This document shows, in pieces, positions 1 to 41,332 of a stretch of 41,332 bases of DNA. The translations under genes and the position numbers were made by a program. The number at the start of each line of letters is the position of its first letter. Position 1 is the first letter of the stretch. This stretch comes from Bacillota bacterium (GTDB lineage Bacteria; Bacillota; Limnochordia; Darwinibacteriales; DTU012). The DNA lies in NCBI GenBank assembly GCA_012798795.1, contig JAAZMN010000129.1, positions 1 through 41,332 of the forward strand, in the 5' to 3' direction. Below the pieces are notes generated by a model. That model saw only the letters and a list, made by a program, of their open reading frames with translations, did not search any database and had not been told where the DNA came from.

Positions 1-348
1 GTAGCCAGTAAAATAGATTCTTGGGTCATTTTGATTATTGGTTTTTCGCTTATTATCTTAGTATTATTACTTAATACTTTCTATAAAGATAAGGATAAAA
101 TTATAACGCGTTTTGGGTTTGTAAGTTCGCTCCAATTAATACTGTTGGGTTTACTGAGGCTGGCAAGTGCTCCATTTGCAGTCAAGTTTGCATCGGATTT
201 TCAAATTACAGCCGGATATATTTTGAGTTCAATCGGATCTTTGGCTGCTGGGTTTGTTCTTTATTTCTATACCATAAGAAGGTCTTTGGAGAAACCGAAA
301 GATATGCTAAAAAAATTATTTAAAATTTTAGAATTCCGCAGATTTTAG
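1..348 (+). CDS. Integral membrane protein, C-terminal part (5' end lies outside the window)
   Basis: Frame 1 is open from base 1 (VASKIDSWVI...) into the listed 31..348 ORF. About three hydrophobic helices are followed by a basic tail. No family recognised. Confidence 0.5.
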   Translation, partial: VASKIDSWVILIIGFSLIILVLLLNTFYKDKDKIITRFGFVSSLQLILLGLLRLASAPFAVKFASDFQITAGYILSSIGSLAAGFVLYFYTIRRSLEKPKDMLKKLFKILEFRRF

Positions 349-369
349 TTATAGAATTGTCTTGACTGT

Positions 370-1362
370 CTAGGAAGAAAAAAGGATTTCCTCATAGACA
401 GCCAATATCTTTTTTGTCATTTCCAAACTGCTAAGAGAGCTTTCAGCGAATTGACGACTAAAATCCTGCACTTGACTAAGGCGTTTTCTATTTGAGATTA
501 ATGAAAACAAGTCTTGATAAAGTTTGTCATAATTGAACCGACCAATATTTCCGGAGAAATCAAAATTAGGCTTTTGAGTCAATATTTCATCAATTAATCC
601 GTCATATTTAGTATTCATTAGAAAGACAGCACAACCGCAAGCTAAGGCTTCGCGTGCACTGCGCCCGCATCCGATAACGATATTAGCAGTTTTGAGTATA
701 TTTTCAATCCGAGGCTGCCAGGGAACAAAGTCTATTTCCTTGATGGGCGGCTGCCAGTTACCCACTACTATAAGGCGAATATGGGTTATTTTATCAACTG
801 CTTTTTTCAGTTCTTTAAGTGGGTATACTTTTGACCAATCAATTCGTCCTACGTAGTATACGTTAAAGACAGTAGCCTTTTTGGCTGGCTTAAATCGATG
901 AATATCAATGCCATTGGGGATTATTATTACCTTATCTTTGTACAGGGGTAATATTTCTCTTGCTGAATTAACTCCTACAGTAATAATGCGTTCGGCATTT
1001 TGCAGTGATTTTCGGTATTTCATATGAGAAAAGCCTAAGCCATGGCAGGTAACTAAATAAGGTGTTTGGGTTATCTCTGCCAGATTTTTAGTCAAATTAA
1101 AAATAGTGGAGCTGTGAGAGTGAATGATATCCGGCTGAAACCGCCTCGTGATTTGAGCGATTTTTGTTTTATTGCTGGTATGGTAGTATTTAATGCGGGC
1201 TTTTTTCAGCATCGGATCATAATATTCACTAAAAATTGATGTATGAATATTGATGAAAATTATTTTCACCGTATGACCTAATTGCCGCAGTTGGACAGCA
1301 AGATCAAGAACATGAGTTGATTGTCCGCTTAAGAAAAACTCGGCAGTCAGTAATATCTTCAT
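370..1362 (-). CDS. Glycosyltransferase, GT-B fold (GT4-like)
   Basis: 330 aa. N-terminal MKILLTAEFF..GQSTHVLDLA..LGH and IIHSHS segments. C-terminal GRSAREALACGCAV segment resembles the GT4 nucleotide-sugar binding region. Last gene of a co-directional minus-strand cluster. Confidence 0.7.
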   Translation of the reverse strand: MKILLTAEFFLSGQSTHVLDLAVQLRQLGHTVKIIFINIHTSIFSEYYDPMLKKARIKYYHTSNKTKIAQITRRFQPDIIHSHSSTIFNLTKNLAEITQTPYLVTCHGLGFSHMKYRKSLQNAERIITVGVNSAREILPLYKDKVIIIPNGIDIHRFKPAKKATVFNVYYVGRIDWSKVYPLKELKKAVDKITHIRLIVVGNWQPPIKEIDFVPWQPRIENILKTANIVIGCGRSAREALACGCAVFLMNTKYDGLIDEILTQKPNFDFSGNIGRFNYDKLYQDLFSLISNRKRLSQVQDFSRQFAESSLSSLEMTKKILAVYEEILFSS

Positions 1363-1443
1363 AAAAAGCCTCCGTTAATTCTACCTTGCTTTATTCTATG
1401 CTAACAGGACAATCAAATGTGTTCGTAAAATCCGTTTTTAAAT

Positions 1444-1884
1444 CTAGTTTTTTTCTTTTATTAGTACAGCTGCTCCTAGGATAATTAAAATTATCGGCCA
1501 TATTATCTTCCACGGAATTGAGGGGGTAATTTTCCTGATTAAAACTAGCACACCTACAATCAATAAAATTAGCCCAATAATTTGATAAGGATTCTTCACT
1601 GATACAGTATTTGTTTGTGATACTTTATCAACCATATGATTAACCGAATTCTTGACTCTGTCGATGACAGCATCCTGTTTTTGCATATAATTCGAGTTGG
1701 GATTAGCTGGGATGAGAATTAATGCCGCTATGTATGCAATGATACCTATTCCGTTCAAAAAAGCGAGTATGGTCCAAACTATCCTGACAATAGTCGCATC
1801 GATTTCCAGATATTCGGCGAAACCGCCGCATACTCCACCGATAATCTTGTTGTCTGATAAGTAAAGCCGTTTATTATTATTCAT
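1444..1884 (-). CDS. PspC-domain membrane protein
   Basis: LYLSDNKIIGGVCGGFAEYLEIDATIVRIVW is the typical PspC-domain signature, followed by TM helices. AAAGGAG lies upstream of the ATG. Confidence 0.75.
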   Translation of the reverse strand: MNNNKRLYLSDNKIIGGVCGGFAEYLEIDATIVRIVWTILAFLNGIGIIAYIAALILIPANPNSNYMQKQDAVIDRVKNSVNHMVDKVSQTNTVSVKNPYQIIGLILLIVGVLVLIRKITPSIPWKIIWPIILIILGAAVLIKEKN

Positions 1885-1915
1885 AAATTAAGTCAACTCC
1901 TTTTAGACTCTAATT

Positions 1916-2992
1916 CTATTGAAATAGCGGTACACTAAGCCCAATACCGAACATAGTTTTGTTACCATATGTGTGCAGGGCTTTAAAAGTAAAGTAAGAA
2001 ACAGCTGTCGCTGTGATCATTGTATATAACTGCTGCTGGTTATAATTATATCCAACTGTCCAGTTTAAATCTAGTGAAGGAATAATATCGTTAAAATTAA
2101 GGCCTACTCCGACTAGAGCGGCAGATGAGTTGAATTCATAAAAACCGTTAAGAGCGAATCTATCTGCAATATGGATAAAACATCCCAAACCAAGATTGGA
2201 AAATAATGCATCTGCCCTAATACTTAGTTTATCAGGGGGCGCTCCTGTATAATCTCTGTCAAAATATTCATACTTACTATTTAATACAACATTAAATAAA
2301 TTAGGAGTTGATGATCTAGCTATTGCATAACGCAGGTTATCTGGAGCCCATTTGGTAAATTCAGCTAAAGCCTGTTTTCGTTTGTCAGGATAGAGAACAG
2401 GTTTTTTTACTGTTTTTTCCGAAGGAATGAAATTCTGATCTATATAAACATGATAGTATTTAGAGTAAATATCAAGCCCTTCCTCTTGGGCAACATTAGC
2501 TAATGCCCTGGCTAATGTCTGATGATCTTTATGTCTGTCCTCACTATTGACTGTGCAGTGAAGGCTGCCGGGGAACAGTTTGGCAAAAAATCTGATGGTT
2601 TCTTCCACTGCTGTTTGCGGAATATTTCCATCCTGATAATCGAAAAAAATTACTTGATCAGGAGAAATTCCTAATACCTGTAAAGCTGCTAAGGTTTCTT
2701 TTACTCGTGCTCTGCCGAATTCTTCCTGAGTTAGTTGATGTATTTTACCATCCGGTCCTGTTAGGGTCATCCTAGTAATTGAGCTGCTTCCTTTGGAAAA
2801 GTAAATAAAGTAGTTGTAGTTACCGTCAAGCACAGATTGATAAATGCTATCTGCCATTCCCAGCGTTTCATCGTCGGGATGGGGCAGGTACCATATTACT
2901 ATGTCTTTTGCAGAAGTTTGCCAGGTGTTTGCAAAAAACAAAATGCTCAAAAGGAAAAAGGCAAATATAACTGCCATAATTCTATAATACAT
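1916..2992 (-). CDS. Exported PIG-L/LmbE-family N-deacetylase with C-terminal beta-strand-rich (putative outer-membrane) module
   Basis: Signal-peptide-like N-terminus (MYYRIMAVIFAFFLLSILFFANTWQTSA/KD). PIG-L signatures PHPDDETLG and HKDHQ. The last ~105 aa have alternating hydrophobic/polar strands ending ..GIGLSVPLFQ. The ATG at 2992 shares one base with the upstream stop (TGATG) and is preceded by AAGGAGG. The ORF-track start at 2995 is a TTG one codon earlier. Confidence 0.7.
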   Translation of the reverse strand: MYYRIMAVIFAFFLLSILFFANTWQTSAKDIVIWYLPHPDDETLGMADSIYQSVLDGNYNYFIYFSKGSSSITRMTLTGPDGKIHQLTQEEFGRARVKETLAALQVLGISPDQVIFFDYQDGNIPQTAVEETIRFFAKLFPGSLHCTVNSEDRHKDHQTLARALANVAQEEGLDIYSKYYHVYIDQNFIPSEKTVKKPVLYPDKRKQALAEFTKWAPDNLRYAIARSSTPNLFNVVLNSKYEYFDRDYTGAPPDKLSIRADALFSNLGLGCFIHIADRFALNGFYEFNSSAALVGVGLNFNDIIPSLDLNWTVGYNYNQQQLYTMITATAVSYFTFKALHTYGNKTMFGIGLSVPLFQ

Positions 2993-4626
2993 CAAAATTC
3001 CTCCTTAAATACACTGAACTTCCAATTCAGGGTGGTATCGACGTTTCTAATCATACCTATATTCACATCAAACGGGTACATTCCAAAGAGACGGAAATTT
3101 GTTCCCAAGCCGGCTTGATATGAAGTATTAGGTTCCCATTTTGATAATAAACTTTCTAAATCTACCTGCCCATAGATATATGGCCTGGCTAGAGTAATTT
3201 CCATAAGGGAGAAAAACTCATCGGTAAGATACAGCTTGATTCTGCCGCTTAAATTGAGATAAATTGGTTCTGTGTCAGCGTTAATCTTTTTGACCAGTGC
3301 AGCAGCAGAACCTAACTGAAAGTTTTTCTGTTTTAAAACAGCGTTGTTAACTATTGAAACACGCCATTTATAAGTACCGTTCAGCTGGTACGACCCTTGA
3401 AATCTCGTGTTTTTGATTAAAGGGAATTCGAGCTTAATACCGACATTTAATTTTTCATTCATATTTAGTTTACGGACAAACAGTTCGCCTTGCCCTACAG
3501 CAGGTTTCGACCAGCCAAAGAAAACTTCATGTCCTCCTTCAGCTGCCGAAAAACCGTAACGGTAACCAAGATTAAACCAGGATAACGGGCCATGACTGAG
3601 TTTTAACCCAAGTTTCAAAGCACAGTCATCAGATAACTGGATTTGAGGAGTTACTGAAAACGGGCGTTTAGTATTTAATGCAGTTTTTTCTGCTTTTGTT
3701 ATGATCTTTTCTAGGCATTCTTGAGAATATCCTTGTTGTTGATAAGGTACGAATTCAAAATCGGGGTCATGTGCCAATATGGCTGTCTTTATTTGCTCCA
3801 TATATTTAATGCCAGCTAAGTAACCTTCTTCAATAAACATTTCGGCTTTTTGGTAATCCATATATGAATCGAATTTCACGTCAGGTATAATAATAACATC
3901 GGCTTCAGCTGTATTTAACTCAACATATCCGTCAATCATAAACCACATTGCTAACTGCAGATTGTTAAGAACACTGTTATAATTTATGCTTTTTAGTTCC
4001 TTTTTTACATCAACACCAATAATTACATCAGCACCGAAATTCGACGCAGTATTAACCGGCACAGCATTTTTCATTCCGCCGTCAACGTAATACACATCAT
4101 TAATAGATACAGCTGGAAATAAGGCAGGGATTGACATGCTTGCTTGAATACCAGTGCTGACTTTCCCTTGATTTAACGCTAATTCTTCTCCAGTAGCCAG
4201 CTCAGTGATAACTGAATAAAAGGGAATATCCAACTCGGCAAAAGTTTTATGATGTAGCAAAACGTCAAGATATTGTTCTAATCTTGCGGTGTTGATAAAA
4301 CCGCCTTTAGGGGGAATTAATATATCTATAAGCGAAGCGACATTTAGTTGGGTGGCAATTTCTTTCATGTTTTCTACCGAATAACCGGCGGCATAAAGAC
4401 CTGAAACAACACTGCCCATACTTGTACCGACAAGCATGTCGATGGGAACTCCATTTTCTTCAAACGCTTGTATTAGTCCAATGTGACTAAAACCTCGAGC
4501 TGCTCCGCCGCCTAAAACTAAGGCAACTTTAGGATTAGATACAGCAAAAACTATATGGGATTGCATAAGAAAGAAGACTATTATACATATCGATATCAAA
4601 GGTAATCTTCTTGTGTTTCTGAGCAA
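2992..4626 (-). CDS. Patatin-like phospholipase fused to an Omp85-type (bacterial surface antigen) beta-barrel, PlpD/type Vd-like
   Basis: Signal peptide. Patatin motifs GGGAARG (oxyanion hole), GTSMG (GxSxG nucleophile) and VDGG (catalytic Asp). The C-terminal ~240 aa is a beta-strand pattern ending GLGTNFRLFGMYPFDVNIGMIRN...NWKFSVFKEEF with a terminal Phe, as in Omp85-family barrels. TTG start with GGAG upstream. Confidence 0.75.
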   Translation of the reverse strand: MLRNTRRLPLISICIIVFFLMQSHIVFAVSNPKVALVLGGGAARGFSHIGLIQAFEENGVPIDMLVGTSMGSVVSGLYAAGYSVENMKEIATQLNVASLIDILIPPKGGFINTARLEQYLDVLLHHKTFAELDIPFYSVITELATGEELALNQGKVSTGIQASMSIPALFPAVSINDVYYVDGGMKNAVPVNTASNFGADVIIGVDVKKELKSINYNSVLNNLQLAMWFMIDGYVELNTAEADVIIIPDVKFDSYMDYQKAEMFIEEGYLAGIKYMEQIKTAILAHDPDFEFVPYQQQGYSQECLEKIITKAEKTALNTKRPFSVTPQIQLSDDCALKLGLKLSHGPLSWFNLGYRYGFSAAEGGHEVFFGWSKPAVGQGELFVRKLNMNEKLNVGIKLEFPLIKNTRFQGSYQLNGTYKWRVSIVNNAVLKQKNFQLGSAAALVKKINADTEPIYLNLSGRIKLYLTDEFFSLMEITLARPYIYGQVDLESLLSKWEPNTSYQAGLGTNFRLFGMYPFDVNIGMIRNVDTTLNWKFSVFKEEF

Positions 4627-4852
4627 ATTATTTCATCTCCTTCAAGTTATTAGCAGTATGTCAATGTCTTTATATATTCACTGTTGTTAGCTTGAATCCT
4701 GCATATTTCCACATGGTAAAACCGGTATTTAATAAAGGCAAAACACAGTAAATCAGCAGGGATTTATCAGTTAAAAGGTGAAGTAACTAGCATAATTGAA
4801 AAATAGAAGGTATCATTGTGCATTTTATTAACGAAAAAGGGGGTTGGATTTT

Positions 4853-5110
4853 ATGGATTTACAAGATAAAACAAGAACATTTTCGGCGGTTGATGTAAAA
4901 AAAAGCGATATAGCTAATATGATTAAGCAGGTTTGTACTGCACTAGAAGCGAAAGGATATCGTCCTTTAGATCAAATAGTGGGTTATCTCGTATCCGGCG
5001 ATCCATCGTATATTACTTCCTATAACGATGCTAGGCTGATGATGCAAAAAATAGAGCGAAATGATTTGTTAGAAGAGATAGTTGGTGCATACTTAGAAAA
5101 ATTAGGATGA
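4853..5110 (+). CDS. ireB: IreB-family regulatory phosphoprotein (UPF0297, YrzL-like)
   Basis: The GYRPLDQIVGYLVSGDPSYITSYNDARLMMQKIERNDLLEEIVGAYLEKL block matches my recollection of UPF0297/YrzL. The ATG at 4853 lies 9 nt after GGGGG. The ORF-track TTG at 4844 abuts the SD and is unlikely. Confidence 0.85.
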   Translation: MDLQDKTRTFSAVDVKKSDIANMIKQVCTALEAKGYRPLDQIVGYLVSGDPSYITSYNDARLMMQKIERNDLLEEIVGAYLEKLG

Positions 5111-5125
5111 GGGTAGGGATATGAG

Positions 5126-6430
5126 ATGACGAAACTTGTGATTAACGGTGGAAAAAGGCTGCAGGGCGAAGTAAAGGTTAACGGAGCAAAAAACAGCGCG
5201 CTTTCAATTATTGTCGCAGCTGCACTGGCCACCAAAGGTGAATGTATATTAGATAATGTTCCTAAAAGTAGCGATGTGGGAACCATATGTTTAATATTGA
5301 AGAGTCTTGGTGTTGAAGTGTGGTTTGATCAAAATGATAAGCTTCACATTGTTGGAGCATCTCTTAAAGAGTATCAGGCCCCCTATGATCTAGTACGAAA
5401 GATGCGTGCCTCTTTCTATACAGCTGGACTTTTATTAGCACGTTTAGGAAAAGCGGAAGTTCCGCTGCCGGGAGGCTGTGCCATCGGTTCGCGGCCGGTG
5501 GACTTTCATATCCGCGGTTTTACCCAAATGGGTGCGGATATAGTTATTGAACATGGTTTTATGAAGGCACAATGCGATGAACTCATCGGCACCAACTACT
5601 ATATAAACCGATCAAGTGTTGGAACTACCATAAATCTAATGCTGGCGGCTAGTTTGGCAAAAGGGACTACAGTATTGGAAAACTGTGCAAAAGAACCTGA
5701 AATAGTAGATCTGGCCATATTTCTCAATGGCATGGGAGCCAATGTCCGAGGGGCAGGAACTGATATAATTCGCATCAAGGGAGTGGAACAGCTTCATGGA
5801 ATTGAATATTCAATCATTCCCGATAGAATTGAAGCGGGCACTTTTATATTTGCAGCTGCAATTACCGGCGGCGATGTATTAATCAAGGATATTGTTGTAG
5901 AACATATTCGCTCACCTTTAAGCAAAATTGAAGAAGCAGGAGTAATAGTGGAAAGAGGTTCAACGAGTATTAGAATTACAGCTCCTGAAAGGCTGAAGGC
6001 TATGGATGTAGAAACATCACCCTACCCTGGATTTCCTACAGATTTACAGCAGCCACTTGTAGCCGCCATGTGTGTAGCTGACGGAACAAGTGTAGTGCGA
6101 GAAAATATTTTTGACAGATTTCGCTATGTGGATGAATTACGAAGAATGGGAGCAGATATTAAAGTAGAGCGTGAAACTGCCATTGTCAGAGGAGTAAAAC
6201 AACTTACCGGAGCACCGGTTGAGGTGACTGATTTACGGGCGGGTGCAGCATTGGTGATTGCTGGTTTGGCGGCTAGCGGAACTACTGAGATTTACGGAGT
6301 AGATATTATTGAACGAGGTTATGCCAGCTTAGAAACAAAGCTGGAGCAATTAGGAGCAGATATAAAACGGATTGGTAGTCAGGAAGAAATAGATGTGTTT
6401 TCTAGTATGAAAAAACCTACACGAGTGTAG
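5126..6430 (+). CDS. murA: UDP-N-acetylglucosamine 1-carboxyvinyltransferase
   Basis: 434 aa. N-terminal LVINGGKRLQGEVKVNGAKNSAL. Active-site loop PGGCAIGSRPVD with the catalytic Cys. Confidence 0.95.
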   Translation: MTKLVINGGKRLQGEVKVNGAKNSALSIIVAAALATKGECILDNVPKSSDVGTICLILKSLGVEVWFDQNDKLHIVGASLKEYQAPYDLVRKMRASFYTAGLLLARLGKAEVPLPGGCAIGSRPVDFHIRGFTQMGADIVIEHGFMKAQCDELIGTNYYINRSSVGTTINLMLAASLAKGTTVLENCAKEPEIVDLAIFLNGMGANVRGAGTDIIRIKGVEQLHGIEYSIIPDRIEAGTFIFAAAITGGDVLIKDIVVEHIRSPLSKIEEAGVIVERGSTSIRITAPERLKAMDVETSPYPGFPTDLQQPLVAAMCVADGTSVVRENIFDRFRYVDELRRMGADIKVERETAIVRGVKQLTGAPVEVTDLRAGAALVIAGLAASGTTEIYGVDIIERGYASLETKLEQLGADIKRIGSQEEIDVFSSMKKPTRV

Positions 6431-6498
6431 TAAGAAGTTCATACTAATAACCCTCGGGATAATATTTATCTTCGCGATTGAAATGAGAGGGGTTTTCA

Positions 6499-9495
6499 AT
6501 GATTGTACCACTGCATGTTCACAGCGAGTATTCTTTAACAGAATCCTGTATAAAAATAGAAAAGCTCGTGAAGAAGGCTGCAGATTTAAAGTATCGGGCA
6601 ATAGCCCTTACTGATCATAATACCATGGCCGGATTAGTGTCTTTTTACAGATTGTGTCGTCAATATAATTTGAAACCCATATTAGGGTTGGAAGTGGATA
6701 TAACTGGATTATCTGTAGCTGACCAAATTGTTTTATTGGCAGAAAATAACACCGGGTATGAAAATCTATTACAATTGGCATCCCATGAGAAACCAGTCCC
6801 CCTGGAAGTATTAAAAGACAATAATCAGGGGTTAATCGGATTGGTTTCTTTTAATAATTGTGAGGATGCACCGCTTACTTATCACCAGTTAACTCGGATA
6901 TTCGGGAAAGAAAATATTTTTATAGAATTATCGGCGGATGATTCTCAGCGACGAGCTGCAGCAAATCAATTATATAAAATGTTTCCAGTTGAAGTTTTTG
7001 CTGCTGCTCAAAGTGTTTATTATCTGGAACCAGACGAATTAGAATTGATCCGGCTTTTACGCAGTATCAAGTACAATAAAAAAGCAAAGGAAATAGAAGT
7101 AATTGAGCGGCCGTTATTGGCACCGGATGTAATCTGCCGAGATTTTGGTAATTTACCGCAGGCGATAAAAAACACTGTCAAAATTGCCGAAAGATGTCAG
7201 GTAAAATTAAGGCCAGAGATTAGATTTCCGAAACTGCCGGAATCTGTTGATTTAAAAGAAATTGTACTAGACGGGGCAAAGAAACGCTATGGTAAATTAA
7301 CAGATTCAATTTTGGAACGTCTTCATTACGAATTAGACGTAATTGAAGAGATGGGTTTTACCGATTATTTTTTGATTGTAGCGGATATAGTCAGGTATGG
7401 AAAAGCAAAAGGGATTCCTATCGGACCGGGAAGGGGCAGTTCTGCCGGTAGTCTAACGGCTTACTGTTTAAATATTACTGACATTGATCCTCTGCGACAT
7501 CAACTGCTTTTTGAACGATTTCTCAACAAAAAACGGCATAATCTTCCTGATATTGATCTGGATATCTGCTGCATTCGGCGGGAAGAAATAATCGATTACT
7601 GCATTAATCGTTTTGGTAAAGAACATGTGGCGAAAATCGGGGTTTACGGTACTTTCGGATATGCTCAAGCAAATAGTGAGATGAAAAAACGTTTTGATAG
7701 GTCAAATCCTTCGCTTGCAAATAAACTGGTAGGTTTAAAACAATACTTTTCGACACATGCGGCAGGTCTGATTATTACTCCAGAACCGGTTATCAAGTAT
7801 AGCGCGGTAGAAATTGTTGACGGGATTTATGTCACTCAATTAACAATGGATGTTTTAGAGGAATTAGGAGTATTAAAAATTGATTTACTGGGTTTGAGAA
7901 ATCTTACGATTTTACATCAAATTCAGCAGTTAATCAACTTAAGTCAACCAGATTTTTCACTTAAACATATTCCTATTCACGATGAACGAACATTTGAGTT
8001 ACTTGGCCGAGGTGAAACACTGGGAATTTTTCAGTTGGAAAGCAGATTGTTTACAAATATATTGACCCGGCTTAGACCCAGGAGTTTCTCTGACTTAACA
8101 GCTTTATTGGCCTTGGGCAGACCGGGACCGTTAAAACAAATACCTCGGTATATTAAGCGTCGCGATGGGCAAGAAAGAATAAAGTACATTCATCCGCGAT
8201 TAGAATCGATTCTAGCTGATACTTATGGTTTAATGATTTATCAGGAACAGGTAATGCAGGTGGCACATGAGATAGCTGGATTCAGTCTGGAAGAGGCTGA
8301 TTTACTGCGAGTCGCTATCAGCAAAAAAGATGGTGATTTAATTAAGAAATTACGCAGTAAATTTATACAGGGTTGTGAGAAGAATGGCTTAAATTATCAA
8401 GTGAGTAATAAATTGTATTTAGAAATAGAACAATTTGCGGGTTATGCTTTTAATAAAGCTCATAGTACTGCATATGCCAAGATAACTTGGCAATTAGCGT
8501 ACTTAAAAACTCATTATCCGATAGAATTCTACCTGGCACAATTGAAGAATATTACAAACGTAACGAAAATTGGCGAATTCTATCAAGAGTGTAAAATAAG
8601 AGGGATTAGAATATTACTGCCGGATATACGTTATTCGGAAGTTAACCATGTAAAGGAAGGTAATTCTATAAGAATCGGATTAACCGGTTTAAAGCACATC
8701 GGTGAAACCACAGCTGAGGCTATAATTATAGCAAGAACACAAAAAGCTTTTTCTAATGTGGAGGACTTTTTTAGGCGTGCAGCACTGCCAATGAGGACAC
8801 AATATATTTTGGCTTACGGTGGTGCGCTTGACGGGTTTGGAGAGCGGGATGCGATTATTAAAAAGATTGCGGATTTTCACAATGAAGCTCTTCCAGTCAT
8901 TAATCAACTGGAATTGCTTGAGAAAGAAAAGGAAATAGTAGGAATATATTTATCGGCTCATCCTGTAGACCGCTGGATTAATTTTTTAGATCAGTTGGAG
9001 CCAAGTTTAGGCACTTATGCAGCAGGTCATATAAGTGAAGTTCACGAATATAATCAGGAAGTAACCGGTGTTATATCTAATATTGACTCTATTTGTAAGT
9101 TTTCACTTGCAAAAGAAAAATATGAATTCAGCCCTTTTCTGAAACATAATGCTTTAGCTGCGTTATTTGGCAGGTTCCAAGATGATAACTTGGAAATTGA
9201 ATGGGTGTTACCTTTACAACCGATGCTGGTAATTAAACCAAAAATTAATCAAATTAATCAGCTGCAGAAGCTGCTTTCACATCATCAAGGTACTACACCG
9301 GTAATACTAAATTTGGATCAGGGAGTACTTCAGCTGGTTGCTTCCAGATTCTGGCTCAATCCTGATCAGGAAATAATCTCTAAACTGGAAAATTACGCAA
9401 GTTTCTTTCAATGGATCGATCCTTGGGAAAGCAGGTTTTTGGATACTTTTATGGAAAATAATCATGTTAGTTCTCAGATAAAAGGGGGCCACTGA
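6499..9495 (+). CDS. dnaE: DNA polymerase III alpha subunit (DnaE type)
   Basis: 998 aa. N-terminal PHP domain ([10 protein letters not shown]..). Palm/fingers motifs ([27 protein letters not shown]). SD GAGAGGGG lies upstream. Confidence 0.93.
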
Positions 9496-9496
9496 T

Positions 9497-9733
9497 GTGA
9501 AAGACCAGGAACTCCAATTCGATAATGGCTATGTGATGATTCAAGCATTAGAAAACGGAGTAACTATTTTTGGATTGACAAGAGGTGTTGATACAAAGTT
9601 TCATCACAGCGAAAAGCTTGATCAGGGAGAAGTGTTAATTGCTCAGTTTACTAAACATACTTCTGCAATTAAAGTACGCGGAAAAGCAAAGATTTTTACC
9701 AGCGTTGGTGTGACAACATCGGGTAATTTTTAA
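9497..9733 (+). CDS. Small conserved-looking hypothetical protein (78 aa)
   Basis: GTG start 2 nt after the dnaE stop, in a different frame. Soluble, beta-rich composition. Family not recognised. Confidence 0.45.
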
Positions 9734-9757
9734 TACTGAGAGTAAGGAGGAATAACA

Positions 9758-9970
9758 ATGTGGACAGTAGTCTATATTGCTCCAAATAGGGTTGTAGCAG
9801 ATATGATTAAAGAATTACTGCATAATGAAGGTTTATTAGTAATGCTGCGTCCAATAGGTGCGCCGCATCTAGGTGCTTCGGGGAGTGTAGAAATATTGGT
9901 TCCTAACTTAGAAGCCGAAGAAGCACACGATATTATTTCCGGTTCTATCAATAATTCTCCTCAAAGCTAG
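9758..9970 (+). CDS. Small DUF2007-like (putative signal-transducing, GlnB-like fold) protein
   Basis: 70 aa with strong SD AAGGAGG upstream. The pattern VVYIAPNRVVADMIKELLHNEGL...EILVPNLEAEEAHDII resembles DUF2007 proteins. Confidence 0.55.
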   Translation: MWTVVYIAPNRVVADMIKELLHNEGLLVMLRPIGAPHLGASGSVEILVPNLEAEEAHDIISGSINNSPQS

Positions 9971-10000
9971 CCAAAAGGTTGGTTTTAAGAAGGTGATTTT

Positions 10001-10858
10001 ATGCTAAGTGTTTTTAGAAGCAAACCTAAGTTTGCTACAGTTAGGCCTAAAGCAGCGAAAAGCATAAATGGCAAAAGCAGGGATTTGTCAGACAATTTAT
10101 GGACTCGGTGTGAAAATTGTTCTGCTCTGATATACAATAAAGAATTAAGTAAAAACATGTATGTGTGTCACAAGTGTGGATTTCATTTCCGGATTTCTGC
10201 TGTGCAAAGACTGAAGTACGTAGTTGACGAGGATTCCTTTCGTTCAGTTAAACCACTGGTTTCAAAAAATCCTTTGAATTTTCCTGAATATCCTGAAAAG
10301 ATTGTTCAGTGTCAGGCTGATACGAAACTTGATGATGCAATACTTATTGGTGAAGCCAGAATTAATGGTAATGCAGCTGTTGTAGGAATTATTGATTTTT
10401 CTTTCATTGGCGGCAGCATGGGCAGTGTTGTGGGTGAACAGATTACCCGCGGTTTTGAAAGAGGGGTTGTCAGGAATCTGCCGGTTATTATTATTTCAGG
10501 TGGCGGTGGTGGAGCGAGAATGCAGGAGGGCATTTTCAGCTTGATGCAGATGGCTAAAACTGCACAAGCTGTTGGAAAGTTCAGGCAGAGTGGACTTTTG
10601 TATATATCGGTATTGACTCATCCAACCATGGGCGGTATTTATGCTAGTTTTGCATCACTAGGGGATATTATTCTTGCAGAACCGCAAGCCTTAATCGGAT
10701 TTGCCGGGCCTCGAATTGTATCAGAGACAACTCGTCAGAAATTGCCGAAAGATTTTCAGACATCGGAATATGCTCTGCAAAATGGTATGATAGATACAAT
10801 AGTTACACGAGTGGAAATGAAAGACCTGCTTGGAAAACTGTTAAGCTTTCATCTATGA
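10001..10858 (+). CDS. accD: Acetyl-CoA carboxylase carboxyltransferase beta subunit
   Basis: N-terminal zinc ribbon CENCSALIY...CHKCGFHFR. Carboxyltransferase core GGSMGSVVGE, GGGGARMQEG. Confidence 0.95.
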   Translation: MLSVFRSKPKFATVRPKAAKSINGKSRDLSDNLWTRCENCSALIYNKELSKNMYVCHKCGFHFRISAVQRLKYVVDEDSFRSVKPLVSKNPLNFPEYPEKIVQCQADTKLDDAILIGEARINGNAAVVGIIDFSFIGGSMGSVVGEQITRGFERGVVRNLPVIIISGGGGGARMQEGIFSLMQMAKTAQAVGKFRQSGLLYISVLTHPTMGGIYASFASLGDIILAEPQALIGFAGPRIVSETTRQKLPKDFQTSEYALQNGMIDTIVTRVEMKDLLGKLLSFHL

Positions 10859-10868
10859 GGTGAATTAA

Positions 10869-11894
10869 ATGAGAACAGTATTTGAATGGGAACAACCTCT
10901 AGTTGAGCTGGAAGAAAAAATTCAAGAATTACGTAATTGTATTTATGATCAAGAGGTAGATTTCAGTGAAGAATTAACTGAATTAGAACGGAAAGCCGAT
11001 AAGTTGAGAAAAAGTATATATGAACGCTTAACTCCATGGCAGCGAGTAAGAATGGCCCGTCACCCGGATCGTCCAACAACTTTGGATTACATTGAACTTG
11101 TGTTCGATGATTTTATTGAGCTGCACGGAGATCGGACTTTTGGTGATGACAAAGCTGTTGTTGGAGGAATTGCGATTTTTGATCAAGAACCTGTCACTGT
11201 TATTGGTCCGCAAAAAGGTAAGGATACTAAAGAGAATATTGCCCGTAATTTCGGTTTGCCGCACCCAGAAGGTTACCGGAAAGCACTGCGGTTAATGAAA
11301 CAGGCAGAACACTTTCGGCGTCCAATTATTACTTTAATTGATGTGGTTGGAGCTTATCCCGGTATTGAAGCCGAACAGCGCGGTCAAGGATTAGTTATTG
11401 CCGAATGTATCGAACAAATGTCATTTCTTAAAGTTCCGATAATATGTGTGATAACCGGCGAAGGTGGAAGTGGCGGCGCGCTGGCCATTGGAGTGGGAGA
11501 TCGGATTTTAATGTTAGAGCATGCTTGGTACTCTGTTATTTCGCCGGAAATGTGTGCTAATATATTATGGAAAGATGTAGAGAGGGCTTCTGAGGCCGCT
11601 GAGTTATTAAAGTTAACTCCTACTGATCTGTTAAAATTTGAGATAATTGATGATATAATAACTGAGCCATTAGGGGGAGCACATAGAGACTATGAAGGTA
11701 TAGGTAGACAAGTGAAGGCATTTTTACGACGTTATTTATCGGAGATTCGAAAGATTTCGGTAGATCAATTAGTTGAGCAGAGATTAAAGAGGTTTCGTAA
11801 AATAGGACAATTTCAAGAAAAACAGTTAGTGGAACCAAAACATGTTAAATTAAATTCAGAAGTTGATGATGAAAGCGGTGGTAATAATGAGTAG
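10869..11894 (+). CDS. accA: Acetyl-CoA carboxylase carboxyltransferase alpha subunit
   Basis: LTPWQRVRMARHPDRPTTLDYI, GAYPGIEAEQRGQG, ITGEGGSGGALA. Directly follows accD. Confidence 0.95.
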   Translation: MRTVFEWEQPLVELEEKIQELRNCIYDQEVDFSEELTELERKADKLRKSIYERLTPWQRVRMARHPDRPTTLDYIELVFDDFIELHGDRTFGDDKAVVGGIAIFDQEPVTVIGPQKGKDTKENIARNFGLPHPEGYRKALRLMKQAEHFRRPIITLIDVVGAYPGIEAEQRGQGLVIAECIEQMSFLKVPIICVITGEGGSGGALAIGVGDRILMLEHAWYSVISPEMCANILWKDVERASEAAELLKLTPTDLLKFEIIDDIITEPLGGAHRDYEGIGRQVKAFLRRYLSEIRKISVDQLVEQRLKRFRKIGQFQEKQLVEPKHVKLNSEVDDESGGNNE

Positions 11895-12876
11895 ACGTAT
11901 TGGAGTCCTTACTAGTGGGGGAGATGCCCCGGGGATGAATGCGGCAATAAGAACAGTAGTAAGAACTGCTTTAAGCTTTAAAATGGAACCATTTGGAATT
12001 TATCGGGGTTATCACGGACTAATTAATGATGAGATCGAAAAATTAGTAAGCTCTTCTGTTTCCGGGATTATTCAACGCGGTGGTACTGTATTGAAAAGTG
12101 CCCGCTCGCAGGAATTTATGACAAAGCAGGGACTTGAGATGGCTGTCAATAATCTTAAGAAACATAAAATTGACTCAGTAGTGATAATTGGAGGCGATGG
12201 TTCTTTTCGGGGGGCATTATCTTTAATGAAGCATGGTATCAAGATAATCGGGATTCCTGCTACCATTGATAATGATATTCCCTGTACTGATTTTTCAATT
12301 GGGTTTGATACGGCTGTAAATACAGTGATGGATGCAGTTAATAAAATACGTGATACCGCCAGTTCACACGAACGAATTTATGTGGTAGAAGTAATGGGTC
12401 GTCATTCTGGTAATATCGCACTTTATTCCGGATTGGCGGTAGGAGCTGACTCGATTCTCATCCCTGAAGTCCCGTTTGAATTGGATCAGGTTTGTGAAAA
12501 AATACGGTTGGCTTATGAAGCTGGGAAGAATCACAATATTGTAGTAGTGGCAGAAGGAATAAGTTTGCCTTCAGATGATATACGCAATGTATCTTTTGGT
12601 GTTGGCAAATACATTGAAGAGCATACGGGTTACGAAACAAGAATTGTAATACTCGGTCATATTCAAAGGGGAGGTTCTCCTACTGTTAATGATCGTTTGT
12701 TGGCAAGCCGTTTGGCTTATCATGCGGTAAGTTTGATTCATCAGGGTAAATCAGGCAAAATGGTAGGAGAAGTCGATAAATTGATTAAGTCATGGGATTT
12801 ACAATATGCTTTGGCACAAGAACATACAATAAATATGGAGTACTATCGTTTAGCCAGCATATTATCATCTTTATAA
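11887..12876 (+). CDS. pfkA: ATP-dependent 6-phosphofructokinase
   Basis: MSRRIGVLTSGGDAPGMNAAIR, GGDGS, TIDNDI, MGRHSG. The ATG at 11887 overlaps the accA stop by 8 nt. The 11863 ORF-track start is an upstream extension. Confidence 0.93.
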   Translation: MSRRIGVLTSGGDAPGMNAAIRTVVRTALSFKMEPFGIYRGYHGLINDEIEKLVSSSVSGIIQRGGTVLKSARSQEFMTKQGLEMAVNNLKKHKIDSVVIIGGDGSFRGALSLMKHGIKIIGIPATIDNDIPCTDFSIGFDTAVNTVMDAVNKIRDTASSHERIYVVEVMGRHSGNIALYSGLAVGADSILIPEVPFELDQVCEKIRLAYEAGKNHNIVVVAEGISLPSDDIRNVSFGVGKYIEEHTGYETRIVILGHIQRGGSPTVNDRLLASRLAYHAVSLIHQGKSGKMVGEVDKLIKSWDLQYALAQEHTINMEYYRLASILSSL

Positions 12877-12899
12877 AATATTTATTTGGGAGTGGCGAA

Positions 12900-14312
12900 A
12901 TGATTCGTAAAACAAAGATTGTCTGTACAATAGGGCCTGCAAGTGATGGTCTGTTAGAGCAGTTAATAAATAGCGGAATGAATGTAGCTAGAATTAACAT
13001 GTCTCACGGTTCAATTAAAGAACATCTGCAGAGAATTAAAAACATACGTTCGGCCGCAGAAAAATGCACCAAAGATATAGGAATCTTACTGGATATTCAA
13101 GGCCCGAAGATTAGACTTGGTGAGGTTAAACCTGATCCTCTCATGGTTAATTCAGGTGAACAAATAGTTTTAACAATCAGTCCGTGTATAGGTAATGAGC
13201 AGAAGATTTATGTTAATTACCCAGATTTAATTAATGATGTTAAACCACAAGATGTAATTTATATAGACGACGGTTTAATAGAATTGAAAGTGGTTAAAAT
13301 CGATGGAGATGATGTTTACTGTAAAGTAGCCGTAGGTGGTCGATTAGGTTCGCGTAAAGGGGTAACTCTTCCCGGTATTGATGTGAAACTGCCGCCGCTG
13401 ACTGATGAGGATATTAAACATATTGAATTTGGAATTGCAAACGGTATTGATTTTGTGGCTGCGTCATTTGTGCGGAAAGCGAGTCATGTATTATTGGTAA
13501 AAGATATTATTAAAGACTTAAACTCGGATACTCCCGTCATCGCCAAAATCGAAAATGCGGAAGGTATTCGCAATATAGATGAAATAATCGCTGTCGCTGA
13601 CGGGGTTATGGTTGCTCGTGGAGATTTAGGGGTTGAGATTCCTCCCGAGGAGATACCGTTAGCACAAAAATTAATCATTAAAAAATGTAATGAACGAGGT
13701 ATTCCGGTTATTACGGCTACGCAGATGCTGGATTCTATGATGCGTAATCCTCGGGCTACCAGGGCTGAAATAACGGATGTTGCCAATGCAATTTTTGACG
13801 GTACCGATGCAGTCATGCTGTCGGGCGAGACTGCGATAGGAAAATATCCGATTAAGGCTGTGGAGTTAATGAACAAGATTGCAGTAAGAATAGAAGAATC
13901 CTTCGATTATATGGCAAGATTTGAAGTCGGACGCAAAAATAGGCGTCAAAGCATTGCTGACGCCATTTCTTTGGCAACATGCCAAACTGCACATGATCTT
14001 AATGTAAAAGCTATTTTATGTATTACTCAATCAGGAGCTACTGCCAGGGCGATTGCTAAATATCGGCCAGAAGCCCCGATTATTGCGGTATGCCCTCATC
14101 AGTCAGTTGTTAATAGGTTAATGCTTTCATGGGGTGTAAATCCTATTGTAGCTAGGCGACCGGAAAATACTGAACATCTAATAAATGCAGCAGTTGATGC
14201 TGTTAAGAATTTAAAATTAGTTAAGACCGGTGAAACAGTGGCTATTACTGCAGGTGTAAGAACAGGAATTCCCGGCAGCACAAACCTATTATTGGTTTCT
14301 GAAATAGAGTAA
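12900..14312 (+). CDS. pyk: Pyruvate kinase
   Basis: MIRKTKIVCTIGPAS start (ATG 12900, SD GGGAGTGG). NMSHG, MVARGDLGVEIP and MLSGETA motifs. The ORF-track start at 12792 overlaps pfkA and is rejected. Confidence 0.93.
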   Translation: MIRKTKIVCTIGPASDGLLEQLINSGMNVARINMSHGSIKEHLQRIKNIRSAAEKCTKDIGILLDIQGPKIRLGEVKPDPLMVNSGEQIVLTISPCIGNEQKIYVNYPDLINDVKPQDVIYIDDGLIELKVVKIDGDDVYCKVAVGGRLGSRKGVTLPGIDVKLPPLTDEDIKHIEFGIANGIDFVAASFVRKASHVLLVKDIIKDLNSDTPVIAKIENAEGIRNIDEIIAVADGVMVARGDLGVEIPPEEIPLAQKLIIKKCNERGIPVITATQMLDSMMRNPRATRAEITDVANAIFDGTDAVMLSGETAIGKYPIKAVELMNKIAVRIEESFDYMARFEVGRKNRRQSIADAISLATCQTAHDLNVKAILCITQSGATARAIAKYRPEAPIIAVCPHQSVVNRLMLSWGVNPIVARRPENTEHLINAAVDAVKNLKLVKTGETVAITAGVRTGIPGSTNLLLVSEIE

Positions 14313-14318
14313 ACTCTA

Positions 14319-14849
14319 TCAGCTGTTTTGTTCGGATTCCGGATATATTACATATACGGAAGAGTCAAATGTTTTATTGGAAACAACATGGAGGTTGCCA
14401 TCGTCATCTCGGATTTTAGTCTTTTTAATGTCTAGACTGGTCACTGTACCGCTAATATTATTTACTTTAACCTTAGCACCGACTGTAAAATCGTGGTCGG
14501 CAATTAAAAATATACCTGCCAATAGATCTTGAATCATGCTGTTTGCATTGGAAGCAACTCCGACTAAGAGCAATGCGATACTGCCGGAGAATGCCACGCT
14601 TATCTGTGGAAGACCCATAACTGCGAATATTATCGCGACTAAAAACACCCAGCAGGCAAAAGTAATGAAGCCTTTGACAAAGCCAATCAATGCTTCATCT
14701 AAATGAAATTTCTTCATAATTCTGGTAACCATGCGATTGAGAAAATCAATTAAAACACTTCCTAGACCTAAGATAATAAGTGCTGATGGAAGTTTAGGAA
14801 GATATGTCATGATGTTTGTGTAAATTTCGTTAATCAGTTCATTATCCAA
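14319..14849 (-). CDS. Small mechanosensitive (MscS-family) channel-like membrane protein
   Basis: TM helices are followed by FTVGAKVKVNNISGTVTSLDIKKTKIRDDDGNLHVVSN, an MscS beta-domain pattern. Preferred start is the TTG at 14849 preceded by GGAGAGAG. The ORF-track ATG at 14939 has no SD. Confidence 0.65.
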   Translation of the reverse strand: MDNELINEIYTNIMTYLPKLPSALIILGLGSVLIDFLNRMVTRIMKKFHLDEALIGFVKGFITFACWVFLVAIIFAVMGLPQISVAFSGSIALLLVGVASNANSMIQDLLAGIFLIADHDFTVGAKVKVNNISGTVTSLDIKKTKIRDDDGNLHVVSNKTFDSSVYVIYPESEQNS

Positions 14850-14964
14850 TGGTATAACTCTCTCCGTTTCTAAAATGTCCTGTTTTATTATCAGGTTTAT
14901 TTTTCGGCACCATGAACTTAAAATCCTGCAAAAGTACATTTAAAAGAAAGGAAATATCACATAT

Positions 14965-16698
14965 ATGCAGCATTTAAAACTCTTTATTTCTTATTATAAA
15001 ACTGAGAAGCGTCTATTTTTCATTGATATGGCATGTGCCAGTGTAATAGCAATCATGGATTTAGCTTTTCCTATTATTACAAGAAGGTTTATGAAAGATT
15101 TTATTCCCAACCAAAACATGAGAGCGGTTGTTCTTTGGGTTGGTATTTTAGTTATGCTTTACATTTGTCGCTTAGTCTGTCAATATATCGTAGATTATTG
15201 GGGACATTGTGTAGGCGTAAATATGGAATATCATATGAGAAACGACTTGTTTACTCATTTACAGACTCTTGATTTTGAGTTTTTTGATAACACAAAAGTA
15301 GGTCATTTAATGTCACGAATTGTTAATGACTTGCGCGACATTTCTGAACTGGCCCATCATGGTCCTGAAGACATTTTTATTGCTACATTGATGTTAATCG
15401 GCTCGTTTGCTTATTTAATGACAATTAATGTAGCATTGACTTTATGTGTGTTCGCATTTATTCCTTTGATTTTTTGGTATGCTTTTTCAAAACGAACAGC
15501 AATGAGCAAAGCTTTTACACAGGAAAGATTGAGAATTGCCGATGTAAATGCTGATGTAGAAAACAGTCTATCCGGTATTAGAGTGGCAAAAAGCTTTGTA
15601 AATGAGGACTATGAAAAAGGGCGCTTCGATCATGCTAATACAGAATTTAAAAAATCACGGGCCAAAGCCTTTAGGGCAATGGCAGTATACTCATCAGGTT
15701 TAAACTTTTTAACAAATTTGTTAAATGTAATGGTGTTGGGTACTGGTGCTTGGTTTATGTATTTAGGTCATATTGATTTGGCGGATCTTACTGCTTACTT
15801 AATGTTTGTCAACTATTTCTTACAGCCAATTCGCCGTTTAATCAATTTTACTCAGCAGTATCAACAAGGTATGACTGGCTTTAAACGTTTTGCTGAAATA
15901 CTGGAAATCAAACCAAGCATAGTAGATGCACCGGATGCCATTGAATTAGAGAAAGTTAAAGGCAGCATCAAAATAGAGGATGTTTCATTTCACTATAATT
16001 CTACAGAAGAGGTGCTGGAAGATATTAACCTATCCATTCCGGCAGGCTGGACAGTTGCCTTTGTAGGGCCTTCGGGTGGTGGGAAAACTACTTTATGTCA
16101 TTTAATACCTCGATTTTATGATGTAAGTGAGGGTAGAATTTTTATAGATGATACTGATATACGCAGTATTAAACTGGCTTCTCTAAGAAGCCACATAGGT
16201 TTGGTGCAGCAGGACGTATTTTTATTTACTGGTACAATTAGAGAGAACATTCTTTATGGTAATCCGTCTGCTTCGGAACCAGCGATGATTGAAGCAGCAA
16301 AGAAGGCGCAGATTCACGATTTTATTACCTCTTTGCCGGATCAATATGACACCTATGTTGGTGAAAGAGGGATTAAACTGTCCGGCGGACAAAAACAGCG
16401 AATATCGATTGCAAGGGTGTTTTTAAAGAATCCTCCGATTCTTATTTTAGATGAAGCTACTTCTTCATTAGATACTGCTACAGAGAAAGAAATTCAAGAA
16501 GCACTGGTAGAACTAGCGCAAAATCGCACAACTTTGATTATTGCTCATAGACTTTCTACTATTAAACACGCAGATAATATCGTTGTATTAACTGATGGTA
16601 AGATTCAAGAACAGGGTACGCATGAAGAACTACTTAAATATGGCGGTATCTACAGCAGTTTGCATTCCACAGAAAGCACAACCCCAGCTGTATCTTAA
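14965..16698 (+). CDS. ABC exporter, fused permease/ATPase (MsbA/multidrug type)
   Basis: 577 aa. Six-TM N-terminal domain. Walker A GPSGGGKTT, signature LSGGQKQR, Walker B ILILDEATS. Confidence 0.9.
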   Translation: MQHLKLFISYYKTEKRLFFIDMACASVIAIMDLAFPIITRRFMKDFIPNQNMRAVVLWVGILVMLYICRLVCQYIVDYWGHCVGVNMEYHMRNDLFTHLQTLDFEFFDNTKVGHLMSRIVNDLRDISELAHHGPEDIFIATLMLIGSFAYLMTINVALTLCVFAFIPLIFWYAFSKRTAMSKAFTQERLRIADVNADVENSLSGIRVAKSFVNEDYEKGRFDHANTEFKKSRAKAFRAMAVYSSGLNFLTNLLNVMVLGTGAWFMYLGHIDLADLTAYLMFVNYFLQPIRRLINFTQQYQQGMTGFKRFAEILEIKPSIVDAPDAIELEKVKGSIKIEDVSFHYNSTEEVLEDINLSIPAGWTVAFVGPSGGGKTTLCHLIPRFYDVSEGRIFIDDTDIRSIKLASLRSHIGLVQQDVFLFTGTIRENILYGNPSASEPAMIEAAKKAQIHDFITSLPDQYDTYVGERGIKLSGGQKQRISIARVFLKNPPILILDEATSSLDTATEKEIQEALVELAQNRTTLIIAHRLSTIKHADNIVVLTDGKIQEQGTHEELLKYGGIYSSLHSTESTTPAVS

Positions 16699-16713
16699 AG
16701 TATAAATAAAAAA

Positions 16714-16741
16714 GTCCTTTTCCGTTTAATCGGAAAAGGGC
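16714..16741. terminator. Hairpin terminator between the ABC exporter and tRNA-Leu (T-tract on the minus-strand side)
   Basis: GTCCTTTTCCG / CGGAAAAGGGC stem of about 11 bp with a 6-nt loop. A-run upstream on the plus strand (a T-run for the minus-strand tRNA transcript). Confidence 0.6.
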
Positions 16742-16767
16742 TGTATTAAACAACTATATAGAATTCA

Positions 16768-16853
16768 TGGTGCCGAAGGAGGGAGTCGAACCCTCATGGG
16801 GCTAGCCCACACGATTTTGAGTCGTGCGTGTCTACCAATTCCACCACTTCGGC
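16768..16853 (-). tRNA. tRNA-Leu (anticodon CAA), class II with long variable arm, CCA encoded
   Basis: Hand-folded cloverleaf. Acceptor GCCGAAG/CTTCGGC. D-arm GTGG..ACAC. Anticodon stem CACGA/TCGTG with loop CTCAAAA. Long variable arm. T-arm GAGGG-TTCGACT-CCCTC. Discriminator A plus CCA. Confidence 0.93.
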
Positions 16854-16885
16854 AGTTTTATACGGACAAATGTTATTTTATCATG

Positions 16886-16915
16886 ATTATAGTATTTATG
16901 CAACGGTTTTTTTAA
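16886..16915 (-). promoter_or_regulatory. Candidate sigma-A promoter for tRNA-Leu
   Basis: On the minus strand TTAAAA-N18-TATAAT. The -10 ends about 32 nt before the mature tRNA 5' end. Confidence 0.3.
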
Positions 16916-16950
16916 AAACTCCTTGTCTAGGTACCAATAGAGCAATTTCC

Positions 16951-16979
16951 TTGACATCAGCTTACATTAAACATAAAAT
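16951..16979 (+). promoter_or_regulatory. Sigma-A promoter of the Fur-family regulator gene
   Basis: Perfect -35 TTGACA (16951..16956), 17-nt spacer, -10 TAAAAT (16974..16979). Confidence 0.6.
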
Positions 16980-16981
16980 AT

Positions 16982-17000
16982 AATAAATAATGTATTTATT
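16982..17000 (+). promoter_or_regulatory. AT-rich inverted repeat, candidate Fur/PerR-type operator (autoregulation)
   Basis: AATAAATAA-T-GTATTTATT is a 9-1-9 inverted repeat with one mismatch. It lies immediately downstream of the -10 element. Confidence 0.35.
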
Positions 17001-17030
17001 TATTTATAAATCATTTAAGGGGCGAGTTGT

Positions 17031-17447
17031 TTGGAAAATAAGGGTTTTATACGCAAAACAAAACAACGTAAAGCTATTCTCTCTGTACTTAGATCTACTA
17101 AAATTCATCCGACTGCGGACTGGATATACGAAGAAGTACGCAAAGAAGTACCTAATGTCAGTCTTGGGACTATTTACCGAAACTTAAAAATACTGACAGA
17201 GATGGGTGAAGTAATGGAACTATCATATGGGAGTACATACAGTCGTTTTGATGGCAATCCCGATAATCATTACCATTTTGTATGTGAGGAATGTGGTAGT
17301 ATTTTTGATATAGACATAGATATTGCCGAAAAATTTGAGACGAAAGTTGAAAATAAATTGGGTGTTAAGGTTACAGATCATAGAATGGAATTTTATGGTT
17401 TGTGTACGGAATGTCTTAAGTCAAAGCAGGAGTCGGCGGCAAAATAG
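17031..17447 (+). CDS. Fur-family metalloregulator (PerR/Fur/Zur-like)
   Basis: 138 aa. Winged-helix N-terminus (KTKQRKAILSVL..HPTADWIYEEV..VSLGTIYRNLKIL). HYHFVCEECG and CTEC cysteine pairs. TTG start after AAGGGG. Confidence 0.85.
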   Translation: MENKGFIRKTKQRKAILSVLRSTKIHPTADWIYEEVRKEVPNVSLGTIYRNLKILTEMGEVMELSYGSTYSRFDGNPDNHYHFVCEECGSIFDIDIDIAEKFETKVENKLGVKVTDHRMEFYGLCTECLKSKQESAAK

Positions 17448-17482
17448 TCAGCAAACTGAAGGTTAGCATATTTATTTGAGAC

Positions 17483-17518
17483 CCTAGGTTGTCATTTCAT
17501 GATAATCTAGGATTTTTT
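17483..17518 (+). terminator. Rho-independent terminator of the Fur-family gene
   Basis: CCTAGGTTGTCAT / ATGATAATCTAGG 13-bp stem (two G-U pairs), 3-nt loop, followed by ATTTTTT. Confidence 0.7.
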
Positions 17519-17531
17519 AACTGGACTTTGT

Positions 17532-17580
17532 TTTCTATATATAGTACATTAAAAACATAGGATAACAAAATGTAGTGTTT
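17532..17580 (+). promoter_or_regulatory. Two candidate NrdR boxes upstream of nrdJ
   Basis: Box 1 (17532..17547) tttCTATATATAGtac matches the palindromic NrdR core CwAtATaTwG. Box 2 (17565..17580) acaAAATGTAGTGttt matches about 12/16 of acaCwAtATaTwGtgt. The centres are 33 bp apart. Box 1 overlaps a possible TTAACT-N17-TATAGT promoter. Confidence 0.45.
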
Positions 17581-17602
17581 TTGGAATGGAGTGGATGATT
17601 AA

Positions 17603-19819
17603 TTGGAGCTAAGTGATAATGCACGTAAAGTATTAGAACGAAGATATTTAAAACAGGATGACAAAAATGTGATGGAGACACCTGAGCAAATGCTGTCTCG
17701 GGTAGCAGTTAGTATTGCTCAAGTAGAAGCTCAATGGGATAAAAACAAAGTGAAAGAGATGGAAGACAGATTTTTTGAGATAATGGATAATCTGGAATTT
17801 ATGCCTAACAGTCCGACATTAATGAATGCTGGCAGGGAGCTGCAGCAGTTAAGTGCTTGTTTTGTACTGCCCATTGAAGACTCGATGGAATCAATTTTTT
17901 CAACTTTAAAAAACACGGCATTAATTCAAAAATCTGGTGGGGGAACAGGCTTTAGTTTTTCTAAGATTAGGCCACAATCCGATCGTGTTAAATCTACCGG
18001 TGGTATAGCCAGCGGGCCGATTTCCTTTTTGAAATGTTACAATGCCGCTACAGAAGCAGTAAAACAAGGTGGCACCAGGCGAGGTGCCAATATGGGAATA
18101 TTAAGAGTTGACCATCCGGATATTTTAGATTTTATTAAGTGCAAAGCAGATAATAGAGAAATAACTAATTTCAATATTTCTGTGGGTATTACTGAACAGT
18201 TTATGGAGGCTGTAGAAAAGGATGCAGAATATGCATTGATTAATCCTAGAAATAAACTAGAAGTAGGAAAACTACAAGCTCGGGAAGTCTTTGATCTTAT
18301 TGTAGAAATGGCCTGGAGAAATGGGGAGCCGGGTATTGTATTTTTAGATCGCATAAATAAAGCTAATCCTACTCCACACATAGGTGAGATTGAGGCAACT
18401 AATCCCTGTGGAGAACAGCCTTTGCTGCCCAACGAAAGCTGTAATCTAGGTTCGATTAATCTTGCAAAATTTGCTAGAAAAACCGCATCCGGTTGGACTG
18501 TGGATTGGGATAGACTTGAATATGTAGTTAGAACTGCTGTGCGTTTCTTAGATAATGTGATCGATTGCAATAAATATCCTTTAGAAATTATAGAGGAAAT
18601 GACTAAGGCTAACCGTAAAATAGGTTTAGGAGTAATGGGTTTTGCTGACTTGTTAATTCGATTGGGAATAGCCTATAACTCTGTGGAAGGCGTTGAGTTT
18701 GGGAGAAAAATAATGCAGTTTATTCAAAGTACCGGTAGAGAGGCATCCCGTGAGCTTGCAGAAAAGCGGGGACCATTTCCTAATTATCGCGGAAGTACAT
18801 ATGAAAAACAGGGGATGCTTGTTAGAAATGCAACTGTTACAACCATAGCTCCCACCGGAACCATTTCAATTATATCAGGCTGTTCTAGTGGGATTGAACC
18901 TCTATTCGCACTGGCATTTACTAGAAATGTAATGGACGACGAAAAATTAATTGAGGTAAATCCGGTATTCGAAACAATTCTACATGAAAATGGACTATAT
19001 TCTCAGGAGTTAATGGAGCTGGTGGCCAAAACAGGTTCTGTCTCCAATCTGGCACAGATACCTGAAGAGCTACAGAGAATATTGGTAACTGCCCATGATA
19101 TTCAGCCTAAGTGGCACATAGAAATGCAGGCTGCTTTTCAGGAATTTACAGATAATGCAGTAAGCAAAACAGTTAATTTTCCTAAGGAAGCAGATAAAGA
19201 ACAGATTGAAGAAGTGTTTAGATTGGCATATAAATTAGGCTGTAAGGGGGTTACTGTTTATCGCAGTGGTTCGCGGGAAGGTGAAGTCTTGACTGTGGGT
19301 GATGATACGGTTAAAACTAAAGCATCACAAGGAGCAACAGCCAAGAAACACAGCCCTAGAAAGCGTCCGCAAGTGACAAAAGGCCAGACAGAACGAGTTA
19401 AGACAGGCTGCGGAACTTTATATGTAACGGTTAATGAAGATGATGAAGGTGTTTGCGAAGTATTTACTACTATTGGGAAATCCGGAGGTTGTGCTGCTGC
19501 TTTTTCGGAAGCAACTGCCAGATTGATATCTCTGGCATTAAGGTCAGGAATAGGTTTAGAGCAGATAATACGTCAGCTAAAAGGTATTCGGTGTCCTCAT
19601 CCTATGTGGCAGAACGGAAAGTTAATTCAGTCTTGTCCTGATGCAATTGCCATGGTCTTAGAGAACTATCTTGTAGCAAAAGAAGATAACTCCTTAATAA
19701 TTTCCAATAATCTAGCAAAAGAACCGGGGTTTACTACATGTCCTGATTGTGGGGGTAGTTTAAAGCACGAAAGCGGATGCCTAACGTGTATCGAATGTGG
19801 TTTCAGCCGCTGTGGATGA
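17603..19819 (+). CDS. nrdJ: Adenosylcobalamin-dependent (class II) ribonucleotide reductase with C-terminal zinc-ribbon tail
   Basis: 738 aa. NARKVLERRYL, FMPNSPTLMNAG, SACFVLP, NPCGEQPL (thiyl-radical Cys loop), TIAPTGTIS. C-terminal CPDCGG...CLTCIECG. TTG start 7 nt after GGAGTGGA. Confidence 0.9.
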   Translation: MELSDNARKVLERRYLKQDDKNVMETPEQMLSRVAVSIAQVEAQWDKNKVKEMEDRFFEIMDNLEFMPNSPTLMNAGRELQQLSACFVLPIEDSMESIFSTLKNTALIQKSGGGTGFSFSKIRPQSDRVKSTGGIASGPISFLKCYNAATEAVKQGGTRRGANMGILRVDHPDILDFIKCKADNREITNFNISVGITEQFMEAVEKDAEYALINPRNKLEVGKLQAREVFDLIVEMAWRNGEPGIVFLDRINKANPTPHIGEIEATNPCGEQPLLPNESCNLGSINLAKFARKTASGWTVDWDRLEYVVRTAVRFLDNVIDCNKYPLEIIEEMTKANRKIGLGVMGFADLLIRLGIAYNSVEGVEFGRKIMQFIQSTGREASRELAEKRGPFPNYRGSTYEKQGMLVRNATVTTIAPTGTISIISGCSSGIEPLFALAFTRNVMDDEKLIEVNPVFETILHENGLYSQELMELVAKTGSVSNLAQIPEELQRILVTAHDIQPKWHIEMQAAFQEFTDNAVSKTVNFPKEADKEQIEEVFRLAYKLGCKGVTVYRSGSREGEVLTVGDDTVKTKASQGATAKKHSPRKRPQVTKGQTERVKTGCGTLYVTVNEDDEGVCEVFTTIGKSGGCAAAFSEATARLISLALRSGIGLEQIIRQLKGIRCPHPMWQNGKLIQSCPDAIAMVLENYLVAKEDNSLIISNNLAKEPGFTTCPDCGGSLKHESGCLTCIECGFSRCG

Positions 19820-19846
19820 GTAAAACGAATATGGTGGTGATTATAT

Positions 19847-21223
19847 ATGTTGAAAAAAAGAACAACGAGATTGCTGCTGGTAAGTCTGGTTGTGATAATT
19901 TTTTCAAATCCGCTGGTTAAAGCAGAAGATTCGGCAGTGGAAATTGTAATCAATATACCACAATTTAAACTCTATCTTTATGAAAACCAGATACTAATCA
20001 GGCAGTATCCGATTGGAGTTGGTAATGAAGTAAGACCGTCAGTATTAGGGAAAACAGAAGTAATTAATCGCGTTGTTAATCCTACATATTATCCGCCACG
20101 TTGGTGGGAGCGGGGAGTTGAACCAATACCTCCAGGACCGGATAATCCAGTAGGGACAAGGTGGATTGGATTGGGTTTTCCAAGTTATGGAATTCACGGC
20201 ACTAATAATCCTGATTCTATCGGTAAAGCAATGTCAGCGGGATGTATAAGAATGTACAATGCTGACATTGAAGAATTAATTGAACTTGTTCCCATAGGAA
20301 CGCCGGTGTCACTAATTTATCAGACAATTATTGTTAATCAAGACCCACTCTTAAATACCAAGACCATTGCTGTTTACCCTGATATTTACAACAGCAGTTC
20401 TAATACAGTAGCTAATGCCAAACAGATTTTAGAACAGCGTCAATGGAATGATGTTTATTTACCTGTCTTAGAGTGTATCATGGACAATTCAACAGGGATG
20501 AACATGCCCTTACCCATAGCTGTGGATATTAGAGTTAATGATCAATTGCTGGATCAAAAGGCAGTTAAGTACGGTAAGAAGTATTATATTCCACTTAATC
20601 AGTGGGAAGACGCTGCCGTATCAGACAGCAGTTATCAGGATTTTAAGCTGTGGGATGGGAAATATGTAAATCTGATCGAATTTGCCAATACTAATGGCTG
20701 TGGATATCATGTAGGAGATGAGATTGAGATATTTGACGTAGAAGTAGTTTTGTTTGATGAGCCTATTGGACTCAATGCTTTTTTATTCGATAATCAACTT
20801 TATCTTTCCGTAGATGAATTAAGCAATAAGGTTGGTTTACCGGTACCGGATTTTCTCAACGGGATGATTAAGGAAATTGAGGGAAACAGATGCCTTGATC
20901 AGTCTGGAATCAAAGCGTGGGGGTTTACCATTGATTGGGAGTATCCGTTGAGACAAGTAAAACTACAGATTCCCCAAGCATATTTAGATCAAAAGTTATT
21001 AGGAATAGCTCTAACTGAAATCAATGAAGAAATATACGTACCTTTCAATCCGATTATAGATTTAATTAAAGCTAAACCGAACTTTTTAAATGATGAAAAC
21101 ACCCTATTGTTTTATAATACACACGGTGTGGAAATGCTCAAGGTCAATGATTTAGTATATGTCCCAGAATGGGTGATTAGGTGGTTGATGCCTGGGGCAG
21201 AGCTGTCAATTATTTATCCATAA
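19847..21223 (+). CDS. L,D-transpeptidase (YkuD domain) with C-terminal repeat (copper-amine-oxidase-N-like) region
   Basis: Signal peptide. YkuD catalytic block GIHGTNNPDSIGKAMSAGCIRM. C-terminal repeats of the ..YIPLNQW / ..LYLSVDEL / ..IYVPFNPI type. Confidence 0.85.
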   Translation: MLKKRTTRLLLVSLVVIIFSNPLVKAEDSAVEIVINIPQFKLYLYENQILIRQYPIGVGNEVRPSVLGKTEVINRVVNPTYYPPRWWERGVEPIPPGPDNPVGTRWIGLGFPSYGIHGTNNPDSIGKAMSAGCIRMYNADIEELIELVPIGTPVSLIYQTIIVNQDPLLNTKTIAVYPDIYNSSSNTVANAKQILEQRQWNDVYLPVLECIMDNSTGMNMPLPIAVDIRVNDQLLDQKAVKYGKKYYIPLNQWEDAAVSDSSYQDFKLWDGKYVNLIEFANTNGCGYHVGDEIEIFDVEVVLFDEPIGLNAFLFDNQLYLSVDELSNKVGLPVPDFLNGMIKEIEGNRCLDQSGIKAWGFTIDWEYPLRQVKLQIPQAYLDQKLLGIALTEINEEIYVPFNPIIDLIKAKPNFLNDENTLLFYNTHGVEMLKVNDLVYVPEWVIRWLMPGAELSIIYP

Positions 21224-21229
21224 ACTTCA

Positions 21230-21260
21230 AACCCACTTCCTAAGGAAGTGGGTTTTGTTT
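21230..21260. terminator. Bidirectional rho-independent terminator between convergent genes
   Basis: AACCCACTTCC-taa-GGAAGTGGGTT stem of 11 bp, followed by TTGTTT. Lies between the L,D-transpeptidase (+) and the SLH protein (-). Confidence 0.75.
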
Positions 21261-21264
21261 ATAC

Positions 21265-22458
21265 TTACATTGAAACGCCGGATAATAATCGCTGAGCAAT
21301 TTCTATTTGAGCGTATTCAAGCAGCTGCTCCCAATTCTGATTAATTGCTGAGTAGAATATTTCGGGAGTAACTCCCAGATAATCAGAGAATATCAAAGCA
21401 GCTCGATCAACTCCCATGTTTTTCAGTGACGTCCAATCTTGAGAAAGAAGTGCATCAGTTTCCCATGGTGTCAATCCTAATTCTATTAATTGTGCAGAGA
21501 GATTATGGCGAAATCCGTCACTTACTGTAGTCCAATCTCCAGAAATGATTGCCGCAATTTGTTCAGGAGTAAGAATCTGCTGTAAGACTTGAAGTGTTTC
21601 AGCATTGGTTAGTGTCTCTATATTTGGAGATTCGCGGAATTTCTGTAATAAACCGGTCAAACTCTGCAGCAAATTATTATTGGCAAGAGTGGGAGTAACA
21701 TTAACAACAGCTACACTGCCGTAAATGTCATATAAGGCATTTAGTTGATCGCCTGTCTTGATTTGTTCGATTTGCTTAGTCTCACCATTTCGCAGTATAA
21801 TGGTATCAGCTTCAACAGGTAGATAGCGAAATTGTTCGCTGCCGGTATTGATTATAATCCAATTTGCCGGTTTGCGGACTTCTACTACTTCACCAGCAAC
21901 TGTCTCTAAGTTCATGATTGCATCAAATATGGCTGCAACTTCGGCCCGGGTTGATAAACGCTCAGGTTCAAAGTGGTTCATAACATAAATAGGCAGCACA
22001 TCCAGCTTATTGATTAATTCAATAGTAGCGAATAGCGGATGATTAGGGTCTACGTCTTCGAATGATTGCTCCCATTCATCAACATTAATGCTTTGTTTTG
22101 ACAGATTGAGTAAGTTAGCGGCAGCTGCAATTAGCTCTGTTCTGGTAATAAAAGTATCATTCTGTTCTACAAGGTCAGCTTCAGGCATAAAGTGGTCTAA
22201 CCAGCTGTAAAGAGCCTGCTGTTCAGCACTGGAGAGATTAAAGCACTTGGCGGCTAATTCAATTAGTTCATCTAATGTAACATTGTTATTTGGCTGAAAA
22301 GACTCATTATAGACTCCTTCAAATACACCTAAATCCGATAGTCTAATTATAGCTTCTTGTGCCCAACTTCCTTCAATGTCAGAAAAGTTAGTTGAAGCAA
22401 TGACAGTATTGCTGAATAATAATATGGTCGTCAATAAGAATATGGATATTTTCTTCAT
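21265..22458 (-). CDS. Secreted S-layer-homology (SLH) domain protein
   Basis: Signal peptide. Three SLH-like repeats (FSDIEGSWAQEAIIRLSDLGVFEG..., ...TRTELIAAAANLL..., FEDVDPNHPLFATIELINKLDV...RLSTRAEVAAIF). C-terminal domain unassigned. Confidence 0.8.
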   Translation of the reverse strand: MKKISIFLLTTILLFSNTVIASTNFSDIEGSWAQEAIIRLSDLGVFEGVYNESFQPNNNVTLDELIELAAKCFNLSSAEQQALYSWLDHFMPEADLVEQNDTFITRTELIAAAANLLNLSKQSINVDEWEQSFEDVDPNHPLFATIELINKLDVLPIYVMNHFEPERLSTRAEVAAIFDAIMNLETVAGEVVEVRKPANWIIINTGSEQFRYLPVEADTIILRNGETKQIEQIKTGDQLNALYDIYGSVAVVNVTPTLANNNLLQSLTGLLQKFRESPNIETLTNAETLQVLQQILTPEQIAAIISGDWTTVSDGFRHNLSAQLIELGLTPWETDALLSQDWTSLKNMGVDRAALIFSDYLGVTPEIFYSAINQNWEQLLEYAQIEIAQRLLSGVSM

Positions 22459-22663
22459 TAAAGCAATGTCTCCTTTCGGTTGTTGACTGCATTAACAATA
22501 ATATAATTATAATACACCTATTACTTCGCAGTTTACAAGGGTTTACCTCTATGTAATAGTAACCTCTACTGTTAAGCTTTGGGTTATGTGGTGGTCAATG
22601 GCAATAATAGAAGGTTTTTAATTGAAAATGTGGAATTTGTTAGGAAGAAATGAGGGGAAACTT

Positions 22664-25243
22664 ATGGAAAAAACTCTGTTTTTAATCGATGGCAATAGTT
22701 TGTTGAATCGAGCTTATTATGCTTTACCGCCCTTAACTACAGTTAGTGGCGAACCTACTAATGCAATATATGGCTTTACGATGATGCTCTTTCGTTTGTT
22801 AGATGATTATAATCCTACTCAAATTTGTGTTGCATTTGATGTATCTGCACCCACATTTCGCCATGAAGCATATAAAGAGTATAAAGCTAACCGCAAAGGA
22901 ATGCCGGATGATCTGCGTGTGCAGATGGATGGTATCAAGCAAGTTCTGGATGCGTGGGGCATACTACGTTTAGAATTGGCAGGGTATGAAGCTGATGATA
23001 TTATAGGAACGGCAGCAAAAAAAGGGGAAGCTTTAGGTTATAAGGTATATATTGTAACCGGAGATCGGGATGCTCTGCAGTTAATTTCCGAGCAGACAAA
23101 TGTACTGCTGACTAAACGCGGTATTAAAGAAATTGAAGTAATGGATCTTAATAGACTGGCACAGGAATATCAATTAAAACCCGAACAGATTATTGATTTA
23201 AAAGGATTAATGGGTGATACTTCAGATAACATTCCCGGCGTACCAGGAGTAGGCAAAAAAACAGCCTTAAGACTATTGAAAGACTATCACAGTATAGATA
23301 AACTATATGAAGAGATAGAACAAGAAAAAGGAAAGCTAAAACAGCGCTTGATTGAAAATTATGATCAGGCTGTGCTCAGTAAAAAATTGGCAACTATTGA
23401 TTGTCAAGTTCCGCTAAAAATCGATTTTTCAGCTGATTTAAATAAAGACGACGATGAATTGGTAGAAATATTCAGCAGATTAGAATTTAATAGTTTACTG
23501 GAACGAATTATAAGTAAGGATAGGAAAGAAAGCGGGAAAACGGCTGCCGAAAACCTTGAGTTCAAAGTGAATATCTTAAAGAAGCATGATTTACCAGAGT
23601 TAACACAGGAATTGGCGGCAACTGAGAATATTGCAGTCTATCTAACACATCGGGATTTAGCTGCTGCATCCCAAGATAGCTGCTGGTATATTTCTAAGGA
23701 TCTAATTATCGATTTTATTAGTTTATTAGGTGAAATCAATTCTCATTTAAGCATATACACTAACGATGCAAAAGCATTATCCAAATTTTCTGTTGAAGCA
23801 GGCTGTGATTTGAATGTATTAATAGATACAACCTTAGCTGGTTATGTACTAGACCCGAACGGTTCTTTGGACTTATCAGCTTTATCCGTACGCTACGGTG
23901 GACTATCGCCGCTGATGGAATTGGAGGATAACCCTGAATGTCTGGCCTTAAAAGCAAAACGAGTGTTGGAACTGGCTCCAAAATTAAAAGAACGGCTTAT
24001 TCAAGACGATTTAATGACTTTATATCAAGAAATTGAATTACCATTGGCGAAGGTTTTAGCAAAAATGGAAACCAGAGGGATTTTTTGTAATCCTACGACA
24101 CTTAAGCAGTTATCAGATGAAATGAAGAAAGCCCTTGATAAATTAACCAGAGAAATAATTGAGTTAGCAGGCGAAGAATTTAACATTAATTCACCTAAAC
24201 AACTGGGGAAAATTCTCTTTGAGAAGCTGGGCTTACCTGTAATTAAAAGAACAAAAACGGGGCCGTCTACTAATGCTGAGGTGTTAGAACAGTTAAGTTT
24301 TCATCCAATAGTTGCCAAAGTGCTGGAATTTCGTCAATTAAACAAGCTGAAGTCAACTTATACTGATGCACTAGGGGAGTTAATTGATGAGAAAACCGGA
24401 CGTATTCATACTACTTTTAACCAAACTGTTACAGCTACGGGAAGACTGAGCAGTGCGAATCCGAACTTACAAAACATTCCAATTCGTACTCCAGAAGGGC
24501 GGCGTATTCGAGGTGCATTTGAGTCTAAGCCTGATTGGTATCTTTTGGCTGCCGATTATTCCCAGATAGAACTGAGGGTTCTTGCTCATATCTCTAATGA
24601 TGAAGGAATGATCGATGCATTTAATTCAGGAGCTGACATTCATGCTCGGACTGCATCAGAGGTATTCCAAATTCCTCTGGACAAGGTTACCCCTTCTGAC
24701 AGAGAAGCTGCCAAAGCGATAAACTTTGGTATTGTGTATGGAATCAGCAGTTTTGGTTTGGCTAAAGGCACTAATTTATCAAGAACCAAAGCACAGCAGT
24801 ACATTGATCTTTACTTTAAGCGTTATCCTAAGGTTAAGTCTTATTTAGATGAAATAGTAAAGAAAGCAAGAAAACAAGGTTATGTAACTACAATTTTGAA
24901 CCGCAGGCGTTATCTACCTGATATTAATAGCAGAAACTATACACGCCGGTCGTTTGCAGAACGAATGGCTATGAATTCTCCCATTCAAGGCAGTGCAGCT
25001 GATATTATTAAAATAGCCATGTTAAAAATAGATCAGAGGCTTAGTGAGCAAAATTATCAAGCTAGAATGTTGCTTCAGGTACATGATGAGCTGGTTTTTG
25101 AAGTACCTGAAGAAGAATTAGCTGCTATTGCCCAGTTAGTAAAAAAAGAAATGGAATCAGCGATGGACCTTGCTGTCAAGTTAAAGGTTGATCTAAAAGT
25201 CGGTCGTGATTGGGAAAGTGTTAAACAGATAAATGAGGTGTGA
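22664..25243 (+). CDS. polA: DNA polymerase I
   Basis: The ATG at 22664 follows GAGGGG. 5'-nuclease domain (LIDGNSLLNRAYYA, TGDRDALQL). Polymerase motifs A (LLAADYSQIELRVLAH), B (RREAKAINFGIVYG) and C (LQVHDELVFE). The 22622 TTG is an upstream extension. Confidence 0.95.
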   Translation: MEKTLFLIDGNSLLNRAYYALPPLTTVSGEPTNAIYGFTMMLFRLLDDYNPTQICVAFDVSAPTFRHEAYKEYKANRKGMPDDLRVQMDGIKQVLDAWGILRLELAGYEADDIIGTAAKKGEALGYKVYIVTGDRDALQLISEQTNVLLTKRGIKEIEVMDLNRLAQEYQLKPEQIIDLKGLMGDTSDNIPGVPGVGKKTALRLLKDYHSIDKLYEEIEQEKGKLKQRLIENYDQAVLSKKLATIDCQVPLKIDFSADLNKDDDELVEIFSRLEFNSLLERIISKDRKESGKTAAENLEFKVNILKKHDLPELTQELAATENIAVYLTHRDLAAASQDSCWYISKDLIIDFISLLGEINSHLSIYTNDAKALSKFSVEAGCDLNVLIDTTLAGYVLDPNGSLDLSALSVRYGGLSPLMELEDNPECLALKAKRVLELAPKLKERLIQDDLMTLYQEIELPLAKVLAKMETRGIFCNPTTLKQLSDEMKKALDKLTREIIELAGEEFNINSPKQLGKILFEKLGLPVIKRTKTGPSTNAEVLEQLSFHPIVAKVLEFRQLNKLKSTYTDALGELIDEKTGRIHTTFNQTVTATGRLSSANPNLQNIPIRTPEGRRIRGAFESKPDWYLLAADYSQIELRVLAHISNDEGMIDAFNSGADIHARTASEVFQIPLDKVTPSDREAAKAINFGIVYGISSFGLAKGTNLSRTKAQQYIDLYFKRYPKVKSYLDEIVKKARKQGYVTTILNRRRYLPDINSRNYTRRSFAERMAMNSPIQGSAADIIKIAMLKIDQRLSEQNYQARMLLQVHDELVFEVPEEELAAIAQLVKKEMESAMDLAVKLKVDLKVGRDWESVKQINEV

Positions 25244-25249
25244 AAAGCG

Positions 25250-26086
25250 GTGCCCGAATTACCTGAAGTTGAAACTGTAAAACAGACTCTTATTCCGCTG
25301 GTAGTCGGCAAGAGAATTTCAGAATGCCAAGTATTATATCCGCGAGTATTACCTAAAAATCATGTAAATGAGTTTACAGCGGACATGATTAATCGAAAAA
25401 TTATTACAATATGTCGCAGAGGTAAATATTTGTTATTTTTGCTGGACTCAAAGCTACTGCTTGTCATTCATCTGCGAATGACAGGGCAGTTAGTATTTTA
25501 TCCGGAAAAATCTGCACCATTGGCAAAGCATACTTCAGCTGTCTTTACATTTTACGATGGGGGCGAGCTGCGTTTTGTTGATCAGCGGAAATTCGGTACA
25601 ATTTATCTAATGCCGGATTCTCAACTTCATATAATTAGCGGTTTATATACATTGGGACCTGAACCTTTATCCAAAGAATTTAGCAGTGAAATACTAACTA
25701 AAATTGTTAAGTCGGGTCGCTCGATTAAATCAATCTTGTTAGATCAAAAGAAAATAGCTGGATTAGGTAATATTTATACGGATGAAGTTTTGTATCGTGC
25801 AAGAATACATCCAAAAAGACCTGGTTCAAGTTTGGAAACTGCTGAGATATCAGCCTTATATCGCAGTATTGTCACAGTATTGCAAGAGGCAATTGCCGCA
25901 AAGGGCACTACTATCAAAGATTATCGCACTGGTGATGGGGACAGAGGAAATTTCCAAAATAAATTGCAGGTTTACGGAAAATCTGGTGAAGCGTGCCCAA
26001 CGTGTAACACATTAATTCAGAAAACAAAGATTTCGGGAAGAAGCAGTCATTTTTGTCCAAATTGTCAAAGGTGGGATAAAAGTTGA
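25250..26086 (+). CDS. mutM: Formamidopyrimidine-DNA glycosylase
   Basis: N-terminal (M)PELPEVE. H2TH region. C-terminal zinc finger CPTC...CPNCQ. GTG start. Confidence 0.93.
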   Translation: MPELPEVETVKQTLIPLVVGKRISECQVLYPRVLPKNHVNEFTADMINRKIITICRRGKYLLFLLDSKLLLVIHLRMTGQLVFYPEKSAPLAKHTSAVFTFYDGGELRFVDQRKFGTIYLMPDSQLHIISGLYTLGPEPLSKEFSSEILTKIVKSGRSIKSILLDQKKIAGLGNIYTDEVLYRARIHPKRPGSSLETAEISALYRSIVTVLQEAIAAKGTTIKDYRTGDGDRGNFQNKLQVYGKSGEACPTCNTLIQKTKISGRSSHFCPNCQRWDKS

Positions 26087-26664
26087 GGGGATTGACCGGA
26101 TCAATAGCCACCGGAAAAAGTACTGTAGCCAAAATATTAAGACAACATGGAGCTGTAGTCATTGATTCCGATCAGATTGCTAAAGAAGTTATAGAGCCGG
26201 GAACAGATGGTTGGATAGAGGTAAAAAAACATTTTCCAGAAGTAATCGGATTAGACCAAAAAGTTAATCGCAAGAAACTAGCCGAGATCATATTTGATAA
26301 TATTAAACGGCGCAGACTGTTGGAGGGTATAATTCATCCTTTAGTAATCACAAGGATAAAAGCAGAAGGGCGTTATCTAGAAAATCTGGGTAAGATAGTT
26401 TTTGTAGATATGCCGCTTTTATATGAAACTAATTCGCAGTTATGGTTAGAGGAAGTGTGGGTGGTTTATATCCCGCTGAAGCTTCAATTACAACGATTGA
26501 TGATCCGTGATAATTTATCAGAGTCAGAAGCACTTAAAAGAATTAATGCACAAATTTCCATCGAAGAGAAGCGGAAATTAGCAGATTACGTAATTGATAA
26601 CAGTGGTTCTTTAGATAATACCAAAGAACAAGTTGACAAACTTTGGTATCAGGTAATAAGATAA
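26083..26664 (+). CDS. coaE: Dephospho-CoA kinase
   Basis: P-loop GLTGSIATGKST. The TTG start overlaps the mutM stop by 4 nt. Conserved polA-mutM-coaE order. Confidence 0.88.
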   Translation: MRGLTGSIATGKSTVAKILRQHGAVVIDSDQIAKEVIEPGTDGWIEVKKHFPEVIGLDQKVNRKKLAEIIFDNIKRRRLLEGIIHPLVITRIKAEGRYLENLGKIVFVDMPLLYETNSQLWLEEVWVVYIPLKLQLQRLMIRDNLSESEALKRINAQISIEEKRKLADYVIDNSGSLDNTKEQVDKLWYQVIR

Positions 26665-26685
26665 AAAATAGGATGTGCTGGGGGG

Positions 26686-27255
26686 TTGCCATTGAACCGA
26701 CTATTAACGATTTTTGCTGTAGTAGTCATATTCGTAGTTGTATTGTATTTTTCTGTTTCTTTGAGGCCACTCCTCCAAAGACTTTATCCCCTGGATTATT
26801 CGGATATTATTAGCGAGCAGGCCCGGTTGTATAAAATTGATCCTTTATTGATTGCAGCCATAATAAGTGTGGAGAGTAGATGGGTTACTACTGCTGTTTC
26901 TTCTAAGGGGGCTGCTGGACTAATGCAGTTGATGCCTGATACGGCAGTATGGATTGCAGCTCAAACCAGGACTGATTTTACAGAGGATGATATCTTTATT
27001 CCAGAAATAAATATTAGATTTGGATGCTGGTATCTTAATTATCTGCAGGAGCAGTTTTCAAGTCTTACTGCTGCTTTAGCTGCATATAACGGTGGGCAGG
27101 GTAATGTGCGTCAATGGTTGGCGGAAAATATATGGGATGGCAGTTATGAAAATTTTTCTGATATTCCTTTTTGGGAAACCCGGGGTTATATCAAAAAAAT
27201 CACATATACTTGGAATATTTATCAAAAAATATATGATTATCAATGGGAAGAATGA
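26686..27255 (+). CDS. Membrane-anchored lytic transglycosylase (SLT domain)
   Basis: N-terminal TM helix. SLT catalytic region ISVESRW...AAGLMQLMPDTA...AYNGGQGNV. The true start may be the TTG at 26692, which is 6 nt after GGGGG. Confidence 0.85.
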   Translation: MPLNRLLTIFAVVVIFVVVLYFSVSLRPLLQRLYPLDYSDIISEQARLYKIDPLLIAAIISVESRWVTTAVSSKGAAGLMQLMPDTAVWIAAQTRTDFTEDDIFIPEINIRFGCWYLNYLQEQFSSLTAALAAYNGGQGNVRQWLAENIWDGSYENFSDIPFWETRGYIKKITYTWNIYQKIYDYQWEE

Positions 27256-27271
27256 GAGAGGATGAAGTTAT

Positions 27272-28306
27272 ATGAAACAACTAACAACTATTCAGGATGT
27301 TACAGCTTATCAACTAGAAAAGGGGCGAAAATTTTATTCTGCAAATCACGATGAAATTGAAGCGGGATTAACTACCGATGTCTATTTTATTAAGACAAAG
27401 CAAATCCTTGATTCTGCAGGCTACTCTGATAAAAGGGTCAGTGCTGAAATTTTTCCCAGGCGTTCAGGTGTTGTAGCGGGAGTCAATGAAGCATTAGCAT
27501 TACTCAGTAAGCTGGATGTTGAAGTTGAATGCCTGCCTGAAGGTTCCAAGTTTGAAGCAAAAGATGTGATTATGCGGATTACCGGGCGTTATAGCGACTT
27601 CGGTATTTATGAAACAGTACTTTTGGGAATTTTAGCCAGTTCCAGCGGTTGGGCAACTGCTGCACATGAAATTGCTCAAGCAGCAGATGGGAAGCCTTTC
27701 TTTTGTTTTGGGGCACGTCACGTTCATCCGTCGGTTGCACCTGTCATGGAACGTGCGGCTGTTATCGGAGGGGCCAGCGGTGCTTCATGTATTTTGGGAG
27801 CAAAATTGTTGGGATTAGAACCCGTCGGAACGGTACCTCATGCACTGTTTTTAATTGTAGGAGATACAGTTAAGGGTACTAAATTGTATGATCAAATAAT
27901 GCCTCCTGAATCTCCGCGAACTATTTTAGTAGATACTTTTAAAGATGAAGTTGAAGAAAGCCTCCGCTTAAGTGAGGCGTTAGGTGAAAAATTACAGGGG
28001 GTACGCATTGATACACCCAGCGAGCGGGGTGGTGTTACTGTGGGTTTAGTCAAAGAACTGCGGTTTAAACTAGATTTAGCCGGTTACAAACATGTTCAGA
28101 TCTTTGCTTCAGGAGGCATGGATGTTGAACGAGTTAAAATGCTATCCGAAGCCGGTGTTGATGCATTCGGTGTCGGCAGTTATATTTCAGCAGCACCACC
28201 AATTGATATGACTATGGATATTAAAGTCGTTGAGGGTAATCCGGTTGCTAAACGCGGTAGATTACCAGGATTGACTGACAGCAAAGATTTAAAGAAAATT
28301 TTGTAG
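27272..28306 (+). CDS. Nicotinate phosphoribosyltransferase, short (archaeal-type) family
   Basis: 344 aa. TIM-barrel type II PRTase pattern (FGARHVHP, GTVPHAL, RIDTPSERGG, GVGSYIS). The subfamily assignment is by recall only. Confidence 0.6.
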   Translation: MKQLTTIQDVTAYQLEKGRKFYSANHDEIEAGLTTDVYFIKTKQILDSAGYSDKRVSAEIFPRRSGVVAGVNEALALLSKLDVEVECLPEGSKFEAKDVIMRITGRYSDFGIYETVLLGILASSSGWATAAHEIAQAADGKPFFCFGARHVHPSVAPVMERAAVIGGASGASCILGAKLLGLEPVGTVPHALFLIVGDTVKGTKLYDQIMPPESPRTILVDTFKDEVEESLRLSEALGEKLQGVRIDTPSERGGVTVGLVKELRFKLDLAGYKHVQIFASGGMDVERVKMLSEAGVDAFGVGSYISAAPPIDMTMDIKVVEGNPVAKRGRLPGLTDSKDLKKIL

Positions 28307-28331
28307 GGGCTGTTTTTAAGGGGGGGTAGAA

Positions 28332-28979
28332 TTGGCAAAAGAAACAATTAAATCTCGAGTAATCCAAACTGTGTACGATGATCCGTTTCTGAGTATTGAT
28401 GAAATTGCCGACAAAGTAACCACTACTCCGCGTTATGTACGGACAATTTTATCAGAAGCAGGGTTATCATTGATGCAGCTGCGAAAACAATATGCAAAAG
28501 CAATGGAAAAACAATTAGGATCCAGAACCCTGATTGAAGAAGTCAGACAGTATGAAGCGGATTTAAAGCTGACAAAAATTAAGGATCCAGCTGCAGCACG
28601 ACTGCTAAAGCAGGCTTCAGATGTCGAACTTATGCAAGTTAGCAGGGTGGAAAAGCTGGGCCGGATTCCAATTTATATCGAATTAACTACATATTTAGAA
28701 TTGCGATTGGCAGATACTGACGGCCCTTTAAGTCAACTGCTGATTTTGCCCCAAAATGGTGAAATTATTAAACAAAAACATTCCTGGATAGAAGTAGTTG
28801 CTAATAACAGTGCCATCAGTAAGCTGTTAGTAAATTCGGAAAATCAACCTCTGTTAAAACTCAGTTATTTATTGTACCAGGATTCGATACCCATTGCGTT
28901 AAAGACCCAGTGGCTGCAGACAGAAGGAATACTATTAAAGACAGATACTGGTAAGTTTGAGATAGCCGCTGAAGTGTAA
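28332..28979 (+). CDS. Putative transcriptional regulator: N-terminal HTH-like segment plus UTRA/chorismate-lyase-like C-terminal domain
   Basis: LSIDEIADKVTTTPRYVRTILSEAGL resembles an HTH. The C-terminal ~130 aa resembles the effector-binding domain of HutC/GntR regulators. TTG start after AAGGGGGGG. Confidence 0.45.
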   Translation: MAKETIKSRVIQTVYDDPFLSIDEIADKVTTTPRYVRTILSEAGLSLMQLRKQYAKAMEKQLGSRTLIEEVRQYEADLKLTKIKDPAAARLLKQASDVELMQVSRVEKLGRIPIYIELTTYLELRLADTDGPLSQLLILPQNGEIIKQKHSWIEVVANNSAISKLLVNSENQPLLKLSYLLYQDSIPIALKTQWLQTEGILLKTDTGKFEIAAEV

Positions 28980-29001
28980 TTAACGAGAAGGAGGGATTTA
29001 A

Positions 29002-30006
29002 GTGCCGCAGCCTTTGCTATCCGTAAGAGATCTAAAAATATGTTTTAATACTAAGGATGGGGTTATTCCAGCTGTTGATGGCGTTAGTTTTAATCTTGAT
29101 TCAGGTAAAACATTTGGTATTGTCGGAGAATCCGGCTCGGGAAAAAGTGTGACTGCTCTTTCTATAATGGGGTTAATCCCGGAGCCTCCGGGTAAAGTAA
29201 GCGGCCGGATTATATTTCAGGGTCAAAACCTGACTGCGATGAGCGAAGCCCAGCTGCAAAAAATTCGTGGTAATGATATCTCTATGATTTTTCAAGAACC
29301 GATGACTTCGCTAAACCCTGTGTTTACAATTGGCAATCAAATAATGGAAGCAATCGTACTGCATCAGAAGTTAAATAAAAAAGTTGCAAGGGAAAAAGCT
29401 GTTGAAATGTTGAATTTAGTTGGGATTTCTTCGCCGGAGAAGCGAATTGACGAATATCCTCATCAATTAAGCGGGGGAATGCTTCAGAGAGTTATGATAG
29501 CCATGGCTTTATCCTGCAATCCCAAGTTATTAATTGCCGACGAGCCTACGACGGCACTGGATGTTACCATTCAAGCGCAGATTTTGGATTTAATGCAGGA
29601 ACTTAGAAAACAGTTAGGAATGGCCATTATACTGATCACCCATGATTTGGGAGTTATTGCAGAGTTAGTAGAAACTGTTGCTGTAATGTATACAGGGAAA
29701 ATTGTAGAATACGGCAGCACTAAAAATATATTTACAAATCCTCAGCATCCATATACTGAAGGTTTACTTCGATCAATACCCAAACTTAAATCTCAGCAAA
29801 AACGTCTGCATGCGATTCCCGGAAGTGTTCCTACACCCGGAAATTTTCCCGTTGGCTGTGATTTTTATCCTCGCTGTAATTATTCAGAAGATATCTGCAG
29901 GATAAAAAAACCTAAACTTTATACTGTTGAAAATAGGCATTTGTCAGCTTGTTGGCGAGTTGTCAATTATAAAAGAGTTAAGGAAGTGGCCAAACCATAT
30001 GAGTAA
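29002..30006 (+). CDS. oppD: Oligopeptide/dipeptide-type ABC transporter ATPase (OppD/DppD-like)
   Basis: Walker A GESGSGKS, signature LSGGMLQR, Walker [14 protein letters not shown]-terminal oligopeptide-ABC extension with 4 Cys. GTG start after AAGGAGGG. Confidence 0.88.
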
Positions 30007-30979
30007 TGTTAATCATCACCCACTACTTAAAGTAGATAATCTTGTAAAATATTTTTCGATTACAAAAGGAATTCTTTTTTCCAAGCAAATAGGTGCGGTT
30101 AAGGCAGTAGATGATATAAGTTTTACTATTGCTCCAGGCGAAACACTCGGTTTGGTCGGTGAGTCAGGCTGTGGAAAGTCAACTGTAGGCAGAGTGATTT
30201 TAGGACTGACAAAAGCTACATCTGGTTCAGTATTTTTTGAAGGAAAGGATATTCAAGCTCTCAGTAAACATGAGCTGCGGGAATTGCGCAAAGACATGCA
30301 GATTATCTTTCAAGACCCTTATGCATCGCTAAATCCTCGCATGACCGTAAGGGAAATTATTGCTGAACCATTAGAGATTCATAAAATTGTTGATCACAAA
30401 GACTTTGATCGTAGAATTGATAAGCTTCTTGATGTCGTAGGGTTAGATTCCTCACTTAAACGCAGATTTCCACATGAGTTTTCCGGGGGCCAGCGGCAGA
30501 GAATAGGTATTGCACGAGCTTTAGCTGTTAATCCAAAATTTATAGTCTGTGATGAACCGGTATCAGCTTTGGATGTGTCCATTCAAGCACAGGTAGTTAA
30601 TTTGCTTCAGGATTTACAGGAAGAATTTGGTCTAACTTATCTCTTTATCGCTCACGATTTAAGTGTAATTAAGCATATCTCCAATCGAGTTGCCGTTATG
30701 TATTTAGGTAAAATTGTTGAACTGGCAGATAAAGATCAATTATACAATAACCCGCAGCACCCATATACTCAAGCTCTGTTATCAGCAATCCCAGTACCTA
30801 ATCCAGAGGTTAGATCAAACAGGATTATTCTAAATGGTGATGTACCAAGCCCGATAAATCCACCTTCTGGGTGTCGGTTTCATACTCGTTGTCCTCATGT
30901 AATGCAAATCTGTAAAGAATTAGAACCTGAAATGGAGGATAAAGGAAATCGGCATTATGCAGCCTGTCACTTAAAATGA
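29999..30979 (+). CDS. oppF: Oligopeptide/dipeptide-type ABC transporter ATPase (OppF/DppF-like)
   Basis: The ATG at 29999 overlaps the oppD stop (ATGAGTAA). Walker [31 protein letters not shown]-terminal 4-Cys extension. The 29927 ORF-track start is rejected. Confidence 0.88.
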
Positions 30980-31005
30980 CAGCATCCGGTATGAAATGTT
31001 GGATG

Positions 31006-31659
31006 CTAATTGTTTTGCTTTAAAGGGGAAACAGAATCTTTCAGCGTACTGATACCAGAAATTAACAGCAGAATAGTAATGCCTGCGGAACCAAGAGGAT
31101 CTATAAGTAGATTATAGGGTGCTGGTAATACTTTAGTCAGAACCAGGGTAAGAGCGATGGCAAAATCAGTAAACATTTTTGTATAATACAAACGCTTTTG
31201 AGAACTAAGGATATGGCCGGGCTTAAGTTTATTCAGCTTTTTATATCGCAGAAAAAAGTATCCGTTTACTAAAAAACCGCTGCAGGCTATGAACAAACCG
31301 AGTATGATATTTGTAGTTTCTTGCGGATTCATAAAGCGTCGAACTGCAGCTGTGCCAACAATAAGACTTGAAAATAGCATAATCACAGCTACAATCAAGC
31401 TTGACCTGCACTCCATTGTTAGGATCTGACGGTTGTCGGTAATTTTTCTTTTATTAATCAGCCGGGCAGTATACCAAGCTAGAATAAGACCGATTAATTC
31501 ACCTGTGCGGCGAAAAAAGTCACTAAACAGCAAGACGGACTTTCCGATAAAAGCCGCATACCCGGTGGTTATAGGCGCCCATCCGCTGAGTAGGCAGCTG
31601 TATAACAAGGTTCTTTCGCGGTGTACATCTACGGTGTCCTCTACAGTTTTGAAATTCAT
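31006..31659 (-). CDS. Cation-diffusion-facilitator-like membrane protein (TM domain only, degenerate metal site)
   Basis: Six predicted TM helices. SVLLFSDFFRRTGE and TKMFTDFAIAL sit where CDFs carry the H/DxxxD motifs. IDPLGSAGITILL is TM6-like. There is no cytoplasmic C-terminal domain. The ATG at 31659 follows GGTGGTGA. The ORF-track TTG at 31677 is the alternative. Confidence 0.5.
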   Translation of the reverse strand: MNFKTVEDTVDVHRERTLLYSCLLSGWAPITTGYAAFIGKSVLLFSDFFRRTGELIGLILAWYTARLINKRKITDNRQILTMECRSSLIVAVIMLFSSLIVGTAAVRRFMNPQETTNIILGLFIACSGFLVNGYFFLRYKKLNKLKPGHILSSQKRLYYTKMFTDFAIALTLVLTKVLPAPYNLLIDPLGSAGITILLLISGISTLKDSVSPLKQNN

Positions 31660-31681
31660 TATACTTTTCACCACCAATCAA

Positions 31682-32404
31682 TCATCTACCGAGCAATAAT
31701 GCAAGTAACGACAAACAGATTGAGGTAAATGAGGTTACTACAGGAATTACTATAGTATCAAGTCCGGCAATGCAAGTTGCTTCAACAAAAGAACCTATAA
31801 ATGCTAAAACAATTGAAGATATTAAGGCGTACCAAAAAGGAATGTCGGTAAATACAATCAATATAAGGAATACTCCGACAAATGTTGCAATGGCCATTGC
31901 CGCACTGCCTTCAATAGTTTTATTGGAATCAAATAGGGGAAATTTAAAATGATGCTTACCGAAACGTTTACCAACTAATGCAGCGGCAGCATCACCTACG
32001 CCCAAAATCATCAGTCCTATTATAATGTGGATTTTATATGTACTGCCAAGAAGCCCCCAAATGATTGCAATTAGTAAACTAACAGTGAGAAAGAAATAGC
32101 TTGCTTGTTTCAGCACTTCTGTGAAGCGTCCGCGACCGATGGATAATTTTTTCAATTTGGGGTTAAGGCTAGCTAGTGGTAGAATAATATATACTAAGCT
32201 TGCTAAAAGAATAACTGCAAGAACAGCCAGATACCATTCATTAAAAGCAAAGACTAAAATAAACACTGATAAACATGCCATCAGATGATATGCTTTGCGG
32301 CTTAATTCTTTCAGTTTTGGAAAAAAACGGCTAAAGATAGCAATTAGTCCTGCTGATAAACCATAGTAACCGATTAAAATAGCGATGGCATAGATAAAAC
32401 GCAT
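31682..32404 (-). CDS. CTP-dependent polyprenol/diacylglycerol kinase family membrane protein (CdsA/dolichol-kinase superfamily)
   Basis: Polytopic membrane protein with GVGDAAAALVGKRFGKHHF...NKTIEGSAAM, the signature of the cytidylyltransferase/phytol-dolichol kinase superfamily. Confidence 0.65.
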   Translation of the reverse strand: MRFIYAIAILIGYYGLSAGLIAIFSRFFPKLKELSRKAYHLMACLSVFILVFAFNEWYLAVLAVILLASLVYIILPLASLNPKLKKLSIGRGRFTEVLKQASYFFLTVSLLIAIIWGLLGSTYKIHIIIGLMILGVGDAAAALVGKRFGKHHFKFPLFDSNKTIEGSAAMAIATFVGVFLILIVFTDIPFWYALISSIVLAFIGSFVEATCIAGLDTIVIPVVTSFTSICLSLLALLLGR

Positions 32405-32574
32405 ATATATCCCTGCTTTCTCGTTATTTTATTATTCAAGCGTGGATCAATAAACTAAATATGCTTATATCTTAATGTATCATGATGGCTGTTAATTATC
32501 AAATAAACAAAAGGATTTTAATGTTAAAAATCTAAAGTTATTAGTGTAGTAAGATATTCTACGAGAATGGACTG

Positions 32575-33621
32575 ATGTTTATGCCATCTATGATGAATGC
32601 AATTATCAAAAAGCATGACAAACCTGGACTGTGGCTGGAAAAACAGCCCATACCAGACATAGGCATCAATGATGTTTTAGTCAAAGTTATCCGTTCATCA
32701 ATTTGTGGTACAGACGTAAATATTAATAAATGGGATGAATGGGCAAAAAGAACAATCCCGATTCCCATGATAATTGGTCATGAATTTGTTGGCAGAATAG
32801 TAGCAGTGGGTACTAATGTAAAAGATTTTAAGATAGGCGATATTGTTTCTGCCGAAGGACATATAGTCTGCGGCAGATGTAGAAATTGTCTTGCGGGCAG
32901 AAGACATTTATGCCCAAACACAAAGGGGGTAGGAGTTAATAGGCCCGGTGTTTTTGCTGAATATGCAGCCATTCCTGTAACTAATGTATGGCTGTGCAAT
33001 ACAGATATACCTCTGGATGTATTAAGTTGTTTCGACCCATTTGGTAATGCAGTTCATACTGCCTTAGCATTTGACATCCTTGGAGAGGATGTTTTAATTA
33101 CCGGTGCGGGACCAATTGGAGTTATGGCCGCAGCTGTTGCCAAATATGCAGGTGCACGATATGTTGTAGTTACCGATATAATCCCGTATCGGCTGGAGTT
33201 GGCGGAGAAAATGGGGGCCACCTTAACTGTTGATGTTAGTAAAGAACGGTTGAGTGATGTAATAAATGAATTAGGAATGCGCGAGGGCTTTGATGTAGGT
33301 CTGGAAATGTCCGGAAGTGCTCAAGCATTTTCAGATATGGTAGATCTTATGGTTCATGGTGGCAAAATAGCCATGTTGGGAATCCAAAAGCAAAATACTC
33401 AGCTAGATTGGAATAAAATTGTGTTTAACGGGTTAACAATTAAGGGTATTTACGGTCGTGAGATGTATGAAACATGGTATAAAATGACGGTTATGCTGGA
33501 ATCAGGACTAGATATCTCACCGGTAATTACCCACAGATTTCATTATACAGAATTTGAAGAAGCCTTTAACATAATGTGCAGTGGAAATTCAGGTAAAATT
33601 ATTCTTAATTGGGAGGACTAG
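32575..33621 (+). CDS. tdh: L-threonine 3-dehydrogenase (Zn-dependent MDR family)
   Basis: [26 protein letters not shown], structural-zinc [21 protein letters not shown]. Followed by kbl. Several in-frame ATGs (32575, 32581, 32590, 32593) leave the start uncertain. Confidence 0.9.
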
Positions 33622-33627
33622 ATTTGG

Positions 33628-34806
33628 ATGAAAAGTGCTTATCAATTTATTCAGGAAGAATTGGAAAAAGTCAAAGTGAGCGGATTGTGGAAAGATGAGC
33701 GGATTATTACTTCGCCCCAACAGACTTATATAGATACAATAAATCAAAAAAAAGTATTAAACATGTGTGCAAACAATTATCTCGGATTGGCTAATCATCC
33801 GCGAGTAATTAAGGCTGCCAAGGATAGTTATACAAAATATGGTTTTGGCCTTTCATCAGTTCGGTTTATCTGTGGAACCCAAACTATTCATAAACGTTTG
33901 GAAGAAAAAATCAGCAATTTTTTAAAAACAGAGGATACTATTCTTTATTCGTCTTGCTTTGACGCTAATACCGGATTATTTGAAACATTATTAGGGCCAG
34001 AAGATGCCATTATCAGCGATGAACTCAATCATGCCAGTATTATAGACGGAGTGCGTTTATGTAAAGCAAAACGCTTTGTCTATCAAAATAATGATATGGA
34101 AGATCTTAATCAACAGCTGAAAGCTGCAGCTTCATGTCGCATAAAAATGATTGCTACTGATGGTGTTTTTTCAATGGACGGCACAGGAGCTAATTTAAGA
34201 GGAATTTGTGATTTAGCTGATACCTATGATGCTTTAGTGATGGTTGATGATAGTCATGCAACCGGATTTATGGGAGAGAACGGCAGAGGTACTCATGAGT
34301 ATTGTCAAGTAATGGATCGGATAGATATTCTAACAGGTACGCTGGGTAAAGCACTTGGTGGTGCTAGCGGTGGTTATACCAGCGGCAGAAAAGCCATAAT
34401 TGATTTACTAAGACAGAGATCGCGTCCTTATTTATTTTCTAATACCCTTGCACCTGCCATTGCTGCATCAGCTTGTGAAGTATTTGATATTCTTTCTGAG
34501 AGCAATGAGTATGGCAATCGAGTGCTGGAAAATGCCAGATATTTTCGAGAAAAATTAGAGGAGGCGGGGTTTGACATTCCTGCAGGGGAACATCCAATCA
34601 TTCCTATTATGCTGTATGATGCAAATACTGCTCAGGAAATGGCAAAACGCATGTTAGATAAGGGTGTATATGTAATAGGATTTTCCTATCCTGTTGTACC
34701 AAAGGGGCAGGCAAGAATTCGCACTCAAGTTTCAGCTGCCCATACGAAAGAGGATCTAGATTTTGCAGTAAAAGCATTTATTGATGTGAGAAATGAAATG
34801 GGTTGA
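33628..34806 (+). CDS. kbl: Glycine C-acetyltransferase (2-amino-3-ketobutyrate CoA ligase)
   Basis: [31 protein letters not shown] (PLP lysine). Classic tdh-kbl pair. Confidence 0.92.
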
Positions 34807-34831
34807 GTTATTATAGAAAATATGGTATAGT
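34803..34831 (+). promoter_or_regulatory. Candidate extended -10 sigma-A promoter of the SCIFF operon
   Basis: TTGAGT (34803..34808), N17, TGg-TATAGT (-10 at 34826..34831). Overlaps the kbl stop codon. The palindrome TGGTAT-agta-ATACCA (34823..34838) overlaps the -10. Confidence 0.45.
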
Positions 34832-34869
34832 AATACCACAGAAAGAGGATTTATTTGGTAAGGGGGATT

Positions 34870-35031
34870 ATGGTGAAACAAGAAAAGACTGAACATAAGC
34901 ATATTAAAACACTGACTAAATCTTCATTGACAAAAACTTTAGTTAGCGGTGGGTGTGGAGAGTGTCAAGCATCTTGTCAATCAGCTTGTAAGACCTCTTG
35001 TACAGTAGGGAATCAAGCTTGTGAGCGCTAA
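34870..35031 (+). CDS. SCIFF (six-cysteines-in-forty-five) ribosomal peptide precursor, 53 aa
   Basis: Not in the ORF track (too short). ATG 34870 follows AAGGGGG. Translation is MVKQEKTEHKHIKTLTKSSLTKTLVSGGCGECQASCQSACKTSCTVGNQACER. The KHIKTL leader and the GGCGECQxSCQSACKTSCTVxNQxCE core are the SCIFF family signature. It lies immediately upstream of its radical-SAM partner. Confidence 0.9.
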   Translation: MVKQEKTEHKHIKTLTKSSLTKTLVSGGCGECQASCQSACKTSCTVGNQACER

Positions 35032-35055
35032 TTATGCTGATATTTACTTGCAGTT

Positions 35056-35090
35056 GTAGCAACCTTCTGCCTGAAGGTTGTTATTTTTTT
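35056..35090 (+). terminator. Intrinsic terminator/attenuator between the SCIFF precursor and the maturase
   Basis: Core stem CAACCTTC / GAAGGTTG (35060..35067 and 35073..35080), extendable with A-T/G-U pairs. 5-nt loop, then TTATTTTTTT. The maturase SD GAGGTGA follows. Confidence 0.65.
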
Positions 35091-35109
35091 GATTATGAGG
35101 TGAATAAAT

Positions 35110-36477
35110 GTGCTGGATAAAGAATGTGTGCACTGCTTTTCTCATAACCATCAATACTTCGTTGTAGACGGAAACTCCGGTTCTGTTCATTTATTAGATG
35201 AGTTAGCTTATCAGATGATAAAAGCTATTAAAGACGGATTAGAGTTTGATGAAACAGCAGTAATCAATCATTTGTCAAATGAGTATTCTCCTAGAAAAAT
35301 TAAAGAAGCTTTTGAGGAAATAACAGTCCTTGTAAAAGAAAATCTGCTTTTCAGCCCGGACTTTACTGAAATACCAAAGGAAATCGATTCTGTTGTAAAA
35401 GCGTTGTGCTTGAATGTTGCTCATGACTGTAATCTAAGATGTAAATACTGTTTTGCACAGACCGGAGATTTTGGTGGGAAAAGGGAATTGATGAGTTATG
35501 CTGTAGCCAAGAAAGCCGTTGATTTTTTGATAAATGCTTCGAAAAATCGACATCAACTGGAACTGGATTTTTTCGGTGGTGAACCATTACTTAACTTTGA
35601 AGTTGTTAAAAAAACTGTTCTTTACGGTGAAGAGCAAGCTAAAAAACACAATAAGAATATTCGTTTTACTATAACCACTAATGGAATTGGATTAACTAAA
35701 GCAATTCAAGATTTTTTGAATGAAAAAATGTATAATGTTGTTTTAAGTATTGACGGACGTCGGGAAGTAAATGATGCCGTAAGGCAGACTATTAATGGTG
35801 AAGGTTCAGTTCACGATGTTATTGTGCCTAAATATCAAGAGTTTGTTAAAGCTCGTAAAGGTAAGCAGTATTATGTGCGGGGAACATTTACTAAAAATAA
35901 TTTGGATTTCTGTGAAGACGTACTTTATTTAGCTGGATTAGGTTTTGATCAAATTTCCATGGAACCAGTTGTTGCTGATTCTGCATTGGATTATGCTTTA
36001 ACAGAAGCCGAATTGCCAACTATTTTTCATGAATATCATCGACTTGCAGATGAATTACTAGAATATTATCAGACGAAGAAATCATTTAATTTCTTTCATT
36101 TTAATGTTGAGTTAAAAAAAGGACCCTGTTTATATAAACGGATAGCCGGTTGTGGTGCCGGACATGAATACATTGCAGTGACACCAACTGGTGAATTGTA
36201 TCCTTGTCATCAGTTCATCGGTGATGAAAAATACAAAATCGGAGATGTATCGCAGGGAATTATTCGGCCTGAGCTCGGTGAACGGTTGAAACACGCCCAT
36301 GTGCTCAACAAGCCTACATGCCGCAAATGCTGGGCTAAATATTACTGCAGCGGTGGTTGTCATTTTAATAATCTCAAATATGGCGGTTCTTTATCTGATC
36401 CATACCTACTCGCGTGCGAAATGGAGCGGAAGCGTTTAGAGTGCAGTTTGTACATTTACAGCAGCCTTAACAATTAA
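35110..36477 (+). CDS. SCIFF radical SAM/SPASM maturase (thioether-forming, CteB/Tte1186-like)
   Basis: 455 aa. Radical SAM CNLRCKYC (CxxxCxxC). C-terminal SPASM cysteines (CGAGHEY..., CHQF, CRKCWAKYYCSGGCH). N-terminal VVDGNSGSVHLLDE RRE-like segment. GTG start 6 nt after GAGGTGA. Confidence 0.9.
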   Translation: MLDKECVHCFSHNHQYFVVDGNSGSVHLLDELAYQMIKAIKDGLEFDETAVINHLSNEYSPRKIKEAFEEITVLVKENLLFSPDFTEIPKEIDSVVKALCLNVAHDCNLRCKYCFAQTGDFGGKRELMSYAVAKKAVDFLINASKNRHQLELDFFGGEPLLNFEVVKKTVLYGEEQAKKHNKNIRFTITTNGIGLTKAIQDFLNEKMYNVVLSIDGRREVNDAVRQTINGEGSVHDVIVPKYQEFVKARKGKQYYVRGTFTKNNLDFCEDVLYLAGLGFDQISMEPVVADSALDYALTEAELPTIFHEYHRLADELLEYYQTKKSFNFFHFNVELKKGPCLYKRIAGCGAGHEYIAVTPTGELYPCHQFIGDEKYKIGDVSQGIIRPELGERLKHAHVLNKPTCRKCWAKYYCSGGCHFNNLKYGGSLSDPYLLACEMERKRLECSLYIYSSLNN

Positions 36478-36586
36478 AGGATATGGTATTATGCTGCAGT
36501 GGTCCAGCATAATGGTAATATTTTTCTATAAATTATTACATTAAGAAGGACTTCGCTCTTTAATCATAGAATATACTATTACGAAA

Positions 36587-36662
36587 AAGTTAGGGAACAA
36601 TGATCGATACTCATTAACTGGGCACTTTGAGTATGGGGAGTTAGTAGTGCAACCGACCACTT
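36587..36662 (+). promoter_or_regulatory. c-di-GMP-II (class II cyclic-di-GMP) riboswitch aptamer in the pilB leader
   Basis: GGGAACAATGAT...CTGGGCACTT...GAGTTAGTAGTGCAACCGACC contains the conserved blocks of the c-di-GMP-II class as I recall them from the crystallised Clostridium acetobutylicum aptamer. The internal helix is kept by different bases (ATACTCA/TGAGTAT here), which is covariation-like support. It ends about 10 nt before the pilB SD. Confidence 0.8.
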
Positions 36663-36684
36663 ATACCGTGTGAGGTGATGCGGT

Positions 36685-38382
36685 TTGGCACAAAGGAAAC
36701 GTCTGGGGGATATACTTATAGAAAGAGGATTACTTAACGAACAGCAGCTGCAAAAAGCCTTGGCTATGCAGCGGGATTCTGGCGAAAAGTTAGGTAATGC
36801 TTTAATTAAGCTTGGTTTTATAACCCCAGATAATTTAGCTGATGCTCTAAGTGTACATCTTGGATATCCAAGAGTTGATTTGAATCGTCATTATATTTCA
36901 ACTCCTGTGGTCAAAATGATACCAGAGGAGTTTTTAGCATCTCATGAGATATTTCCCCTTGATTTAAATAATAATGTAATGACAGTAGCTATGACGGACC
37001 CGTTAAACATTTTAGTAATAGATGAACTGCAGAGGATTACAGGTTATATAGTTAAGCCCGTAATAGCTACAAGTGATGAGATAAAAGCGGCGGTTAATCG
37101 TTCGCATGATATTATCTCTACTGCTCGGAAAGTCTTTGATGAATATACTGATGAAGATTCGGATCAATCTGATCAGAATCAGGAGGAGTATTTAGGTGAT
37201 GCGCCGGGAGTTCGTTTGGCCAACATAATTTTGGAACAAGCCGTTAGGGAGAAAGCCAGTGATATTCATTTGGAGCCTCAAGAGGAAGAGCTTGACGTCA
37301 GATTTAGGGTAGACGGTATTTTACGAAAAGTAATGACAGTTCCTAAAAGGCTGCGCAATGATGTAAATTCGCGGATCAAAATTATGAGTAATCTTGACAT
37401 TACTGAAAGGCGTCGTCCGCAGGATGGCAGAATTCAAACTAAGATAGGCGATTCTGAAGTTGATATGCGTATTTCAACGTTACCGACAATTCATGGTGAA
37501 AAAATTGTTGCACGTGTATTAAACAAATCTCACGGACCCTTAAGTATTAAAGAGTTTGGATTTGATGAAGATTCTAACGAAAAAATTCTTCGAATTCTAA
37601 ACATTTCTCAAGGTTTAATATTAGTAACCGGCCCGACAGGCAGTGGCAAGACAACCACTTTGTATGGATTTTTAAATCATCTAAATACAGTAGAAAAAAA
37701 CATTATTACAGTTGAAGACCCGGTTGAGTATCAATTAACTGGAATTAATCAGGTACAGATAAATCCAAAAATAGGATTAACTTTTGCTGCAGGATTGCGA
37801 AGCGTATTGCGCCAAGATCCGGATATTATTATGGTAGGTGAAATCAGAGATGATGAGACAGCAGAAATTGCAGTTCGTTCGGCTTTAACCGGGCATTTAG
37901 TTTTGAGTACTGTGCATACCAACAATACGGTTGCTACCATCAGCCGATTAATGAACATGAATGTTGATCCTTATTTAATTAGTGGGACTATATCTGCTAT
38001 AATTTCACAAAGATTAGTGCGAAAAATCTGTCCTGAATGTAAAGAAGAAGTTTTACTAACTGATCCTTTAGCTATTAGGTTTATTAAATCTCTGGGGGTT
38101 TCTGTCCCCAAAGTCGTATATCAAGGAAAAGGATGTCCGTTGTGCAAGGATTCAGGCTATTTAGGCAGAGTTCCGCTGGAAGAAGTCTTGATTGTCAATA
38201 GGCAGCTGCGCAAGGCAATTGATGCTAAAGCCAGTGAAGATGATATGCGGGAGATTGCAATCCGCAGTGGAATGGTACCGCTGCAGGTTAATGCTGTATT
38301 AAAATTGATTCAAGGAATTACAACTGTTTCTGAAGTGATTCGTACTGTATACAGTACAGATGAACAGGAGGCGTTGGATTGA
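36685..38382 (+). CDS. pilB: Type IV pilus assembly ATPase PilB (GspE family) with N-terminal MshEN domain
   Basis: 565 aa. MshEN/T2SSE_N N-terminus. Walker A GPTGSGKTTT, Asp box, Walker B, His box. Tetracysteine CPEC...CPLC. TTG start 7 nt after GAGGTG. Confidence 0.92.
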   Translation: MAQRKRLGDILIERGLLNEQQLQKALAMQRDSGEKLGNALIKLGFITPDNLADALSVHLGYPRVDLNRHYISTPVVKMIPEEFLASHEIFPLDLNNNVMTVAMTDPLNILVIDELQRITGYIVKPVIATSDEIKAAVNRSHDIISTARKVFDEYTDEDSDQSDQNQEEYLGDAPGVRLANIILEQAVREKASDIHLEPQEEELDVRFRVDGILRKVMTVPKRLRNDVNSRIKIMSNLDITERRRPQDGRIQTKIGDSEVDMRISTLPTIHGEKIVARVLNKSHGPLSIKEFGFDEDSNEKILRILNISQGLILVTGPTGSGKTTTLYGFLNHLNTVEKNIITVEDPVEYQLTGINQVQINPKIGLTFAAGLRSVLRQDPDIIMVGEIRDDETAEIAVRSALTGHLVLSTVHTNNTVATISRLMNMNVDPYLISGTISAIISQRLVRKICPECKEEVLLTDPLAIRFIKSLGVSVPKVVYQGKGCPLCKDSGYLGRVPLEEVLIVNRQLRKAIDAKASEDDMREIAIRSGMVPLQVNAVLKLIQGITTVSEVIRTVYSTDEQEALD

Positions 38383-39419
38383 AACCTGTCAGCCATATAC
38401 ATGAATTACTTGAAATTGCAATTGATCAACGTGCTTCGGATTTACATATTTCTCCGGGGATTCCTCCATATTTGCGAATTTTTGGGAAGGTTATTCCTCT
38501 AACAGCTTATGAGAAATTAGCACCAAATGAAATTGAAGTATTGATAAAACCAATAATAGATGCTGAGCAGCACAAAATTTTAAATAAACATGGCGAAGTG
38601 GATTTTTCCTATGGAGTGCGAGGCGTTGGCCGCTTTCGGTGCAGCGTATATCAGCAGCGGGGTTCGCTGTCAGCAGCCATTCGTGTAATTAATGCCAAAA
38701 TACATTCCTTACAGCAGTTGGGATTACCCAGTATTATCAAGGATATTGCCAGAAAAAAAGATGGACTTATTCTGGTTACCGGCCCGACCGGAAGTGGTAA
38801 ATCTACAACCTTAGCAGCTGTGATCAATTTAATTAATGAGGAGCGCCAAGGTGTAATTATTACTTTGGAGGATCCGATAGAGTATTTACACAGTCATAAA
38901 CGTTGTATTATTAATCAGCGCGAAGTAGGTACGGATACACGCAGCTTTGCTAATGGGCTTAGGGCAGCATTAAGAGCGGATCCGGATGTGATTTTAGTTG
39001 GTGAAATGCGAGATTTGGAGACAATAGCTACCGCCATAACTGCCGCTGAAACCGGACATCTTGTTTTATCAACCTTACATACACGAGGAGCTGCCAAGAC
39101 TATAGATCGAATAATTGATGCATTTCCTCCTGATAATCAACAGCAGATTAGAGTTCAATTATCAATGGTTTTAGAAGCAGTAATATCCCAGCAGCTGATT
39201 GTTAAAAAGGATGGAGACGGAATGGTGCCTGCGGTAGAAGTTATGCTGGGAACACCGGCAATTCGAAATTTAATTCGCGAAGGGAAAACGCATCAGATAA
39301 ATTCTGTAATTGAAACGGGAAAGAGATTTGGGATGAAGACTTTGACATCGTCCGTAAATGAATTAGTTTATGCGGATCAGATCAATTTAGAAGATGCTCA
39401 AATTTTTGGGTTTGATTAA
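38379..39419 (+). CDS. pilT: Twitching-motility (retraction) ATPase PilT
   Basis: 346 aa. ASDLHI, GPTGSGKSTT, DPIEY, AALRADPDVILVGEMRD, GHLVLSTLHT, AIRNLIREGK. The TTG start overlaps the pilB stop by 4 nt and GGAGG lies upstream. Confidence 0.9.
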   Translation: MKPVSHIHELLEIAIDQRASDLHISPGIPPYLRIFGKVIPLTAYEKLAPNEIEVLIKPIIDAEQHKILNKHGEVDFSYGVRGVGRFRCSVYQQRGSLSAAIRVINAKIHSLQQLGLPSIIKDIARKKDGLILVTGPTGSGKSTTLAAVINLINEERQGVIITLEDPIEYLHSHKRCIINQREVGTDTRSFANGLRAALRADPDVILVGEMRDLETIATAITAAETGHLVLSTLHTRGAAKTIDRIIDAFPPDNQQQIRVQLSMVLEAVISQQLIVKKDGDGMVPAVEVMLGTPAIRNLIREGKTHQINSVIETGKRFGMKTLTSSVNELVYADQINLEDAQIFGFD

Positions 39420-40645
39420 TGGTGGTGAAGCATATGATCCAATTTCAATATAAAGCTAGAGACAGACAAGGCAGAGAAGTAAACGGGACTATTGAAATGG
39501 ATACGAAGGAGCTTGCAGTTACGAGTTTGCGGGAGCAGGGTTATTATGTTACCGAGATAAAAGAAGTATCCAAACGCCGTTTGAGTAACATAGTTATATT
39601 TCAGTCCAGTAAAACCCTAAAAGCAAAAGATTTGGCTTTGTTTTGCCGTCAATTTGCTATTCAATTAGAAGCAGGTTTGTCTTTAACTGCATGTTTAGAG
39701 CTGCTGGAAGAACAGTCTGCAGATGAGATTCTTAAAAACGTTTTAAGAACAATTAGATTAGATGTAGCCAGCGGCATGACATTCACAAATGCAGTTGAAA
39801 AGCATAAAGAAATATTTCCGCATGAGTTTATTTACTTAATTTCAGCTGGAGAAATTGCCGGAGAACTGCCTGCTGTATTAGAGCAGTTGGCTGTTTACTA
39901 TGAAAGAGAAGATGAGCTGCGTAAAAAACTGTCCGAAGCTTTGATGTACCCGATTGTTATTGCTAGTATAGCTGTTATAGTTGTTATTGCACTAATATTT
40001 TTTGTTTTGCCGATGCTGATCAAAAACTTTTCCGCTTTTGGAGTGCAAACTCCCCGGATTACACAGGTAATATTAGACGCCAGAGACTTCTTAATCGACT
40101 TTTGGTATGTGTTTGTTGGATTTATTGTATTTTTTATTGTATTTATAAAATGGTATTTAAAGACTAAAAGAGGATGTTATCAAAAAGATCTGCTCAAGTT
40201 GAAACTGCCGATTATGGGCAAAATCAATCAGATGGTTATTTTTTCTCGAATTTCGCGAGTGTTAGGACTGCTGTTGGCCAGCGGAATTTCCATGGTAAAA
40301 AGTTTAGAAATTACAGAGCGGTTAATTACCAACGTTTGGATTCGGGACTCATTAAACGATTCAAGATTAGCTGTTGAAAAAGGGCAGGGATTGACTGAAC
40401 CGTTGAAAAAGAGTAATTTATTTCCAGCAATGTTTGTGCAGATGGTTGCAGTAGGCGAGGAAACCGGGAACTTAGAACAGACTTTAAAACATCTGTCTGA
40501 TTATTACGATAAGGAAGTAAATTTTACAGTTTCAGCATTTACAAAACTGCTTGAACCTGTAATGATGGTTGTACTGGCCATAGTAGTATTATTTGTTTTA
40601 GTATCGGTATATTTACCCATGATTCAAATGGTAACACAGCTGTAA
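39419..40645 (+). CDS. pilC: Type IV pilus platform protein PilC (GspF family)
   Basis: 408 aa. Two GspF repeats (FCRQFAIQLEAGLSL..., FSRISRVLGLLLASGISMVKSL...) and three TM segments. The ATG overlaps the pilT stop (TAATG). Alternative ATG at 39434. Confidence 0.9.
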   Translation: MVVKHMIQFQYKARDRQGREVNGTIEMDTKELAVTSLREQGYYVTEIKEVSKRRLSNIVIFQSSKTLKAKDLALFCRQFAIQLEAGLSLTACLELLEEQSADEILKNVLRTIRLDVASGMTFTNAVEKHKEIFPHEFIYLISAGEIAGELPAVLEQLAVYYEREDELRKKLSEALMYPIVIASIAVIVVIALIFFVLPMLIKNFSAFGVQTPRITQVILDARDFLIDFWYVFVGFIVFFIVFIKWYLKTKRGCYQKDLLKLKLPIMGKINQMVIFSRISRVLGLLLASGISMVKSLEITERLITNVWIRDSLNDSRLAVEKGQGLTEPLKKSNLFPAMFVQMVAVGEETGNLEQTLKHLSDYYDKEVNFTVSAFTKLLEPVMMVVLAIVVLFVLVSVYLPMIQMVTQL

Positions 40646-40661
40646 ACATTAAAGGGTGATA

Positions 40662-41332
40662 ATGTTGAAAAAATGCCTAGGCTTAGATATTGGCAGTGAA
40701 CAAATTAAATTGGTCCAACTGCAAAGAAAAGGTAGAAACAGCTATTTGGTAAGTTCGTGTCAGAAAATTAAGACGCCAGAAGGCAGTGTTGCCAATGGCA
40801 AAATTATGGATGTTGAGCGACTAAGAAAATGTCTTCAGCTGTTGATAAAAGGGTCTGGTATTACTACAGATAACGTAGTTATGGGTTTAGCGAGTCCTGA
40901 GATAATGATCAGAAAAACAGAATTTCCCTCCATGCCCGGAAAGGAATTGGCACAGGCAATTAGATTTGAGTTAAGTGACATCTTGATGTTGGATGATTCT
41001 AGTATTGAAGACATTGCATTTTCATATGAAGTTTTACATGCCGGAGAAAACCAACAAAAAGTTTTGGTGGTAGGATGCAGACGAGAATTAGTAGAGCCTT
41101 ATATAGATTTACTTAATAGTGTTGGTTTAGTTCCCTGGGTAATTGACATTGCTGCTTTTGCTCTTCCTAGAGTAATTGATACTAGAAATCGTATTTGCTT
41201 TGTAGATCTTGGTGCCGAGCAAACTGTAATTTATGTGGAAAAAAACATGACATATTCTGTTTATCGTATTTTGCCCTTTGGGGGTTCGTTAATTAATAAT
41301 GTAATTAAAGAAACATTTGGAGTTGACTCCTA
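40662..41332 (+). CDS. pilM: Type IV pilus assembly protein PilM (actin-like ATPase fold), 3' end outside the window
   Basis: Not in the ORF track because there is no stop in the window. The open frame reads MLKKCLGLDIGSEQIKLVQL...AIRFELSD...FVDLGAEQTVIYV... with no stop to base 41332. Typical PilM N-terminus and position after pilC. Confidence 0.8.
   Translation, partial: MLKKCLGLDIGSEQIKLVQLQRKGRNSYLVSSCQKIKTPEGSVANGKIMDVERLRKCLQLLIKGSGITTDNVVMGLASPEIMIRKTEFPSMPGKELAQAIRFELSDILMLDDSSIEDIAFSYEVLHAGENQQKVLVVGCRRELVEPYIDLLNSVGLVPWVIDIAAFALPRVIDTRNRICFVDLGAEQTVIYVEKNMTYSVYRILPFGGSLINNVIKETFGVDS

Follow-up and report, generated by a model that had tools for sequence, protein, structure and literature searches.

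The characterised members of the PIG-L/LmbE superfamily are cytoplasmic or face the cytoplasm, and the review PMC4101496 mentions no exported form. The protein analysed here, encoded in a window of 41,332 nucleotides (the whole stretch of DNA that was analysed), has the catalytic fold and the HPDD...HxDH motifs in common with MshB, BshB, diacetylchitobiose deacetylase, Orf2* and eukaryotic PIG-L. Unlike all of these, it carries a signal peptide and a predicted C-terminal beta-barrel. Uncharacterised exported Firmicute PIG-L proteins belong to the same catalytic subfamily: over residues ~8-240 the profile matches them at E-values between about 1e-30 and 1e-69, and every one has an export or anchor signal at its N-terminus. 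They include P0047, P0052, P0060, the lipoprotein P0061, the LRR and choline-binding protein P0099 and the M23 fusion P0070. Some are anchored by a TM helix, others through a lipid or through repeats that bind the cell wall; none has a beta-barrel. The C. difficile 'Pig-L' protein has an N-terminal TM helix (PMC12613277). PplD of streptococci, considered as a characterised exported PIG-L enzyme, was dropped from the comparison, PIG-L being unmentioned in its paper. The original prediction knew of no described PIG-L enzyme anchored at the surface or in the outer membrane. Since exported relatives with other anchors are common, the novelty lies not in export but in the barrel fusion, which is a new element: no such design has been described for the PIG-L family.

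Small outer-membrane barrels are the second group of comparable systems. OmpA is a small barrel able to carry a periplasmic domain, and in PagP and PagL the barrel is itself the enzyme. The OmpA N-domain, OmpX, PagP, PagL and the designed barrel 6x9z resemble the window barrel in their eight-strand meander, hydrophobic belt with aromatic ends, Gly/polar lumen and short turns. However, no sequence homology was detectable between the curated families of small outer-membrane barrels and the window barrel, which is also shorter (~100 residues against about 148 aa in OmpX), and the domain order of OmpA is reversed, the enzyme being N-terminal and the barrel C-terminal. De-N-acetylation of GlcNAc/GalNAc polymers outside the cytoplasm and near the outer membrane is carried out by the CE4 enzymes PgaB and PelA. 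These have the NodB fold, are lipid-anchored or soluble and lack a lipase partner, whereas the window enzyme has the PIG-L fold. The closest working analogy, both for the PIG-L protein and for its patatin-like partner, is provided by PlpD/FplA ('type Vd'), in which an N-terminal lipid-acting enzyme is followed by a C-terminal barrel. PlpD has a 16-stranded Omp85 barrel and a POTRA domain, whereas eight strands without POTRA are predicted for the window PIG-L protein, and the window patatin protein differs from PlpD in giving no Omp85 or POTRA match. The patatin enzyme of PlpD is periplasmic on its outer-membrane barrel and affects membrane lipid composition (PMC11116518).

Gene, family and catalytic domain

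The open reading frame was listed at 1916..2995 on the minus strand (359 aa), opening with TTG. Translation almost certainly begins at the ATG at 2992 instead, giving 358 aa, because inspection of the sequence revealed an AAGGAGG 7 nt 5' of this ATG and because the database protein P0001, 99% identical to the window protein, is 358 aa long. The coordinates 1916-2992 given in the original prediction are therefore exact. In what follows, residues of the PIG-L protein are numbered with the TTG counted as residue 1. The features of the gene are:

3000..3006, minus strand: Shine-Dalgarno sequence AAGGAGG, read from the sequence upstream of the ATG at 2992
2909..2992, minus strand: Sec-type signal peptide (MYYRIMAVIFAFFLLSILFFANTWQTSA) with a predicted SPase I cut after TSA, from its conserved n/h/c organisation and AxA-type -3/-1 site
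2258..2908, minus strand: PIG-L/LmbE (CE14) zinc-dependent de-N-acetylase domain, residues 30-246, from Pfam PF02585, AF2 and Foldseek
2867..2884, minus strand: PHPDDE motif, residues 38-43
2522..2533, minus strand: HKDH motif, residues 155-158
2222..2257, minus strand: flexible linker, residues 247-258 (RDYTGAPPDKLS)
1919..2221, minus strand: C-terminal eight-stranded up-and-down beta-barrel, residues 259-359, a putative outer-membrane anchor, from AF2, Foldseek and face statistics

The layout is thus a Sec signal peptide, a PIG-L/LmbE (CE14) domain, a 12-residue linker and a barrel of ~100 aa. The database contains 34 clusters of homologs (clustered at 90% identity), whose E-values range from 1e-241 to 1e-28. 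All three parts were present in 32 of the 33 sequences aligned with the window protein, the exception being P0029, whose N-terminus is cut. This confirms that the domain architecture is real and not due to chance. In the profile search, about 16 of the roughly 3950 matched representative clusters also span the barrel.

Pfam PIG-L (PF02585) matched residues 37-167 with an E-value of 1.4e-16 and a score of 61.6 bits, for a gathering cut-off of 28.2. The pLDDT of the AF2 model was mostly above 90 across the catalytic domain. Searching the PDB with the full-length model, for which the Foldseek output is dominated by the catalytic domain, we retrieved 42 chains of the PIG-L family with a probability of 1.0 and E-values of 2.5e-8 to 1.3e-5. 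Among them were the teicoplanin deacetylase Orf2*, diacetylchitobiose deacetylase, TT1542, BshB and MshB, and identity to the solved structures was 12-19%. The modelled domain has the Rossmann-like alpha/beta fold of MshB/BshB. The PHPDDE motif is nearly invariant in the 34 sequences and aligns with PHPDD of diacetylchitobiose deacetylase 8bgn, whose HpDH aligns with HKDH. No substitution of H146, H155 or H158 occurs in the 34 family sequences, and D157 is nearly invariant. Hence the catalytic signature had been rightly recognised as intact: it scores well with Pfam and its residues align both with 8bgn and across the family. From the residue roles in MshB/BshB, which we presume to hold here, H39, D42 and H158 are predicted to be the metal ligands, D41 the general base and H155 the catalytic His. 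Hydrolysis of the N-acetyl group of GlcNAc is, by the same analogy, the expected chemistry. The possibility that the protein is a BshB/MshB equivalog was rejected, the scores being far below the cut-offs both for BshB1 (TIGR04001, 19.1 bits against 182.5) and for BshB2 (TIGR04000, 12.9 against 195.25).

The C-terminal barrel: membrane-embedded or soluble

The C-terminus is predicted by AF2 to form a closed antiparallel eight-stranded meander barrel, with an even number of strands (259-266, 269-276, 280-287, 292-305, 308-317, 322-331, 335-342 and 347-358) joined by very short turns. The C-terminal model contains no helix, and no GxW motif is present in the first strand. In the full-length model, pLDDT blocks range from 79 to 97 over the barrel and fall to 67 in the linker, which is variable and devoid of regular secondary structure. 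When the C-terminus was modelled alone its mean pLDDT was 92.1. The amphipathic beta-strand module proposed originally is thus modelled as a closed barrel and not as a beta-sandwich carbohydrate-binding module. A T9SS C-terminal sorting domain (TIGR04183) was discarded: NCBIfam gave no match, the barrel is not a sandwich and the host is a Bacillota, not a Bacteroidota.

With the barrel alone as query, the top Foldseek matches, OmpA's transmembrane domain and EspP among them, were eight-stranded meander barrels. No match reached E<=0.001. The geometrically best match was the small soluble barrel 5hal (TM-score 0.62-0.67, against 0.43-0.49 for OmpA), and MoaF-like 4q51, avidins and lipocalins were also matched, the lipocalin/calycin barrels at E-values of 0.08 or worse. 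Foldseek does not separate an OmpA-like membrane barrel from a small soluble calycin-like barrel. When 30 barrel sequences were scanned against Pfam and NCBIfam, no outer-membrane-protein family was significantly matched, TIGR04219 being weakly matched (E=0.043) by one of the 30, so that the search against outer-membrane beta-barrel families suggested in the original prediction matched no curated family. An HMM search of the window and of loci L001-L088 found copies of the barrel nowhere except in PIG-L proteins.

The question is therefore whether the barrel is embedded in a membrane or is a soluble, calycin/lipocalin-like barrel with a hydrophobic inside. In the latter case it would bind a lipid tail or another part of the substrate and hold it out to the PIG-L site, or serve in sorting, and the enzyme would be soluble in the periplasm, secreted, or tethered by an uncleaved N-terminal helix. 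Such a barrel agrees with the good geometric matches to 5hal, 4q51, avidins and lipocalins and with the failure to match any curated outer-membrane-protein family, and a lipid-binding module would fit a glycolipid deacetylase paired with a lipase. However, while the meander barrel is common to both, the window barrel has neither the flanking 3-10 helix and C-terminal alpha-helix nor the GxW motif of lipocalins. Moreover, when the barrel profile was compared with PDB sequences, the only matches below E=1 were to FadL-family outer-membrane barrels, several TodX transmembrane hairpins being matched at E=8.6e-5. No soluble barrel was matched, despite their abundance in the PDB.

The composition of the two faces of the barrel bears more directly on the choice. 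The hydrophobic face (35 positions) has a mean Kyte-Doolittle value of 2.65 and no charged residue (0%) across the 34 sequences. Aromatics fill 33% of its positions at strand ends and 7.5% of those in the middle, as though kept out of the centre, which argues against a hydrophobic interior. The polar face, with 19% Gly and 25% charged residues, includes seven of the nine best-conserved face positions. Its charge would suit exposure to solvent, but the invariant glycines are located on this face, which again speaks against a soluble barrel. The side chains of the polar face occupy 2191 +/- 125 A^3, in keeping with an n=8, S=8-10 barrel, whose lumen holds about 2000-2800 A^3, whereas those of the hydrophobic face, at 3177 +/- 129 A^3, would overfill it. 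Oriented in this way, by deduction from the family sequences, the barrel would expose a lipid-facing belt with aromatic girdles and enclose a lumen of polar and small residues.

The D/E/K/R content of the window protein is 9% in the barrel and 24% in the catalytic domain, and negative and positive counts on the polar face correlate with r=0.38. Neither overall charge content nor polar-face charge balance discriminates as a membrane test. An aromatic residue closes the C-terminal beta-signal of outer-membrane barrels; the last residue is F in 11, Y in 1 and W in 1 of the 34 family members. The window protein terminates in PLFQ, and many other members have 2 to 4 additional basic residues. Conservation in the barrel is highest at the rim opposite the linker, where His, Tyr, Arg and Asp residues gather; in an outer membrane this rim would be on the extracellular side. 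The extracellular side of outer-membrane proteins is usually their most variable part, and we therefore counted this rim against membrane embedding. It recalls instead the open end of a calyx.

Finally, the fusion was seen only in lineages labelled diderm, and the catalytic relatives use a TM helix, a lipobox or choline-binding repeats in its place; both points weigh against a soluble module. Taken with the face statistics, they lead us to view a soluble barrel as a real but clearly minority possibility. The barrel appears to be membrane-embedded, and most likely anchors the PIG-L enzyme to the outer membrane in a Firmicute that has two membranes.

Signal peptide, patatin-like partner and gene neighbourhood

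The N-terminus comprises a basic n-region (R5), a hydrophobic core of about 17 residues (best 10-residue Kyte-Doolittle mean of 3.09) forming a confident helix in the AF2 model, and the sequence TSA/KD. Of the 34 homologs, 28 have A, G or S at -1 (22, 4 and 2 sequences, respectively), and 27 have A, V, G or T at -3, among them 17 with A and 5 with V. Pro is common at -6 in their predicted signal peptides, which are 22-29 residues long in nearly all family members. By SPase I rules, the family would thus have the cleavable Sec signal peptide required of outer-membrane barrels, in keeping with the signal peptide first proposed for the window protein. The length of the core and its confident helix might instead denote an uncleaved signal-anchor. 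The enzyme would then sit on the cytoplasmic membrane like its ~250-aa relatives, with the barrel touching the wall or the outer membrane peripherally, and the close relatives P0052 and P0060 as well as the C. difficile PIG-L protein (PMC12613277) do seem to be N-terminally anchored. Given that the conserved small residues at -1/-3 and the common Pro at -6 are as in SPase I sites, and that the lengths are typical of cleaved signal peptides, we consider such an anchor very unlikely.

The genes flanking the PIG-L gene are:

2992..4626, minus strand: exported patatin-like lipase, the upstream partner (Pfam Patatin, E=5e-31, domain at residues 36-194)
1444..1884, minus strand: PspC/LiaF-type membrane protein, downstream (Pfam PspC, E=1e-21)
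370..1362, minus strand: GT4 glycosyltransferase without signal peptide, downstream (Pfam Glyco_transf_4, E=1.8e-19)

The patatin-like lipase, a conserved and translationally coupled partner, was absent from the original prediction. The sequence TGATG, in which its TGA stop and the PIG-L ATG share 1 nt, points to translational coupling. The two genes lie side by side in six settings that otherwise differ, and their stop and start codons usually overlap. The pair is kept in loci L001, L007, L086, L087 and L088, and in L004 and L006 the PIG-L gene occurs without a patatin partner. The C-terminal region of the patatin protein, of about 227 aa, ends in Phe, as do 21 of 32 patatin homologs. It matched nothing significantly in Pfam or among PDB sequences, and a beta-moment scan of it was uninformative. 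A comparison of this region with the PIG-L barrel showed no relation (hhalign probability of 3.8%). In Pfam scans neither the patatin protein nor the PIG-L protein matched Omp85, POTRA or autotransporter families.

Type Va autotransporters have 12 strands with an internal linker helix, and type Vd proteins a 16-stranded Omp85 barrel with a POTRA domain. An autotransporter-like translocator, formed by the barrel alone or with the partner's larger C-terminal domain and bringing PIG-L to the cell surface to modify LPS or a surface glycan, would recall type V secretion in its N-terminal passenger and C-terminal barrel and could draw on the partner's longer, Phe-terminated region, but is the least credible reading of all, as a translocation pore would need more than eight strands, the 12-residue linker is non-helical and of low confidence, the Pfam matches just mentioned are missing from both proteins, and even the PlpD patatin domain remains periplasmic (PMC11116518).

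Between the PIG-L and PspC genes no terminator-like site was found, and the PspC/LiaF-type and GT4 genes probably belong to the same operon as the PIG-L gene. Linkage to the PspC/LiaF-type gene is kept solely in near relatives, e.g. L001, and the GT4 gene is present in L001 and absent from L086, L087 and L088. A PIG-A/PIG-L-like pathway involving the downstream GT4 is consequently a weak idea, since GT4 and PspC accompany the PIG-L gene in close relatives alone. Similarly, YtrH/YtrI or SpoVS neighbours, which hinted at a part in sporulation, vary among loci and so lend no support to such a role. The loci with the gene pair adjoin an MMPL / TP_0789(DUF1329)-like / DUF1302-like cluster, in which the DUF1302-like matches are weak. 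In L088 the family member adjoins Wzz and BY-kinase genes.

Host envelope, proposed mechanism and significance

For both the patatin partner and PolA, the closest relatives that bear a name come from 'Limnochordia bacterium' and unclassified Bacillota. The diderm assignment of the organism is based on the 54-56% identity of PolA to labelled MAGs. One family member comes from Halothermotrichaceae, in the order Halanaerobiales. Both Limnochordia and Halanaerobiales lineages have been reported to be diderm (PMC11456536, PMC11448272). All taxonomically labelled family members come from diderm Firmicute lineages, in line with the restriction to diderm Firmicutes that the original prediction had proposed to test. 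No outer-membrane marker gene was found in the 41-kb window, and an SLH-domain protein (21265..22458) was rejected as an OmpM-type diderm marker, its C-terminal part not looking beta-rich in sequence. From the affiliation of its genes, the published reports on these lineages and the weak DUF1302-like neighbours in related loci, the source organism would possess an outer membrane.

We consider it probable that the PIG-L protein is an outer-membrane-anchored, periplasm-facing zinc de-N-acetylase. Sec would export the precursor, with cleavage after TSA, and BAM would insert the C-terminal ~100 residues into the outer membrane as a minimal eight-stranded barrel, positioning the PIG-L domain, on its 12-residue linker, at the inner face of that membrane. 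As the number of strands is even, both ends of the barrel would be periplasmic, and so would the PIG-L domain. Thus, of the surface or outer-membrane anchor originally proposed, the barrel is retained as a predicted fold and its embedding as the likely one, but a surface location becomes unlikely. The metal held by H39, D42 and H158 would then hydrolyse the N-acetyl group of GlcNAc in an envelope glycoconjugate, with D41 as general base and H155 assisting; the substrate may be a GlcNAc-bearing envelope lipid or glycan. The PIG-L enzyme would cooperate with the patatin-like lipase, whose translational coupling suggests that both may act on an envelope lipid, a glycolipid or a lipid-linked glycan.

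A bolder proposal, which we regard as rather doubtful, would make the ~100-residue module a new and unusually small class of natural outer-membrane barrel, serving as a portable anchor of diderm Firmicutes. Together with a barrel-bearing patatin lipase, the enzyme would form a lineage-specific pair for lipid/glycolipid remodelling, converting for instance GlcNAc-lipid or LPS-linked GlcNAc to cationic GlcN, and the His/Tyr/Arg rim would be a second, outward-facing functional site.

Should the barrel prove soluble, what would be left is an ordinary CE14 enzyme that is exported and bears a new accessory domain. If it is an outer-membrane anchor, the PIG-L/LmbE superfamily would acquire an extracytoplasmic, outer-membrane-tethered member, and lipase and deacetylase would constitute a two-gene envelope-remodelling unit specific to diderm Firmicute lineages. 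At ~100 residues, a natural eight-stranded barrel would be about as small as the transmembrane barrels that have been designed de novo, and could hence interest protein engineers as a minimal membrane anchor as well as those who study BAM substrates. Diderm Firmicutes (Limnochordia, Halanaerobiales, Negativicutes) have outer membranes that figure centrally in discussions of the origin of one-membraned bacteria, and very few of the proteins in these membranes are known. The gene of the PIG-L-barrel protein could then serve as an additional mark of a diderm envelope in genomes of uncultured Bacillota.

Gene structure, catalytic domain and export

The ORF listing, counted from a TTG codon, places the PIG-L gene at 1916..2995 on the minus strand. 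Because an AAGGAGG box lies 7 nt ahead of the ATG at 2992 and the closest database protein, 99% identical, is 358 aa long, we assigned the gene to 1916..2992, as in the original prediction. Residue numbering starts from the TTG (residue 1). The ATG and the TGA stop of the upstream patatin gene overlap by one base (TGATG), the classic layout for translational coupling. Four co-directional genes are found here, and no terminator-like site was found between them:

2992..4626, minus strand: patatin-like lipase gene, first of the four
1916..2992, minus strand: PIG-L gene, second
1444..1884, minus strand: PspC gene, third
370..1362, minus strand: GT4 gene, fourth

The Pfam PIG-L family matched residues 37-167 with 61.6 bits (cut-off 28.2), and the NCBIfam equivalogs BshB1 and BshB2 scored far under threshold. 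Across the 34 aligned family sequences PHPDDE(T) hardly varies, and H146, H155 and H158 never do; diacetylchitobiose deacetylase aligns with these motifs through its own HPDD and HxDH. The full-length protein was modelled by AlphaFold2 from the same alignment (mean pLDDT 91.5, pTM 0.76). All 42 matches retrieved by Foldseek from the PDB at E<=0.001 had the PIG-L/LmbE fold, including deacetylases (teicoplanin Orf2*, Dac, BshB, MshB), structural-genomics entries (TT1542, BC1534, LnmX) and one hydratase (GalB). The catalytic domain is a genuine member of the PIG-L/LmbE superfamily, and its machinery, judged from the motifs, is intact as predicted.

The N-termini of the family form typical Sec signal peptides, which span 22-29 residues in almost every member, with a basic start, a hydrophobic core, often a proline at -6, and cleavage sites with A/V/G/T at -3 and A/G/S at -1. 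This family-wide pattern bears out the predicted export of the protein.

The predicted C-terminal barrel

Beyond a linker modelled with low confidence (residues 247-258, pLDDT 67), the full-length model shows eight strands joined by turns of 2-4 residues. Eight strands were again obtained when the last 112 residues were modelled alone (pLDDT 92.1, pTM 0.80). Foldseek returned nothing at E<=0.001 for this isolated domain; its top-ranked entries were exclusively barrels, mostly 8-stranded up-and-down ones, comprising 5hal, a 103-residue soluble barrel (TM-score 0.62-0.67), the OmpA transmembrane domain (0.43-0.49), the BAM-bound EspP barrel, avidins and lipocalins. The fold modelled is thus the predicted barrel and not the beta-sandwich of a soluble carbohydrate-binding module. 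As modelled, the fold alone does not settle the choice between a membrane and a soluble barrel, and this question was addressed from the family alignment (n=34).

The strands follow a strict two-residue periodicity defining two faces. The hydrophobic face (35 positions) has a mean Kyte-Doolittle value of 2.65 and not one charged residue across the 34 sequences; its central positions are 80% aliphatic, and its aromatics amount to 33% at strand ends versus 7.5% at the centre. The polar face contains 19% Gly and 25% charged residues and carries most of the highly conserved barrel positions (G271, G313, G315, G352, S266, H317, Y324); H341 and T347, in the adjoining beta7-beta8 turn, are equally conserved. 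Summed side-chain volumes are 2191 +/- 125 A^3 for the polar face and 3177 +/- 129 A^3 for the hydrophobic one, the latter too large for the lumen of an n=8, S=8-10 barrel, roughly estimated from geometry at about 2000-2800 A^3. Searching PDB sequences with the barrel profile yielded only FadL-family outer-membrane barrels below E=1, with TodX at E=8.6e-5, where several 'lGlxYxlxdxlxlxaxYxf'-type transmembrane hairpins were matched. Charged residues represent 9% of the barrel of the window's protein versus 24% of its catalytic domain. Taken together, these features favour a hydrophobic exterior, so that the outer-membrane anchor originally proposed gains support and a membrane-embedded barrel is moderately likely from the sequences.

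Three observations count against membrane embedding: the barrel matches no curated outer-membrane-protein family, Phe is the last residue in only 11/34 proteins, and the most conserved barrel residues group at the rim opposite the linker, which in an outer-membrane protein is the extracellular, normally variable side. The conserved residues at this rim lie within 266-269, 287-288, 313-324 and 340-347 (about 1952..2200), with the motifs S-N-x-D, D/E-F/Y, GxGYHF...PY and RH...T. They may mark a second site of function, or hint at a ligand-binding calyx; that the domain is a soluble calycin-like barrel seems to us rather doubtful. A type V autotransporter was rejected, since the barrel has eight strands and the protein lacks both a POTRA domain and a linker helix.

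Distribution and lipase partner

Among 1.84 billion representative proteins, a profile search detected about 3950 PIG-L relatives, the barrel being also covered in about 16 clusters only. The PIG-L-barrel family comprises 34 clusters in the 90%-identity database, with at least 2 full-length matches in species-representative genomes. No copy of the barrel outside PIG-L proteins was detected by its HMM in the window and related loci L001-L088.

In the window and five related loci (L001, L007, L086, L087, L088), the gene is directly preceded by that of a ~540-aa patatin-like lipase, often with overlapping stop and start, and the flanking genes vary; PspC and GT4 follow in close relatives only. 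The original prediction, borne out for the exported PIG-L protein with its modelled barrel, missed this coupled partner (2992..4626, minus strand), which is exported with a signal peptide and a patatin domain at residues 36-194. The lipase is the commoner of the two, being found also in Limnochordia-type loci that have no PIG-L gene; the PIG-L-barrel gene lacks it in two loci. Its ~227-aa C-terminal region matched neither Pfam families nor PDB sequences, and Phe is the final residue in 21/32 homologs. By analogy with PlpD, a patatin-like outer-membrane protein, this region may be a second, larger outer-membrane barrel without POTRA/Omp85 signatures.

Other genes were observed in two further loci:

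L004 7051..9204, plus strand (Halothermotrichaceae MAG): PIG-L-barrel gene without patatin partner, then a 407-aa protein that weakly matches Pfam AAT (acyltransferase) and lacks an obvious signal peptide, and a 304-aa exported protein of unassigned family
L006 3934..4557, plus strand: 207-aa ORF ~3.4 kb upstream of the PIG-L-barrel gene, with signal peptide, amphipathic strands and the end GLGLTY; no Pfam match; it resembles a small protein of the outer membrane

Host envelope and proposed function

The window encodes mostly housekeeping functions (among them DnaE, MurA-like, ACC, PFK, PK, RNR, PolA, Fpg, PilB/T/C), and no outer-membrane marker gene was found within it. Other envelope-related genes are:

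19847..21223, plus strand: 458-aa exported L,D-transpeptidase of the YkuD type, whose long C-terminal extension lacks a Pfam match
21265..22458, minus strand: exported protein with one N-terminal SLH domain, rejected as an OmpM-type tether since its remainder does not look beta-rich
26686..27255, plus strand: SLT lytic transglycosylase, with the transpeptidase a further cell-wall remodelling gene
36685..40645, plus strand: PilB, PilT and PilC-like genes (type IV pilus/T2SS ATPases and platform protein), with no secretin gene inside the window

In related loci the pair adjoins a TetR-MMPL-TP_0789/DUF1329-like cluster, which resembles an envelope-spanning system for lipid export in Limnochordia-type genomes. 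One of its proteins, 409-443 aa long, matches DUF1302 and, in one case, Wzi below threshold; both are outer-membrane barrel families. The patatin(-PIG-L) genes are convergent with this conserved cluster at:

L086 11059..15372
L089 7725..12101
L090 7685..12105

Among named sequences, PolA is closest to those from unclassified Bacillota (56% identity) and 'Limnochordia bacterium' (54%), Clostridia reaching 50% or less. The Limnochordia label recurs among homologs of the lipase, and one member of the PIG-L-barrel family belongs to Halothermotrichaceae (order Halanaerobiales). Both Limnochordia and Halanaerobiia have been reported as diderm: Taib et al. reported outer-membrane markers in 46/46 Limnochordia genomes analysed, and electron microscopy of new isolates revealed outer membranes (PMC11456536; PMC11448272). 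From these labels, publications and neighbouring genes, a diderm envelope is plausible for the host.

The precursor would be exported by Sec and its signal peptide cleaved, after which the 8-stranded barrel would be inserted BAM-dependently and would hold the catalytic domain at the periplasmic face of the outer membrane. There, alongside the translationally coupled lipase, the enzyme would hydrolyse, metal-dependently, the N-acetyl group of GlcNAc on a putative envelope lipid or glycan, a lipid theme being suggested by the lipase and the MMPL/LolA-like neighbours. The best working analogy is PlpD, whose periplasmic N-terminal patatin domain sits on a C-terminal outer-membrane barrel and whose loss changes membrane lipids (PMC11116518). 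Of the surface- or outer-membrane-anchored form initially envisaged, the anchor is retained as the likelier reading, and the enzyme probably faces the periplasm, not the cell surface. The initial observation is confirmed and its interpretation, so refined, is supported.

Exported PIG-L/LmbE forms are not mentioned in the superfamily review (PMC4101496), and full-text literature searches turned up no account of a PIG-L domain carried by an outer-membrane barrel. Export is common among relatives; the novelty is the barrel fusion. Where our protein has a barrel, some close relatives of its catalytic domain have N-terminal TM helices, as in a C. difficile 'Pig-L' protein studied genetically (PMC12613277), and another has a lipobox. 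Further relatives are fused to LRR plus choline-binding repeats (P0099), a second PIG-L copy plus M23 peptidase (P0070) or an N-terminal GNAT (Acetyltransf_6) domain (P0057, P0062, P0068). It thus seems that one enzyme module receives whatever anchor matches the envelope. The finding would gain significance with proof of membrane insertion and of a lipid or LPS substrate. The fused proteins suggest a group of de-N-acetylases of the cell envelope that is still largely unexplored.

Follow-up and report, generated by a model that had tools for sequence, protein, structure and literature searches.

Between kbl (NF005394, 661 bits; end 34806) and a gene for a radical SAM/SPASM enzyme (start 35110), on the 41,332-nucleotide stretch analysed here (the window), lies a gap of 303 nt. 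A preliminary description of this DNA, which put the gap at 300 nt, had read in it a 53-codon ORF for a precursor of the SCIFF (six-Cys-in-45) family. The locus raises the question of whether this small ORF is a genuine SCIFF gene and, if so, where its translation begins, what its partner enzyme does to the product and which process the modified peptide serves. The explanation that we regard as very probable is a standard two-gene scfA-scfB ranthipeptide operon of an uncultured anaerobic Bacillota from a biogas-type habitat, with Limnochordia as its probable kin, acting by the mechanism proposed below.

The scfA peptide and its maturase

The coding features on which the assignment rests are as follows.

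34870..35031, + strand: scfA, SCIFF ranthipeptide precursor (TIGR03973 and PF13165); 53 codons from ATG 34870, 52 from GTG 34873, 58 from TTG 34855
34948..35028, + strand: scfA core, residues 27-53, GGCGECQASCQSACKTSCTVGNQACER; six Cys, all substitutions relative to the closest orthologue synonymous
35110..36477, + strand: scfB, radical SAM/SPASM SCIFF maturase (TIGR03974); 455 aa, GTG start, GAGGTG before the start

Read directly, the scfA frame is intact from 34870 to the TAA stop codon at 35029-35031 and, taken from the ATG, encodes the 53-residue peptide MVKQEKTEHKHIKTLTKSSLTKTLVSGGCGECQASCQSACKTSCTVGNQACER. This peptide scores 83.1 bits against TIGR03973 (cut-off 50, E 9.6e-24), the check that had been proposed for its SCIFF identity and that bears the identity out, and 83.4 bits against PF13165 (cut-off 27, E 1e-23). 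Residues 10-52 correspond to positions 1-43 of the SCIFF model, with the HMM alignment beginning at the K of KHIKTL (residues 10-15), and His9 to Ser26 make up 18 residues before the GG, as the spacing of the family motif (~18) requires. The Cys residues (29, 32, 36, 40, 44 and 51) lie inside the conserved block GGCGECQASCQSACKTSCTVGNQAC (family pattern GGCGECQxSCQSACKTSCTVGNQxC); they span the last 25 residues, not the last 24 as first described. The start of scfB is 78 nt past the scfA stop codon on the same strand, which places the SCIFF gene next to that for ScfB. By every sequence-level criterion tried, scfA is a member of the SCIFF family. As reported, the ORF list had missed it, because even its longest form (from TTG 34855) is, at 58 aa, shorter than the usual default threshold of 60 aa. 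A scan of both strands of the window found no second SCIFF-like or comparable Cys-rich ORF. A search of PDB sequences with the scfA peptide returned a weak match to epoxyqueuosine reductase (E 0.005), which reflects a ferredoxin-like CxxC pattern and is uninformative, and a weak match to the glutamate-synthase model NF009454 was set aside as a Cys-pattern artefact of the same kind.

The gene at 35110..36477 had been taken for the partner radical SAM/SPASM enzyme, and TIGR03974 supports that view at 618.4 bits against a cut-off of 425. The exception model not_ScfB (NF040492) gave 542.7 bits, below its cut-off of 855, and all other maturase models tried were likewise below cut-off, those of sactipeptide maturases by a wide margin (for example RumMC, 105 against 720). 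The protein matches the Pfam domains Radical_SAM, Fer4_12 and SPASM, and its residues 6-450 align with the structure of CteB (5WGG/5WHY; E 1.6e-147). Mapped through the CteB alignment, ten Fe-S ligands are present in ScfB, namely Cys107/111/114 of the CX3CX2C motif, Cys348/366/417 of auxiliary cluster I and Cys404/407/413/436 of auxiliary cluster II, which correspond to CteB C104/108/111, C344/362/413 and C400/403/409/432, respectively (PMC10177961). The sequence alignment, which starts at ScfB residue 6, runs without large gaps across the N-terminal ~90 residues, the region that forms the RRE in CteB (PMC6231123). The model scores, the match to CteB and the ligands identify scfB as an intact gene for a SCIFF maturase of the thioether-forming radical SAM/SPASM type. 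Within the closest clade Cys6 of ScfB, in a CVH motif (residues 6-9, 35125..35136), is conserved; it is absent from CteB-like enzymes. An extra metal site made up of Cys6 and Cys9 was considered and dropped, the CxxC pair being found in just 8 of 75 loci.

The pair is ordinary, a textbook SCIFF precursor and maturase of a type already known from thousands of anaerobic Firmicutes. The homologues of scfA that were found number 1795, and scfA is paired with scfB in 75 of 81 related loci. This particular scfAB is itself already known, as its exact sequence stands in public assemblies with a SCIFF Pfam match: the exact scfA peptide is present on at least 19 public contigs (from biogas and other metagenomes, and one NCBI MAG), where gene calls of both 53 and 58 aa exist with a precomputed PF13165 match attached. 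Seven occurrences, including a biogas-fermenter metagenome and the NCBI MAG GCA_041936325.1, were examined; positions 34780..35125 are identical in six of them, and the seventh carries two non-coding differences, one of which is in the loop of the hairpin described below. Against species-representative genomes, ScfB reaches 65% identity at most.

The closest orthologue, a locus of a Logan assembly (L001), shares 91% nucleotide identity with the window across the scfA region. In the 27-codon core there are three substitutions between the two, all three synonymous, while the leader contains four nonsynonymous and two synonymous changes together with a one-codon indel. Judged by this comparison, the core is under purifying selection. 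A constrained core behind a looser leader is the pattern expected of a RiPP precursor.

Start codon and leader

Two further features bear on the point at which scfA translation begins.

34860..34867, + strand: Shine-Dalgarno sequence AAGGGGGA of scfA, by direct reading; invariant in L001
34870..34947, + strand: scfA leader, residues 1-26, with the MVKQEKTE extension, His at the canonical Met position, KHIKTL and TKSSLTKTLVS; boundary by analogy with CteA, in which the leader is the 18 residues ahead of GGC (PMC6231123)

The AAGGGGG reported ahead of the ATG is there, at 34860-34866, and is followed by ATT and by the ATG at 34870. Three starts are candidates in the frame, TTG 34855, ATG 34870 and GTG 34873. 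The duplex of the Shine-Dalgarno sequence with the anti-Shine-Dalgarno is worth -10.8 kcal/mol, and the spacer is 2-3 nt to the ATG and 5 nt to the GTG. Upstream of the TTG, 5 nt on its 5' side, is a Shine-Dalgarno-like motif, AAAGAGG, with a duplex of -9.2 kcal/mol. In the orthologue L001 the window ATG is replaced by ATC, and five codons upstream of that position stands an in-frame TAA, which leaves the GTG as the only shared start. Because of these two differences in L001, and because the spacing of the Shine-Dalgarno sequence suits it better, GTG 34873 appears the more likely start than ATG 34870; the peptide would then have 52 residues, so that of the 53-codon ORF first described the intact frame stands but its first codon probably does not. 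In this strain the ATG could still be used, being a stronger start codon than GTG.

The preliminary description had also singled out the leader as longer than that of the canonical M-KHIKTL form, with His (CAT) in the usual Met position and a start eight codons upstream. The His is as described (His9, codon 34894-34896) and the extension is real, but it is not special, and a start eight codons upstream is less likely than GTG 34873. Among the best 120 homologues, a Met stands at -18, counted from the GG, in 85, and 34 are without it, with extensions mostly of 1-8 residues; the canonical Met is thus not a defining feature of SCIFFs. All 14 of the closest loci have an N-terminal extension, and in all the closest relatives found through ScfB (57-65% identity, in MAGs labelled Limnochordia or Bacillota) it measures 1-7 residues, as in MKARRKHVKTL, MGSGKLKKRHIKTL and MKTKKFKHVKTL. 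The scfA extension would on this evidence be a clade-typical, poorly constrained addition 5' of the recognition motif.

It could be argued instead that translation starts at ATG 34870, yielding 53 residues, and that the 8-residue extension is a functional, lineage-specific element of the leader that, for example, changes RRE binding or acts as an export or processing signal. This is possible but doubtful. The ATG is the strongest start codon and sits just behind a strong Shine-Dalgarno sequence, a similar KQEKT(K/E)H extension is kept in the closest orthologue, and none of the best 120 homologues has a longer extension with good support. Against these points, the ATG is unconserved and its spacer is short, and the extensions of the clade are unrelated in sequence save for a basic or polar character. 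This dissimilarity, with their variable length and the nonsynonymous changes and indel that the leader has gathered, indicates weak constraint. Far less probable is a start at TTG 34855, giving the 58-aa peptide of some public gene calls: gene callers chose it on at least 19 contigs and it has the AAAGAGG motif in front, but the in-frame TAA of L001 falls between the TTG position and the GTG, so that the start is not shared, and TTG is weak as a start codon and has the stronger Shine-Dalgarno sequence downstream of it. That scfA is an untranslated ORF, arisen by chance or in decay, a suspicion that its small size invites, can scarcely be reconciled with HMM E-values of ~1e-23, a core in which only synonymous changes separate it from L001, a conserved Shine-Dalgarno sequence, an intact partner enzyme and an identical sequence on six of the seven independent contigs, the other differing at non-coding positions only.

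Predicted cross-link and expression of the precursor

The reaction carried out by ScfB may be predicted from characterized relatives. CteA/CteB (thermocellin, Clostridium thermocellum) has the CX3CX2C and SPASM cysteines that are found in ScfB, and CteA has the KHIKTL leader motif and the patterned core of scfA (PMC6231123); it is likewise a two-gene unit without protease or transporter. Differences from CteA are the His in place of the canonical first Met, 7-8 extra N-terminal residues and two core positions (Ala for Thr or Ser), and the host of scfAB belongs to an uncultured lineage. Tte1186a/Tte1186 of Caldanaerobacter subterraneus, a pair of the same SCIFF/ScfB family, was the first system for which in vitro work established one Cys32-Thr37 thioether and three [4Fe-4S] clusters (PMC8326336, PMC10177961). 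The equivalents of these two residues here are Cys40 and Thr45; scfA has a longer leader than Tte1186a. Both Tte1186 and CteB install just one thioether, which links Cys32, the fourth Cys, with Thr37 in vitro and with Thr34 on co-expression in E. coli (PMC8326336, PMC8172795), and the acceptor residue is disputed between the reports (PMC8326336). It is one thioether, not six, that has been demonstrated for canonical SCIFFs, and the bond goes to the gamma-carbon of Thr, as shown for CteA and Tte1186a only; because it reaches a side-chain carbon, SCIFFs are ranthipeptides and not sactipeptides (PMC8326336, PMC8172795). Shifted by eight residues, the CteA/Tte1186a link of Cys32 to Thr34 or Thr37 becomes the predicted one in scfA, from Cys40 to Thr42 (C-gamma) or Thr45.

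Two other thioether-forming systems are further comparisons. PapB, which acts on PapA (freyrasin) in Paenibacillus polymyxa, is a homologous radical SAM/SPASM ranthipeptide maturase that joins the thioether to a non-alpha carbon, but its model gives ScfB 275 bits, below the cut-off of 340, and PapA carries six CX3D motifs that become six Cys-Asp C-beta links (PMC8172795), motifs that the scfA core does not have. QhpD, the maturase of quinohemoprotein amine dehydrogenase, is a related thioether-forming radical SAM/SPASM enzyme (PMC8326336); ScfB scores 274 bits on TIGR03906 against a cut-off of 453, the substrate of QhpD is a protein subunit and not a small RiPP precursor, and the window contains no qhp genes.

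The leader of CteA extends the beta-sheet of the N-terminal RRE of CteB, and in CteB a substrate Cys becomes bound to auxiliary cluster I at an open iron site (PMC6231123, PMC10177961). On the model of the homologous CteB/CteA and Tte1186, the predicted N-terminal RRE of ScfB would bind the KHIKTL region of the leader as an added beta-strand, in a peptide whose translation most likely begins at GTG 34873. The CX3CX2C cluster would then reductively cleave SAM, and the 5'-deoxyadenosyl radical would take a hydrogen atom from the side chain of a core Thr (Thr42, or Thr45). The thiol of Cys40, held by auxiliary cluster I at its open iron site, would form the thioether, with a change of -2 Da per link.

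The expression of the two genes is framed by three putative signals.

34803..34831, + strand: promoter-like site with extended -10, from a consensus scan (TTGAGT, 17-nt spacer, TATAGT, TG upstream)
35056..35091, + strand: terminator/attenuator-like hairpin between scfA and scfB (12-bp stem GTAGCAACCTTC/GAAGGTTGTTAT, 5-nt loop, T7)
36487..36514, + strand: weak terminator-like hairpin after scfB, from a consensus scan (imperfect T-run)

The promoter-like site, a candidate promoter for scfA, overlaps the stop codon of kbl; in L001 its -35 hexamer and TGn motif are conserved and the -10 reads TATTGT. The hairpin after scfB is probably the end of the two-gene unit. Between the genes, the RNA folds at -21.9 kcal/mol (z -4.6), and the stem and T-run are invariant in L001, the changes in that locus and in L088 sitting in the loop. 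Of the 75 related loci in which scfA could be recognised, 44 show a hairpin at least as stable as -12 kcal/mol that ends at a T-run no more than 130 nt past the gene, against 1-7 of 75 in equal-sized control windows inside scfB or upstream. Such a hairpin and T-run would probably end most transcripts after scfA, leaving more mRNA for the precursor than for the enzyme. An excess of precursor mRNA is common in RiPP operons. Alternatively, termination at the hairpin may be complete, scfB then having a start site of its own, or the hairpin may serve RNA stability. The stem at 35056..35084 has nearly the same sequence (GCAACCTTC/GAAGGTTGC) in L001-L004, L006, L008, L009, L013 and L060, in which the loops differ, and its conservation at a ScfB identity of only ~60% is beyond the needs of a plain terminator.

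Gene neighbourhood and probable function

The window is ordinary chromosome, with genes for a glycosyltransferase, PspC, a patatin, an enzyme of the EPSP-synthase family, DnaE, accD/accA, pfk, pyk, a MscS-like channel, an ABC exporter, Fur, ribonucleotide reductase, an L,D-transpeptidase, an SLH protein, polA, fpg and coaE. Genes for SLT, a QRPTase-like protein, two Opp-type ATPases, a CDF transporter and a membrane protein come ahead of the segment tdh, kbl, scfA, scfB, pilB, pilT, pilC, the order of which is the same in L001. In agreement with the preliminary description, no transporter, protease or immunity gene adjoins the pair, which is preceded by tdh and kbl and followed by a riboswitch with pilB/pilT/pilC. 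The absence of a flanking protease, dedicated exporter and immunity gene is typical of SCIFF loci. The riboswitch is the remaining feature.

36584..36665, + strand: c-di-GMP-II riboswitch aptamer (RF01786, 66.8 bits, cut-off 53.5), 20 nt upstream of pilB

Of the 14 closest relatives, 12 have the riboswitch in the interval from scfB to pilB. The N-terminus of PilB matches an MshE-type c-di-GMP-binding motif (NF053729, 74 bits), so that, from riboswitch and motif together, the pilus operon may sense c-di-GMP at both the RNA and the protein level.

Several observations concern the wider surroundings. The neighbourhood of the clade (27272..40645; L001-L013 and L060) consists of the gene for the QRPTase-like protein, that for a 215-aa protein without Pfam match, oppD, oppF, a variable insert, scfA, scfB, the riboswitch and pilBTC. 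The insert comprises CDF, membrane protein, tdh and kbl in the window and L001, a divergent chemotaxis receptor gene in eight relatives, an oxidoreductase with DUF1667 in two and a beta-CASP nuclease in one; in L060 there is nothing. Within it, at 31006..32404 (- strand), the CDF cation-efflux protein is 99% and the adjacent 240-aa membrane protein (no Pfam match) 100% identical to L001, whereas the flanking oppF, tdh, kbl, pilB, pilT and pilC are only 85-94% identical, which suggests a recent exchange of this segment between the two lineages. The two Opp/Dpp-type ABC ATPase genes at 29002..30979 (+ strand) overlap by ~80 nt as listed, the TTG start of the second having probably been called too early; there is no permease or substrate-binding gene beside them, and the same orphan pair is directly upstream of scfA in L060. 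Between the ABC exporter gene and fur, at 16771..16853 (- strand), is a single tRNA gene (RF00005, 60 bits), the length of which (83 nt) suggests a type with a long variable arm.

The setting invites the proposal that scfAB is tied functionally to the downstream type IV pilus operon, for instance as the source of a signal that coordinates surface motility or attachment, instead of standing as a unit by itself. Despite a protein identity of ~60%, 11-12 of the 14 closest loci retain the succession scfAB, c-di-GMP-II riboswitch, pilBTC, while the gene directly upstream of scfA varies among them and is, in the eight relatives with the divergent insert, a chemotaxis receptor gene. We nevertheless consider the proposal unlikely. 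Synteny extends to the wider neighbourhood, where oppF lies a few kb upstream in 8 of the 14 loci, and none of the other 67 loci has the linkage, so that inherited gene order is the simpler explanation. In addition, the pil operon carries a riboswitch leader of its own, and scfB is followed by a terminator-like hairpin. A slightly more specific form of the idea, that in this Limnochordia-like clade the SCIFF peptide is a signal coupled to pilus-based motility or attachment, or in a lesser variant that the long, basic extension at the N-terminus has a function in the leader, seems to us more speculative still.

As an independent two-gene unit, scfAB would most likely make a signal of cell physiology or of quorum type rather than an antibiotic. 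The wide distribution of SCIFFs in Clostridia speaks against an antibiotic role (PMC8326336). In C. beijerinckii, disruption of precursor and maturase lowers the expression of sporulation genes and raises that of agr, and reviews now list the family as related to quorum sensing (PMC8102284, PMC8326336). The statement in the preliminary description that the function of SCIFF peptides is unknown is, in the light of these phenotypes and reviews, partly outdated, since knockouts in solventogenic clostridia point to a quorum-sensing-like role, although it is still partly true. Evidence for the signalling role comes from knockouts in two Clostridium species, and the role is carried over to the present lineage by analogy.

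For the window itself the gain is one small gene that a length-filtered ORF list had dropped, and little beyond a correct annotation; scfAB is one more example of SCIFF and ScfB, from an uncultured biogas-type Bacillota. The comparative case for GTG 34873 over ATG 34870 is possibly useful for annotation, and the frequency of leader extensions in the family means that 'M-KHIKTL' is no rule. The family-wide hairpin between scfA and scfB suggests transcription attenuation as the means by which the ratio of precursor to enzyme is set. The conserved position beside a riboswitch-controlled pilus operon provides a cheap lead in the search for a SCIFF phenotype and, if it were true, a coupling to the pilus would give the SCIFF family a concrete physiological output.

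Follow-up and report, generated by a model that had tools for sequence, protein, structure and literature searches.

The founding papers of the c-di-GMP-II riboswitch family are Lee et al. 2010 and Smith 2011. A kink-turn has been reported in the class II structure 3Q3Z (PMC4316175) and in the class (PMC12564702), and class II riboswitches were described early as compatible with either termination/antitermination or translational control (PMC12564702). In Clostridioides difficile, class II c-di-GMP switches are well established, as are their ON behaviour and the control that they exert on type IV pili (PMC6366702, PMC11656802). The four class II switches of this species, including the pilA1 switch Cdi2_4, are ON switches of the terminator type (PMC6366702), as the sequence-only reading of the locus described here had stated for pilA1. 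In the c-di-GMP-II/group I ribozyme tandem of C. difficile (CD3246), the bound aptamer turns translation ON, and the ribosome-binding site (RBS) is created by ligand-directed choice of the ribozyme splice site (PMC7583470, PMC9481103).

The window (the whole stretch of DNA analysed, 41,332 nt) resembles Cdi2_4 in that a class II aptamer leads the primary type IV pilus locus of a Gram-positive anaerobe. By its architecture, with the aptamer 3' strand set against a downstream hairpin, it would likewise be an ON switch (PMC6366702, PMC11656802). The terminator logic of Cdi2_4 recurs in four orthologous leaders (L020, L024, L025 and L146). Unlike Cdi2_4, the first gene in the window is the ATPase gene pilB and not the major pilin gene pilA1, and a U-tract terminator is missing; both the Shine-Dalgarno sequence (SD) and the UUG start lie within the competing hairpin, which places the predicted control at translation initiation. 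Rather than a pathogen, the host is an uncultured Darwinibacteriales-like Bacillota of anaerobic digesters. The CD3246 tandem offers a likeness in its translational ON response, but the window has no ribozyme and only 20 nt lie between the aptamer and the start codon. The particular points of the present case are the host lineage, the position of the ATPase gene, the RBS-containing hairpin in place of a terminator, and the coexistence of both platform types among close orthologues. The riboswitch is a further example of a known regulatory theme and not a new kind of element, and the understanding of the class is unchanged by it.

The whole window was scanned with Rfam 15 (cmscan) at gathering thresholds. 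The c-di-GMP-II model RF01786 matches 36584-36665 on the forward strand with 66.8 bits (gathering score 53.5, E-value 5.8e-13), and the match spans model positions 1-84 of 84 and is not truncated. Apart from this, the scan of the window gave a single match, to a tRNA-Leu(CAA) gene (16768-16853). The class II membership claimed by the sequence-only reading therefore passes the covariance-model check, and it is also backed by seven orthologous leaders above the gathering score, with covariation. On sequence and model, this is confirmed as a genuine aptamer of the c-di-GMP-II family, which would be expected to bind c-di-GMP. The features of the aptamer and its surroundings are listed in the table below.

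Table. Features of the pilB leader and the adjoining genes, in window coordinates.
Feature	Position	Strand	Details
Terminator-like hairpin and T-run	36487..36524	+	from scan: 10 pairs, loop of 8, tail GTAATATTTT
c-di-GMP-II aptamer	36584..36665	+	full-length RF01786 match
P1 5' strand	36585..36594	+	partner 36657-36664; from model alignment
Kink-turn 5' side	36596..36603	+	C-stem AAC 36596-98, bulge AAU (3 nt), G19 A20 36602-03
P2 hairpin	36605..36636	+	CGAUACUCA (36605-13) with UGAGUAUGG (36628-36)
Pseudoknot 5' strand GGGCAC in P2 loop	36620..36625	+	complementary to GUGC 36647-50 and CC 36653-54
Conserved 3' core AGUAGUGCAACCGACC	36643..36658	+	pseudoknot 3' strand, AA pair, inner P1 3' strand
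Candidate sequestrator hairpin	36647..36691	+	in the minimum free energy (MFE) fold of the leader; predicted ligand-free state
Shine-Dalgarno GAGGTG	36672..36677	+	read from sequence
pilB, type IV pilus extension ATPase	36685..38382	+	565 aa, TTG start; T2SSE 2.4e-134, MshEN 6.5e-20
pilT-like retraction ATPase	38379..39419	+	346 aa; T2SSE 1.8e-46; start overlaps pilB stop by 4 nt
pilC, platform protein	39419..40645	+	T2SSF 5.5e-55
pilM	40662..41332	+	PilM_2 4.3e-27; runs off window end

Like the RF01786 family, the window aptamer has the kink-turn, the P2 hairpin with the conserved loop UGGGCAC (36619-25), the GGGCAC/GUGC..CC pseudoknot and the AGUnGUGCAACCG core. Of the upper-case, highly conserved positions of the consensus, 31 of 34 are matched, and the departures are A12G and the loop changes U30A and U34A. 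The three sequence blocks that had first suggested the class, GGGAACAAUGAU, CUGGGCACUU and GAGUUAGUAGUGCAACCGACC, were located at 36593-36658. The helix read as ATACTCA/TGAGTAT was found within P2 (36607-36613 with 36628-36634); in C. acetobutylicum, from which structure 3Q3Z comes, the aptamer helix is AAUGGGU/ACUCAUU. At the sequence level, the kink-turn elements (C-stem AAC/GUU, the three-nucleotide bulge AAU and the tandem G.A) are all present, the 5' side being partnered by GUU (36640-42) and by G55 A56 (36638-39). Inner P1 consists of the segments GG/CC and UGAA/UUCA with a UA bulge between them. Unlike the consensus, position 12 is G and not A, and the outer P1 is short, interrupted and weakly paired.

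The aptamer lies on the sense strand and ends about 20 nt 5' of the TTG start of pilB; the SD begins 6 nt past the last aptamer base and stands 7 nt ahead of the TTG. The gap before pilB, given as 200 nt in the sequence-only reading, measures 207 nt from the end of the upstream ORF (36477) to the TTG (36685). A pilB start further upstream is ruled out by an in-frame TGA at 36676-36678. Given this stop just 5' of the TTG and the position of the conserved N-terminal motif (RKRLGD starts at codon 4, and the MshEN motif at residue 6), the TTG at 36685 is a secure pilB start. The genes that would be controlled are indeed ATPase/platform genes, as had been proposed: pilB, with T2SSE and MshEN domains, is followed by pilT, pilC and pilM. 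The interval from the riboswitch to pilB holds no pilin gene; downstream, the operon is covered as far as pilM, inside which the window ends.

Upstream of the leader are tdh, kbl, a SCIFF peptide gene and a radical-SAM/SPASM maturase gene that ends at 36477. The hairpin at 36487-36524 would close the SCIFF-maturase unit, and the pilB leader may accordingly be transcribed from a separate promoter within 36525-36583. Inspection of this interval gave no convincing -35/-10 pair. The remainder of the window is chromosomal housekeeping (dnaE, accD/A, pfk, pyk, fur, nrdJ-like, polA, fpg and coaE), among which neither GGDEF nor EAL genes occur. The GC content of the window is 38%.

A protein search with PilB returned homologues 58-92% identical from uncultured Bacillota, including Ca. 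Wallacebacter, Ca. Darwinibacter and Limnochordia. This is the anaerobic-digester group MBA03/DTU010 (PMC12663870). Neither pilus nor c-di-GMP biology is known to have been described for this Darwinibacteriales-related lineage, and the terms do not occur in that paper. We compared 12 pilB-encoding contigs of related uncultured Bacillota with the window. RF01786 is found above its gathering score directly 5' of pilB in seven of the 12, with 57.9-65.6 bits and PilB identities to the window of 60-92%: L014 (65.6 bits, PilB 92% identical), L015 (64.0 bits, 78%), L017 (63.1 bits, 75%), L025 (62.3 bits, 60%), L024 (62.2 bits, 62%), L020 (60.5 bits, 72%) and L146 (57.9 bits, 73%). The window aptamer has the best score of the eight leaders. 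The other five contigs (L018, L019, L021, L022 and L023, PilB 66-73% identical) gave no riboswitch in a sub-threshold Rfam search with E-values up to 1, so that the absence is genuine and does not reflect a degraded aptamer. Presence in seven orthologues and absence from five indicate that the element was gained or lost within the lineage. Upstream of the aptamer, the hexamer TAGAAT (36567-72 in the window) is common to the window and L014.

Across the eight leaders, pairing is kept in 60 of the 64 cells of P2, and two to four pair types occur at seven of its eight positions. Inner P1 covaries as well: at model pairs 10-75 and 11-74, for example, G-C is exchanged for A-U. In the pseudoknot, pairing is complete (48 of 48 cells), including L017, where C40U and A41G both stay paired as wobbles. 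The tandem G19.A56 / A20.G55 of the kink-turn is invariant in all eight, as is C15-G57, and GUGCAACCG is likewise shared by all eight. As read from these alignments, the pattern of pairing and covariation is the signature of a fold under selection; that covariation is kept down to 60% PilB identity with an intact core argues for purifying selection on this fold. Beyond this set, a genome-contig collection searched with PilB gave relatives of at most 44% identity, mainly Oscillospiraceae, none of them with an Rfam match. In metagenome contigs, the pattern GTGCAACCG-N35-65-AARCGNYTNGG was too loose, with at least 120 matches; among the matches listed, none had a GGGCAC loop in a riboswitch-like context and none was a pilB leader. 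A stricter aptamer pattern found no match in viral contigs.

The eight leaders divide into two platform types, four with a terminator and four that appear translational, and the AGUAGUGCAACCGACC core serves as the switching sequence in both. In L024, L025, L020 and L146, the aptamer segment AACCG(G/A) together with the P1 3' strand forms the 5' half of a hairpin that is followed by a run of six to seven U. RNAfold gives -15.4 kcal/mol for the terminator hairpin of L024, -15.6 for L025 and -28.2 for L020; the L146 terminator was read by eye. The stems of L020 and L146 enclose an insert of about 60 nt, and comparison of AACCGGUCAC/GUGGUCGGUU in L020 with AACCGAUCAC/GUGAUCGGUU in L146 shows the exchange of a G.U for an A-U pair between the two. 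A simple terminator scanner detected no leader terminator in any of the four, because the closing A-U pairs take two U of the tract or because the stems are interrupted or long-looped. The terminators of these leaders are thus based on RNAfold and on reading of the sequence. Since one and the same strand can serve the bound aptamer or the terminator, never both, the ligand must prevent termination. By architecture, these four leaders are ON switches, like C. difficile pilA1.

The translational type comprises the window and its three closest relatives, L014, L015 and L017, in which the aptamer ends about 20 nt before the TTG. No terminator and no U-run of four or more is present between AACCG and the start in the window, L014 and L015; the terminator scan is empty there in the window, in agreement with the earlier statement that no T-tract terminator separates aptamer and start codon. 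L017 has a U5 run, yet no hairpin precedes it (-0.8 kcal/mol). Where the consensus has A12, all four aptamers have either G or a deletion. The SD GAGGTG is kept in L014 and L015, and L017 has GGGAGGT.

In the window, the predicted competitor of the aptamer is a hairpin built from three sets of pairs, GUGC/GCAC (36688-91), AACCG/CGGUU (36681-85) and CACUU/AGGUG (36673-77), the first strand of each coming from the aptamer side. It encloses both the SD and the UUG start, and CGGUU ends on the first U of UUG. The arrangement AACCG...CGGUU-UG shares the layout of the orthologous terminators, with the U-tract cut to a UUU that runs into the UUG start. The pairing is differently realized among the relatives: in the window, ACUU of the P1 3' strand is the predicted anti-SD partner, whereas L014 and L015 use the loop CACUUU and L017 uses ACC..C; L017 is without the CGGUU segment and instead pairs ACC-GA-CCAC with its SD, GUGG-GA-GGU.

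The sequence-only reading had placed control at translation and had proposed that alternative folds be examined for sequestration of the SD. The 3' strand of the aptamer is indeed complementary to the region of the SD and start codon, and the MFE structure of the leader does enclose both. What did not emerge is a hairpin significantly beyond shuffled controls. The isolated window sequestrator has a folding energy of -12.9 kcal/mol, and its z-score against dinucleotide shuffles is -0.85, compared with -2.35 in L014, -1.18 in L015 and -1.43 in L017. By these predictions, the window hairpin is not significantly more stable than shuffles and its relatives are modestly more stable. In the free fold, the probability that the SD is unpaired is 0.20 in the window, 0.01 in L014, 0.19 in L015 and 0.35 in L017; excluding the aptamer nucleotides from pairing, as an imitation of the bound state, raises it to 0.58, 0.42, 0.47 and 0.53, respectively. 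In the free ensembles of the four leaders, 78%-100% of the SD pairing goes to aptamer nucleotides. Shuffled aptamers give equal or lower SD accessibility in 9% of trials for the window, 9% for L014, 3% for L015 and 41% for L017, and to some extent the C-rich aptamer 3' end pairs with the G-rich SD by chance. The comparison covers four closely related sequences, so conservation on the RBS side, including UUGGCAC, may reflect phylogenetic inertia.

Taken with the gene context, these results point to 36584-36665 as probably a functional class II aptamer in the leader of pilB-pilT-pilC-pilM, which would most likely switch translation ON. While c-di-GMP is low, the aptamer 3' strand GUGCAACCGACCACUU would pair with the downstream ribosome-binding region, and the CACUU-AGGUG, AACCG-CGGUU and GUGC-GCAC pairings would hide the SD together with the start codon. 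Once c-di-GMP is high, this strand would instead be locked in the pseudoknot, the ligand pocket and P1 of the aptamer, the SD and the weak UUG start would be freed, and PilB would be translated. The overlapping or closely spaced genes after pilB would probably follow PilB translation. Translational ON control is the best-supported reading, because there is no terminator, the RBS lies inside the hairpin that replaces it, and the orthologues have an ON architecture; the case for it is moderate. We infer the binding of the ligand, the direction of control and the action on translation from sequence and folding.

A functional aptamer could also act on transcription or at the mRNA level rather than directly on translation initiation, and to this we give some weight, if a small one. 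Translational riboswitches are often coupled to Rho; with the RBS closed, the untranslated early part of pilB might be subject to Rho-dependent termination or to mRNA decay. One example of coupling between a riboswitch and Rho is described in PMC12810186. Such coupling would be secondary to RBS occlusion and thus extends the translational reading without replacing it. The other route would be weak intrinsic termination at the hairpin and its UUU. In favour of a transcriptional effect, termination is the mechanism of four orthologues and of every validated class II switch of C. difficile (PMC6366702), and the window hairpin is laid out like the terminators of these orthologues. Yet just three U follow it, they are part of the start codon and of its pairing, and the terminator scan is empty at this hairpin.

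OFF control and loss of function are both unlikely, and clearly more so than an effect on transcription. In an OFF switch, a bound aptamer only 6 nt from the SD would hinder the 30S subunit, or an extended P1 would come near the RBS, and high c-di-GMP would lower PilB synthesis. The aptamer and the SD are indeed very near each other, and an extension of P1 can be drawn by eye between UACG (36580-83) and CGUG (36667-70), but this extension leaves the SD uncovered. Moreover, folding predicts the SD to be more paired when the aptamer strand is free, the orthologues are ON by architecture, and in the Gram-positive cases known so far type IV pili are promoted by c-di-GMP (PMC6366702, PMC11656802); we regard OFF control as the least probable of the readings. 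Hardly more probable is a degenerate or re-specified aptamer, which would not bind c-di-GMP or would bind another dinucleotide, leaving the leader constitutive or otherwise regulated. [quoted passage not shown] Against degeneration, the window aptamer has the top score of the eight leaders, well over the gathering score, its pseudoknot, kink-turn and core nucleotides are all intact, and covariation persists to 60% PilB identity. Translational ON control remains the reading that we prefer.

If this is correct, c-di-GMP riboswitch control of type IV pili reaches from C. difficile to an abundant, uncultured digester lineage. The orthologous set, in which the same gene is preceded by transcriptional or apparently translational platforms, is useful for the study of platform evolution, and the leader could serve as a short translational ON sensor for c-di-GMP, of about 105 nt.

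The PilB protein itself may respond to the same ligand. PilB residues 6-29 (RLGDILIERGLLNEQQLQKALAMQ) are an exact fit to the MshEN motif, 24 residues long, that Wang et al. 2016 published (PMC5013675). This motif is followed by a five-residue spacer, RDSGE, and by the motif-like KLGNALIKLGFITPDNLADALSVH, in which K replaces R and the terminal Q is replaced by H; the H falls outside even the relaxed published motif. MshEN domains mediate c-di-GMP binding by C. perfringens PilB2 and M. xanthus PilB (PMC11656802). Set beside the MshEN domains of these two proteins and of Vibrio cholerae MshE (5HTL), the window's PilB agrees with the published motif in its first stretch and departs from it in the second; this comparison concerns the protein and not the RNA element. 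From the sequences, a dual action of c-di-GMP, on the pilB mRNA and on its protein product, is plausible.

A wider and more tentative idea joins the two levels, and we hold it as possible without leaning towards it: in one narrow lineage of uncultured Bacillota, orthologous pilB riboswitches would have swapped expression platforms, and a terminator of the form AACCGG...CCGGUU-UUUU would have become an RBS sequestrator, which together with PilB would form a two-tier, coherent c-di-GMP gate. In such a platform swap, the U-tract would have collapsed onto the UUG start and the SD would have been placed in the descending strand, after which the same hairpin would gate translation rather than transcription. 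The two-tier part of the idea is drawn from the MshEN site that PilB itself carries; if true, the RNA would set the amount of the motor and the PilB protein its activity. In phmmer searches, the N-terminal 151 residues of PilB match the V. cholerae MshEN domain 5HTL with an E-value of 1.2e-19, and the N-terminus also matches the c-di-GMP-binding domains of Thermus thermophilus PilF.

PilB itself contains an MshEN-type c-di-GMP-binding motif close to its N-terminus. The first 24-residue motif of this stretch is exact and the spacer has 5 residues, while the second motif carries two substitutions (R to K and Q to H), the histidine being kept in 13 of the 13 orthologues examined. The presence of this motif suggests that c-di-GMP may act on the PilB protein in addition to the pilB mRNA. 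The coordinates of this motif and of other features are listed below.

Features at the pilB loci and elsewhere in the window (L018, L019, L021 and L022 are orthologous pilB loci of related uncultured Bacillota)
Feature	Location	Strand	Remarks
MshEN-type c-di-GMP-binding motif of PilB	window 36700-36858		PilB residues 6-58
Out-of-frame ATG and 19-codon ORF	window 36678-36737		ATG abuts the SD; ORF overlaps the pilB start
kbl-pilB spacer, riboswitch-less loci	L018:2540-3000, L019:2514-3000, L021:2546-3000, L022:2537-3000		~460 nt
Genes for a SCIFF (six-cysteines-in-forty-five) peptide and for its radical-SAM/SPASM maturase	window 34855-35031 and 35110-36477		directly upstream of the riboswitch
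tRNA-Leu(CAA), single	window 16768-16853	-	between ABC exporter gene and fur-family gene
Pyruvate kinase (pyk) mechanical ORF / pfk	window 12792-14312 / 11863-12876

Within the aptamer, window position 36595 corresponds to model position 12, where the conserved consensus base is A. This base is A in all four terminator-type aptamers, and it is G, or deleted (L014), in all four aptamers of the translational type, including that of the window. The 19-codon ORF at the pilB start has a counterpart in the related locus L015 but is missing in L014, and is thus probably meaningless.

Four of the orthologous loci without the riboswitch (L018, L019, L021 and L022) have small ORFs of 61-68 aa called inside the kbl-pilB spacer. 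These ORFs have no Pfam match, and the four spacers have no Rfam match, even at E-values up to 1. At L023, which also lacks the riboswitch, a gene combining GGDEF and HD-GYP-type (HD_5) domains (1-1512) is located two genes upstream of pilB, and may represent a local protein-based c-di-GMP link.

A radical-SAM maturase gene also adjoins pilB on its upstream side in five relatives (L014, L015, L017, L024 and L025); among these, a SCIFF peptide gene is called in L025 only. Elsewhere in the window, the mechanical pyk ORF and the end of pfk overlap by 85 nt. Because the Pfam PK domain begins only at residue 38 of this ORF, translation of pyk probably starts further downstream than the ATG given for the ORF.

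Follow-up and report, generated by a model that had tools for sequence, protein, structure and literature searches.

Analysis of a 41,332-nt stretch of DNA (hereafter, the window) revealed that a type IV pilus (T4P) gene, pilB, has a class II c-di-GMP riboswitch in its leader and encodes an extension ATPase with an N-terminal MshEN domain, and that one messenger probably controls both the production and the activity of PilB. The host, a relative of Candidatus Darwinibacteriales, is an uncultured bacterium within the Bacillota. The account as a whole, in which the MshEN domain binds c-di-GMP, the riboswitch acts as an ON switch and pilus assembly is promoted, is rather likely to be right, and within it the motif, the homology, the fold and the riboswitch with its conservation are shown, while we infer the ligand binding, the sign of the riboswitch and the effect on pili.

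The gene at the centre of this account encodes the PilB-type ATPase of a T4P operon with the order pilB-pilT-pilC-pilM, whose members are:

36685-38382, plus strand: pilB, type IV pilus extension ATPase of 565 aa, with a TTG start, Pfam T2SSE and MshEN domains and a product beginning MAQRKRLGDILIERGLLNEQQLQKALAMQRDSGEKLGNALIKLGFITPDNLADALSVH
38379-39419, plus strand: pilT-like retraction ATPase of 346 aa (Pfam T2SSE, 1.8e-46)
39419-40645, plus strand: pilC platform protein, with two copies of Pfam T2SSF (5.5e-55)
40656-41332, plus strand: pilM, partial, running past the end of the window

The reading frame of pilB cannot be extended in the 5' direction because of an in-frame TGA at 36676-36678, and positions 36672-36678 hold its Shine-Dalgarno sequence, GAGGTGA. 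The product matched Pfam T2SSE (PF00437) over residues 171-553 (2.4e-134, 448 bits) and contains the Walker A motif (GPTGSGKT at G316), the Walker B motif (DPDIIMVGEIRD at D378), a His box (TGHLVLSTVH at T402) and the tetracysteine CxxC pairs (CPEC at 449 and CPLC at 484). Foldseek gave a TM-score of approximately 0.9 between its core and the cores of PilF and PilB proteins; matches of the full-length model were to the ATPase core only and uninformative on the N-terminal domain, and residues 1-150 were therefore modelled apart from the core. The start of pilT overlaps the stop of pilB by 4 nt (TTGA), as it does in the relatives, and the ATG of pilC overlaps the stop of pilT by 1 nt (TAATG). 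Pfam detected no MshEN domain in the pilT-like product. The frame of pilM is open from 40653 to the end of the window, and PilM_2/FtsA genes were found at the equivalent position in the related loci L105, L108 and L111-L116; pilT, pilC and pilM follow directly 3' of pilB, in an order that is identical in 10 relatives. A search for PilZ genes in the window found none, and GGDEF, EAL and HD-GYP genes were likewise absent from it; because of the latter result, c-di-GMP synthesis by the host is assumed from the riboswitch itself.

The N-terminus of PilB contains two motifs of the MshEN type in tandem:

36685-37134, plus strand: MshEN domain, residues 1-150, predicted as a four-helix-bundle N-subdomain and an alpha/beta C-subdomain (AF2 model, Foldseek, phmmer)
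36700-36771, plus strand: MshEN motif I, residues 6-29, RLGDILIERGLLNEQQLQKALAMQ, a strict consensus match
36772-36786, plus strand: spacer of 5 residues (RDSGE) between motifs I and II, equal in length to that of MshE
36787-36858, plus strand: MshEN motif II, residues 35-58, KLGNALIKLGFITPDNLADALSVH, aligning to R38-Q61 of MshE

A six-frame search of the window with the strict expression RLG..[LVI][LVI]..G[LVI][LVI]....L...L..Q returned motif I of PilB as the sole match. The chance expectation for such a match was approximately 1e-6 in the window, on which a chance origin of motif I was rejected, and approximately 5e-8 for a protein with the composition of PilB. An earlier note on this DNA had described the match at residues 6-29 as perfect, with a second copy after a 5-residue spacer, and both statements held, the first of them for motif I only. 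The note had also stated that motif II deviates only at its first and last positions. This was true of K35 (motif position 1) and H58 (position 24), but F45 (position 11) is a third deviation from the consensus of the published abstract, and 8 of the 11 specified positions are fitted. F at position 11 is also present in Vibrio cholerae MshE, and G(I/F) is allowed in the Results of Wang 2016 (PMC5013675), where the relaxed last-position pattern [QNKRYWST] excludes H. Comparison with 47 homologues (57-92% identity) showed that R6, L7, G8, L11, L26 and Q29 of motif I and L36, G37, L55 and H58 of motif II were invariant. In natural tandem units, K occupied motif position 1 in 28/130 and H the last position in 16/130, being the second-commonest residue there. 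A terminal His in motif II is a variant that is common in nature and missing from the published search pattern, and no characterised c-di-GMP binder with a terminal His was found in the literature examined.

On alignment and modelling, the N-terminal 60 residues or so of PilB are an MshEN four-helix bundle. The Pfam MshEN profile (PF05157) matched PilB with 71.3 bits (6.5e-20; cut-off 23.1), a match that covers the C-subdomain. Alignment of PilB to the MshEN domain, which the earlier note had proposed as a check, gave a clear result with V. cholerae MshE (5HTL; Wang et al. 2016, PMC5013675): phmmer matched residues 4-130 (E 1.4e-19), residues 4-66 aligned without gaps (29/63 identical, E 4e-13), and 13/16 key residues (ligand-contact residues and helix-turn glycines) were identical. 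The AF2 model of residues 1-150 (pLDDT 89, pTM 0.79) had helices at 7-13, 19-32, 36-42 and 48-59, followed by a beta-alpha subdomain, and its best Foldseek match was again 5HTL, MshE with c-di-GMP (TMq 0.80, TMt 0.84, rmsd 2.1 A). The motifs were modelled within the four-helix bundle that forms the binding groove of MshE, and not away from the groove. Both proteins are T4P extension ATPases that carry the tandem of 24 + 5 + 24 residues at the very N-terminus, and a basic N-terminal patch (RKR) is common to them. In PilB, K35 replaces R38 of MshE, N38 replaces D41, whose contact is through the backbone alone, and H58 replaces Q61; PilB also differs from MshE in its Gram-positive host and in that its binding is predicted.

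The tandem motifs would most likely bind one c-di-GMP in the manner of MshE, as judged from sequence and model. Each guanine would rest on a leucine triangle of PilB capped by R6 or K35 and would hydrogen-bond to G8/D9 or G37/N38 through their backbone amides, and Q29 and H58 would touch the ribose-phosphate. Known c-di-GMP binders among such ATPases are Clostridium perfringens PilB2, Myxococcus xanthus PilB, MshE and PilF (PMC11656802). Alternatively, the MshEN domain could be a structural or interaction module for PilM, PilC or another partner, with no useful c-di-GMP binding since motif II has lost its Arg and Gln, and the riboswitch tier would operate alone. This reading, which we consider unlikely, agrees with the off-consensus K35 and with an H58 beyond the relaxed pattern, at a place where the terminal Gln of motif II normally gives two hydrogen bonds to the ligand. 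It is also in line with the PilB N-domain of Xanthomonas citri, which has the same fold (Foldseek matches 7LKM and 7LKO) but acts via PilZ-FimX (PMC12564702), and with domain GSPII-A of Thermus PilF, which combines a near-perfect motif I ending in H33 with a degenerate motif II and does not bind c-di-GMP (PMC11731258), so that the outcome of binding hinges on motif II. However, the two motifs of PilB preserve every hydrophobic contact residue and both Gly-x backbone donors, and hydrophobic residues weighed most in MshE, where mutants of charged residues shifted the affinity less than 5-fold (Wang 2016, PMC5013675). The substitutions G11V, G40L and L54H, which are among the many carried by non-binders such as XpsE, are not present here. 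MshEN-like domains of Thermus PilF bind c-di-GMP even with K, L or P as first residue, and a change of the K35 type is thus tolerated; in GSPII-B, K or L at position 1 is compatible with a Kd of 6 nM, and a Kd of 460 nM was retained even when the last residue of motif II was mutated (Q218E; PMC11731258). Thermus PilF has three tandem domains per protein and keeps the terminal Gln, whereas PilB here has one domain that ends in His; the invariance of H58 in the clade suggests a functional role for this residue. Binding of one c-di-GMP by the tandem motifs is the reading that we prefer.

The riboswitch that the earlier note had placed ahead of pilB was confirmed by Rfam RF01786, which matched over the full length of the model with 66.8 bits (gathering score 53.5, E 5.8e-13). 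The elements of the leader are:

36584-36665, plus strand: c-di-GMP-II (class II) riboswitch aptamer in the pilB leader (Rfam RF01786)
36647-36691, plus strand: putative expression platform, in which GUGCAACCGACCAC, the 3' strand of the aptamer, is able to pair with the Shine-Dalgarno sequence GAGGUG (36672-36677), the UUG start and the next codon

Between the 3' end of the aptamer and the TTG start codon lie 19 nt. No terminator was found in the pilB leader of the window, where this 19-nt linker stands alone, and control is therefore probably translational. The pairing described above tentatively points to sequestering of the Shine-Dalgarno sequence and start codon as the platform in this window. 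The putative hairpin has a free energy of -14.4 kcal/mol (RNAfold), which is not exceptional compared to shuffled sequences (z -0.87), and its AACCG/CGGUU helix is not preserved in L108.

Close relatives were gathered by finding contigs that encode PilB homologues. PilBs at 40-48% identity were among the matches listed in a profile search of genome contigs, and a metagenome search gave few close PilB relatives. An RF01786 aptamer was located directly upstream of pilB in at least eight related lineages (L105, L106, L108, L111, L114, L115, L116 and L081), and sub-threshold variants precede the gene in L005 and L021, with compensatory changes in the pseudoknot helix. A covariance model built for this analysis (R1) included no more than 9 base pairs and nonetheless flagged L005 and L021; its match at 7919-7999 of L006 was dropped, since Rfam gave no confirmation. 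Riboswitch and MshEN-type PilB are thus co-located in the window and at least 10 other loci, and the survey that the earlier note had suggested showed that riboswitch-preceded pilB genes of other genomes retain the MshEN motif. In 18 further loci, mostly from Bacillota, nothing scored as a c-di-GMP riboswitch at the Rfam gathering threshold. The idea that the motif is kept only where the riboswitch is present was rejected, for L109, L112 and L113 have the motif and no riboswitch; riboswitch-less relatives keep the motif equally well, and therefore there is no specific coupling of the two.

In seven riboswitch-pilB loci of the relatives, the 5' arm of a terminator is the 3' strand of the aptamer, which gives these loci ON-switch geometry. 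From these terminator platforms we infer the sign of the riboswitch in the window, which is most likely also an ON switch. That it is instead non-functional or an OFF switch, so that the two tiers are uncoupled or opposed (incoherent) and not a coherent feed-forward, is highly improbable: the leader without a terminator, its short gap to the start codon, a hairpin no better than shuffles and several non-canonical P1 pairs in the Rfam alignment speak for it, but the aptamer scores far over the gathering threshold, a short linker (18-20 nt in the window, L105, L106 and L108) with Shine-Dalgarno sequence and TTG start is kept in four loci of 75-92% PilB identity, all seven of the terminator-type orthologues have ON geometry, an OFF design would need the bound aptamer to occlude a Shine-Dalgarno sequence that sits outside it, and Cdi-2-4, the class II riboswitch already known from T4P genes, is an ON switch.

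Regarding the mechanism of the ON switch, c-di-GMP would make the UUG start codon and its Shine-Dalgarno sequence accessible in this window, and in the relatives the bound riboswitch would block terminator formation; in either form the c-di-GMP-bound class II riboswitch would switch pilB expression on. The overlapping stop and start codons would relay translational control to pilT and pilC. At high c-di-GMP, more PilB would be made and the protein would carry its ligand, and pilus assembly would be favoured. The earlier wording, that the messenger gates the activity of the ATPase, may be too simple, because C. perfringens PilB2 is described in PMC11656802 as binding c-di-GMP with an ATPase rate that c-di-GMP leaves unaltered in vitro. 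As presented in that source, which cites Hendrick et al. 2017, PilB2 resembles the present protein in being a PilB from a Firmicute whose MshEN motif is close to consensus; it has a high affinity for c-di-GMP, and c-di-GMP promotes pilin polymerisation. The passages on PilB2 in the secondary literature mention no pilB2 riboswitch.

The two-tier concept is not new, because of the precedent of Clostridioides difficile, in which it is implicit. There, Cdi-2-4, a riboswitch of the same class as the one described here, lies upstream of pilA1-pilB1 (PMC6366702), and PilB1, like the present PilB, has the MshEN c-di-GMP motif (PMC9765702 Fig. 5B; PMC8653836); therefore both tiers are already found in one organism. 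In C. difficile the riboswitch stands ahead of pilA1, a pilin gene, and pilB is reached only by read-through, whereas here pilB is the first gene. No statement presenting the C. difficile riboswitch and PilB1 as a two-tier circuit was found in the searchable literature. Clostridia are already known to have MshEN-type PilB proteins as well as T4P operons under riboswitch control, and current understanding is not overturned. Pel is under multi-level c-di-GMP control through FleQ and PelD. Another multi-level c-di-GMP circuit is that of V. cholerae TfoY, with transcriptional control and the Vc2 riboswitch, as summarised from Pursley 2018 in PMC6366702. In the TfoY and Pel circuits, as in pilB here, one messenger acts both on how an output is made and on how that output functions; unlike in those circuits, both sensors here are encoded by a single transcript, the aptamer in the RNA and, behind it, the protein domain.

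If both tiers work, one second messenger sets the amount of the motor ATPase and its ligand-loaded state from one transcript, and the c-di-GMP dose-response of pilus assembly should be sharper. A more elaborate version appears doubtful to us. It holds that pilB in Candidatus Darwinibacteriales-like Bacillota is a direct target of the class II riboswitch (translational in one sub-clade), that the clade-invariant His may give the protein an affinity that differs from that of the RNA sensor or depends on pH, that one transcript would thereby form a two-threshold AND gate for pilus assembly, and that the change from a terminator to a Shine-Dalgarno-sequestering switch would be a compact natural example of platform evolution. 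The simpler account, with two tiers under one messenger, adds an uncultured group to the bacteria whose type IV pili are under c-di-GMP control; the group is known from anaerobic digesters, in which pili could play a part in aggregation or syntrophy. In addition, the pilB leaders of Geosporobacter and Anoxynatronum contain a riboswitch that scores below the Rfam threshold, which indicates that the RF01786 threshold misses a variant aptamer subclass upstream of pilB in these genera.

The open reading frame at 36685-38382 encodes the extension ATPase PilB and is the first gene of a type IV pilus operon, with pilT, pilC and pilM directly 3'. Its TTG start follows GAGGTGA (36672-36678), and an in-frame TGA at 36676-36678 leaves no start of this frame further upstream; translation gave the N-terminal sequence MAQRKRLGDILIERGLLNEQQLQKALAMQRDSGEKLGNALIKLGFITPDNLADALSVH. 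Pfam analysis revealed a T2SSE domain (residues 171-553, 448 bits) and an MshEN domain (residues 59-139, 71 bits), the latter match lacking the two motifs because the Pfam model spans the C-subdomain only. The Walker A, Walker B, His box and two CxxC pairs are all intact. The pilB stop codon overlaps the pilT start (TTGA, 38379-38382; kept in relatives) and the pilT stop codon the pilC start (TAATG, 39417-39421), which suggests translational coupling that could pass leader-level control down the operon. The nearest PilB homologues (57-92% identity) belong to uncultured Bacillota, among them Candidatus Wallacebacter, Candidatus Darwinibacter and records that bear the label Limnochordia. The features of the region are:

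34855-35031, plus strand, SCIFF (six-cysteines-in-forty-five) ribosomal peptide gene (PF13165, E 1.3e-23)
35110-36477, plus strand, radical-SAM/SPASM maturase of SCIFF, immediately 5' of the pilB leader
36584-36665, c-di-GMP-II riboswitch (RF01786)
36685-38382, plus strand, pilB, TTG start codon
36700-36771, plus strand, motif I, residues 6-29, meeting the strict MshEN consensus
36787-36858, plus strand, motif II, residues 35-58, KLGNALIKLGFITPDNLADALSVH, after a 5-residue spacer

The strict consensus for the MshEN motif has been published (PMC5013675), and motif I alone matched it across the six reading frames of the window, against a chance expectation of about 1e-6. Translation of the frame placed both motifs exactly where the earlier note had put them. 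Its reading of motif I as a strict match stood, while its statement that motif II deviates only at the first and last positions did not: counted against the consensus in the abstract of Wang et al., motif II differs at K35, F45 and H58. F45 is the same residue as in Vibrio cholerae MshE, and H58 (encoded by 36856-36858) falls outside even the relaxed search pattern [QNKRYWST] of Wang et al. Among 47 homologues (57-92% identity), R6, L7, G8, L11, L26, Q29, L36, G37, L55 and H58 were invariant. A survey of the 150 best representatives of a 1.8-billion-protein library yielded 130 tandem MshEN-like units, in which the last residue of motif II was Q in 95 and H in 16, making H, absent from the published pattern, the second-commonest residue there; the first residue was R in 55 and K in 28. 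Given these counts and the invariance of H58, K35 and H58 are best read as common natural variants rather than decay.

The assignment also held on alignment, in which PilB residues 4-66 matched MshE residues 7-69 (PDB 5HTL) without gaps (E 4e-13, 29/63 identical). The key MshE residues of Wang 2016 (ligand contacts and the helix-turn glycines G18 and G47) were compared with an offset of three. R9, L10, G11, D12, G18, L25, L29 and Q32 are kept as R6, L7, G8, D9, G15, L22, L26 and Q29, and L39, G40, G47, L54 and L58 as L36, G37, G44, L51 and L55; changed are R38 to K35, D41 (a backbone-amide contact only) to N38, and Q61 to H58. Structural modelling, which the earlier note had named as a possible refutation, did not turn against the assignment either. 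The AlphaFold2 model of residues 1-150 (pLDDT 89, pTM 0.79), with helices at 7-13, 19-32, 36-42 and 48-59 followed by an alpha/beta subdomain, had as its best PDB match 5HTL, "MshE with cdg" (TM 0.80/0.84, rmsd 2.1 A), followed by the Thermus PilF GSPII domains and the X. citri PilB N-domain.

In MshE, hydrophobic residues dominate binding and mutants of charged residues shift affinity less than 5-fold (PMC5013675). The GSPII-B domain of Thermus PilF, whose two motifs open with K and L, has a c-di-GMP affinity of 6 nM. A Q218E exchange at the end of its motif II leaves an affinity of 460 nM, and binding was lost only in the double Q-to-E mutant (PMC11731258). Relatives that do not bind, XpsE among them, carry G11V, G40L, L54H and other disruptive changes, and motif comparison found none of them in PilB of the window. 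The domain is therefore likely to bind c-di-GMP, possibly with altered affinity.

The riboswitch invoked by the earlier note proved real, scoring 66.8 bits against the Rfam gathering score of 53.5. A terminator-like hairpin of the upstream gene lies at 36487-36514, so that the riboswitch leader belongs to pilB. Relatives' loci (L-numbers) were fetched and scanned for c-di-GMP riboswitches with Rfam. An aptamer of the same class was found directly 5' of pilB in L105 (PilB 92% identical), L106/L107 (78%), L108 (75%), L111 (72%), L081-L083 (63%), L114 (62%), L115 (60%; protein named Ca. Darwinibacter acetoxidans) and L116 (58%). Sub-threshold matches lie 5' of pilB in Geosporobacter ferrireducens (L005 3823-3906, 47.4 against 53.5 bits) and Anoxynatronum buryatiense (L021 3865-3948, 43.7 against 53.5 bits), whose PilBs are about 45% identical. 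Both show compensatory changes in the pseudoknot helix (GGGCAC/GUGC to GGACGC/GCGU), and the two look like a real variant subclass missed by standard annotation. No c-di-GMP riboswitch was detected in L109/L110 (protein named Ca. Wallacebacter), L112 and L113, or in L006, even at E <= 0.1, nor, at the gathering threshold, in L012, the two Paenibacillus loci L001 and L004, and 16 further loci, mostly Bacillota. In a Desulfovirgula sp. MAG the RNA and protein sensors are paired in another way, with a class I c-di-GMP riboswitch (L003 6860-6948, 81.7 bits) lying between pilT and pilC. That type IV pilus cluster has a pilin gene downstream of the riboswitch and a PilB with a near-consensus MshEN motif.

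The orthologous riboswitches 5' of pilB use two expression platforms. In L111, L114, L115, L116, L081, L005 and L021, a hairpin and U-run lie 3' of the aptamer, in linkers of 41-88 nt or longer, and the 3' strand of the aptamer itself (AACCGGC...) forms the 5' arm of this hairpin. The folded, ligand-bound aptamer would preclude this terminator, a geometry that implies ON switches in these seven, the mode characterised for Cdi-2-4 of C. difficile (PMC6366702). In the window, L105, L106 and L108, only 18-20 nt separate the aptamer from the TTG start, the linker, which together with the start codon occupies 36666-36687 in the window, holds the Shine-Dalgarno sequence, and no terminator was found in it. 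In the window, GUGCAACCGACCAC of the aptamer 3' strand can base-pair with the Shine-Dalgarno sequence and the first two codons (-14.4 kcal/mol), a pairing that would make a translational ON switch. We infer this step, and consider it probable, rather than read it directly, since the hairpin did not exceed shuffled sequence in stability (z -0.87) and is only partly kept in L108.

In all riboswitch-preceded pilB genes examined, motif I retains R-L-G...L...L..Q and motif II [K/R]-[L/I]-G, which answers in the affirmative the earlier note's question of whether such genes retain the motif. Position 7 of motif I is Q or R in several of them, and in L005 K replaces the turn Gly of motif II. Retention was equally good in L109, L112 and L113, which have no riboswitch, and there is therefore no evidence of specific co-dependence; judged from these sequences, the motif is the normal state of the PilB family studied.

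The MshEN domain and motif were already established (PMC5013675), and MshE, M. xanthus PilB, C. perfringens PilB2 and Thermus PilF are all demonstrated c-di-GMP binders (PMC11656802; PMC11731258). A class II riboswitch of C. difficile switches on pilA1 and, via read-through, the pilB operon (PMC6366702), and the PilB of this species is recognised as bearing the MshEN motif (PMC9765702; PMC8653836), so that the two-tier arrangement already exists in a studied organism; in the literature searched, no paper was found that explicitly presents this pair as a circuit. What is new here is twofold: the riboswitch directly adjoins pilB as the operon's first gene, a layout conserved across a clade, and the platform of the window's sub-clade is probably translational. 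The observation of the earlier note is confirmed, and its interpretation is supported within the reach of computational tests.

No c-di-GMP-metabolising genes were found within the window. In L113, a GGDEF + HD/HD-GYP-type protein is encoded at 1-1512, about 1.5 kb 5' of pilB, in a locus lacking the riboswitch. Elsewhere the window carries ordinary chromosomal genes (dnaE, accD/accA, pfk, pyk, nrd, polA, fpg, coaE) and a sole tRNA:

16768-16853, minus strand, tRNA-Leu(CAA)

A 65-aa frame in the public gene call of L106 (2597-2794), intergenic and 5' of pilB, has a weak Pfam match, ends about 100 nt before the aptamer (2899-2981) and may be spurious. At the position equivalent to the SCIFF genes of the window, L115 and L116 carry the peptide and radical-SAM gene pair, and L105, L106 and L108 a radical-SAM gene without a Pfam-confirmed SCIFF call.
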